This document shows, piece after piece, positions 1-40,198 of a stretch of 40,198 nt of DNA. Origin of the DNA: Candidatus Omnitrophota bacterium. GTDB taxonomy: Bacteria > Omnitrophota > Gorgyraeia > Zapsychrales > JBDRMG01. The stretch is taken from the NCBI GenBank assembly GCA_043812495.1, contig JBDRMG010000024.1, forward strand, positions 1 to 40,198, given 5' to 3'. Under the pieces are notes generated by a model, which worked only from the letters and a program-made list of their open reading frames with translations, searched no databases and had not been told where the DNA came from. Made by a program: the position numbers and the translations under genes. The first letter of the stretch is position 1; the number at the start of each line of letters is the position of its first letter.

Positions 1-136
1 TGTGTCGACTGTGGGAATTACCGAAGAAGTGATTAAGCGATATGTAGCTCGCCAGGGGAAAGAAGATACTGGTCAAGCGGAGCTTGAATTATAAGTTAAA
101 TAAAGTACCACGGCTGTAAAGCCGTGGGTATCTATT
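1..136 (+). mobile_element. Right end of IS200-like element with subterminal hairpin
   Basis: tnpA stop at 94, then hairpin CCACGGCT-GTAA-AGCCGTGG (108-127); exact end inferred. Confidence 0.7.
2..94 (+). CDS. tnpA: IS200/IS605-family Y1 transposase, C-terminal fragment (truncated by window start)
   Basis: Manual translation VSTVGITEEVIKRYVARQGKEDTGQAELEL* matches the TnpA C-terminus (STVG..., catalytic Tyr in 'IKRYV.Q'); not in the ORF track. Confidence 0.85.
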   Translation: MSTVGITEEVIKRYVARQGKEDTGQAELEL

Positions 137-216
137 TTCGGTCATGCACTTATGTCAGCCCCGCCCGCCACTGAATCAATGGCGGGCGGGGCATCCATAA
201 GCGCAGACCTCATTAA
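137..216 (-). repeat. Modular palindromic element, copy 1 (truncated next to IS200 end)
   Basis: Arms TTCGGTCATGCACTTATGT and TCCATAAGCGCAGACCTCATTAA match the reverse complement of the arms at 13285-13307 and 13377-13395; inner hairpin GCCCCGCCCGCCA...TGGCGGGCGGGGC (158-192). Confidence 0.85.
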
Positions 217-235
217 AAGAAATAATTAAGTCCGC

Positions 236-913
236 ATGAAAAGAATCAAGGATGTCCTGCTGATCCTGATCATTGCCGCTGGCAGCATTTGGGCCTATAA
301 TTTTTTTCAGCAGTACGTGCATGAGAAAAAAATCCTAGAGCAGGTGATTGAGCGCTTCCGGGCGGATTCTCGCATCGCGGAAGTTTTGGTGACGGGCGTT
401 CAGTTCGACGAACAAACAAGAAAAACATTCACCACGATCAAGTTCTTGGAATATGATGTCGCCGGGAATCCTCTAGAACCCAAATATTTTAAATTCTCCG
501 GCAATATCATTCAGTTTCAGTCGTTGGTGATCCGTTTTGAAGATGAATATGTCCGCTGGGGCGATCGGCTTAAGGGAAAAAGCATTACTCTTTTCTGGAA
601 AGTTTTTATGTTGGATGGCGCGAATACACAGGAATTCGAAGTTGCGAAGATGAACGAAATTCCCCGCGGCTATAAAGTTCCAGATTTGACGGAACCTTTT
701 GAGAAGACCTTATGGGAGAATTTTTGGTCCTACGCCCTCAATGCGAAGAAACGCAAAGAATTCGGCATCAAAAATGCCCAGATTGAAGCCCCGGGAACCA
801 TGTTTATCCCCGGCCATCTCTATACCATTAAAATTGAACATGACGGCGGCATGCGGATTGATGAAACGGTTCTGCCGCAAATCCTCAAAGGCGAACACAT
901 CCCTAAAGAATAG
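236..913 (+). CDS. Hypothetical protein with N-terminal membrane anchor
   Basis: 225-aa ORF, hydrophobic N-terminal segment, no family recognised. Confidence 0.8.
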   Translation: MKRIKDVLLILIIAAGSIWAYNFFQQYVHEKKILEQVIERFRADSRIAEVLVTGVQFDEQTRKTFTTIKFLEYDVAGNPLEPKYFKFSGNIIQFQSLVIRFEDEYVRWGDRLKGKSITLFWKVFMLDGANTQEFEVAKMNEIPRGYKVPDLTEPFEKTLWENFWSYALNAKKRKEFGIKNAQIEAPGTMFIPGHLYTIKIEHDGGMRIDETVLPQILKGEHIPKE

Positions 914-924
914 GAGCACAAGCG

Positions 925-1239
925 ATGGGTGAGAAGGGTTTTTCTTTGAACATCAACACCATGATGGAATTCCCGAAAGAAGGGATTTTCAGCAAGGTTT
1001 TAGCGAAATCCGAAACCTATAACTTTACCCTGATGTGTTTGGCTAAGGGCAGCGAAATTGACACGCATACCTCAACGAAGAACGGAGGTATTCAAGTTCT
1101 CAAAGGACAGGGCACCTTTACCCTGAGCGGAGAGGATATTCCTATGGAGCCCGGCGTGTTTATCTTCATGCCCGCGGATGCCCCGCATTCTCTCAAAGCC
1201 GACGAAGATTTAGCCATCTTGCTGTGTCTTGCAAAATAA
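925..1239 (+). CDS. Cupin-domain protein
   Basis: AGGAG RBS; HTS...QVLKG.G and PADAPHSL cupin motifs. Confidence 0.85.
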   Translation: MGEKGFSLNINTMMEFPKEGIFSKVLAKSETYNFTLMCLAKGSEIDTHTSTKNGGIQVLKGQGTFTLSGEDIPMEPGVFIFMPADAPHSLKADEDLAILLCLAK

Positions 1240-1260
1240 AGGCCATTGATTGATAACCCA

Positions 1261-1298
1261 GCGACCCGCCATTAAATTAATGGCGGGTCGCCCTTTTT
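1261..1298 (+). terminator. GC-rich hairpin followed by T-run; related to the hairpin module at 162-190 and 29401-29425
   Basis: GCGACCCGCCATTAA-A-TTAATGGCGGGTCGC then CCTTTTT, just after the cupin stop. Confidence 0.55.
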
Positions 1299-1317
1299 GC
1301 GATGCAAAAATATCATC

Positions 1318-1425
1318 TATTGACTTTCTCTTCATTAAAGGAACGGTGGAAGTCAATATTAGGTCTTCTTTCTCGGATAGAGAGAATATTATTGACTGTT
1401 CCATTAATAAGGAAAAGACCAATAA
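1318..1425 (+). repeat. 108-bp imperfect palindromic dispersed repeat, copy 1
   Basis: Differs by 2 nt from the reverse complement of 35114-35221; partial third copy at 40129-40198. Confidence 0.9.
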
Positions 1426-1605
1426 AACCGCATGTTCATGAGAGATTGGTTTAAAAAAACTTTATAGTCGCAATGTGAATAAAAACAAAGAAAGCATTCT
1501 ACCCCGCTTCCCCTCATTTTGAAATAAATTCTTGAGTGTATGATAAATCACGTTTGATATGGTAAAATGATTGTAAGTTTTCAAAGGTCAGAGGTACATT
1601 TTTGC

Positions 1606-2238
1606 ATGAGTGTTCAATTTTTTAAAGCAATTACGATCCCTCCTCCTAAGGACAATATTTACTGCAGACTTGGGCATGCAAAGGGTTTGACGCAAGTGAG
1701 CGCCGAACAAAAGGAGAAGATCGAAACATATTTATCAGAAGCCGTTAATTTGATTGAGCTTAAAGGCGCAGCACTGCGATTACCCATCGAAATTATGCAA
1801 GATCCGGTCATCAAGTTGTCTCAAGAGATAAATCTGAAGAGTCATTCCTTAATTGAATTTCTTAAAGAAAGCAAAGAAGTCCTTTTGATGGGGGCCACAG
1901 CGGGTACGCGTATCGGGGAGGCCATCAGGGAAAATTCTTCCGGCAAAGATGTGACCCGCGCTGTCGTCTTCGATGCGACCGCAAGCGAAATGGTGGACGA
2001 AGCCTTAAGCTGGATCATGAATTATATGGATCGCGGACTTCGCCGAGAAAATAAGCATCTTACCAAGAAACGTTTTTCCGCAGGTTACGGCGATTTCTCT
2101 TTAGAAAACCAGAAAATTATGTATGATACATTAAGGCTCGCTCAATTGGGGGTGCAGTTGACAGACAAGAATATCCTTATTCCGGAGAAATCCGTGACCG
2201 CTGTCGCGGGCATCAACGTTGTTTGTGCTTTGCCGTAA
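1606..2238 (+). CDS. Stand-alone B12-dependent methionine synthase activation (AdoMet-binding) domain protein
   Basis: RFSAGYGDF and LIPEKSVTA motifs; directly upstream of MetH; GAGGT RBS favours ATG 1606 over 1567. Confidence 0.85.
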   Translation: MSVQFFKAITIPPPKDNIYCRLGHAKGLTQVSAEQKEKIETYLSEAVNLIELKGAALRLPIEIMQDPVIKLSQEINLKSHSLIEFLKESKEVLLMGATAGTRIGEAIRENSSGKDVTRAVVFDATASEMVDEALSWIMNYMDRGLRRENKHLTKKRFSAGYGDFSLENQKIMYDTLRLAQLGVQLTDKNILIPEKSVTAVAGINVVCALP

Positions 2239-2250
2239 GACAAAGAAATT

Positions 2251-4638
2251 ATGAAGAACATAGACAATCTGCTTAAAAAACGAGTCATCATCCTGGACGG
2301 AGCCGCGGGAACAGAGCTCCAGAAAAAAGGTCTTCCTCAAGGAATGTGCCCGGAGATTTGGTGTCTGGAGAATCCTGAGGCCATTTGTAACGTACATTCC
2401 GATTATGTCCGGGCAGGGGCCGATATTATTTATACCTGCACGTTTGGAGCTAACCGTGAAAAGTTATCTCTTTACGGTTCTCATAACGTCAAGAAAATTA
2501 ACGCAAAACTCGCTTCTTTAGCGCGCAAGGCAGCCGGAAAAAATACTCTGGTTGCCGGAGATATCGGTCCGACAGGAAAATTTGTGGAGCCGTTCGGGCC
2601 TCTGGGTTTTGAGGATGCCGTTAAGATTTTTAAAGAACAAGTTCAGGGTCTTTTGGAGGGCGGCGTCGATCTTTTTGTCATTGAAACCATGATGGATATC
2701 CAGGAAGCTCGCGCAGCTTTGATCGCCGTTAAAGAGTTAACCGATCGATTTACCATGGTAACCATGACCTATGAAAAAAGCGGTCGGACGTTAAACGGAA
2801 CAGATCCTTTGACGGCGCTCATTACCCTGCAGAGCCTTGGGGCCGATGCCGTGGGATGCAATTGTTCTTTGGGTCCGTCGATGATGACCGATCTGATCAA
2901 GGCCATGAAACCTTATGCCACGGTTCCTTTAGTGGCCAAGCCAAATGCCGGCGTTCCCAAGCTGATCAAAGGGCAAACGCTATTTGACATGCAGCCCGAA
3001 GAATTCGCTTCTTATGCGAAGATATTTGTTGCGCAAGGAGCCAATATGCTCGGCGGGTGCTGCGGAACGACGCCGAAGCATATTGCCGTCCTTCGTAAAA
3101 AGACCTTAAATCTTCGGGGGATTCTGCCAAAGCGAAAATCCATAAGCGCCGTCAGCTCTGCGCGCTCAAACGTTATCCTCGAAGGCCAAAGACCTTTGGC
3201 CGTTGTCGGCGAATGCATTAACCCGACAGGCAAGAAAACACTTCAAGCCGAACTGCGCGAAGAAAAATTATCCTTTGTGCGTCAACTGGCCAAAGAGCAA
3301 GAGAGCAAAGGCGCGGATCTTTTGGATGTCAATGTCGCCGCCCTCGGCGTCAACGAGACCAAATGCATGCGCAAGGTGATCGACGCTTTATCAATTGCCA
3401 GCGACCTGCCCTTGGCGATTGATTCGCCAAGAGTAGAAACCATCGAAGCGGCTTTGCGCCTTTATCCGGGACGCGCCCTGATCAATTCCATTTCCGGAGA
3501 GAAATCAAAATGCGAAAAGCTTCTAAGGGTCGCGGCCCAATACGGCGCGATGTTTATTCTTCTTCCTCTGGATCAAAAGAATATTCCCGAAACATTTGAG
3601 AAACGAAAGACGATCATTGAACGAATTTTTAAAAGAGCGCAAAAGTTCGGTTTTACAAAAAGCGATATTATCGTTGATGGTCTTGTCATGACTATCGCCT
3701 CGCATCCCAAGGGATGCGAAGAAACATTAAAGACCATTGCCTGGTGCGCACAAGACTTCCAAATCAATAGCATCATTGGTCTTTCCAATATCTCTTTTGG
3801 CATGCCCAAGCGTCAATGGATCAACGCGAGTTTTCTCGCGATGGCCCAATCGTGCGGATTAACCATGGCGATCGCCAATCCCTTAGATAGCGAAATCATG
3901 AATATCAAGCGGGGTATTGATGTCTTAACCGGACAAGACGCTCATGCGTCTTGTTATCTGGCACATTTTGGAGGAGTCGTCACTTCCTCAGAGTCGACGC
4001 TGCGCCATATGTCTCCTAAGGAAAAGATTTTCAACGCAATCTTAGAAGGCAATAAGGAAGATATCCAAAGCGCCATTGATGAGGCCTTGGCCGCGCACAT
4101 CAATGCCGAAGCGCTTATTCATGAAATCATGATCCCGGCGATCAACAGAGTCGGCGATCTTTTTGATAAGAAGAAATATTTCTTACCTCAGCTGATTGCA
4201 AGCGCCGAAACCATGAAAATCGGATACGCGCATCTTGAGCCCCATATTAAAAAAGGTGATTTGAGCAATGCCAAGAAAACCGTTGTGATTCCGGCCACCG
4301 TCAAAGACGATATCCATGATATCGGCAAGAATATCGTGGCCTTGATGCTTAAGAATCATGGTTTTTCCATTATTGATTTAGGCAAGGATGTTTCGGCTGC
4401 GAAAATTATTCATGAAATCAAACGCCATCAGGCGCCCATTGTGGGTCTTTCCGCCTTGATGACAACGACGATGGTGAACATGAAAGACGTGATTGAGAAG
4501 GCCCGCAAGGAAAATCTTGATTGCCGATTTGTCATCGGCGGCGCGGTTGTGACCAAATCCTATGCCCAGTCCTTAGGGGCTGAGTATGCCCATGACGGGG
4601 TCGAAGCCGTACGTGTCTTAAAAAAATTGAGCGAGTAG
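2251..4638 (+). CDS. metH: Cobalamin-dependent methionine synthase (Hcy-, pterin- and B12-binding domains, no activation domain)
   Basis: LDGAAGTELQ, GCNC, GGCCGTTP (Zn), GECINPTGKK, DIHDIGKNIV, GLSALMTTT motifs. Confidence 0.93.
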   Translation: MKNIDNLLKKRVIILDGAAGTELQKKGLPQGMCPEIWCLENPEAICNVHSDYVRAGADIIYTCTFGANREKLSLYGSHNVKKINAKLASLARKAAGKNTLVAGDIGPTGKFVEPFGPLGFEDAVKIFKEQVQGLLEGGVDLFVIETMMDIQEARAALIAVKELTDRFTMVTMTYEKSGRTLNGTDPLTALITLQSLGADAVGCNCSLGPSMMTDLIKAMKPYATVPLVAKPNAGVPKLIKGQTLFDMQPEEFASYAKIFVAQGANMLGGCCGTTPKHIAVLRKKTLNLRGILPKRKSISAVSSARSNVILEGQRPLAVVGECINPTGKKTLQAELREEKLSFVRQLAKEQESKGADLLDVNVAALGVNETKCMRKVIDALSIASDLPLAIDSPRVETIEAALRLYPGRALINSISGEKSKCEKLLRVAAQYGAMFILLPLDQKNIPETFEKRKTIIERIFKRAQKFGFTKSDIIVDGLVMTIASHPKGCEETLKTIAWCAQDFQINSIIGLSNISFGMPKRQWINASFLAMAQSCGLTMAIANPLDSEIMNIKRGIDVLTGQDAHASCYLAHFGGVVTSSESTLRHMSPKEKIFNAILEGNKEDIQSAIDEALAAHINAEALIHEIMIPAINRVGDLFDKKKYFLPQLIASAETMKIGYAHLEPHIKKGDLSNAKKTVVIPATVKDDIHDIGKNIVALMLKNHGFSIIDLGKDVSAAKIIHEIKRHQAPIVGLSALMTTTMVNMKDVIEKARKENLDCRFVIGGAVVTKSYAQSLGAEYAHDGVEAVRVLKKLSE

Positions 4639-4653
4639 AGCGAGGAAAAAAAG

Positions 4654-5292
4654 ATGATGCTTAGGGCGATCTATAAGGAATTGAGACATCACGCGCCGTT
4701 TACCTTCTTCGGGGCCTTAACGGGTATTCTCTTTATGATCCTTTTTAGGAATATACCCGAACAGATTTCTTTTAAACTGTTTTATACCTTTCATCCCGCC
4801 CATGTCGTTTTAAGCGCCCTGGTGACGACATCGATGTATTCTTTTTACAAATGTGATGGGATCGGACGAAAATGCAATCTGTGGTTTCTTCTCGCCATCG
4901 GTTACGTGGGCTCAATCGGCATTGCGACATTCAGCGATTCCCTGATTCCCTATTGGGGCGAAATACTTTTGAAAATGCATCATAGCGAACCGCATATCGG
5001 ATTTATCGAAATGTGGTGGTTGGTCAATCCGGCGGCCATGATAGGGATCGCCATAGCCTACTTTAAGCCGTCGACGAAATTTCCTCACGCCGGACATGTT
5101 CTTTTAAGTACGTGGGCGTCCTTGTTTCATATCATGATGGCCGGACATATGCATTTGAGTTGGTATTCTTATTTGGCTGTTTTTGCTTTTCTGTTTGTCG
5201 CTGTTTGGCTGCCTTGCTGCATCAGCGATATTGTTTTTCCTCTGTTATTTGTCAAAGAAAAAGGACACAAAAATTCATGTTCATGCCATTGA
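4654..5292 (+). CDS. His/Cys-rich integral membrane protein of unknown function
   Basis: Several hydrophobic helices; HHAPFT, HPAH, PHAGH, PCCISD and C-terminal CSCH. Confidence 0.8.
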   Translation: MMLRAIYKELRHHAPFTFFGALTGILFMILFRNIPEQISFKLFYTFHPAHVVLSALVTTSMYSFYKCDGIGRKCNLWFLLAIGYVGSIGIATFSDSLIPYWGEILLKMHHSEPHIGFIEMWWLVNPAAMIGIAIAYFKPSTKFPHAGHVLLSTWASLFHIMMAGHMHLSWYSYLAVFAFLFVAVWLPCCISDIVFPLLFVKEKGHKNSCSCH

Positions 5293-6959
5293 GACGATTA
5301 AAATATAACCCACTGTGCCTATTGGTCTGCGCTGCGGTGTGCCTCCTGTTTTTTGTTTCCCATAGTCAGGCCCAGGAAGAGGTGCCTCTTCAAGAAAAAG
5401 AAGGCTTTATTTGCACAGCCTATATCAGCGGTATCGGTTGCGGAAATTGTGCCGTCACCGACCCTGTTGTTTTTACTCAATGGACGCAGAAGTATCCCAA
5501 CCTTGTCATTCTGGAATATGAGATTTACAAGTCTCGCGAAGATAACAAAGACACCAAAGACGCTTATTTCTTTTCTTATCTGCCGATGAAACGTTCCGGC
5601 GTCCCCTTTTTCGTTATCGACAAAAAAAGAAATTTTGTGGGAAAAATTAAGGTTCTGGAAGCCGAGGCTGACTTAAGAGCTCTAGAAGCTAACCCTTGTC
5701 CTTTGGTACTGGGTGCGGCTTCAGATTTTGAACAATTGGATTTGACGACCCTGCCGGGAAAGGTCAATATCTGGACGAAGAACCGGGTGCTTGTCTCCGG
5801 GAAAAAAGCGGATCCCCAAATTCTAAAGAAAGTCCTTATCGAAGAGGATATCTCCAAGGCTTTAAAAAACGTGCATTTCAAGAAAATCCATCCGGAGACT
5901 ATGCCGATTTCCAACGGTCAAATCGGCTTTCAATACGCGGTGCAAATCGGTGATTGGCGCCTGCAGTGGAATGGCGAACCGCTCAAAGTTTCATCGAGCG
6001 GATTCGTGCTCTCCGATCACGCCATGAGCGGAATCTTAATTGTTGTCATTCTTTTGCTTATTGCGTTTTTCTTTTTTAGAATCCAGAAGACAAAAAAGGG
6101 CTTCTCGATTCACTTTAGGATGGAGCGTAAGAGAAAAGAGCTCATGATTACTCTGGCGGCCCTGGTCGGACTTATCGTTGTTTTTGCGATGGCAAGAAGC
6201 GTCTCTCCAAAGGCCCTTGAGCAGGCCGGATACAATATGCCCCTGCCTATTTTTACGTTTTTGATCGCTCTTGTCGACGGATTTAATCCCTGCAATATGT
6301 TTGTGCTGACGTGCCTGCTGGCCTTGCTGATCTCCACGTCAGATGCCAAAAAAAGACTCTTTGCGGTTGCCTTAAGCTTTGTGTTTGTCGTATTCATTAT
6401 TTATTTTCTTTTTATGGCGGCCTGGCTTAACGTCTTTAAATATTTTAGTTTTGTCACACCTTTGCGGATAGCGATTGCCCTGATTGCCATTGTTGCCGGT
6501 CTCATCAATTGCAAAGAACTTTTGTTTTTTAGAAAAGGGATTTCCCTGATGATTCAGGAAGAACATAAAGAGCCCTTGATGGATAAAATGCGGGGAATGA
6601 AGGAAATTATCCGCACAGGCTCGTTTCCTGTTTTGATTTCTTCGTCGATTGGCTTAGCGGCTTTTTCGTCTTTGATTGAATTGCCCTGCACGGCAGGGTT
6701 TCCCATCATTTATACCGGGATTCTGTCGGGCCGATTTCTGAAAAGCACGTTCGCCTATTACAGCTATCTTTTTCTTTATAATTTTGTTTATGTCATCCCC
6801 CTCTTGGTGATCATCACCATTTTTATTTATACATTCAAAGCCAAGGCGATTTCAAAAGAACAGATTCAGATGATCAAATTTATCGGTGGCTTCATCATGA
6901 TTCTATTGGGGATTGTTTTGCTGGTGAATCCCGGTTTGATCGGCTTGGGCGCAAGTTAA
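5283..6959 (+). CDS. Thioredoxin-like (CxxC) domain fused to a CcdA/DsbD-type transmembrane domain
   Basis: Signal-like N-terminus, CGNC, later DGFNPC and ELPCTAG membrane Cys motifs; start inferred at ATG 5283 overlapping the upstream stop. Confidence 0.75.
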   Translation: MPLRRLKYNPLCLLVCAAVCLLFFVSHSQAQEEVPLQEKEGFICTAYISGIGCGNCAVTDPVVFTQWTQKYPNLVILEYEIYKSREDNKDTKDAYFFSYLPMKRSGVPFFVIDKKRNFVGKIKVLEAEADLRALEANPCPLVLGAASDFEQLDLTTLPGKVNIWTKNRVLVSGKKADPQILKKVLIEEDISKALKNVHFKKIHPETMPISNGQIGFQYAVQIGDWRLQWNGEPLKVSSSGFVLSDHAMSGILIVVILLLIAFFFFRIQKTKKGFSIHFRMERKRKELMITLAALVGLIVVFAMARSVSPKALEQAGYNMPLPIFTFLIALVDGFNPCNMFVLTCLLALLISTSDAKKRLFAVALSFVFVVFIIYFLFMAAWLNVFKYFSFVTPLRIAIALIAIVAGLINCKELLFFRKGISLMIQEEHKEPLMDKMRGMKEIIRTGSFPVLISSSIGLAAFSSLIELPCTAGFPIIYTGILSGRFLKSTFAYYSYLFLYNFVYVIPLLVIITIFIYTFKAKAISKEQIQMIKFIGGFIMILLGIVLLVNPGLIGLGAS

Positions 6960-6983
6960 CGTACGTAGACTTCGGAGAACGAA

Positions 6984-7352
6984 ATGGCACAGAAGATTCT
7001 AGTTGTGGATGACGAAGAACACATTGTCAAGGTCGTGGCCAACCGCCTGAAGGCGAGCGGGTACGACGTAATTACGGCTGCCGATGGCTTAAGCGCGCTA
7101 TCTTCGGCACGGGAGCAGAAACCGGATTTGATTATTCTGGATATTATGCTTCCGAAGATGGATGGATATAAAGTCTGCCGTATGCTCAAATTTGACGAGA
7201 ACTATAAGCACATTCCGATTATTATTTTTACGGCACGCATCCAGGACAGCGATGAGAAAACCGGCTATGAAGTCGGCGCTGATGCGTATCTCACAAAACC
7301 CTTTGAGTCGCAAGTGTTACTTGCTAAAATTGAAGAGTTGTTAAGGAAATAA
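6984..7352 (+). CDS. Single-domain response regulator
   Basis: ILVVDDE, DLIILDIMLP, KPF. Confidence 0.92.
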   Translation: MAQKILVVDDEEHIVKVVANRLKASGYDVITAADGLSALSSAREQKPDLIILDIMLPKMDGYKVCRMLKFDENYKHIPIIIFTARIQDSDEKTGYEVGADAYLTKPFESQVLLAKIEELLRK

Positions 7353-7380
7353 ACAATCAGATAGCGGGAATAAGGGAACG

Positions 7381-9066
7381 ATGAACAAAGAAGGACAGCA
7401 CGAACAGAATATTATTGATCTTCTCCTCAAGGAAGGCCTGGTCACGCAGGAAAAGGTCGACAAAGCCAAAGAAGAGACCAAACGAACGGGCTTAAGCATC
7501 GAAAAAGCCCTGGAAAAGCTCGGTTTTATTACGTCGGAAAATATCGTAAAGGTTCAAGCCACAGCCCAAGGCTTGCCCTACATGGACCTTAGCGATTATG
7601 TGATTGACGCCGATCTGACCAAGCTCATTCCGATCAATATTGCCAAGAAATACAATGCCGTTCCGCTTTTTAAGATCGGCAGCACCATTACCGTCGGCAT
7701 GCTCAATCCCCAGGATATCATGGCCCTGGATCAAATCCGCCACGCCACGCACATGGAAATGATTGAGGCGGTCATGGTCTCAAAAGAAGGAATTCAGAAA
7801 GTTATCGATTCTTATTATGGAGTCAGCGGAACCATTGAGGAAGTTGTCAAGTCGATCGATAATGAGAAAATCAGCGAAGCGGAACGCAAAGGATTAATTG
7901 AAGTTGCTGAAGAAGCCCCCATTATTAAGCTGGTGAATATTATTATCGCGCAGGCCGCCAAAGACAGAGCGTCCGATATCCACATTGAACCCGAAGCGGA
8001 TAATTTAAGAATACGTTTTCGCATTGACGGCCTTCTTCATGAAATGACAGTCTTGCCTAAAAAATTACAGAATGCCGTCATTTCGCGCGTCAAAGTCTTA
8101 TCCAGAATGGATATTGCGGAAAACAGAGTCCCCCAAGACGGACGCATCCAAATCCAATTAGAAGACAAAAGTTTAGACATTCGCGTTTCAACATTCCCAA
8201 CAGTTCACGGGGAAAATGTCGTAATGAGGCTGCTCGATAAAACGTCCGTTCTTTTGGGATTAAAAGAAATTGGTTTTCAAGACAAAGAACTCACTATTTT
8301 TAACGAACTCATCCGACGTCCTAACGGAATCGTTTTTGTAACAGGTCCCACGGGAAGCGGCAAGACCACGACGCTTTATTCGGCCATTACAAGCATAAAT
8401 TCCATGGAGAAAAACATTATCACGATCGAAGACCCGGTGGAATATGAACTGCCTTTGATCCGGCAGACTCAGGTCAACCCCAAGGCCGGTATTACGTTTG
8501 CTAATGGTCTGCGCAGTATCCTGCGTCAGGATCCGGATATCATTATGGTCGGAGAGATCCGCGATAAAGATACCGTTGAAATCGCTATTCAGGCGGCTCT
8601 CACAGGCCATTTGGTTTTCTCGACACTGCATACCAACGACGCCCCTTCGGCCCTGACAAGGCTCATCGATATGGGCGTTGAGCCTTTTCTAATCTCGAGC
8701 TCAACCATCGGGATTATCGCGCAGCGATTGGTCAGACTGATTTGCGATAAATGTAAAGAGGTTTATGAGCCCACTAAAGAGGCCTTGAAAGATCTTGGTT
8801 TTGACAAGCAAACCAAATTTTACCGCGGAAAAGGTTGCCGCAAGTGCAAAGAAACGGGTTTTGTAGGCCGGACCTCGATTGTGGAATTACTCGTTATCAC
8901 CGAAGACATGAGAAGAATGATTGATGAGAAAAGCTCAGCCGAGGACATTAAGAAAAAAGCCATCAAGGCCGGCATGACGACACTGCGCGAAAACGGACTT
9001 AAAAAAGCACAGGAAGGCTTGACCACGCTCGATGAAGTTTTGCGGGTGACAGAGGTGGAGCTGTGA
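7381..9066 (+). CDS. pilB: Type IV pilus/T2SS assembly ATPase (PilB/GspE/MshE family)
   Basis: GPTGSGKTT Walker A, TIEDPVEY, LRQDPDIIMVGEIRD, TGHLVFSTLHTN, tetracysteine motif. Confidence 0.93.
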   Translation: MNKEGQHEQNIIDLLLKEGLVTQEKVDKAKEETKRTGLSIEKALEKLGFITSENIVKVQATAQGLPYMDLSDYVIDADLTKLIPINIAKKYNAVPLFKIGSTITVGMLNPQDIMALDQIRHATHMEMIEAVMVSKEGIQKVIDSYYGVSGTIEEVVKSIDNEKISEAERKGLIEVAEEAPIIKLVNIIIAQAAKDRASDIHIEPEADNLRIRFRIDGLLHEMTVLPKKLQNAVISRVKVLSRMDIAENRVPQDGRIQIQLEDKSLDIRVSTFPTVHGENVVMRLLDKTSVLLGLKEIGFQDKELTIFNELIRRPNGIVFVTGPTGSGKTTTLYSAITSINSMEKNIITIEDPVEYELPLIRQTQVNPKAGITFANGLRSILRQDPDIIMVGEIRDKDTVEIAIQAALTGHLVFSTLHTNDAPSALTRLIDMGVEPFLISSSTIGIIAQRLVRLICDKCKEVYEPTKEALKDLGFDKQTKFYRGKGCRKCKETGFVGRTSIVELLVITEDMRRMIDEKSSAEDIKKKAIKAGMTTLRENGLKKAQEGLTTLDEVLRVTEVEL

Positions 9067-9070
9067 TTGA

Positions 9071-9112
9071 GGTTACTAAGGTTACAAAAGTTACTAAGGT
9101 TACTAAGGGTTG
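9071..9112 (+). repeat. Left array of 9-bp repeats (consensus GGTTACTAA)
   Basis: GGTTACTAA GGTTACAAA AGTTACTAA GGTTACTAA GGGTTG. Confidence 0.9.
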
Positions 9113-9115
9113 CAC

Positions 9116-9505
9116 ATGCGGGCGTACGAAAATCTTAAATTTTATCAGAATATTTGTGAAATTCGAAGACTAATTATCAAAACAACCAATCCTTTAAGAA
9201 AATCACACCTGAGACTTGTTGGTCAGATGGCCGATGCGGCAAGAAGCGCAAAACAGAATATTCGAGAGGGCTACGCGAAGGACAGCGCCGGACAATTCGC
9301 GAATTCGATAAAAATCAGCAGAGGATCCTTAGAAGAACTCCGGGGCGATGTGGATGATTGCCTGGAAGACGGATTAATAGGAGAAAATATTCATAAGCAA
9401 TTAAGCCATCTATTCGAAATGACTTTTATCCAGATTGATCGATATTTGGATTCTCTTTATCGATTAGACAAAGAAGGAAAATGGAAAACCCGCTTTAAAA
9501 GATAG
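9116..9505 (+). CDS. Four-helix-bundle protein (23S rRNA intervening-sequence protein / Avd-like family)
   Basis: YENLKFYQ, QMADAARSAKQNIREG and SRGSLEEL are hallmark segments. Confidence 0.88.
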   Translation: MRAYENLKFYQNICEIRRLIIKTTNPLRKSHLRLVGQMADAARSAKQNIREGYAKDSAGQFANSIKISRGSLEELRGDVDDCLEDGLIGENIHKQLSHLFEMTFIQIDRYLDSLYRLDKEGKWKTRFKR

Positions 9506-9523
9506 GCCAACTCATAAAATGAT

Positions 9524-9564
9524 TAACTTTTGTAACCTTTGTAACTGTAGTAACATTAGTAACC
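9524..9564 (-). repeat. Right, inverted array of the same 9-bp repeat
   Basis: Reverse complement reads GGTTACTAA TGTTACTAC AGTTACAAA GGTTACAAA AGTTA. Confidence 0.9.
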
Positions 9565-9586
9565 AATATTACTTAAGATTTTTCAA

Positions 9587-10801
9587 ATGACAACATACCA
9601 CTACAAAGCCAGAGACAAATTCGGAAAACTCATTTCAGGAGCTATGGGTGCTGACTCCGAAAAGGCCGTGGCCACAAAGCTCGAACAAATGGAATATCTT
9701 CCGATTACGATTCAAGCCGCCAAGGGCGCGCCGCAAATCGGCAAATTCTTTGACCGCTTCAAAGGCATCAAATTCTCAGATTTAAACATTTTTACTCGCG
9801 AGCTTTTTGTCCTGCAAAGAGCGGGTCTTGCGCTTTTGAGCAGCCTGCGCGCTTTACAGGAACAGGCCCCTAATCCAATCTTTAAAAATGTCCTAGGTCA
9901 GGTGATAAGGGATATTGAAGCCGGTTCCACCTTATCCGATGCCCTGGCACGGCATCCGCGTATCTTTAATTCCCTCTATGTGAGCATGGTCAAATCAGGA
10001 GAAGTCTCCGGACGGTTGGATGAGACCTTGGACCGGTTAGCGACATTGGGCGAGCATGATGAACAAATTCGCATGCGTATTCAGGCCGCCATGATGTATC
10101 CGTCGATTGTGGTGGTGGGGCTGATCGTTGGTTTTTTAATTCTGGTCACAATGGTTATTCCGCGTTTTGCGAATGTGTATAGCCGGTTCGATTCGGCCTT
10201 GCCGCTTCCAACGCAATTTCTCATCGGCGTCAATTATGTGATTACGCATTTCTGGTGGATGATTATTCTTGTCATTTGCGGCTTAATTGTCTTATGGCAG
10301 CAATTTGTCAAGACATCGAATGGGATGCTATGGCGTGATTCTCTTCGGCTGAAAGTTCCTGTGTTTGGTCCGCTTGTTTTTAAGATGATTATGTCAAGAT
10401 TTTGCCGAGCTACAGGCATTTTGATGCGCAGTGGCGTTCCCATTTTGCAGATTTTGGAACTTGTTTCTGATGGCGTGGGCAACATTGTTATTTCCAGGGC
10501 AATCCAAAAAATAAAAGAAAGTGTTAAAGAAGGCAAAGGCATGTCAGCGCCTATGAAAGACAGCGGCTTATTCCCGCCGATTGTGGTCCAGATGGTCTCC
10601 GCAGGGGAGAGCACCGGAAAAGTAGATGAATTGCTCTTGCATGCCTCGGATTATTTTGATTTGCAGATTGACCACACGATCAGAAATCTTGTTTCTCTCG
10701 TTGAACCGATCTTGATTGTCATCTTAGGGCTTGTTGTTTTGGTCATGGCCCTGGGCATCTTCTTACCCATGTGGAATCTGATGCATTTGTTTAAGAGATA
10801 A
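9587..10801 (+). CDS. pilC: Type IV pilus inner-membrane platform protein (PilC/GspF)
   Basis: GEVSGRLD, AMMYP, GESTGKVD, LVEPILI, IFLPMW. Confidence 0.92.
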   Translation: MTTYHYKARDKFGKLISGAMGADSEKAVATKLEQMEYLPITIQAAKGAPQIGKFFDRFKGIKFSDLNIFTRELFVLQRAGLALLSSLRALQEQAPNPIFKNVLGQVIRDIEAGSTLSDALARHPRIFNSLYVSMVKSGEVSGRLDETLDRLATLGEHDEQIRMRIQAAMMYPSIVVVGLIVGFLILVTMVIPRFANVYSRFDSALPLPTQFLIGVNYVITHFWWMIILVICGLIVLWQQFVKTSNGMLWRDSLRLKVPVFGPLVFKMIMSRFCRATGILMRSGVPILQILELVSDGVGNIVISRAIQKIKESVKEGKGMSAPMKDSGLFPPIVVQMVSAGESTGKVDELLLHASDYFDLQIDHTIRNLVSLVEPILIVILGLVVLVMALGIFLPMWNLMHLFKR

Positions 10802-10819
10802 AAATACTTTTTATTGTAA

Positions 10820-10848
10820 TTGTCAAAGAAATTTCACCAGAGTATAAT
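10820..10848 (+). promoter_or_regulatory. Sigma70-type promoter for the major pilin
   Basis: TTGTCA-17 bp-TATAAT upstream of AGGAGG RBS. Confidence 0.65.
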
Positions 10849-10902
10849 GATAACAAAGTGAAATTATTGAGAACTCAAAAACATTTAAAAAGGAGGGAAG
10901 GT

Positions 10903-11313
10903 ATGGATTGGTCAAAGAAAGGTTTCACGTTGATTGAGTTGATCATGGTTATCGTTGTTTTAGGCATCTTAGCGGCTGTGGCTATTCCGAGATTCTTTGA
11001 TCTACAGAATGATGCGAATGATGCGGCTGAACAAGGTGTCATAGGAGGCGTGAGGGCCGGTATTGCGACCGAGCACGCCAATACGCTCGCCGGCGGAGGA
11101 ACGGGTTATACAGCAACTTTAGATGCTGCTGCCAGTGCAGCGTGCTCTACGGCTAATCCTTGTTTTGGCACGGTATTAGATCAAGGTGGCATTACGGGTG
11201 GAGGTTGGACGAAAACCGGTGCTACGGCCTATACGCATACGGGCACTAATACTAGTACGTATACTTATACTCCAGCCAATGGATCATTTTTGTGTACATT
11301 AAATTGTCCGTAA
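10903..11313 (+). CDS. Major type IV pilin (MshA/PilA-like)
   Basis: KKG|FTLIELIMVIVVLGILAAVAIPRF prepilin motif, strong RBS, own promoter and downstream hairpin, four Cys. Confidence 0.9.
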   Translation: MDWSKKGFTLIELIMVIVVLGILAAVAIPRFFDLQNDANDAAEQGVIGGVRAGIATEHANTLAGGGTGYTATLDAAASAACSTANPCFGTVLDQGGITGGGWTKTGATAYTHTGTNTSTYTYTPANGSFLCTLNCP

Positions 11314-11365
11314 TTCAGATAATGCTTCTTTGATTTGTTAGCCATTTGAGTTTGTTTTTAATATT

Positions 11366-11398
11366 TCGGCCCTTGACATCTTTGATGTCAAGGGCCGA
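11366..11398 (+). terminator. 15-bp perfect hairpin after the major pilin (terminator or mRNA-stabilising stem)
   Basis: TCGGCCCTTGACATC-TTT-GATGTCAAGGGCCGA. Confidence 0.65.
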
Positions 11399-11492
11399 TT
11401 TCATGTCCGTTACCTGCTATTCCTTCCCTTGCCTTGATTTTTATAATCAATACTAAAACAAGTATTCATTCAATGCTATAATACATTTATTC

Positions 11493-12308
11493 ATGGATAT
11501 GAAATTTGTGAATTTTAAAGAAAAGAAAGGCATTACCCTCGTCGCCTCGGTTATGCTCCTTGTTTTTGCCTCCATAGCGGTTCTGGGCGTGACTACCTTT
11601 ATTGTCCAGAGACTTGCGTTGGATGAAGTCAAGCTCATCCAAGCCAAAACCATTTACCTTGCGCAGGCAGGGCTGAACCAGGCGATTTATGATTACCGCA
11701 TAAACGGTTTTATCAAATATGGCCAGATCTATATTGACGCCAATCATTTTTTTGTCTTAGGCGGATCCTCAGCAGGCGGATCCACAGCCGATTCCCTGAT
11801 GGTTGATACGTCGCGGATGAACTTCAGTTCCAACAGAAGAGACCTGGACGATATCCTGATTCGAAACGCAAACGCCCTGCCCATCACCATTGACCGTATG
11901 ATTATTACGTGGAGCGACTTTGTTCCTCCGGCAAGCCGATTGCAAAGAATCCGCATAGGAAATTCATGGGTCTGGAGCGGTAATCTCGCCTCGCCGGCTG
12001 ATGCGAATATATCCAATTTTTCCTTAACGGCTCCAACGGTTTATCCCATCAAACTAAGATTTGATAATACAACCGGAATGAATGACCCGAACAATATTAT
12101 TACGATACGATTTATCATGACCGACGGATCAACCAAGGATGTGATCGTCTGGCCGCCTCCGCCCTCAGGCAGTAATTTTACCTTAACCATCAAATCCATG
12201 GGTCGCACAGAGCTTTCAAAGATATTTCGTACCATCGAGGCGCAATATAACATTTCAACCGGAATCATAACCGATTATCATGAGATTATCGATGAAATTT
12301 ATCCGTAA
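11493..12308 (+). CDS. PilX/GspK-like minor pilin
   Basis: KKG|ITLVAS prepilin-like site lacking Glu5; YLAQAGLNQA segment. Confidence 0.7.
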   Translation: MDMKFVNFKEKKGITLVASVMLLVFASIAVLGVTTFIVQRLALDEVKLIQAKTIYLAQAGLNQAIYDYRINGFIKYGQIYIDANHFFVLGGSSAGGSTADSLMVDTSRMNFSSNRRDLDDILIRNANALPITIDRMIITWSDFVPPASRLQRIRIGNSWVWSGNLASPADANISNFSLTAPTVYPIKLRFDNTTGMNDPNNIITIRFIMTDGSTKDVIVWPPPPSGSNFTLTIKSMGRTELSKIFRTIEAQYNISTGIITDYHEIIDEIYP

Positions 12309-12711
12309 CATTCGACCACAAAAGGAATTTCTCCTTCAGAGAGCCGCCTTTACCTTAATTGAACTTTTAATCACCATTGTTGTCGTTGGCATTATCTCTA
12401 TTCCTTTATCTGTGTCGTTATTTCAGCAAGTCGAAGGCACATTTCGTTCCCAGGATTACACGATGGCCATCAATCTGGCGCGCTATGAAATGGAAATAGT
12501 CAATAATATGGATTGGGATAATATTCTCAGCGCGAATTACCTGAATTATCTCGGAACCAGTTATAATTTGGCCAGAAGAGTTCGAATGATCACCCCACCG
12601 GGTGTCGAGGGACTTAAGCAAGTGAGTATTCAGGTGCGCCGGGCCGGCAGCGCTGATGACTTAGCAATTTTCATAACTTATATTGCCAGAAATGCACGTT
12701 ACGGGATATAA
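12292..12711 (+). CDS. Minor pilin (PilV/MshD-like)
   Basis: AA|FTLIELLITIVVVG; start 12292 inferred. Confidence 0.8.
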   Translation: MKFIRNIRPQKEFLLQRAAFTLIELLITIVVVGIISIPLSVSLFQQVEGTFRSQDYTMAINLARYEMEIVNNMDWDNILSANYLNYLGTSYNLARRVRMITPPGVEGLKQVSIQVRRAGSADDLAIFITYIARNARYGI

Positions 12712-13261
12712 TCAAAAAAAGGCTTTTACCATTATCGAAGCCATTGTCGTGATGGCTCTTTTAGTCATTATTTCGGTGGGCGGGGCCTCCTTGATGTTTT
12801 ATTTTATCCAGAACTCCGTCTTTATGCCCACGCAGATGAACGTGGATATGATTGTTTCGGATGCCTTGGATATTTTGATTGAAGGGGAGGGCAAAATTGG
12901 GGGTTTAAGATTTAGCCGAGAAATTACCTTGGCCCAGCCCAATGAGATTATTTTTGTCGATCAAGATGGGCAAAAAATCCGTTACTATCTTTACGGACTA
13001 CCGTCAAAACTTTACCGGGGATTCGACATAGGTCATTCCATTGAGCTTATTCCTTATTATGTTCCCACAGGTGTCACCTTGGGCCCCAGGGGGAAAGCGT
13101 TATTTACCTATTACGATGCCAACGACAATATAACGATGAATCCGGCTTTAGTGAGACGCATCGCCATTGGCTTGGTGGCCCAGACCGGAAGTGGTTCTTA
13201 TGAAAATTGGGATGGGCACTCCGAACAAGTGACATCCATTACCGTGAAAAAGTTTCAATAA
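12692..13261 (+). CDS. Minor pilin (PilW/MshO-like)
   Basis: KKA|FTIIEAIVVMALL; start 12692 inferred. Confidence 0.8.
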   Translation: MHVTGYNQKKAFTIIEAIVVMALLVIISVGGASLMFYFIQNSVFMPTQMNVDMIVSDALDILIEGEGKIGGLRFSREITLAQPNEIIFVDQDGQKIRYYLYGLPSKLYRGFDIGHSIELIPYYVPTGVTLGPRGKALFTYYDANDNITMNPALVRRIAIGLVAQTGSGSYENWDGHSEQVTSITVKKFQ

Positions 13262-13284
13262 TAAAATGTCCATCAATTCTCTCA

Positions 13285-13444
13285 TTAATGAGGTCTGCAC
13301 TTATGGAACGTCAGTGCCCGCTATTTTTCTAAATTTTGCGAGGTCTCGTCAATTCGATAAAATCGAATTGACGGAAACATAAGTGCATGACCGAATTAAC
13401 CCCGCCCTTTTGCCATAGGCAAAAGGGCGGGGATGGAACAAATA
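13285..13444 (+). repeat. Modular palindromic element, copy 2
   Basis: TTAAT-GA-GGTCTGCACTTATG...CATAAGTGCATGACC-GA-ATTAA then hairpin CCCCGCCCTTTTGCC-ATA-GGCAAAAGGGCGGGG (13400-13432); inner hairpin 13347-13373. Confidence 0.85.
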
Positions 13445-13446
13445 CA

Positions 13447-15120
13447 ATGAAAATATTTCCTTATATCATTCCAAAAGAAATCAAAGATAAAATTCTCGGG
13501 CTATGGAATTCCTGCCAGAAAAAACCCAAACGATTTCTTGCCATCGACTTTCGCCAGGCCCAAATCGAAATCGTCTATGTAGAAACAACGATTCATGGTC
13601 TTCAATTGCTGCGTCACCAGCGGCAAGCATCGCTTTCGCCTGAAAATTATGATGCGGCCGCTGTGCGCTTTATTCGAGATTTCATCCAGAAGAATTCCAT
13701 TGCGGATCACGATGTTGTCTTAAGCATTTCCGACGCCAATTCTGTGATCGTTAAATATCTAACTTTGCCTGTTGTTCCGCGCTCAGAAATTCTTGAAGCC
13801 GCCAAGTGGCAGCTCAAGGACGAAATCCCTTTTGACTTAGAAAGCGCTCTGGTGGATTGGCAGATTGTCAAGGAGGAGACGGATCAGGAGGGCGCGAAGA
13901 AAAACGGAATCATCTTTATCATCGTCAAAAAAGAGATCGTTGATCGCTACCTGTCCTTAGCGACGCAATGCCGTCTCAAGTGTTTTGCGGTCACGAGCGG
14001 CTCTTTTCATTATGCGCAGCTGCTCAAGGACCTGTCTCGCAAACCGGGAATTTCCGCTATTCTTGACATCGATGATCAGGATTCCACGTTGAATATTTAT
14101 GTGAATCATCAATTGAGCTTTGTCCGAAAGCTGCCTTTTTCCTGGGAAAAACTCATGCGGTCTTTAACGCAAACGTTAGTGACAGCCGAAGGGAAAGTCG
14201 GGCTTTCCTTAGAAGAGGCGCAAGAGATCATTCGTGATTGCGGTATTGTGCAAAATGAAACGCAGCCCATCAAAAACAACATTCAATCGACGCATATTAT
14301 TTCTCTCATGCGTCCGCTTCTTGAGAATCTTCTGCGCGAGATCAAACTCTCTGTCGGGTATTTTACCTCAACTTTCAATAGTTCGATGCCGTCTCAGCTT
14401 TATATTTCCGGCGGGGCTATGCGATTGAAGCATTTGGATGAGTTTCTGCACGCGGAGCTTAAGATGAACGTGGCCTGGCTGCCTTTGCCGACTTTTTTGG
14501 ACCGCAAGCTTAGCGCGGATGATCCCAAAAGAGATGATTACGATCAAATCATCCATGCCTTAGCCGCTTGCTTAAGAGATTCTAAAGACATTAACCTGCT
14601 GCCTCCTGAATTAAAAACTCAGAAAGCCGAAGAGGTCCAAAGGGCCTCCTTAAGACTGCTGGCTGTCACGGCGGGGAGCATTTTCCTGATTCTTTTCTTG
14701 ATTGACTCATTTCAGATGCGTGATTATGAAAAAAGATTAAAGGTCGCCCAATCACATTTGGGCACCATCAAAGGCATGGAGGCTTTGGGCCAAAAAATTG
14801 CCTTGAAACAGGAAGCGATCAATAAAATTCAAATGGATAGAATTCCGGCCAATGGACTCTTAAAAACCGTCAGCGTCCTTGTTCCTGCGGAGATCATCCT
14901 CAATGAAATATCCTTCCAGCAGTCCGGCCATTCGCTTTCGCTCAAAGGCACGCTTATTTCCGGTGGGACTCAATCCGAAACAGCCTTGACTCATTTCATG
15001 GAGGAACTCGAGGCATCTTCTTTTCTGACGGAAGCAAGCTTGATTTCATCGAAAAGAGTTGGCGATGGCATGGAATTCGAAATCAAATGCGATTTGGCGA
15101 AGGAAGAAAGATATGATTAA
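13447..15120 (+). CDS. pilM: PilM-PilN fusion protein
   Basis: Actin-like PilM region (LAIDF, ISGGA) then INLLP motif, TM helix and PilN-like C-terminal domain. Confidence 0.8.
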   Translation: MKIFPYIIPKEIKDKILGLWNSCQKKPKRFLAIDFRQAQIEIVYVETTIHGLQLLRHQRQASLSPENYDAAAVRFIRDFIQKNSIADHDVVLSISDANSVIVKYLTLPVVPRSEILEAAKWQLKDEIPFDLESALVDWQIVKEETDQEGAKKNGIIFIIVKKEIVDRYLSLATQCRLKCFAVTSGSFHYAQLLKDLSRKPGISAILDIDDQDSTLNIYVNHQLSFVRKLPFSWEKLMRSLTQTLVTAEGKVGLSLEEAQEIIRDCGIVQNETQPIKNNIQSTHIISLMRPLLENLLREIKLSVGYFTSTFNSSMPSQLYISGGAMRLKHLDEFLHAELKMNVAWLPLPTFLDRKLSADDPKRDDYDQIIHALAACLRDSKDINLLPPELKTQKAEEVQRASLRLLAVTAGSIFLILFLIDSFQMRDYEKRLKVAQSHLGTIKGMEALGQKIALKQEAINKIQMDRIPANGLLKTVSVLVPAEIILNEISFQQSGHSLSLKGTLISGGTQSETALTHFMEELEASSFLTEASLISSKRVGDGMEFEIKCDLAKEERYD

Positions 15121-15688
15121 GAAAATAAGCCCGTCACAAAAGAAGATTATCTACAGCACGGGAGCAGGACTTGTCGTTTTTCTGCTTGCCTGGGGTTTCT
15201 TTTATGTTCCGGTCAAAAGACGCCTGCGTGAGCTTAAAGCGGATTACGATCAAACCTTGAGCCATATCCAGCGCATAGAATCCATCTTCGGCGGCAGCGA
15301 AAACATGAATGAAGGCCTCAGTCGGATAGAAGAAAGACGCCGGGAGTTAGACGCAAAATTTCCCCTTAAAGAGGAAGAGGCCCTCAAGATGCTCTCTGAT
15401 TTTGCCCGTGATCTAAATATGGAAATGATTTCTATCGAACCGCAACCGAAGACGATTTTCTTGGATAAGAACGGCAGCGAAGTCAGCATAGAAGGAAAAA
15501 CCGTTAAAAAAGTTTTTGTTTCTCTCTCAATGAAGGGCGGTTTTCGGGAATGCGTCGGATATCTGGAAATGCTCAAGGAATCTTTACAGGCCTTTGTGAC
15601 CATCGAAAGTCTTGATGTCCAGAAAAGCGGTTCGGGTTCTGCCAAGCTAGTCATTAACTTAGATCTCAACATATATTTATTATCTTAA
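15113..15688 (+). CDS. pilO: PilO-like protein
   Basis: TM helix, coiled coil, ferredoxin-like C-terminus; position after PilN. Confidence 0.75.
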   Translation: MIKKISPSQKKIIYSTGAGLVVFLLAWGFFYVPVKRRLRELKADYDQTLSHIQRIESIFGGSENMNEGLSRIEERRRELDAKFPLKEEEALKMLSDFARDLNMEMISIEPQPKTIFLDKNGSEVSIEGKTVKKVFVSLSMKGGFRECVGYLEMLKESLQAFVTIESLDVQKSGSGSAKLVINLDLNIYLLS

Positions 15689-15690
15689 CG

Positions 15691-16149
15691 ATGCAAAAAA
15701 TAACTTTTCTTGAAAATTTTGAAAAGCTCAAACCAAAGGACAAAATCCAGTTGGGCGTAACGGCCGGCTTGGTTCTGGTCTTGATTTTTGTTATTTTGTC
15801 CGCTGTCCGGGGCCAGAAATCCCGTAGGCCGCAAGGGTTCTTCCAAAATCAGAACACACCCGCAGAACAATCCAAAACAGCGGGCCTGTATTCCCGTCTG
15901 GAAGAAGAGACAAACAATTTACAAATCAACAGAGATCCCTTTTTTAAGAAGCCTCAAGCATCGACACAGGAATCGGGTTTACAGCTCAATGGTATCGCTT
16001 GGGAAAAAGGAGACCCCAAAGCCATTATTAACAATAAAATTGTCGAGATCGGCAGCGAAATCAATGGTCATACGGTTGTGAATATCAAGAAAGACAGGGT
16101 GATATTAAACAACGGAATCCGCAATATTGAAATTTTGCTCGAGCTTTAG
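15691..16149 (+). CDS. PilP/GspC-like accessory protein
   Basis: TM helix, RDPF, LNGIAW...AIINN...G.EI.G. Confidence 0.65.
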   Translation: MQKITFLENFEKLKPKDKIQLGVTAGLVLVLIFVILSAVRGQKSRRPQGFFQNQNTPAEQSKTAGLYSRLEEETNNLQINRDPFFKKPQASTQESGLQLNGIAWEKGDPKAIINNKIVEIGSEINGHTVVNIKKDRVILNNGIRNIEILLEL

Positions 16150-16206
16150 GTCAGGAATTTAATCTTTTCATTAAAACAGTTTTGTTGTATAATTAAAGAA
16201 AATCAG

Positions 16207-16232
16207 GACAGCCGCGGTGGCTGTCTTTTTTT
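16207..16232 (+). terminator. Intrinsic terminator after the pilus cluster
   Basis: GACAGCC-GCGGT-GGCTGTC followed by T7. Confidence 0.7.
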
Positions 16233-16245
16233 GTTTATTAGACCC

Positions 16246-16560
16246 ATGAAGCTTATACGGAATATTCTTATAGGAATAATGATCGGCCTCAGCGTCTGGA
16301 CGGCGTATTCTTTCCAGCAAGAGTCCCGTTCCCTGACCCAGCTTGCCCTTAAGAGAAGAAGTTTTTCCAGACGAAATTTTCTTTCGGGCAGAGGGGGTTC
16401 TTCCAGGAAGAATTTTCTTTCCGGCAGAAAAAGTTTTTCCAGACGAAACTTTGTTACGGGTCAAACATCATCCTCGCGTTCTTCTTCGCGTTCCTCTTCG
16501 CATTCTTCTACATTAAGAAGAAATCAGAATTCTGATCGAAGATCTCAGTTCCGGCGCTAG
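16246..16560 (+). CDS. Small Arg/Ser-rich protein with signal peptide and three 12-aa repeats
   Basis: MKLIRNILIGIMIGLSVWTAYS signal-like start; in-frame 36-bp repeats at 16354-16461. Confidence 0.65.
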   Translation: MKLIRNILIGIMIGLSVWTAYSFQQESRSLTQLALKRRSFSRRNFLSGRGGSSRKNFLSGRKSFSRRNFVTGQTSSSRSSSRSSSHSSTLRRNQNSDRRSQFRR

Positions 16561-16771
16561 TGCCGCCCCAATTGACATATGCTGAATGTGTTCTACTTGA
16601 TCTAAAGGCAGGAGAAGAGATGAATAATACGCAAAAGATAGTTGGGGCGGCACTAGTTACCCACCGAATTCTCCATCTTCAAAATGCCAAATAGCTTATA
16701 GTGTTTGCATGTTGATTTTGATACAATAAAGTCGGAAAATTTGCTTAATAATTCACTCAAAAGGGGGCAAA

Positions 16772-18691
16772 ATGTTTGCATTGATCTGGATCGGTTCGAT
16801 TGTGGCGACGGCCATTGTGGCCAGCGAGAAGAATCTGAGCGTAGCCGGATTCCTTTTTTTGTCGTTTTTTCTGGGGCCGGTCGCCTTGTTAGTTGTTCTT
16901 TTGATACCCAAACAACCACTTGAAAGTAAATCCTCGCTTAATATCGGTTCGCTTCACGAAGCGCGATCGCAATTAAATATCATCCAACAATCCCTTACTT
17001 CTTTACAGGAAAAGGTCAAAAGACTTGAAGAGAGGATCAATCAGCTGATGACTCAGGAGGACCTTCTGCGGGATTCAGCGGCAGAAATTCCTGAGACCGT
17101 GGAGTCACCCCGCGAGAAGACAACCGAAAAAACAGAACAGGAGGGTTTTGAATTTACCTTCGGGAAATATTGGCTAAACCGTTTGGGTGTGGTCATTTTT
17201 GTCCTGGGCATTGCCTTTTTGATTAGCTACACCTTCCAATATTTTAATGCCTTTGCCAAGATACTCACAGGGTATTTGTTGAGTGCGGTTTTTCTTTTTT
17301 GGGGGCATCGCCTTGAAGTGCAAGAGAGATATAAAAAAGTCGCCTGGGGTATTCTGGCCGGAGGCTGGGCTCTTATGTATCTGACGACCTATGCCATGCA
17401 TTATTTTGAGGCGACAAAAATCATCACAAACGCCCCGATCGAACTATGGCTTCTGGCTTTGGTGAGCTTTGGCACGATCATTTACAATCTGAAGTATCGA
17501 TCATGGGTAACGACGTTTTTTACGTTTTTCTTAGCATTAATTACCATTGGGCTCGGAAACATGGACTATTCTACGGTGCTTTTGTGTTCACTGCTTGTCG
17601 GCAGCGTTGTCCTTATTGCCTATAGGTTGCGGTGGTATTATTTTCTGTTACTGGAAATGGGAGCCTGTTATATCACCTATGCCTATTGGCTGAATCCGAA
17701 ATTGATGACATCGCTGCTTTTGAGTAAAGGTTTAAGCATTCCTATCTATCAATTTCAGATTGGTTTCGGTATTCTTCTCATCAGCTGGACCCTGTTTTCC
17801 GTAACTTTATTCTTGTTGGATGCCGAGAGCCGGGAAAAAGTGAGATGCCTTGTGCACGGCACCTTGATCAATGCCGGTTTTTTTACATTTCTGGGGCTGC
17901 ATGAAATCTATCGGGTCGGACCGCACTTAACCGCGGGATGGGATGAAAAATTCTGGTTTTTGATGATGCTAGCCGGGGTTTACTCGCTTTTTTCCGTTCT
18001 CTATAAACGTTTAAATTTATCCCGCCTGATCGTTGTTTGTTGTTGCGTGGTTGTATCGCTTCTGTCGATGGCCATATGGATCAAATGCTCGAAGCTGAGC
18101 ATCGGTTTTTACTGGATTATGGAAATAGCTATTTTATTTATTCTGGGCTTTACCTATCGAGAATGGATTTACCGGTTTTTGGCAGGGCTACTAAGTGTTT
18201 TTCTGTTTTTCCGATTGTTTATGGTTGATTATTTGAGCTATAAAGAATATGTCCTTTTTCACATAACCATTAAACACAATATTCTCATTTTCTCATGTGC
18301 GACTTTATGCTTCTATCTTTTGGGCGCTTTAATGAAGAAAGATAAAATCAGAACAAGTATCCCCGAGAGCGAAGCCTCTTTTTACAGCGCCTTTCCTGTT
18401 CTAGGAACCGTTCTGATGACATTTTTGCTGGGCAAAGAAGTCAAGTCGAAATGGCTTTCTCTGGCCTGGACTCTTGAAGCGGCGGGGATTCTTGGTTTGG
18501 GATTCCTATGGAAACAAAAGGTTTATAGAGTTTGTGCGCTGTGTATCTTTGCGCTCGCTTCTTTGCGGGTCATTTTTATTGATATTTCCGGGATCAATAC
18601 GATTTACAAAATAATGGCTTTTATTTCTTTGGGGGCGGTTCTTTTGGGCGTATCGTTGATGTACTCAAAGTACATGCTCAAGAAAGAATAA
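16772..18691 (+). CDS. DUF2339-like multi-pass membrane protein
   Basis: FEFTFGKYWLNRLG and C-terminal 'RVIFIDIS...YKIMAFISLG' pattern; many TM helices. Confidence 0.8.
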   Translation: MFALIWIGSIVATAIVASEKNLSVAGFLFLSFFLGPVALLVVLLIPKQPLESKSSLNIGSLHEARSQLNIIQQSLTSLQEKVKRLEERINQLMTQEDLLRDSAAEIPETVESPREKTTEKTEQEGFEFTFGKYWLNRLGVVIFVLGIAFLISYTFQYFNAFAKILTGYLLSAVFLFWGHRLEVQERYKKVAWGILAGGWALMYLTTYAMHYFEATKIITNAPIELWLLALVSFGTIIYNLKYRSWVTTFFTFFLALITIGLGNMDYSTVLLCSLLVGSVVLIAYRLRWYYFLLLEMGACYITYAYWLNPKLMTSLLLSKGLSIPIYQFQIGFGILLISWTLFSVTLFLLDAESREKVRCLVHGTLINAGFFTFLGLHEIYRVGPHLTAGWDEKFWFLMMLAGVYSLFSVLYKRLNLSRLIVVCCCVVVSLLSMAIWIKCSKLSIGFYWIMEIAILFILGFTYREWIYRFLAGLLSVFLFFRLFMVDYLSYKEYVLFHITIKHNILIFSCATLCFYLLGALMKKDKIRTSIPESEASFYSAFPVLGTVLMTFLLGKEVKSKWLSLAWTLEAAGILGLGFLWKQKVYRVCALCIFALASLRVIFIDISGINTIYKIMAFISLGAVLLGVSLMYSKYMLKKE

Positions 18692-18833
18692 ATCCAGTGG
18701 CATGATACGGCCGCTATGAATACCAATTTAATAGTAATAAGTAATAATACTCTTGTGGGAGAATTACTTTAAGGATAAAATAATCACATCTCATCTCGCA
18801 AATTGAAAAATAAATAACTGAAGATTCAAGCAC

Positions 18834-20552
18834 ATGAGAATTTCTAAAATCCAACCCGTTGTCATTTTCCTCACAATCATTTTCAATCCCCTTGTTGTGC
18901 TAGCAGAAAACGTGGAGTCGATTGTTTTGAGTGATGCCATAGAAGATTATCAGTTTTGGCTGGCGGGAACTTCCATCCTTGCGTCGATTCTCGTTGTCTT
19001 TGTCCTTTTGATGATCTCCTACAACTTGAAGCTGAGAGTTTCCCGCAAGCGCCTTGAAGCCGAATTGATACAGCGCACAGAGATGCAAAAAGAATTGATG
19101 CGCCGGGAAAAGAATTATCGCGAATTAGTCGAGAATGCCAATAGCGTTATTTTGCGAATGGATATGCATGGGAATATAACGTTTTTCAACAGGTTTGCTC
19201 AAGAATATTTTGGATTCACGGAGAATGAAATATTAGGAAAAAATGTTGTGGGCACGATAGTTCCTTCGATTGATTCCACCGGATTTGAGTTGACGAGATT
19301 AGCCAAGGAAATTATTGAACACGCGGAACGTTATCAGTTTAACGAAAACGAAAATATGACCAAAGACGGCCGTCGCGTCTGGGTGGCTTGGACCAATCGG
19401 GTCGTGGATGACGAAAAAAGCGGTTCCAAGGAAATTCTCTGCGTCGGAACAGATATGACCGAACGAAGGAAACAGCAACAGCAGCTCACAAAATTGTTCC
19501 GGGCCGTTGAACAGAGTCCCGTGAGCGTTGTCATCACAAATTACGAGGGCATCATCGAATACGTTAATCCAAGCTTTTTTCAATTTACAGGCTACTCCAT
19601 TGACGAGGCCCTGGGGCAAAATCTCCGTATTTTGAAATCAGGCGTTCATCCTCAGGAATTTTATAAAAATCTTTGGGATACGATTACAGCCGGAAAAGAA
19701 TGGCGAAATGAAATTTGCAACAAAAAGAAATCCGGTGAGCTGTATTGGGAGTTAACCGCGATTTCCCCAATTCGTAATGTCCAGGGCGTGATTACCCATT
19801 TTCTGGCCATCAAAGAAGATATCACGGATCGCAAGCAAGCTGAAAAAGTTATGTTTGACGTCTATAATGCCAAAAATGAATTTATCTCTATTGTGTCCCA
19901 TGAATTGCGCACACCCCTGACCGCAATCAAGGAAGGAATCTCTATCGTCCAGGAAGAAGAGACAGGCCGCCTCAACAAGAAGCAGCTGGACTTTCTTAAT
20001 TTGGCCAAGCGTAATACGGAACGGCTCTCTATTTTGATTAATGATGTGTTGGATTATCAGAAGCTGGAAGCCGGGCGTATGGAGTTTGCACTTGAGGAGG
20101 GCGATATCAATAGCGTTATAGAAGAAGTCAGGCAGACCATGGAGCCTGTGGCGACGAATAAAGGGATTCAGCTCCACGTGCGTTTTGGGGAAGATTTGCC
20201 GAGAGTAAAATTTGACCGCAATCGCATCTTTCAGGTCTTGGTCAATTTAGTCGGCAATGCCGTTAAATTCACGGATCAGGGTTCTGTGACCATCGAAAGC
20301 TCAAGACCCCAGCAAAGCCTGCATGTTTCGGTCATCGATACCGGGATCGGCATTAAGGCTGAAGACATGAATAAGCTTTTCCAAAGCTTCAGCCAGATTT
20401 CCAGTGAGCAAAGAAAAAAGGTGGGCGGCACGGGATTGGGTCTTGTGATATCGCGGCGTATTATGCAGCAACATGGCGGGGATATATGGGTTGAATCAGC
20501 GATTGGGAAAGGAAGTAGTTTCTCATTTTGGTTGCCGGTCCAGCAGCATTAA
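18834..20552 (+). CDS. Membrane-anchored PAS-PAS sensor histidine kinase
   Basis: SHELRTPL, NLVGNAVKFT, DTGIGI, GTGLGL. Confidence 0.92.
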   Translation: MRISKIQPVVIFLTIIFNPLVVLAENVESIVLSDAIEDYQFWLAGTSILASILVVFVLLMISYNLKLRVSRKRLEAELIQRTEMQKELMRREKNYRELVENANSVILRMDMHGNITFFNRFAQEYFGFTENEILGKNVVGTIVPSIDSTGFELTRLAKEIIEHAERYQFNENENMTKDGRRVWVAWTNRVVDDEKSGSKEILCVGTDMTERRKQQQQLTKLFRAVEQSPVSVVITNYEGIIEYVNPSFFQFTGYSIDEALGQNLRILKSGVHPQEFYKNLWDTITAGKEWRNEICNKKKSGELYWELTAISPIRNVQGVITHFLAIKEDITDRKQAEKVMFDVYNAKNEFISIVSHELRTPLTAIKEGISIVQEEETGRLNKKQLDFLNLAKRNTERLSILINDVLDYQKLEAGRMEFALEEGDINSVIEEVRQTMEPVATNKGIQLHVRFGEDLPRVKFDRNRIFQVLVNLVGNAVKFTDQGSVTIESSRPQQSLHVSVIDTGIGIKAEDMNKLFQSFSQISSEQRKKVGGTGLGLVISRRIMQQHGGDIWVESAIGKGSSFSFWLPVQQH

Positions 20553-20593
20553 ATTTCTAGATTTTGGAAAACAGATTTTCGGGAGCAGAGTCT

Positions 20594-20965
20594 ATGAAAA
20601 GAACTATTTTGTTGATTGATGATGAGTCGGATATTGTCCAGGTCGTTAAGTTTCGCTTAGAAAGCCTGGGTTTTGCGGTGGTGACGGCGCAGAGCGGAGA
20701 AGAAGGGTTAGCGAAGGCGAAAACAGAAAAAGCAGACCTGATTTTGCTGGATGTCATTTTAGGGGATACGACCGGTTTTGAGGTCTGCAAGAAAATAAAG
20801 AATGAAATTGATCCTCAAGCGAAAGTGATTATTTATACGGCCAAGATTGACGGCGTGGATGCCAAAAAAGCCAGAGAATCGGGAGCGGACGCCTTTACCG
20901 TGAAAACGGGCGATATGGATCCGATTAAAGAGGCGATTGACAAGGTGATCGGTTTAGAAAAATGA
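20594..20965 (+). CDS. Single-domain response regulator
   Basis: ILLIDDE, DLILLD; GGAG RBS before ATG 20594. Confidence 0.88.
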   Translation: MKRTILLIDDESDIVQVVKFRLESLGFAVVTAQSGEEGLAKAKTEKADLILLDVILGDTTGFEVCKKIKNEIDPQAKVIIYTAKIDGVDAKKARESGADAFTVKTGDMDPIKEAIDKVIGLEK

Positions 20966-21046
20966 TAAGGCATGGCTGGCTCTCAAAAATCCTTGTTCTT
21001 GTTAGGGGAAAGATTTATTTATGACCGTTACGAGAGACCTTTTCGC

Positions 21047-21700
21047 ATGAAAACTAAATGCATTTCTTCAATCATAATTTTAACTATTCTCATTTCTTCA
21101 ACTGTTGTATTTGCCGAGGACGACTGGGAGCATTGGGGAACATATACCTTGAATGTTAAGATCACGGATAAACTCAAATTCGTCCTGAGCCCAACAATTC
21201 GCCTCAGGGACGATGCAACAGATTTCTATTACTGGGAATCCAGTCAAGGTTTGGCCTACAAACTGAACGATCATTTTGAATTGGGATTGCATCATCTTTA
21301 TGACGATAGCAAAAATTCCTCAGGCCAATGGACAGAGGAGAACCGAGTCAAAGCAGAAATTACTGGAAAAGAAAATATTGGCCCGTTTACGTTAAGCGAT
21401 CGCGTACGTTATGAATACCGTGTGGTGGGAGGAAAACCAAAATCCAGCATCCGCAACAACATCAAGATTGACACGCCTTTTAAATATTTGATTTCAAATT
21501 TTCCCCCATATATCGCTAACGAATTTTTCTATGATTTTCGCATCAATGATTATAATGAAAACCGTGCCCAGTTCAGCGCTTCAAAAAAAATTAACAATAA
21601 TACAACTTTTAGCTTATATTATATGTTGAGAAGCAATAAAGCAGGAAGTGACTGGGCGGGAACTAATGTGATAGGAACAGTTCTATCTTCTTCGCTTTAG
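21047..21700 (+). CDS. DUF2490-like outer-membrane beta-barrel protein
   Basis: Signal peptide, EENR, RVRYEYR, PYIANEFFY, NENR; alternating strands. Confidence 0.75.
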   Translation: MKTKCISSIIILTILISSTVVFAEDDWEHWGTYTLNVKITDKLKFVLSPTIRLRDDATDFYYWESSQGLAYKLNDHFELGLHHLYDDSKNSSGQWTEENRVKAEITGKENIGPFTLSDRVRYEYRVVGGKPKSSIRNNIKIDTPFKYLISNFPPYIANEFFYDFRINDYNENRAQFSASKKINNNTTFSLYYMLRSNKAGSDWAGTNVIGTVLSSSL

Positions 21701-21850
21701 CATGTGTGCCTTTAATAGGCAAAGGTTGACAATTCGCTAAAGATACCGACAATAAAATAAATGCCAATTGTCATTTCGCGAAGCCGCTTAACTTCGAAAC
21801 GGAACTTGAGAAGACTAGAAATATTAGCCTAGGACCCAAGGAGAGATTGT

Positions 21851-23107
21851 ATGAGTAAGGAAATTATCAAAGTCCTTATCATTGAGGACAATCCTGATGA
21901 TGTCAATTTGTTACGTGAAATGCTCAGAAAGAGCGGGCGGGTTCAGTTTATAATTGAAAACGCAGAAGATCTTTCAAAAGGAATTGAATATCTTAAAGGG
22001 GGCCGTTACGACGCCTTGATCCTTGATCTGGGCTTACCGGATAGCGATTATCTTGAGACCTTAAGAAGAATAAAAGAACAGACGCAGGAGATGCCTGTGT
22101 TGGTTTTAACCGGTCTTTCTGATGAAGACATTAGTCGACAAGCTTTGCGCGAAGGGGCTCAAGATTATTTAATTAAAGGGGAGTTTAACAGTGAATTGCT
22201 GAAGCGCGCTATCTACTATGCCATCGAACGTATGAAGACGGAAAAAGTTCTAAAAGAAACAAAAAGACAAATGGAGTTTATTTTTGCTGCCACAAAGACA
22301 AACATGGATATTATTGATGCGGAATTTAATTTGGTCTATGTGGACTCTCACTGGCGAGAAATTTACGGCGATCCCAAGGGAAGAAAATGCTATGAATATT
22401 TCGCCGATCGCAAAACAATGTGTCCGACTTGCGGTATCCCCAAAGCTTTGGAAAGTAAAACGACCGTTGTAACGGAGAAAGTTTTGCCAAAGGAAGGCAA
22501 CCGGCCCATCCAGGTCACAACCACGCCATTTAAAAATGAAAAGGGAGAGTGGCTTGTCGCCGAGGTCAATGTAGATATTGCCGAACGTAAGACAATGGAG
22601 GAAGCATTAAGAAGAAGCGAAACGCTTTTTCGCACGGCAGTAACCAGTCTGCCTATCGGCGTATTCTTATTGAATGAACAAGGTGTATTTATACTCTCTG
22701 AAGGGCAAGGCCTCGAGATTATGGGAATATTTCCAGAAAAAGTACTTGGGAAATCGGCCTTTGAAATATTTGCCGATAATCGGAATATAATTGAATGCAT
22801 AAGATCCGCCTACAAAAAAGAGAAACAAAAGTTAATGATAGACGTTGATGTGTATTCGGTTCAAGTTGAGTGCTCGCCGATTGTTGATCAAGCTGGTCAA
22901 GTGGAAAATGTTATTGGTGTTATGATTGACCTGACCGATCGCATTAAAATAGAAAATGAGTTGAAAGAGAATTTGACAGAACTTAGACAGTTCCAGCAAG
23001 TAACAATTGACCGGGAAAATAAAATGATCGAACTAAAAAAAGAAATCAACGCATTGTCTCAAAAGCTCGGAAAGCCCGTGCCCTATGATTTATCATCGAT
23101 TGAATAA
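21851..23107 (+). CDS. Receiver-PAS-PAS protein without a recognisable output domain
   Basis: LIIEDN, LDLGLPD, GAQDYLIK; two PAS-like segments; coiled C-terminus RENKMIELKKEIN. Confidence 0.85.
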   Translation: MSKEIIKVLIIEDNPDDVNLLREMLRKSGRVQFIIENAEDLSKGIEYLKGGRYDALILDLGLPDSDYLETLRRIKEQTQEMPVLVLTGLSDEDISRQALREGAQDYLIKGEFNSELLKRAIYYAIERMKTEKVLKETKRQMEFIFAATKTNMDIIDAEFNLVYVDSHWREIYGDPKGRKCYEYFADRKTMCPTCGIPKALESKTTVVTEKVLPKEGNRPIQVTTTPFKNEKGEWLVAEVNVDIAERKTMEEALRRSETLFRTAVTSLPIGVFLLNEQGVFILSEGQGLEIMGIFPEKVLGKSAFEIFADNRNIIECIRSAYKKEKQKLMIDVDVYSVQVECSPIVDQAGQVENVIGVMIDLTDRIKIENELKENLTELRQFQQVTIDRENKMIELKKEINALSQKLGKPVPYDLSSIE

Positions 23108-23108
23108 G

Positions 23109-23228
23109 GAAATAGTAGAATTTTAATTTGCTGCACCCCACACCAACTTTATTGAAGTTGGTGTGGGGGTCAATTCGCGCATATGATTTATACTCCCTAT
23201 CGGTCGTATAAATCATGCGCTCATTGAA
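23109..23228 (-). repeat. Modular palindromic element, copy 3
   Basis: Shares GAAATAGTA, ATTTGCT, GGGTCAATTCGCGCATATGATTTA and TAAATCATGCGCTCATTGAA with the reverse complement of 29327-29455, but both hairpins differ. Confidence 0.88.
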
Positions 23229-23280
23229 AAGAAAACCATTGAGGATCAGGATCAGACGATGAATAGAGACGAGAAGATCT

Positions 23281-25359
23281 ATGAAGCGAAAAATAAGTCT
23301 TAAAGTAAAAATTATTTTTGTTGTCTGTTCAATTGCACTGGCGATTTCATCCATAAGTATTATTTTGGGATATTTATGGGGTTTAGATTTATTACGCAGT
23401 ATGGCTGGCGAGAACCATGTAAGAATGGCTAAACTGATGGCCAGCTCTATAGGTCAGATGATCGACCGTGAAATAAAAACACTTCAAGCCATTATGACGG
23501 ATATCGACTATATTGAAGCAGTTGAAGAAGCGAATACCCGCTATCATAATATAAGCTCAGAAGAGATTCAGACATACATGGCTGATATGGATAATCAATG
23601 GATCCATGGCTCGGAGGGCAATTTTGTCATAAAAGAGTATCTGGAAAAGCGAATAAGTCAAAAACTTAAGGTATTGCGTGAAGAAGATGAAGATATCGCT
23701 GAAATATTTATTACTGATCAGATGGGAGGGTTGGTCGCATCCTCCGGCAAAACAACCGATTTTTATCAAGCTGATGAGAAATGGTGGAAAGAAGCCTTTC
23801 ATGAGGCCAAAGGAAACATTTATGTAGAAAAAATCGAATTTGATGAGCCCGCAGGGATGTTAAGCATTGCTTTTGCGATTCCAATAAGAAACAGTGAAGG
23901 TAGAACTATCGGTGTATGCAAATGTGTCATCGATATCAACAATTTTTTTAGATTCCTCAAAGATTTTGCGGTTGGTCAGACGGGGCATGCTGTTTTGGCC
24001 AATAAAGAAGGCGATATCCTCTATCATCAGGGCATCAAGCCTTTTAGCATGAAAATTCTTAAACCGCAAGATTTTCAAAAACTATTACAAAATAAGCAGC
24101 AATGGAGCATCATGCAAGAAACCCATATCCACAAAAAGAAAATAATTATTTCATTTGCAAAGGTCAATCAACCTTTTCTGCTAGAAAGAGGCATCGTATG
24201 GATCGTCGCTATTGATCAGGATTACAAGGAAGTGTTTTTCCCGTTAAGGATATTTGCCGCTCAGAGGATTGTGCTTTTATTTTTTCTATTAATTATTTTG
24301 CTGCCGATAGGGTTCTTTATTGGAGAAAAATTTATCAGGCCTATTCGAACTCTTCAAGTAGCAACAAAGAGAATTGCGCAAGGAGATATGGATCATGTCA
24401 TTGAAATCAAAACAGGAGATGAAATCGAAGAGTTCGCCGATTCCTTCAACAGAATGACAAAGAAGCTCAAGGAAACAGCCACATCAGTATTAACGCTTAA
24501 TCAAGAAATAGCTATACGTAATGAAATGGAGCGTAACTTAAAGAAATCTAACGAAGATTTGGCCAAGAATGGGAAGGCGCTTAAAAACATTTTATTCGAT
24601 TTAAAGAAAACGCACGATGATTTGCAAAACGCACAACAACAACTGCTGCAGTCTGAAAAAATGGCGGCCGTCGGCCAATTGTCCGCAGGGATCGCTCACG
24701 AAGTAAAAAATCCTTTATCCATAATTTTGTTAAGCATCGAATCCCTTGAAAGCAAAATTGATCATTTAAGTGAGCAAAATAAAATGTATATCAAAATGAT
24801 CAAAGATGCCTGTGAACGGGCCAATAAAGTTGTCGTTGATCTTCTTGATTTCTCAAGATATTCTGAGCAGGAATTTGGTTACGTCAAGATACTTCAAGTG
24901 CTCAAAGACACTGTTTCCTTGGTAGAGCATAGCGCGAGAATTCAAAATGTCATGATTCAACAAGAATATTCAGGTGAGACCGATATGATCATTGAGGGCG
25001 ACCATATTTTATTACAGCAGGCTTTTCTTAATTTATTCACGAATGCGTTAGATGCGATAGAAAACACTGGTACGATAACCGTTAAGACTCATTTATTGCA
25101 AGATTCTGAAGAAATCGATAATATTAGGATTGAAGTTTCAGATACAGGCTCTGGCATGCCCCCGGAAGTTACTGCTAAAATTTTTGAGCCGTTTTTCACA
25201 ACAAAAGAACAAGGCAAAGGCACAGGGTTGGGTTTGAGTATGGCCTTCATGATCATTGGACGACATCATGGGAATATTCATGTGGAAAGCGAAGTAGGAA
25301 AAGGGACGAAATTCATTATAACATTACCGATATGTTCTGAAGATGAAAAAGGGGGCTGA
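23281..25359 (+). CDS. Sensor histidine kinase with Cache-like periplasmic domain and HAMP (NtrB-type)
   Basis: Two TM helices, TGDEIEEFADSFNRM, SEKMAAVGQLSAGIAHEVKNPL, GTGLGL. Confidence 0.92.
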   Translation: MKRKISLKVKIIFVVCSIALAISSISIILGYLWGLDLLRSMAGENHVRMAKLMASSIGQMIDREIKTLQAIMTDIDYIEAVEEANTRYHNISSEEIQTYMADMDNQWIHGSEGNFVIKEYLEKRISQKLKVLREEDEDIAEIFITDQMGGLVASSGKTTDFYQADEKWWKEAFHEAKGNIYVEKIEFDEPAGMLSIAFAIPIRNSEGRTIGVCKCVIDINNFFRFLKDFAVGQTGHAVLANKEGDILYHQGIKPFSMKILKPQDFQKLLQNKQQWSIMQETHIHKKKIIISFAKVNQPFLLERGIVWIVAIDQDYKEVFFPLRIFAAQRIVLLFFLLIILLPIGFFIGEKFIRPIRTLQVATKRIAQGDMDHVIEIKTGDEIEEFADSFNRMTKKLKETATSVLTLNQEIAIRNEMERNLKKSNEDLAKNGKALKNILFDLKKTHDDLQNAQQQLLQSEKMAAVGQLSAGIAHEVKNPLSIILLSIESLESKIDHLSEQNKMYIKMIKDACERANKVVVDLLDFSRYSEQEFGYVKILQVLKDTVSLVEHSARIQNVMIQQEYSGETDMIIEGDHILLQQAFLNLFTNALDAIENTGTITVKTHLLQDSEEIDNIRIEVSDTGSGMPPEVTAKIFEPFFTTKEQGKGTGLGLSMAFMIIGRHHGNIHVESEVGKGTKFIITLPICSEDEKGG

Positions 25360-25361
25360 TC

Positions 25362-25853
25362 ATGGATGCTAAGAAGAAGATCCTCGTTGTGGATGATGAA
25401 AAAGATCTATGTACCCTCATGAAAGGAATATTAGAAAACAGCGGGCAATATGAGGTTTTTGTGACTTACGATGGCCTTGAGGCCAAGAAGCTATGCCAAA
25501 AGGAGAAGCCGGATCTCATCTTCCTGGATTTTATTATGCCGAAAATAAGAGGCGATGATGTGATAAAATTACTTAAGAAGAATCCTGAAACGAAGGATAT
25601 CCCTATCATTATCATCAGCGGTTTTGGAGAATTGACTTGCTTGAGAGAAGAGGAACAATGGAGAGCATTCGTCAATATGGATAGCGTCCGGCAAGAAGGA
25701 AAGGTTCCCGGTAAGCTTAAACTGCCAAAGCTCGTTCCGAGCTTTCTTCGAGAACTTGGAGCGGAATCTTTCTTGCCCAAGCCATTCTCTAAAGAAAAAC
25801 TTCTTGATACCGCAAAGAGTGTGCTCAAAAAGACGTCGCAGACGAAAGGATAG
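25362..25853 (+). CDS. Response regulator receiver with internal insertion
   Basis: ILVVDDE, DLIFLD, KPF; extra residues after IISG. Confidence 0.88.
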   Translation: MDAKKKILVVDDEKDLCTLMKGILENSGQYEVFVTYDGLEAKKLCQKEKPDLIFLDFIMPKIRGDDVIKLLKKNPETKDIPIIIISGFGELTCLREEEQWRAFVNMDSVRQEGKVPGKLKLPKLVPSFLRELGAESFLPKPFSKEKLLDTAKSVLKKTSQTKG

Positions 25854-25861
25854 AAATTTCT

Positions 25862-26809
25862 ATGAGCGTGAAGAAAATTCTTTTGGTTGAAGACGAGCAG
25901 AATTTGAGGTTTCTCTTAAGCGAGAAGCTGAAAAGCGCTGGTTATGAAGTCTATGAAGCCGCCAACGGCGAGGAAGGCTTCGCGATAGCCCAGAAGATAA
26001 AGCCCGACCTGATTATTTCTGATATTATCATGCCCAAGAAAGACGGTAATCAATTTTATAAGGAATTACGTAAGATGGATTTTGGCAAGAATATCCCCTT
26101 CATCGTTTTAACAGCCAGAGCAAAGATGAGAGATTATTTTGAAGTTATCGAAGTGGATGATTTTCTTGAAAAGCCCGTGAAAACTGAAAAATTACTAACG
26201 ACGGTTAAAGATGTTCTCAAAAAGAGAGAACCAAAAATCGTCTCCAAAAAGACATTTCAAGATGATCATGCTGATGAAGATGTTCTTCGTTCTGGCATGG
26301 CTGCCGTGATTCCGGAGGAAACAGAGTATATCATTGATAAGGGTATGAGCGAAAAGTTTATCGTGGATGTGGGGCCCCAGAAAATCAATATAATAAAGGA
26401 CGATCAAGAATCTAAAAAAAAGTCTGGCAAAAAAGGAATACAAAAGGGTAAGAGAGTATTAATCGTTGAAAATGACATGACGGTTTATCGCCATTTGAGC
26501 GAGATGTTAGCGCAGAGTGGTTTCGAAGTCAAAGTTGCTCATACACCCGCTTCGTGCTTCGAAGAAGCCGTGCGATTTCGACCAAATATTATCTTATCGA
26601 AATATATTTTGCCAGGGATGAAGGTGGAGAAATTTCTAGAAATTTTGAGAGAAATGTCGAACTTAAAAGATATTCCCATCATTGTTTATAATTATCGCGA
26701 ATCAAGAGGCGATAAAAACGATATATTAAGCGCTGGCGCGTCCTTCTTTATGATAGACGCAAAGGAAGAGGAACTTCTTAATAAAGTCAGAGAATTCCTC
26801 GGAAACTAA
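25862..26809 (+). CDS. Tandem receiver protein (second receiver degenerate)
   Basis: First: LLVEDE, DLIISD, KP. Second: LIVEND, NIILSK. Confidence 0.85.
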   Translation: MSVKKILLVEDEQNLRFLLSEKLKSAGYEVYEAANGEEGFAIAQKIKPDLIISDIIMPKKDGNQFYKELRKMDFGKNIPFIVLTARAKMRDYFEVIEVDDFLEKPVKTEKLLTTVKDVLKKREPKIVSKKTFQDDHADEDVLRSGMAAVIPEETEYIIDKGMSEKFIVDVGPQKINIIKDDQESKKKSGKKGIQKGKRVLIVENDMTVYRHLSEMLAQSGFEVKVAHTPASCFEEAVRFRPNIILSKYILPGMKVEKFLEILREMSNLKDIPIIVYNYRESRGDKNDILSAGASFFMIDAKEEELLNKVREFLGN

Positions 26810-26880
26810 TTCTCTGATTTTTAGACCACATCTTTTTATTAGCCGACGACCCTACACTTGATGATTAGCCTTTTTCCCCA

Positions 26881-29172
26881 ATGACTGATTCCCTCAAGCA
26901 ATATTCCAAAAATACCGCCAGGCTGGCCTATATCCTCGGCCTAACATCGATTATTTCTCAAATTCTTTTACTGCGGGAATTGATTGTTGTTTTTGACGGC
27001 AATGAGATGGCCTATGCCGTGATTCTCGCGAGTTGGTTATTTTGGATTGCCGTTGGCAGCCTCACCATGAGCCGGTTCGTCGCTCGATGGAAAGACCCCA
27101 TCCTGGTGCTGATTCATTTATTATGGCTCATCTTTTTTATCCTCCCGGGAACCATCATTGTGACCCGTTTCTTAAAAGATATTATGCATGTGCAAACGGG
27201 TGCGTCGATCGAACTCTTTGCGATGATTCGGGCATGCTTTCTTTTAGTAGCTCCCCTGACTTTTCTTTTAGGAAGTGTCTTTACGTTACTCTGCCGATTA
27301 CCGATCAAGAATAAGAATGAAACAGCCCGCGTGGGAGCCATCTATCTCTGGGAAGCCAAAGGAGCGGCCATTGGCGGATTGGTTTTTAGTTTTGTTCTGA
27401 TCCATTTTTTGTCCGCCGTGCCTATGGCCTTCTTGATCGGGCTCATTAATCTTTACGCCGCGATGTCTCTGGCTGGGCGAAGGAATAAATCTTTTTCGGC
27501 CGGACTCTGTATTTTTGTCATGATTTTCATGCTGTATCTAAGCGGTGGAATCAATCAGCTGGATCAGTATACGCGTAGAATCCAATGGAAAGGTTTTGAT
27601 GTCGTTGATATCAGAGACTCCGTATACGGCAATCTGGTCTTGACCAGGCAATCGGATGGTTACAGCTTATTCGAAAACGGTTTGCTGTCCTACTCGACCG
27701 ATGATGAAGCCACAAGCGAGCAGAGCGTTCATTTTTCCCTTCTTGAGCATCCGGATCCACAAAATGTTCTTTTGGTCGGTAATGGCGTGGGCGGTGCTTT
27801 ACGGGAAATATTAAAGCATCCTGTTTCGCATGTCGACTATGCGGAGCTCGATCCTGAAATTATTGAAATTTCCAAAGATTATCTTCCCTTTGATGTGCTC
27901 AAACCCCTGGAGGATCAGCGCGTCAGCATTTGGTTTGTCGACGCACGATTATTTATCAAACGCGCGCGAAAGAATTACGACGTCATGATCATCAATCTCG
28001 CCGATCCCCATACCGCGATGATCAATCGTTACTATACGGTTGAATTTTTCGAAGAGTGCAGGCGGATTCTTAAATCCGGAGGCATTTTATCGCTGGGTGT
28101 TTCTTCAAGCGAAAATTATATCAGCGAAGAAACGCGTCAATTCTTACGCTCCGTTCATTCCACATTACAGGAGGTCTTTGCCGATGTGATTTCAATTCCC
28201 GGGGATCTCAATATCTTTTTGGCCTCTTCCAAAAGTAATCTTTTAACCGTTGATCCTCAAGAAATCATCCAACGCCTCCAAAGCCGGCATCTTGCCACAA
28301 AATATATTCGGGAATATTATCTTCCCTTTCGATTAAGCCCCGACCGCATCCACGATATTGAGGATATTCTTAAAGAAAAAGGCGTCATCAATACCGATCT
28401 GCGTCCGGTAACGTATTTTTATAATATTTTATTCTGGTCGACGCGGTTTAATCTGTCTTTTAAGAATTTTCTCGGGGCCTTTGGCTGGATGAAATTCAAA
28501 TACCTTTTTGCGATTCCGTTTTTTCTTTTCTTCTTTGGCCTGGTATTCAGGAAGAAAATCAATCACATGGCCATCACAGCCTCGATCATCACGACAGGAT
28601 TCTCAGAAATTGTGTTTCAGCTGATCGTGATCATTGCCTTTCAGACGCTTTACGGTTTTGCGTATTACAAAATCAGCCTGATCATGACGTCCTTTATGAT
28701 CGGGCTGGCCCTGGGAAGCCTGAGTGCGCAAAAGGTCATGTCTAAATCCATCGCGTTCATTTTCAGGATTTATCGTATCACTCAAACGGCCATATGCGTC
28801 TATCCGTTGCTTTTGCCGATCATCTATGTTGTTTTTCGCGATGCCCCAAGCACACAAAACCTGACTTTTTTCGCAACTACTTTTACCTTTTTGCCTATTA
28901 TTGCCGGGTACATCGGAGGTCTTCAGTATCCTTTGGCGACGCATCTGATCTCTTCAACGAGTTCCGAGAAAAAAGAAAGTGCTTTTTTTGCAGGGTCGTT
29001 GTACGCGGCGGATACCTTTGGGGCAGCGGTAGGGGCTTTGGTTACAGGGGCGCTTTTAATACCGTTATGGGGGATTAAGGCGGTGGTTTATTTTTGCAGC
29101 GCGGTCAATTTTGCGGTCTTGCTCTTGTTGCTGATGGCGCCCTATCCGAGGAGGTCATCGGCGCGCGAATAG
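26881..29172 (+). CDS. Fused multi-pass membrane / spermidine-synthase-like methyltransferase-fold protein
   Basis: TM blocks flanking DSVYGNL, LLVGNGVGG, YAELDP, VDARLF, YYTVEFF. Confidence 0.85.
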   Translation: MTDSLKQYSKNTARLAYILGLTSIISQILLLRELIVVFDGNEMAYAVILASWLFWIAVGSLTMSRFVARWKDPILVLIHLLWLIFFILPGTIIVTRFLKDIMHVQTGASIELFAMIRACFLLVAPLTFLLGSVFTLLCRLPIKNKNETARVGAIYLWEAKGAAIGGLVFSFVLIHFLSAVPMAFLIGLINLYAAMSLAGRRNKSFSAGLCIFVMIFMLYLSGGINQLDQYTRRIQWKGFDVVDIRDSVYGNLVLTRQSDGYSLFENGLLSYSTDDEATSEQSVHFSLLEHPDPQNVLLVGNGVGGALREILKHPVSHVDYAELDPEIIEISKDYLPFDVLKPLEDQRVSIWFVDARLFIKRARKNYDVMIINLADPHTAMINRYYTVEFFEECRRILKSGGILSLGVSSSENYISEETRQFLRSVHSTLQEVFADVISIPGDLNIFLASSKSNLLTVDPQEIIQRLQSRHLATKYIREYYLPFRLSPDRIHDIEDILKEKGVINTDLRPVTYFYNILFWSTRFNLSFKNFLGAFGWMKFKYLFAIPFFLFFFGLVFRKKINHMAITASIITTGFSEIVFQLIVIIAFQTLYGFAYYKISLIMTSFMIGLALGSLSAQKVMSKSIAFIFRIYRITQTAICVYPLLLPIIYVVFRDAPSTQNLTFFATTFTFLPIIAGYIGGLQYPLATHLISSTSSEKKESAFFAGSLYAADTFGAAVGALVTGALLIPLWGIKAVVYFCSAVNFAVLLLLLMAPYPRRSSARE

Positions 29173-29315
29173 TATTTGGCCTCTTTAAGGCCGGGCTTTT
29201 CTTTTTTTCCTGTCCCGAAAAACTCGAACATTTTCCTGAATTGAAATGTGACAAGAAGGGTCAAGAAAGCGCCGATTGTTTTTATAAAATCCCGCCGGTT
29301 GATCAAACCATTCAT
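29142..29315 (-). CDS. Unannotated 57-aa protein with twin-arginine motif and C-terminal KEAKYY
   Basis: Manual translation MNGLINRRDFIKTIGAFLTLLVTFQFRKMFEFFGTGKKEKPGLKEAKYYSRADDLLG*; GGGAG RBS; below the ORF-track cutoff. Confidence 0.75.
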   Translation of the reverse strand: MNGLINRRDFIKTIGAFLTLLVTFQFRKMFEFFGTGKKEKPGLKEAKYYSRADDLLG

Positions 29316-29326
29316 TATTTTCTCCC

Positions 29327-29455
29327 TTCAATGAGCGCATGATTTACATGATCCCGGATTTAAGTCGGGAGAATGTAAATCATATGCGCGAATTGACCCA
29401 GCCCGCCATTGATTCAGTAGCGGGCTGGGTATAGCAAATAAGAATTTACTATTTC
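29327..29455 (+). repeat. Modular palindromic element, copy 4
   Basis: TCAAT-GA-GCGCATGATTTACAT-GA-TCCCG...CGGGA-GA-ATGTAAATCATATGCGC-GA-ATTGA then ACCCAGCCCGC...GCGGGCTGGGT. Confidence 0.88.
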
Positions 29456-29462
29456 TTTTATT

Positions 29463-30437
29463 TTACCAAATGCCAGGAATCTCTGATTGGCAGAATTCAC
29501 ATTTTCCGTTTATGATATGGTTTTCTTGAATCATATATCCGACTCTTTTTACCAGAAGTTTTCCGTCGTTCGGACAATAGGTGTTATTGCCTTCATGGCC
29601 GGGGACATTGCCGACATAGACAAAATGCAGCCCTTCGCTGCGGGCGATTTCATAGGATTTTGTTAACGTGTCGATCGGTGTTGGCGGTAAATTTCGCAAT
29701 TGATGCATGGGCCAAAACCGCGAAAAATGTAACGGCATATCGCACCCGACATGGTCCTTGACCCAACGGCAGAGCTCACGGATTTCCTCTTGGGTGTCAT
29801 TCAGGGTCGGAATGATTAAATTGGTTAACTCGACCCAGACGCCTTGTTGCTGCATCGTCACAATGGTATTTTGGACAACGGATAGATCGAGAGAGCAGAT
29901 ATCCCGATAGAAATTGGCCTTGATGCTTTTTAAATCGACATTTGCGGCGTCGATCAAAGGGCAAAGGTCCAGAAGCGGCTCCTTTTCGATGAGGCCCGCC
30001 GTAATCATGAGATTTAAGATTCCTCGTTGATGAGCTAGGCCGGCCGTATCAAACATATATTCATAGAAGATGACAGGGTCGGAATAGGTGTAGGCGATGC
30101 TTTGACATTTGTTACGAATCGCCGCAGCCACGACCGCCTCCGGGGGGAGGTCGAAGTTGTGCGTTTCCTCGGGTGGTCGTTGAGAAATTTGCCAGTTCTG
30201 GCAGAATTTGCAATGGCCGTTACAACCGGCGGTCGCGATCGAAAAGGCACTAGTGGCCGGCTTCACATGAAAGAGAGGTTTTTTTTCAATAGGATCCACA
30301 TGGACAGCGCAAGGATTTCCGTACACAAGAGAGTAGAGTTTTCCGTCGATATTCATGCGCGCCCGGCAGTCTCCGCGCTGGCCGTTATCTAAAAGACAGT
30401 GCTTGGTGCACAGGTGGCATTGGATTTTTGTGGACAT
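29463..30437 (-). CDS. amrS: AmmeMemoRadiSam-system radical SAM enzyme (PFL-activating-enzyme-like)
   Basis: CHLCTKHC...GDCRAR, DPIEKKPLFH, CNGHCKFCQNWQISQ, IAYTYSDP, HFSRF.P, YVGNV, C-terminal Cys pairs. Confidence 0.9.
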   Translation of the reverse strand: MSTKIQCHLCTKHCLLDNGQRGDCRARMNIDGKLYSLVYGNPCAVHVDPIEKKPLFHVKPATSAFSIATAGCNGHCKFCQNWQISQRPPEETHNFDLPPEAVVAAAIRNKCQSIAYTYSDPVIFYEYMFDTAGLAHQRGILNLMITAGLIEKEPLLDLCPLIDAANVDLKSIKANFYRDICSLDLSVVQNTIVTMQQQGVWVELTNLIIPTLNDTQEEIRELCRWVKDHVGCDMPLHFSRFWPMHQLRNLPPTPIDTLTKSYEIARSEGLHFVYVGNVPGHEGNNTYCPNDGKLLVKRVGYMIQENHIINGKCEFCQSEIPGIW

Positions 30438-30462
30438 AGTTTCAATGTGTTCTTCGTTTATA

Positions 30463-30564
30463 GGTTAAGGTTACGAAGCCAGTGTCGTTGTTTGGTTAAG
30501 GATACGTTCTTTTCAATGACGAATAACATAACCGACAAACGAAACAGGCCTCGTTACCGTAACC
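30463..30564. repeat. About 45-bp imperfect inverted repeat with GGTTA/TAACC motifs
   Basis: 30463-30506 is approximately the reverse complement of 30520-30564. Confidence 0.8.
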
Positions 30565-30581
30565 GATCAACATAACCAAAT

Positions 30582-31235
30582 CTATTCTTTAATGGCTCTC
30601 CAGTATTTTGCTTCGCGGGGTTGGATGCCCGCTTTTCTTAATTTCTCTTTTAGGACCGTTGAATCAGATGACTCACTACGCGTTTCTTGAATAATCTTTT
30701 GACCCAAAACTTCAGGCACCAGAATCATCAAGCTTTTGTGGACGGCTTCAATGATCGCTTGACTTGTGATGGTGGCCTGGCTGATCCCATCGATATCTTC
30801 TCCGAGCTTAAAAGCGCTGCTTGTCTTAAGGCCGACGAATTGCTTGATAAAATCTCCAAGAGACGCGACATACGAAGAGGTTTCATGGTGGGAAACAACA
30901 TGCAATCCCGCAATGGTTCCTTGTGGGTCTACGCCCACCATGATGTTGATCGGTCCGACAAAGCCTTTGGTGTCAGGAACGATATCCAAAGTTGAATATA
31001 TGAAACCCAGAAACTCCTTGTGCCCAGTTTCTGGATTGACTCCTAATATTTTGATATAAGGAAACTGACCTTTTTGCTCGGTATAGCTTTGTGCCTCAGG
31101 AAAGAGAGTTTGCGCCATGTTCCGCTTAGCCTCTCCCAGCTCAGAGAGTTGGCGGTCCAAAGGACGACGGAAACTAAGCATTGCGATCCCAAGTAAAAGA
31201 GAAAAGATAATAACAAACAGGTACAGTTTTTTCAT
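30582..31235 (-). CDS. Membrane-anchored FMN-binding domain protein (RnfG/NosR-like)
   Basis: KGFVGPINIMVGVD, HHET, DGISQATITS flavinylation-like motif; C-terminal REAKYW. Confidence 0.85.
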   Translation of the reverse strand: MKKLYLFVIIFSLLLGIAMLSFRRPLDRQLSELGEAKRNMAQTLFPEAQSYTEQKGQFPYIKILGVNPETGHKEFLGFIYSTLDIVPDTKGFVGPINIMVGVDPQGTIAGLHVVSHHETSSYVASLGDFIKQFVGLKTSSAFKLGEDIDGISQATITSQAIIEAVHKSLMILVPEVLGQKIIQETRSESSDSTVLKEKLRKAGIQPREAKYWRAIKE

Positions 31236-31708
31236 ATGAGTTTATTTTACTTCTTCTGCGGCCATCGTGCAATGAGAAAACATTTCGGGAAACATTTCGG
31301 TGGCTGAGGTTGGGCGTCACCTTCAAAAAAGAGAAATATAAAATTGCGCCCAAAAATGTTTATTTTTGCGATCATGGAAGAGGATTATGAGACCACAATT
31401 CTTATCCAAAGAACAAAAATAAGCGGTGGATACTTCAACTCTCCCTCAGGATGTCTTGGCAAGGCAATCACCTTTTTTGGGAGAAATTATACGATCCACA
31501 AGAAAGTTATTCTGGATCAAGCGGGAAAGTCAAAAGGCTAAAAAACCCTTGCGGTGTTCGTAAAGGTTTTGATCTTTTTGCGGTTGCGATTTTTCTGTTT
31601 GATGCTTATAATATCAGACGAACCATGGGTTAAGACGTTTCCCTTAAACTCTTGAAAAGCAGACGTTTATTTGTCTATTGGACAGAAACTTTGTTACGGA
31701 GGAAAGCG

Positions 31709-32119
31709 ATGCCAGAAAAATCAAAACGAAAAACAACATTTAATTATTTAAATAAATTCCAAAAGAGAATTTTGTATCCGATTTTGGTTCCGAGTTTTAG
31801 CCTATGTCTTTTTTCCATGCTATGTCTGTCTTTTTATTATGAAATGAATTTGAACCAGAGTCATCTACAGCAGATCGACCCCTATCTGGTCAATTTCTTT
31901 GTTCCGGGGTTCCTTCTCGTTTGTCTCATGATGATGCTTTTTGTGACCCTTTGGATTCTCTTAATATCCAATAAGATTTTCGGTGCTTATGACCGGCTTA
32001 TCAAAGAGCTGGATGACATGCTCCAGGGAAAAGGAAAGAAAATCATAACTGTACGCAAAGGCGATGAAATGTTTAATGAATTATTGAAGCGTTTTAACGC
32101 CTTGCTGAAGAAAGACTAA
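31709..32119 (+). CDS. Small 2-TM protein with HAMP-like C-terminus (paralog 1)
   Basis: GGAGG RBS; SNKIFGAYDRLIKELD...VRKGDEM. Confidence 0.8.
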   Translation: MPEKSKRKTTFNYLNKFQKRILYPILVPSFSLCLFSMLCLSFYYEMNLNQSHLQQIDPYLVNFFVPGFLLVCLMMMLFVTLWILLISNKIFGAYDRLIKELDDMLQGKGKKIITVRKGDEMFNELLKRFNALLKKD

Positions 32120-32138
32120 AGTCGAAAAGGAGGGACTC

Positions 32139-32552
32139 ATGTCCGCACAGCGACTCAGAAAATCGTTAGCCAACATTAACCGCTATCAGAAGGAAATTAT
32201 TTATCCTGTTCTTGTGCCAAGCTTCGCCATCGGTCTTTTTACGTTGCTAAGTCTAGCCTATTACTACAATTTTGATTATCGCCTGGATACAGGGCTCTCT
32301 TTTGATCCGTTTTTTTTGAATTTTGTTATTCCCTTGTTTTTGGTGGTCCTTTTGTTCTTTATGGTCTTTATTTCGATCTGGATTTGCGGTGTATCGAACA
32401 GAATCGTCGGTCCTCATGAGCGGATTATTAGGGAATTAGACGACATCTTGGCGGATAAAGGTAAAAAACGCCTGACCATACGCAAAGATGATCAGATGTA
32501 TAAGGAACTCACGGATCGCATCAATGCCCTGATAAAAAAATTTGCAGGATAA
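32139..32552 (+). CDS. Small 2-TM protein with HAMP-like C-terminus (paralog 2)
   Basis: AGGAGG RBS; SNRIVGPHERIIRELD...IRKDDQM. Confidence 0.8.
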   Translation: MSAQRLRKSLANINRYQKEIIYPVLVPSFAIGLFTLLSLAYYYNFDYRLDTGLSFDPFFLNFVIPLFLVVLLFFMVFISIWICGVSNRIVGPHERIIRELDDILADKGKKRLTIRKDDQMYKELTDRINALIKKFAG

Positions 32553-32556
32553 GAAA

Positions 32557-33086
32557 ATGGGAAAAAAAAGAAAATCGTTATGATTGATGACGAGGCGGAT
32601 CTTTGCCTGATGGTCAAAGAGAATCTAGAGGAGACGCAAAAATTTATTGTCGTCACGACAACTCAGCCCGAAACCGCCAGAAATCTTGTCGAACAAGAGA
32701 ATCCTGATTTGATTTTTCTCGATATTGTTATGCCCAAGATGGAAGGTCAGCAGCTTATTGAACAATTCAAGGAAGAGCCCAAGATGTGCGCTATTCCTAT
32801 TGTCGTGATTAGCGGTCTTGGCGAAATGGCCTATTTTAAGAAAGGAGATAAATGGCGCTGGCTTCCCAATCGACCGGTCGTGCGTGAGCGAGGCAGAGTC
32901 ATTGAAGAGAAAAATCCTGAAATAGCCGCTCAAAAATACGATGTCGATACCTACATTCATAAGCCTTTCTCGACAGAAGCACTGGTCCAGGTCATGGAAG
33001 AAGTGTTGAAAGAGCAAAAACGTAAGCGTGAAAGAAAACAGCAAGAACAAGAAAATGAAGAAAGAAAACAGCAAGGGATTGGCTAA
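32557..33086 (+). CDS. Response regulator receiver with insertion; apparent 1-nt frameshift in an A8 tract near the start
   Basis: ORF from 32580 begins mid-beta1 (MIDDE); ATG 32557 plus one more A gives MGKKKKIVMIDDE. Confidence 0.75.
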
Positions 33087-33110
33087 ATCCTTTTTAAGGA
33101 GGAGTATAGG

Positions 33111-33530
33111 GTGATTAACAGAAGTTATTTGGGAATAAAGATTCTTTCCTTGGTTGCTCTAGTTTTCTTTTTTCAGCGTTTTTTTGTCTTGAGTCTGATG
33201 TATATTTTTGAGTCAAAAACTCTGATAGCCACCAAGGCGGTCTATGGTTCATGCGGACTTATTGCATGGATTTTTGAAATTCTTTATGCGGGATTTCTCT
33301 TTTGCGGACTTTTGGGAAGTTTAATGTCCTTTGGCCTTAAGGAAAGAGGTCGGCAAATTCTTATTCTTGCGTTATTCGGAAATTTAGTTTTCTATGGGAT
33401 CTCCTTTTTGCCGAAGGTTTATCTCGTCACATACGATGAAGGCGTAGCCTTAGCGGTTTTTTATTTTGCATCGCTTCTTTTCTTGACTCGCCCCAAAGTG
33501 AAAGAAAATTTATCGTTGATGAAACGATGA
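33111..33530 (+). CDS. Hypothetical membrane protein
   Basis: AAGGAGGAG RBS, GTG start, about 4 hydrophobic segments. Confidence 0.75.
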   Translation: MINRSYLGIKILSLVALVFFFQRFFVLSLMYIFESKTLIATKAVYGSCGLIAWIFEILYAGFLFCGLLGSLMSFGLKERGRQILILALFGNLVFYGISFLPKVYLVTYDEGVALAVFYFASLLFLTRPKVKENLSLMKR

Positions 33531-33640
33531 AAAACCTCAAGGCCTAAAATGTTCATTGGAAACACGCAAAAAGGAAAAAAAGGGAAATGATGCTACACCG
33601 ATTTTTCATAAAACTGTGTGAGTGTTAAAGGAGGTGTCCC

Positions 33641-33895
33641 ATGCAAGAAAAGGAAATTGGCGTGGTCACGCATTATTTTGGAAAAGTTTCCGTGGGGATC
33701 ATTGACTTATCGGATTCCTTAAAAGTGGGCGATTCCATTCATATCAAGAGTGCGCATGATGATCTTACGCAGAAAGTTGAATCCATGCAAATTGAACATG
33801 AAAGTTTAACCGAAGCCAAAAAGGGTGACGCGGTTGGCATCAAAGTCGTCAAGCGTGTCCATCCCAACGACAAGGTTTTTCTCATTCTGCCGTAG
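33641..33895 (+). CDS. Small EF-Tu domain II-like / U32 C-terminal-like beta-barrel protein
   Basis: EIGVVTHYFGKVSVGII...LKVGDSIHI...VESMQI...GIKV. Confidence 0.8.
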   Translation: MQEKEIGVVTHYFGKVSVGIIDLSDSLKVGDSIHIKSAHDDLTQKVESMQIEHESLTEAKKGDAVGIKVVKRVHPNDKVFLILP

Positions 33896-33947
33896 ACGCA
33901 AGACAAAGGTGTGGGCAAATTATTTTACCTTATTTCTGGAGAATCCC

Positions 33948-34325
33948 ATGCAAGACAGAAGACGATGCCATCGACTCAATATTGAACTACCCGCAAGTTA
34001 TCAAGCCCAAGGAAATCAGGGGTCTTTAACCGTTGCTTCAACGCTAGATCTGAGCGCCACAGGAATCTGTTTGCGCTCAAGAGACAAATTACATCAAGGC
34101 CAGAAGCTACCCGTTCAGGTTACGTTGCCCGCGGGTGAAAAAATACTTATTCATGTTGAGGTTATTTGGGTACAAGAAATTTATGAAGCAAGTCCCACCG
34201 AGTTTAAAATCGGTCTGAAGATCGACGAACCCCTAAAAGCCGACGAGTCCAAATTTGTTCGGTTTTACGCAAGTCAATTACTCGAGTTTTTTAAAGAAAA
34301 TCCGCAAGCTAATCGTCCTTCATGA
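33948..34325 (+). CDS. PilZ-domain protein
   Basis: RRCHR (RxxxR) and DLSATG (DxSxxG); GGAG RBS. Confidence 0.85.
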   Translation: MQDRRRCHRLNIELPASYQAQGNQGSLTVASTLDLSATGICLRSRDKLHQGQKLPVQVTLPAGEKILIHVEVIWVQEIYEASPTEFKIGLKIDEPLKADESKFVRFYASQLLEFFKENPQANRPS

Positions 34326-35086
34326 AAAAAGTGACCCTTCTTTTATGTTTTTTTTGTTTAGGCATTGCTGTTCCTTTGTGGGCTCAGGATGCCGATAACA
34401 TTTTGCGTTATGGTTATGCCGGCTATAACTCGAAGGATCAAGAACGCTGGAGCGCGTCTGTGACGATTACTCCGCCATCAGGGCAAGAAGAAATAGGTAA
34501 GATCGTTGAGCGGGGAGGAGGGAGATTTAGCGCTTATCCGGGCATCACATCGTGGGTTTCGACACTTGAGTTTCGAGAGCAAGAAGACTCTCTGCAGCCG
34601 CTTCAAATGGAAAAGAATGTTTACGATCAAAAAGGGCAATTGATCGAACGTACATTCCAAGCGTTTGATTATGATGAGAAAAAAGTCACGCACCGCAATG
34701 AAAAGTCCGGGAGCGAGCGACCCATAGAAAAAGTTTATGGATTCGGTGACAGCATAACGAATAAACTTCTTTTGGGACTTTTTGTTCAGGAATTTCTGCA
34801 AAAAGGCGAACGTCATAAGATGACGTATTTTATTAGCGATGAGCCTCGTTTGTATAATATTGATATTCGCATTGTCAGAGAAGAGGAAATCACCGTAAGG
34901 AGTAAGAAGCGTAAAGCCTTTAAGCTTATGATTGATCCAAACTTAGGTATCTTCAATATCTTCAAGATTTTCCTGCCGCGGGCTTATCTCTGGCATGCCG
35001 CGACAAAACCGTATGAGTGGCTACAATACGAAGGACCAGAAAGTAATCCAACGTCAATCAGGATCCAGATTAGACAGAAATATTAG
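34322..35086 (+). CDS. Exported hypothetical protein (DUF3108-like beta-rich fold possible)
   Basis: Signal peptide ending LWA-Q; beta-rich; EEEITV. Confidence 0.65.
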   Translation: MKKVTLLLCFFCLGIAVPLWAQDADNILRYGYAGYNSKDQERWSASVTITPPSGQEEIGKIVERGGGRFSAYPGITSWVSTLEFREQEDSLQPLQMEKNVYDQKGQLIERTFQAFDYDEKKVTHRNEKSGSERPIEKVYGFGDSITNKLLLGLFVQEFLQKGERHKMTYFISDEPRLYNIDIRIVREEEITVRSKKRKAFKLMIDPNLGIFNIFKIFLPRAYLWHAATKPYEWLQYEGPESNPTSIRIQIRQKY

Positions 35087-35113
35087 CGTTTTTTTATCTT
35101 GAAGTTACCGAAT

Positions 35114-35221
35114 TTATTGGTCTTTTCCTTATTAATGGAACAGTCAATAATATTCTCTCTATACGAGAAAGAAGACCTAATATTGACTTCCACCGTTCCT
35201 TTAATAAAGAGAAAGTCAATA
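35114..35221 (-). repeat. 108-bp imperfect palindromic dispersed repeat, copy 2
   Basis: Reverse complement of 1318-1425 with 2 mismatches. Confidence 0.9.
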
Positions 35222-35318
35222 ATGATAAGCTTTCCGAAGAAATAGGATATTCTAAACATAGATTTCTGGGTGATGATCACTCCCTCTCAATACTAAAAAT
35301 GGAGACTTTTATTAAAAA

Positions 35319-36095
35319 ATGAATACGGAGCCGAAATTATTAGAAAAAGAGGCTTATAACTTTCTTGCGCAAGAGAAGTTTGAAGAGGCCTTTCGCCTCT
35401 TTGAGCGGGCCGCCGGTGAATACAAACGGCAAGGCAATCATCATCAGGCCGCCTTTTGCTATTCATCAGCGGGTAGTTGCTGGAGCAAAAGATCCGGTGA
35501 AAAGACTTTTACGTATGCGGCCAAATCTTATGAAGAAGCGGCAAAAGAGGCACAAAAAAACGGAGATTATGAATACGCGTCCTTACTTTTTAAATACGCC
35601 GCTATCAATTACGAACGGGATGGCGAATTTCTTGATTTTTCTGAAAGTTTCTATCATTCCAAGGAAAGCTACAGAAGATTCTTGACGTATCGACTGATGA
35701 ATCCTGGAAAAATTCATCCTATTATTGAAACAAAGGAAGAGAGGGGGGTCAAAGGTTTTGTTAAGCGTATCGGCAAATGGGTTCTTTTGACCTTTTCTTG
35801 TCTCATATGGGGACATGGGGAGCGGCCGGCGCGAACATTTTTTAGCGCTATTTTGATTGTTTGCTTGGCCTCAGTTTTATATACTTTTGGCGTCCTGATC
35901 AAGGAAGGAATGATATTCAAGCCAGATCTTTTCGAGGCCTTCTATTTTAGCACCGTGACATTCACAACCGTTGGATACGGCGATATCACACCCATCGGAA
36001 TTAATAAAATTGTAGCTATGTTAGAAGCTTTTTCAGGGATATTTGTTATGCCGCTTTTTGTCATTAGTTTGTCCAGAAAGTATTTAAGAGTTTAA
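35319..36095 (+). CDS. Potassium channel pore (2-TM) with N-terminal helical-repeat domain
   Basis: FYFSTVTFTTVGYGDITP selectivity filter; Ala/Tyr-rich TPR/SNAP-like N-terminus. Confidence 0.85.
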   Translation: MNTEPKLLEKEAYNFLAQEKFEEAFRLFERAAGEYKRQGNHHQAAFCYSSAGSCWSKRSGEKTFTYAAKSYEEAAKEAQKNGDYEYASLLFKYAAINYERDGEFLDFSESFYHSKESYRRFLTYRLMNPGKIHPIIETKEERGVKGFVKRIGKWVLLTFSCLIWGHGERPARTFFSAILIVCLASVLYTFGVLIKEGMIFKPDLFEAFYFSTVTFTTVGYGDITPIGINKIVAMLEAFSGIFVMPLFVISLSRKYLRV

Positions 36096-36120
36096 TAAAT
36101 GCAAGGAATGGGGGTATACA

Positions 36121-36702
36121 ATGAATCATCTCATCGTTTATGGTCATCCTAACCCAAAAAGCTTTAATCGGGCTATTGTGGACACCTTGAAGGCAGCTCT
36201 CGAAGAAAAAGAACATGAGGTGCGCCTGAGGGATCTTTGTGCCTTAAAATTTAATCCCAACCTGAGTCAGCTTGAGATGGAAAATATTGAGAAAAACTTA
36301 ATACCCGTGGATGTACAGACCGAACATGAGCATATCAAGTGGGCCAACGTCATAACGTTTGTTTTTCCCATATGGTGGGGCGGGCCTCCGGCGATTCTTA
36401 AAGGGTACCTGGATCGCGTCTTAAGTAAAAATTTTGCTTATACGGAAAGTGAAGGCGGCTCCAAAGGTCTTTTGACGGATAAGAAAGTTTTTACCATCAA
36501 TACGATTGATGCGCCTCAAGAGGTCTATGAGAAAGAAGAACTCTTTAAAAGCATGAATCTCATATGGGATAAAATTACGTTGTTGTTTGCAGGCATTCAG
36601 CCTTTGGGACATAAATATTTTTCATTTGTTTCCGGATCCAGCGATGAACAGCGCAAGGCTATGCTGGAAGAGGTTAAAAAACTTGCCAATGAACTCAAAT
36701 AA
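36121..36702 (+). CDS. Flavodoxin-2 family NAD(P)H:quinone oxidoreductase (MdaB/KefF-like)
   Basis: HPNPKSFN, FPIWWGGPPAILKGYLDRV. Confidence 0.88.
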   Translation: MNHLIVYGHPNPKSFNRAIVDTLKAALEEKEHEVRLRDLCALKFNPNLSQLEMENIEKNLIPVDVQTEHEHIKWANVITFVFPIWWGGPPAILKGYLDRVLSKNFAYTESEGGSKGLLTDKKVFTINTIDAPQEVYEKEELFKSMNLIWDKITLLFAGIQPLGHKYFSFVSGSSDEQRKAMLEEVKKLANELK

Positions 36703-36766
36703 TTTTCTTAAATAGACTTCACAAGTAAGGAAGAGGTGATATAATCTTTGAAACTCGGAATTTCTT

Positions 36767-37039
36767 ATGTCATTCATCCTTACTTGTCTCAAACATCTCC
36801 TTCTTCTTATCTTTGGCGGCGCCATTGTGGCCTTTATCCCCATCACCGGCTATTGGATTTTTAAGGAATACCAATTGACCTTTAAACGCAAAGGGATGAA
36901 TTACAAGGTTCTCCTCGTTATTTATGGTCTTGGGGTTATGGTTTTCGGAGCTATCTATTTCTACAATATTCAGAAAAATCATTCCCTGGGGATTCAATCA
37001 AAATCCCTTGAAGAATATATAAGCACAAAAAAAGAATAA
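36767..37039 (+). CDS. Small 2-TM hypothetical protein
   Basis: 90 aa, two hydrophobic segments, followed by a terminator. Confidence 0.6.
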   Translation: MSFILTCLKHLLLLIFGGAIVAFIPITGYWIFKEYQLTFKRKGMNYKVLLVIYGLGVMVFGAIYFYNIQKNHSLGIQSKSLEEYISTKKE

Positions 37040-37056
37040 AGAGAAGCCTTAAAATA

Positions 37057-37096
37057 AAGCGGCGGCTGTCTTTCTTGACAGCCGCCGCTTCTTTTT
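37057..37096 (+). terminator. Intrinsic terminator (possibly bidirectional)
   Basis: AAGCGGCGGCTGTC-TTTCTT-GACAGCCGCCGCTT then CTTTTT. Confidence 0.8.
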
Positions 37097-37111
37097 GGAT
37101 CAAAAAAATGA

Positions 37112-37184
37112 TTGACAGAATATTAGAATATGCTAATATTCTAATATGCTAATATTCTAATATTCTAATATTCTAATATTCTAA
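37112..37184 (+). promoter_or_regulatory. Promoter and probable ArsR operator with 8-bp tandem repeats
   Basis: TTGACA (37112) and TGcTAATAT (37131-37139); palindrome AGAATATTAG-AATATG-CTAATATTCT; six CTAATAT(T/G) units. Confidence 0.7.
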
Positions 37185-37198
37185 ACGGAGGATATCCC

Positions 37199-37501
37199 AT
37201 GAAACAGCCTATTCTTAAGAACCTGGAACAAGCCGCATTCATGCTGCGAACCGTCGCTCATCCTGCGCGCATCGAAATCATCAATCTCCTCAAGCAACGG
37301 TCATCGCTGGCGGTCGGGGAAATTCAACAATCCCTGGGGATTACGCAATCCATGACCTCACAGCATTTAGCTTTACTCAAGAAAATCGGTATCGTGGATT
37401 ATACAAAAAAAGCCAATGCCTGCTTCTATTATTTAAAGAATAAGAATGTTCTTAAGCTCATTGATTGCGTCCAAGGCTGTTGCTCGGCCAAGTCCCTTTA
37501 A
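37199..37501 (+). CDS. ArsR/SmtB-family transcriptional regulator
   Basis: AHPARIEII...VGEI...SQHLALLK; C-terminal CVQGCC. Confidence 0.9.
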   Translation: MKQPILKNLEQAAFMLRTVAHPARIEIINLLKQRSSLAVGEIQQSLGITQSMTSQHLALLKKIGIVDYTKKANACFYYLKNKNVLKLIDCVQGCCSAKSL

Positions 37502-37551
37502 GTTGATTCACAAAACATGTATAATAATAAACCTTAAAAAGGAGACAATTC

Positions 37552-40068
37552 ATGTTTCGGCGATTCATTCAATATTCCATTGATCATCCAAAAATCATTG
37601 CGGCTCTGACAGGTCTTTTGGTTCTCTTGGCCTTAGCTCAGTATCCCCGTATCAAAGTCGATACGGATCCTGAGAACATGCTCCCGGCAGATGCGCCGGT
37701 GCGCGTCTTTCATCATGAGACGAAAAGAGAATTTGCTCTCTATGATTTGATCGTGCTTGGTGTTGTTAATAATACTCATCCTTTGGGCGTTTTTAATGTT
37801 CGAACATTGACCCACATTTATGACATCACGGAAGAAATCAAGAAAATAAAAGGCGTAATTCGCCCGGAGATTATCGCCCTATCCACCAAGGACAATGTCG
37901 AGCAAGCCGAATTGGGAAGCGTTCGCTTTAATTGGCTCATGCAACAACCGCCCAAAAATGCCGATGAAGCTCTTAAAATTCGCGATAAGGCTATGGACAA
38001 CCCTATGTTTGCCGGTAGCGTTGTTTCGCAGGACGGACGTGCGATCGCGATTTATATCCCTATCGAAAAAAAGGATCTGAGCTATGAAATCGCTCAGGAC
38101 ATCAAAGATATTGTCCGAAAATATCCCGGAGATGAAAAATATCACATCACAGGCCTTCCTGTGGCCGAGGATCAATTTGGCGTTGAGATGTTTAAGCAAA
38201 TGGCCATTTCGGCGCCTTTGGCCGGTCTTGTGATCTTTCTTCTGATGTGGTTCTTTTTTAGATCTGCGACACTTATTGTGGCGCCCATGCTTCTTGCGGT
38301 GGCTACGGTTTTGATCACGATGGGGCTCTTGATCGGTTTCGGGTTTCCGGTCCACATTATGAGCTCCATGATTCCCATTTTCCTGATGCCCATCGCGGTT
38401 TTAGATTCCGTTCACATCTTGAGCGAATTTTTTGATAAGTATCAACGATTCAAGGACAAAAAGAAGACCATTCTCTTTGTGATGGATGAACTTTTTATGC
38501 CGATGCTCTTTACGTCTTTAACGTCTATGGCAGGATTTTTCTCGCTTTCGTTTGCGCCTATTCCGCCTGTCCAGATTTTCGGTATTTATGTGGCGCTGGG
38601 CGTAGGCATCGCGTGGATTCTAACGATGTCCTTTATCCCTGCCTTTGTGATGTTTATCCCCGAAAACTCTTTGAGAAATTTCGGTTCCAAAGGCCATGAA
38701 GAAAAATTTTCGCTGATCGATCGCTTTCTTGTGACGATGCGAACGATAGCGGTTGAAAAAAGCAAAATGGTATTAAGCATAACCGTGATCCTCATCGCTT
38801 TATCCGTTTATGGGATTAGCCATATTCAGGTCAATGATAATCCAGTGCGATGGTTCGAAGCTAATCATCCGATCCGCGTGGCTGATCGCGTCCTGAATCA
38901 ACATTTTTCAGGAACCTATACGGCGTATCTGGTTCTGGAAGCCAAAGACGGGGAGAGTGAAATATTTCTGGAGCCGGCCATGCTCTCCTACGTTGAAAAT
39001 CTTCAAAAGCAGCTGGTGCAAAGCGATCTTGCGGGTAAGTCCCTATCGCTTGCCGATATCGTTAAGAAGATTTATTATGAATTGTTGGGCGGCGATAAAA
39101 TCAATGATGTGATTCCGCCAACCAAGGCCGCTGTGGCCCAGTGTTTTATTTCCTTTGAAAACTCGCATAAGCCGGACGATTTGTGGCATCTGACCACGCC
39201 CGATTATTCCAAAGCCAATCTCTGGGTTCAGTTGAAAAGCGGCGACAACAAAGACATGAGTCAAGTGGCTCAATTTGTGGCCCGCTATTTGAAAAATAAT
39301 CCTCCGCCTTATGAGATAAAAACCGATTGGGCCGGACTCACATATATCAACATGATCTGGCAGGATGAGATGGTCGTAGGGATGCTCAAGAATTTCTTAG
39401 GCAGCTTTATCATTGTTTTGTTCATGATGCTCTTTTTATTTCGTTCACCCATCAAGGCCTTAGTTTCTATGGTTCCTTTGACGGTCACCATTCTTTTTAT
39501 TTACAGCCTTCTGGGATTTTTAGGGAAAGATTATGATATGCCGGTTGCGGTTCTCTCAGCCTTAACGCTGGGATTATCTATTGATTTCGCGATTCATTTT
39601 ATCCAGCGGGCAATCGAAGTCAACGACGAGGAGAAATCCTGGGACAAGACAGCGACGCGGATGTTTGGCGGGCCCGGGCGCGCGATCGTGCGTAATGCTT
39701 TGGTGGTCGCGATCGGATTCCTGCCACTTTTAGCCGCGCCGTTAGTGCCTTACAAAACCGTCGGTTTCTTTATGTTTGCTATTATGGCATTCTCGAGCAT
39801 TGCGACGTTGTTAATTTTGCCTGCGATCATTTCTTTAAATCCAAAATTAATTTTTGAACATCCGCAAAAGGGCATCGGCTGTCAATGCGGGCATTGCATG
39901 TTGATTGCGTTTTTTGTTTCCTGCGCGATCGCCTATATTTTATTCGGATATACAACGATCGGGTGGAAGACTTCCACTTTTCTAACGATCGGACTCATGG
40001 TTGGTCTGGCGGGACTTTGCCATCTGGCTTCAAAAAGTAAAATTTGTATTCAGGATAAAATATCATGA
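37552..40068 (+). CDS. MMPL/RND-superfamily transporter
   Basis: VDTDPENMLP, DSVHI, TSLTSMAGF, GLSIDFAIHF; two TM blocks with periplasmic loops. Confidence 0.9.
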   Translation: MFRRFIQYSIDHPKIIAALTGLLVLLALAQYPRIKVDTDPENMLPADAPVRVFHHETKREFALYDLIVLGVVNNTHPLGVFNVRTLTHIYDITEEIKKIKGVIRPEIIALSTKDNVEQAELGSVRFNWLMQQPPKNADEALKIRDKAMDNPMFAGSVVSQDGRAIAIYIPIEKKDLSYEIAQDIKDIVRKYPGDEKYHITGLPVAEDQFGVEMFKQMAISAPLAGLVIFLLMWFFFRSATLIVAPMLLAVATVLITMGLLIGFGFPVHIMSSMIPIFLMPIAVLDSVHILSEFFDKYQRFKDKKKTILFVMDELFMPMLFTSLTSMAGFFSLSFAPIPPVQIFGIYVALGVGIAWILTMSFIPAFVMFIPENSLRNFGSKGHEEKFSLIDRFLVTMRTIAVEKSKMVLSITVILIALSVYGISHIQVNDNPVRWFEANHPIRVADRVLNQHFSGTYTAYLVLEAKDGESEIFLEPAMLSYVENLQKQLVQSDLAGKSLSLADIVKKIYYELLGGDKINDVIPPTKAAVAQCFISFENSHKPDDLWHLTTPDYSKANLWVQLKSGDNKDMSQVAQFVARYLKNNPPPYEIKTDWAGLTYINMIWQDEMVVGMLKNFLGSFIIVLFMMLFLFRSPIKALVSMVPLTVTILFIYSLLGFLGKDYDMPVAVLSALTLGLSIDFAIHFIQRAIEVNDEEKSWDKTATRMFGGPGRAIVRNALVVAIGFLPLLAAPLVPYKTVGFFMFAIMAFSSIATLLILPAIISLNPKLIFEHPQKGIGCQCGHCMLIAFFVSCAIAYILFGYTTIGWKTSTFLTIGLMVGLAGLCHLASKSKICIQDKIS

Positions 40069-40128
40069 TTGTATCTACTGAATACCCCGCACCTTTTTCT
40101 CATTCATTTATCTTAAAGTCGCACGACC

Positions 40129-40198
40129 TTATTGGTCTTTTCCTTATTAATGGAACAGTCAATAATATTTTCTCTATACGAGAAAGAAGACCTTATAT
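40129..40198 (-). repeat. 108-bp dispersed repeat, copy 3 (truncated by window end)
   Basis: Matches 35114-35183 with 2 mismatches in 70 nt. Confidence 0.88.

Follow-up and report, generated by a model that had tools for sequence, protein, structure and literature searches.

In the 40,198-nucleotide stretch of a Candidatus Omnitrophota contig analysed here (henceforth the window) we identify a paralog of AmrS, the AmmeMemoRadiSam radical SAM enzyme, that lacks its N-terminal segment and lies between two genes whose products each end in the missing piece. This arrangement suggests that the enzyme is completed in trans, exported and docked to an electron donor. A preliminary description made from the sequence alone had proposed a split enzyme completed in trans by two alternative partners, and the N-terminal motif, the synteny and the predicted binding of one partner, a mini-protein, all support that proposal. 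We found no publication describing this arrangement in the literature searched. The features are as follows:

26881..29172, plus strand: convergent gene for a SpeE-like polytopic membrane protein, 763 aa, spermidine-synthase-like domain at its centre; recurrent partner of the AmrS clade
29142..29315, minus strand: mini-protein gene, 57 aa; Tat-type leader and detached first AmrS strand
29145..29189, minus strand: mini-protein tail LKEAKYYSRADDLLG, residues 43-57; predicted AmrS interface, residues 41-52
29280..29297, minus strand: twin-arginine motif RRDFIK, mini-protein residues 7-12; R7 and F10 invariant, K12 at least 90% conserved (alignment A1)
29320..29440, no strand assigned: palindromic dispersed repeat (REP/MITE-like) between AmrS and the mini-protein gene; an insertion outside the conserved cassette
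29463..30437, minus strand: AmrS paralog, 324 aa, without leader and first strand
30438..30581, minus strand: 144-nt spacer between the upstream donor gene and AmrS; unique in the genome, five in-frame stops
30582..31235, minus strand: upstream donor, 217 aa; anchor (residues 4-22), FMN_bind domain (residues 91-169) and C-terminal tail
30585..30620, minus strand: tail PREAKYWRAIKE of the upstream donor; equivalent of the AmrS N-terminal segment, stopping at the hairpin-turn position

The AmrS paralog matches TIGR04337 with 350.5 bits (cut-off 220), its residues 3-323 aligning with model positions 10-332 of 349. Model positions 1-9 are absent and the protein opens with MSTKIQCHLC, which confirms the abrupt start previously noted. 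Both the N-terminal four-cysteine motif (C7, C10, C14, C24) and the CxxxCxxC motif (C72, C76, C79) are present (invariant columns, alignment A2). No upstream start is able to add the missing segment, the spacer being in the frame of both the donor gene and AmrS and carrying its five stops in that frame; nor does the motif occur in the other two frames of the spacer. In relatives the donor and AmrS genes abut or overlap. The same genome encodes a second AmrS copy, which is signal-less and full-length (609.5 bits).

That homologues should bear a (K/R)EAx(F/Y)(Y/W)-like motif ahead of the first CxxC, sometimes after a Tat signal, had been expected, and it holds: 20 signal-less AmrS proteins of the same order have ..Y.GRFW.. 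about nine residues ahead of CxLC, and 52 relatives with the segment in cis share the consensus EAxYYxKLxxxxVxCxLCP (Ala conserved in at least 90%), many of them with a twin-arginine leader before it. In relatives the segment follows 1) a Tat signal, 2) a TM or Sec-type leader, or 3) an FMN membrane protein of NosR/NapH-like type with which it forms a single polypeptide. Of the 80 best loci, drawn from many phyla, a motif-and-hydropathy script rule assigns a Tat-like leader in cis to 42 (36 after six were relabelled by eye) and a very hydrophobic TM/Sec-type leader without RR to 13 (15 by eye); leaders of the latter kind are likewise seen in the NosR fusions and in seven genomes from the order.

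The downstream ORF displays NRRDFIK, an uncharged stretch of 14 residues and the terminal sequence LKEAKYYSRADDLLG, just as first described. Its relatives fall into 178 clusters at 50% identity (E <= 0.001; 1.84 billion representatives searched) and make up one family, the best 150 members of which are all 46-92 aa long and all end in glycine, with the C-terminal consensus LKEA[KR][YF]YxxxD[HD]LAG. In this set 144 members have the motif alanine; an RRxFL-like motif is seen in 121, and relaxing it to R[RKQN]xFL-like raises the count to 144. An HMM of the mini-proteins matches the N-termini of six in-cis AmrS ORFs, and the distance from RR to the alanine is similar in the two settings (median 38 in mini-proteins, 41 in cis forms). 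TatC is encoded in the window's genome.

Across the 151 genomes of the order a full-length mini-protein match was found in 52, in all 52 of them 0-380 nt downstream of the AmrS paralog and on the same strand. The paralog itself occurs in 65 of the 151 and is at least 55% identical in 53, of which 52 have the mini-protein; none was found in genome G105. In all 12 orthologous loci read both tails are present, the same tail type closing the upstream gene, so that the synteny and conservation anticipated for the three ORFs are upheld. The distribution of the mini-protein is complementary to that of the native segment: 20 of the 80 best loci have a short AmrS, 18 of them with a downstream Tat-type mini-protein (of the other two, the contig ends at L082 and L127 is ambiguous), whereas none of 59 longer forms has a mini-protein with the tail motif beside it. 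No donor was seen near the short form of genome G096 (locus L026). Given the recurrence in 12/12 loci, 52/52 genomes, 178 clusters and 150/150 glycine ends, the association of tails and AmrS goes well past chance.

These patterns bear on the idea that both motif-bearing ends are functionless relics of rearranged or duplicated AmrS genes, with AmrS acting alone or itself decaying. The mini-ORF indeed lies downstream rather than upstream of the enzyme gene, requiring a rearrangement or tandem duplication; its final 31 nt are shared with the 3' end of the convergently oriented SpeE-like gene; and the cassette in the window is broken by the spacer and the repeat element. The latter has 62 matches within its own genome (best 96% over 118 nt) and folds as RNA at -64.1 kcal/mol (z = -7.4); a weak match to a miRNA model on both strands at this position is simply the repeat's hairpin. 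However, the mini-protein is intact with the same ends throughout the 52 genomes and the 178 clusters, its tail columns are invariant while its linker varies, and a Shine-Dalgarno-like sequence precedes it in the window (AAGGGAG, 8 nt ahead of the ATG) as well as in L009, L012 and L013. AmrS, for its part, retains every Cys motif in the orthologue alignment, with a mean column identity of 73%. We therefore regard decay as the least credible of the explanations weighed here.

The upstream donor contains a single hydrophobic segment by hydropathy scan and an FMN_bind domain (Pfam, 60.5 bits), while its RnfG/NosR-like NCBIfam matches fall under the cut-offs (rnfG 55.1 versus 102; NosR 47.3 versus 1000). 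The earlier claim that this protein closes with the missing (K/R)EAxY(W/Y) segment is correct, its final residues before the stop being PREAKYWRAIKE. In two natural fusions, L017 (773 aa) and L018 (758 aa), the equivalent tail is contiguous with AmrS and the TIGR04337 match begins at model position 2; the order of elements is TM1, FMN_bind, five NapH-like TMs with two Fer4_5 stretches, a seventh TM and AmrS. The upstream FMN_bind protein is fused to AmrS itself in four genomes. Beyond the order sample only 10 of 20 split loci have an upstream donor, for which reason we consider it an accessory component. From the natural fusions, docking of its tail on AmrS is a candidate interaction.

Binding of the mini-protein to AmrS is predicted by structure modelling. 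Complex prediction gave a median ipSAE of 0.86 (runs 0.84, 0.87 and 0.86), with 0.02 for the best control; the score is the model's confidence, and its calibration, in which 116 of 157 solved complexes attain the ipSAE mark, as do 2 of 215 mismatched pairs, is only roughly valid here because the alignments supplied were our own. The runs concur in at least 84% of contacts, with a partner pLDDT of 56, and place the mini-protein tail against AmrS residues 4-9 and 32-41. The final five residues of the mini-protein, the invariant glycine among them, are not confidently placed. The predicted contacts of Y49 with C7 and of K44/E45 with AmrS residues 33-36 match, with the numbering shifted by +20, those of Y17 with C27 and of K12/E13 with the strand 53-56 in the model of an in-cis relative (pLDDT 94.7; mean 96 for residues 11-20). 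Thus, the tail is predicted to dock where the native segment pairs, as had been expected of a donated strand.

The PDB holds no solved AmrS structure, and its sole sequence relative by hmmsearch is the pyruvate formate-lyase activating enzyme (PFL-AE; E 1.3e-11 over residues 70-265; PDB 3cb8, 3c8f and 8fo0), the closest to the radical SAM core in both solved fold and sequence. Foldseek aligned the in-cis model with 3cb8_A at E 8.4e-14 and 19% identity (target-normalised TM 0.79). PFL-AE has neither the N-terminal Cys-rich domain on which the tails are predicted to dock nor the C-terminal Cys pair, and is a soluble, leaderless cytoplasmic enzyme. It acts on a glycine-containing loop, and this recalls a different explanation, namely that the tails are substrates or recognition peptides of a RiPP-like or cofactor-precursor system in which AmrS modifies the conserved Tyr/Trp or the C-terminal glycine. 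A small conserved peptide beside a radical SAM gene, with an aromatic pair and a glycine end in 150/150 members, would suit such a system. Yet the segment belongs to the enzyme itself in the 52 in-cis relatives, the signal-less AmrS proteins and the natural fusions; mini-proteins accompany only enzymes devoid of it (18/20 against 0/59); the predicted contacts map to the Cys-rich N-terminal domain, at the site of the native hairpin; and the terminal LAG is absent from mini-proteins of the Thermodesulfovibrionales type. We accordingly give a substrate role very little credence.

A more serious question is on which side of the membrane the completed enzyme acts. Radical SAM chemistry depends on SAM and on a reductant of low potential, neither of which is known beyond the cytoplasm; we know of no radical SAM enzyme acting outside it and of no SAM source there. 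The same split could hence serve a cytoplasmic AmrS, tethered by its donors to the inner face of the membrane beside the cytoplasmic Fe-S part of a NosR/NapH-like protein, if the RR leader were a plain membrane anchor or the topology predictions, which derive from hydropathy and charge counts only, were wrong. The uncharged stretch of the mini-proteins has a median of only 13 residues, and few of them (5/144) have an AxA site; charges are ambiguous at several small anchor proteins, L008 being more positive after its helix than before it. Further, the TM/Sec-type leaders without RR in 13 to 15 of the 80 relatives, and in the NosR fusions, could not bring a folded Fe-S domain through Tat; either such forms are not outside or the export model is incomplete.

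Against a cytoplasmic site, the positive N-terminus RRDFIK followed by a hydrophobic stretch would place the mini-protein tail outside, and classical twin-arginine leaders are present in cis in 36 to 42 relatives. The other tail in the window comes after FMN_bind, a domain usually located outside the cytoplasm and flavinylated by ApbE; ApbE is encoded in this genome. By parity, the seven TMs of the fusions put AmrS on the FMN_bind side. Adjacent Memo-AMMECR1 partners also have lipoprotein-type leaders: among those read, the N-terminus has a hydrophobic leader in 10/10 and, by eye, a lipobox-like Cys in 8/10. On this balance a cytoplasmic site appears unlikely to us, though far from negligible.

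The partners of this clade partly overlap with those of the signal-less AmmeMemoRadiSam system, whose gene-neighborhood link with Memo-like and AMMECR1-like proteins is noted by Balaji and Aravind 2007 (PMC2034487). The window's AmrS belongs to the same TIGR04337 family with the same four-Cys and CxxxCxxC motifs, and Memo-AMMECR1 fusions adjoin relatives of its clade in 35 of the 80 loci. It differs in lacking model positions 1-9, in being a member of a clade whose leaders (Tat, TM or Sec-type) are supplied in cis or in trans, and in being flanked by a flavoprotein and the SpeE-like membrane protein rather than Memo/AMMECR1. A lipoprotein-type Memo-AMMECR1 is encoded elsewhere in the genome, but since Memo-AMMECR1 occurs in 143/151 genomes of the order and the paralog in 65/151, their co-occurrence is uninformative on pairing there. 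The SpeE-like protein (Pfam Spermine_synth, 94.4 bits; NF037959, 85.4 bits, cut-off 40; Gly-rich motif GNGVGG) had been suspected of belonging to the same system, and its gene adjoins AmrS at 18 of 25 loci within the order and at 39 of 80 from other lineages.

The upstream donor resembles NosR/NapH/RnfG-type proteins in having FMN_bind after an N-terminal anchor and in retaining the threonine of the ..S-x-A-T.. stretch in a genome with ApbE, and its relatives add NapH-like TMs, Fer4_5 stretches and ferredoxin domains; unlike those proteins, it scores far under the family cut-offs, has no NapH-like membrane part and bears the AmrS strand at its C-terminus. The mini-protein recalls the signal-bearing partners of Tat hitchhikers, signal-less subunits that are co-exported with them, such as the [NiFe] hydrogenase small and large subunits and the formate dehydrogenases (PMC10924467). 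The presence of TatC and the predicted binding fit this likeness; however, the carrier here is a leader plus one beta-strand completing the passenger fold, not a functional subunit, and is homologous to the passenger's own lost N-terminus. The literature searched yielded no published Tat carrier of this composition. Donor-strand complementation in chaperone-usher pili and engineered split proteins likewise completes a strand-deficient fold with a strand of another polypeptide, but there is no homology, the strand here being the enzyme's own, split off at the hairpin turn by gene fission and supplied by two different carriers; the term is thus an analogy to pilus assembly rather than a claim of common mechanism.

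Taken as a whole, the best explanation, to which we assign a probability of about 0.6, is a split member of a probably extracytoplasmic AmmeMemoRadiSam clade that uses Tat hitchhiking followed by docking to a flavin donor. Most clade members combine the leader (Tat, or a TM/Sec-type anchor), the (K/R)EAxY(Y/W) strand and the enzyme in one polypeptide, the strand forming a beta-hairpin with the CxLC strand and a bridge to another strand within the Cys-rich N-terminal domain. The AmrS gene of the window begins just past the hairpin turn, and the preceding piece is encoded twice, on two other genes. The mini-protein may bind AmrS in the cytoplasm, after the enzyme has folded and acquired its clusters, by complementing the missing strand, and take it through Tat as a hitchhiker, which would make export conditional on a folded N-terminal domain. 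The upstream protein presents the same strand after what would be an outward-facing FMN_bind domain; in relatives the strand comes after one TM helix or an entire NosR/NapH-like FMN/Fe-S conduit. Against this explanation, both tails should need one and the same single site; most likely the upstream tail would displace the mini-protein from it. Following such a hand-over, the donor would dock AmrS, once exported, to the membrane and to a flavin source of electrons, and the SpeE-like protein would be another partner, which may handle SAM or a product derived from it. The modification of an RNA base proposed by Balaji and Aravind 2007 (PMC2034487) for the AmmeMemoRadiSam system would not be compatible with such an exported form of AmrS.

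The part of the window considered here encodes the following features.

31235..30582, minus strand: FMN_bind protein, 217 aa, with one N-terminal hydrophobic segment (PF04205 at 60.5 bits, cut-off 22)
30437..29463, minus strand: AmrS, a radical SAM enzyme, 324 aa (TIGR04337 at 350.5 bits, cut-off 220)
29315..29142, minus strand: mini-ORF, 57 aa, matching no Pfam or NCBIfam family
26881..29172, plus strand (convergent): SpeE-like polytopic membrane protein, 763 aa, with a central spermidine-synthase-like domain

AmrS starts at MSTKIQCHLC, and its match to TIGR04337 begins at model position 10, leaving the N-terminal positions 1-9 uncovered; its CxxxCxxC radical SAM motif (C72, C76 and C79) and the N-terminal cysteines C7, C10, C14 and C24 are invariant in our alignment of AmrS relatives. 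The missing segment is encoded on the two genes adjoining AmrS: the upstream flavoprotein terminates in PREAKYWRAIKE, and the mini-protein displays NRRDFIK, a short uncharged stretch of 14 residues and the C-terminal end LKEAKYYSRADDLLG. Translation and the TIGR04337 alignment thus bear out what the preliminary description had stated about the AmrS start and both ORF ends. Scans of one small anchor protein, like those of the mini-protein, matched no Pfam or NCBIfam family. The 3' end of the mini-ORF overlaps the convergent SpeE-like gene by 31 nt. We rejected the possibility that the flavoprotein and AmrS are expressed as one gene by readthrough or frameshifting: the 144-nt spacer contains five in-frame stops, and its other frames are motif-free. 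No alternative AmrS start was found in this spacer in frame with the flavoprotein gene.

The segment absent from the window AmrS is a normal part of the family, because it is present in 20 signal-less (cytoplasmic-type, full-length) copies from the order Zapsychrales, each of which contains a ..Y.GRFW.. motif about 9 residues before the CxLC and has no leader. The window's genome encodes such a second AmrS on another contig (609.5 bits, TIGR04337 model positions 1-348), with the N-terminus ..YSARYYQKEKDQRITCALCP. This gene (locus L001, G000:C58:17345-21385, minus strand) lies directly after two polytopic membrane genes, which by-eye reading of the sequence likens to RnfE and RnfA, and is followed by an exonuclease III-like gene. 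In four genomes of the order a single polypeptide combines a first TM, FMN_bind, five NapH-like TMs, a seventh TM, a linker, the segment ..FHMAAFFRSLADNIVQCTLCP.. and AmrS; in the two of these fusions that were scanned (L017 and L018) the TIGR04337 match begins at model position 2. In seven more genomes of the order the motif is in cis, behind a single hydrophobic leader at the N-terminus. Hence the N-terminal motif that the preliminary description gave for the family is real, being seen both in the signal-less copies and in these cis relatives. A profile search detected the mini-protein in none of the eleven cis genomes of the order (four fusions and seven leader forms). The mini-protein HMM also recognizes six in-cis AmrS ORFs by their N-termini, and the spacing between RR motif and motif alanine is similar in both (median of 38 residues in the mini-proteins and 41 in the cis forms). 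A word-index search for longer relatives of the mini-protein recovered none at E <= 0.01, which is weak evidence; the locus analysis later found in-cis relatives.

We then compared 12 orthologous loci of the order, at 51-67% AmrS identity. In all 12 the gene 5' of AmrS has the C-terminal sequence ..AGLxPxEAKYWxx and either directly adjoins or overlaps AmrS at its start, and a downstream ORF of 47-68 aa has a twin-arginine-type motif and the end ..KEA[KR][YHF]YxxxDxLAG. The upstream carrier takes three forms: 1) a single-TM protein of 68-96 aa located 3' of a NosR/NapH-like FMN_bind and Fer4 membrane protein; 2) a fusion of 473-498 aa that joins this membrane protein to the TM and the tail; 3) an FMN_bind-only protein, as in the window. 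The mini-protein profile matches over its full length in 52 of 151 genomes sampled from the order, in every case on the same strand as the paralog (the AmrS related to that of the window, as distinct from the signal-less copy) and 0-380 nt 3' of it. The synteny of the three ORFs and the conservation of the 57-aa ORF, on both of which the proposal of a split enzyme depended, therefore hold. The paralog is present at >=55% identity in 53 genomes of the order, and only one of these (G105, L027, contig C61) is missing the mini-protein, with the upstream tail present. Conversely, the mini-protein occurs in 0/12 genomes of the order with a lower-identity paralog (11 with the leader in cis and one short without a donor). 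The latter short AmrS (G096, L026, contig C43) has no donor gene visible within about 2.5 kb, in a genome that is 85% complete. That both motif-bearing ends are mere relics is a reading to which we assign a low probability.

The second aromatic residue of the segment is Trp in 11 of the 12 upstream tails and Tyr in 11 of the 12 mini-proteins; the two donors therefore represent distinct lineages of the strand. By eye, the two tails within one genome can also be alike, with AQF found twice in L012 and RPAR twice in L014.

A search of 1.84 billion representative proteins with the mini-protein profile (E <= 0.001) recovered 178 clusters. The best 150 of these 178 are all 46-92 aa long, and display the terminal Gly in 150, the motif Ala in 144, Tyr as second aromatic in 137 and an RRxFL-like motif in 121; the median uncharged stretch of the family is 13 residues. 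Where public sources name these proteins at all, it is as 'hypothetical protein' of Candidatus Omnitrophota. Pirellulales MAGs (L115, L118 and L129) encode mini-proteins 3' of a short AmrS with a different, longer tail (..PRRFVRAVRLGKYPG...KWSG), while those of Thermodesulfovibrionales end in ..KEAMFWRKLD, without LAG. Given these differing tails, the terminal Gly is confined to a part of the family.

Scanning one genome per species, we found 580 AmrS relatives and classified the best 80 (46-63% identity), which come from MAGs labelled Omnitrophota, Thermodesulfovibrionales, Planctomycetota, KSB1, Zixibacteria, Thermodesulfobacteriota and others.

N-terminus classes assigned by script to the best 80 of 580 AmrS relatives
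Tat-like leader in cis: 42 loci (36 after six were moved by eye)
Short: 20 loci
TM/Sec-type leader in cis: 13 loci
Other: 4 loci
No ORF found: 1 locus

Within these best 80, a downstream Tat-type mini-protein accompanies 18 of the 20 short forms (17 recognized by pattern and one by HMM); of the two remaining, L082 stops at the contig end and L127 is ambiguous. The 59 forms with a longer N-terminus have no mini-protein with the tail motif, the four pattern matches there being tail-less. The upstream donor was detected in only 10 of the 20 split loci outside the order sample and, on this basis, looks accessory. In a FastTree phylogeny of 122 AmrS domains, with 36 Tat-like cis loci kept after the by-eye relabelling, all 33 split forms fall within one group of 36 rows (support 80), and 21 signal-less copies are separate from the split forms (support 83). 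In the group of split forms the state changes 3 times or more, and well-supported branches force 2 or more of these changes. With modest tree supports, the simplest, tentative reading of these sequences is that fission happened once or a few times long ago and that the split form then spread across phyla.

These comparisons establish, at the level of sequence, that each tail is a detached copy of the first strand of AmrS itself. The enzyme has the hallmarks of one split by gene fission and presumably completed in trans, namely a homologous fragment, natural fusions, and mutual exclusion of the fragment and the cis segment.

To examine the fit of the tail, we ran a complex prediction on AmrS and mini-protein residues 25-57, each with its own alignment. 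The ipSAE was 0.84, 0.87 and 0.86 over three runs and 0.02 for the best control; at the mark used, 116 of 157 solved complexes pass, as do 2 of 215 mismatched pairs, a rough calibration given that our own alignments were supplied. The runs share at least 84% of contacts, and the mini-protein has a pLDDT of 56. The predicted interface comprises mini-protein residues 41-52 and AmrS residues 2, 4-9, 15, 27, 30, 32-41, 89, 94, 96, 125-127, 151, 153-154 and 157; residues 53-57 of the mini-protein, including the invariant Gly, are placed with low confidence. The high score is unlikely to stem from a remembered complex because the PDB holds no AmrS structure, with PFL-AE its sole sequence relative there; PFL-AE is also the best structural match. 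We also modeled a cis form (fragment of L053; alignment of 52 sequences), which yielded a pLDDT of 94.7 (mean of 96 for residues 11-20). In this model the motif forms a bridge at K12-E13, and its strand Y17-D21 pairs with T24-C27 in a hairpin. With an offset of +20, the predicted trans contact Y49/C7 corresponds to Y17/C27 in cis, and the contact of K44/E45 with residues 33-36 corresponds to the position of K12/E13 beside strand 53-56. The mini-protein tail is thus predicted at the native N-terminal strand position, the outcome by which the proposed complementation was to be judged, and the mini-protein is predicted to bind at the native AmrS site. As both donors end near the hairpin turn and AmrS starts just after it, this turn appears to be the fission point. 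A radical SAM enzyme next to a small peptide might also be a maturase acting on it, with the tail as a RiPP or cofactor precursor. This has a low probability: the tail is the enzyme's own first strand in the cis relatives and has a predicted seat on the N-terminal domain, and so does not present itself as a substrate.

For the side of the membrane on which AmrS resides there are arguments both ways, and all topology assignments rest on hydropathy. Motif and hydropathy reading of the mini-protein (NRRDFIK, of the S/T-R-R-x-F-L-K type, and 14 uncharged residues) suggests a Tat signal, and the genome encodes TatC (216.7 bits, contig C2). An outward location is favored by the twin-arginine leaders in cis in 36 to 42 of the best 80 of 580 loci and by the window tail being C-terminal to an FMN_bind domain that is itself behind an N-terminal anchor. 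Likewise, the seven hydrophobic segments and charge counts of the fusions place the FMN_bind loop outside, putting AmrS on the FMN_bind side. Against it stand the TM/Sec-type leaders and fusions without an RR motif, since a folded Fe-S domain could not pass through Sec behind such leaders; moreover, we know of no SAM pool outside the cytoplasm. Very hydrophobic Sec-type or signal-anchor leaders lacking RR are seen in L057, L068, L089, L091, L123 and others, and in L019-L025.

The FMN_bind domain of the upstream donor scores below the cut-off of every NCBIfam equivalog. At the putative flavinylation site, which we take to be of the [S/T]-G-A-[T/S] type, the window protein reads ..DGISQATITS.., with Gln at the position of the motif Gly, while L017 has SGAT and L018 has TGAT; an ApbE transferase is encoded in the window's genome (254.6 bits).

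A Memo-AMMECR1 fusion adjoins AmrS in 35 of the best 80 of 580 loci. All ten of its N-termini that we inspected have a hydrophobic leader, and eight have, by eye, a lipobox-like Cys, features that also speak for an outward location of AmrS. The window itself contains no Memo-like or AMMECR1-like gene and hence no three-gene AmmeMemoRadiSam neighborhood; its genome encodes a signal-less 305-aa Memo and, on another contig, a 521-aa Memo-AMMECR1 with ..FLASC.. after a hydrophobic stretch, which together with TatC and ApbE counts on the same side. As Memo-AMMECR1 is found in 143 of the 151 genomes of the order with or without the paralog (itself in 65/151), it is no marker of the paralog's partner there.

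The convergent spermidine-synthase-like gene had been suspected to belong to the same system, and it proved to be a recurrent neighbor: within the order, 18 of 25 loci (short flanks, counting the window and the fusion and anchored forms) have a relative of it next to AmrS, as found also in 39 of the best 80 of 580 broader loci. Its product does not reach SpeE equivalog level (best equivalog PRK03612, 192.3 bits against a cut-off of 472), and the sole model passed is the subfamily NF037959 (fused MFS/spermidine synthase; 85.4 bits against 40). The glycine-rich motif, which in SpeE is presumably of the GGGDGG type, is here GNGVGG. The protein also has a 39-residue uncharged stretch; judging from hydropathy, this may hold two helices, in which case there would be 7+7 TMs and an outward-facing soluble domain.

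AmrS is separated from the mini-protein gene by a 147-nt gap, in which lies a palindromic dispersed repeat (window 29320-29440) with 62 matches across the genome, the best being 96% over 118 nt on contig C2, and a second in-window copy near 23167-23228; in relatives the same gap is only 10-80 nt. As RNA the repeat folds into three hairpins (z = -7.4) ending just 5' of the mini-ORF ribosome-binding site. An Rfam scan of 28900-31700 returned only a weak match to a miRNA model on both strands, which is this repeat, and a promoter and terminator scan gave counts close to the shuffled expectation. Directly upstream of the SpeE-like gene is a block of two-component genes (18834-26809, plus strand) coding for two histidine kinases, one PAS and one dCache/HAMP, and for four proteins with receiver domains, of which one has two. 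Two tandem small membrane paralogs (31652-32119 and 32139-32552, plus strand; 46% identity, E 5e-46) are without a Pfam match, and a third relative (L132:1-342, minus strand; E 4e-13 over 34 residues, cut by the locus end) adjoins the Memo-AMMECR1 lipoprotein gene on contig C16. Genes for response regulators are found on the flanks of both sites and, together with the small membrane proteins, may constitute a shared regulatory module.

We propose that the mini-protein would carry folded AmrS through Tat, and that the anchored upstream tail would afterwards dock it to the flavin donor. Both tails are expected at one AmrS site; a hand-over of AmrS from one to the other is our preferred guess, and only a guess. 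Binding of the trans leader to only a correctly folded N-terminal domain would provide built-in proofreading. AmrS could then pass to the membrane-anchored strand on a flavinylated electron conduit, which would reduce its cluster. The SpeE-like protein, perhaps with 7+7 TMs, an outward SAM-type domain and GNGVGG replacing the dcSAM-selective motif, might supply SAM or remove products, and AmrS would act with the lipoprotein Memo-AMMECR1 on an envelope substrate. To this extracytoplasmic radical SAM chemistry as a whole, with Tat export of folded AmrS by a trans leader, a flavin conduit, SpeE-like SAM handling, Memo-AMMECR1 and an envelope substrate, we give a somewhat less than even probability of about 0.4. 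Our full-text literature search returned no paper describing an AmrS as exported or split. In the sections consulted of PMC10924467, a source on Tat hitchhikers, and of PMC13128918, radical SAM enzymes figure only in passing or as a cytoplasmic maturase.

The split AmrS offers a natural split enzyme in which a strand of roughly 15 residues could be titrated against the enzyme body. A Tat signal peptide acting in trans, consisting of signal and strand alone, would be a minimal hitchhiker and could become a tool for the export of folded cargo. Radical SAM enzymes are treated as strictly cytoplasmic, and to our knowledge few enzyme systems that lack a known reaction are as widespread as the AmmeMemoRadiSam trio. 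As a candidate for radical SAM chemistry at the external side of the membrane, the cassette would bring an electron conduit of its own and a membrane protein that might handle SAM. Should export prove false, the cassette would still be an unusual tether of a soluble enzyme to a membrane electron donor. Should export prove true, the questions become those of the substrate, which would lie in the envelope rather than be RNA, and of the route by which SAM and low-potential electrons reach the periplasm.
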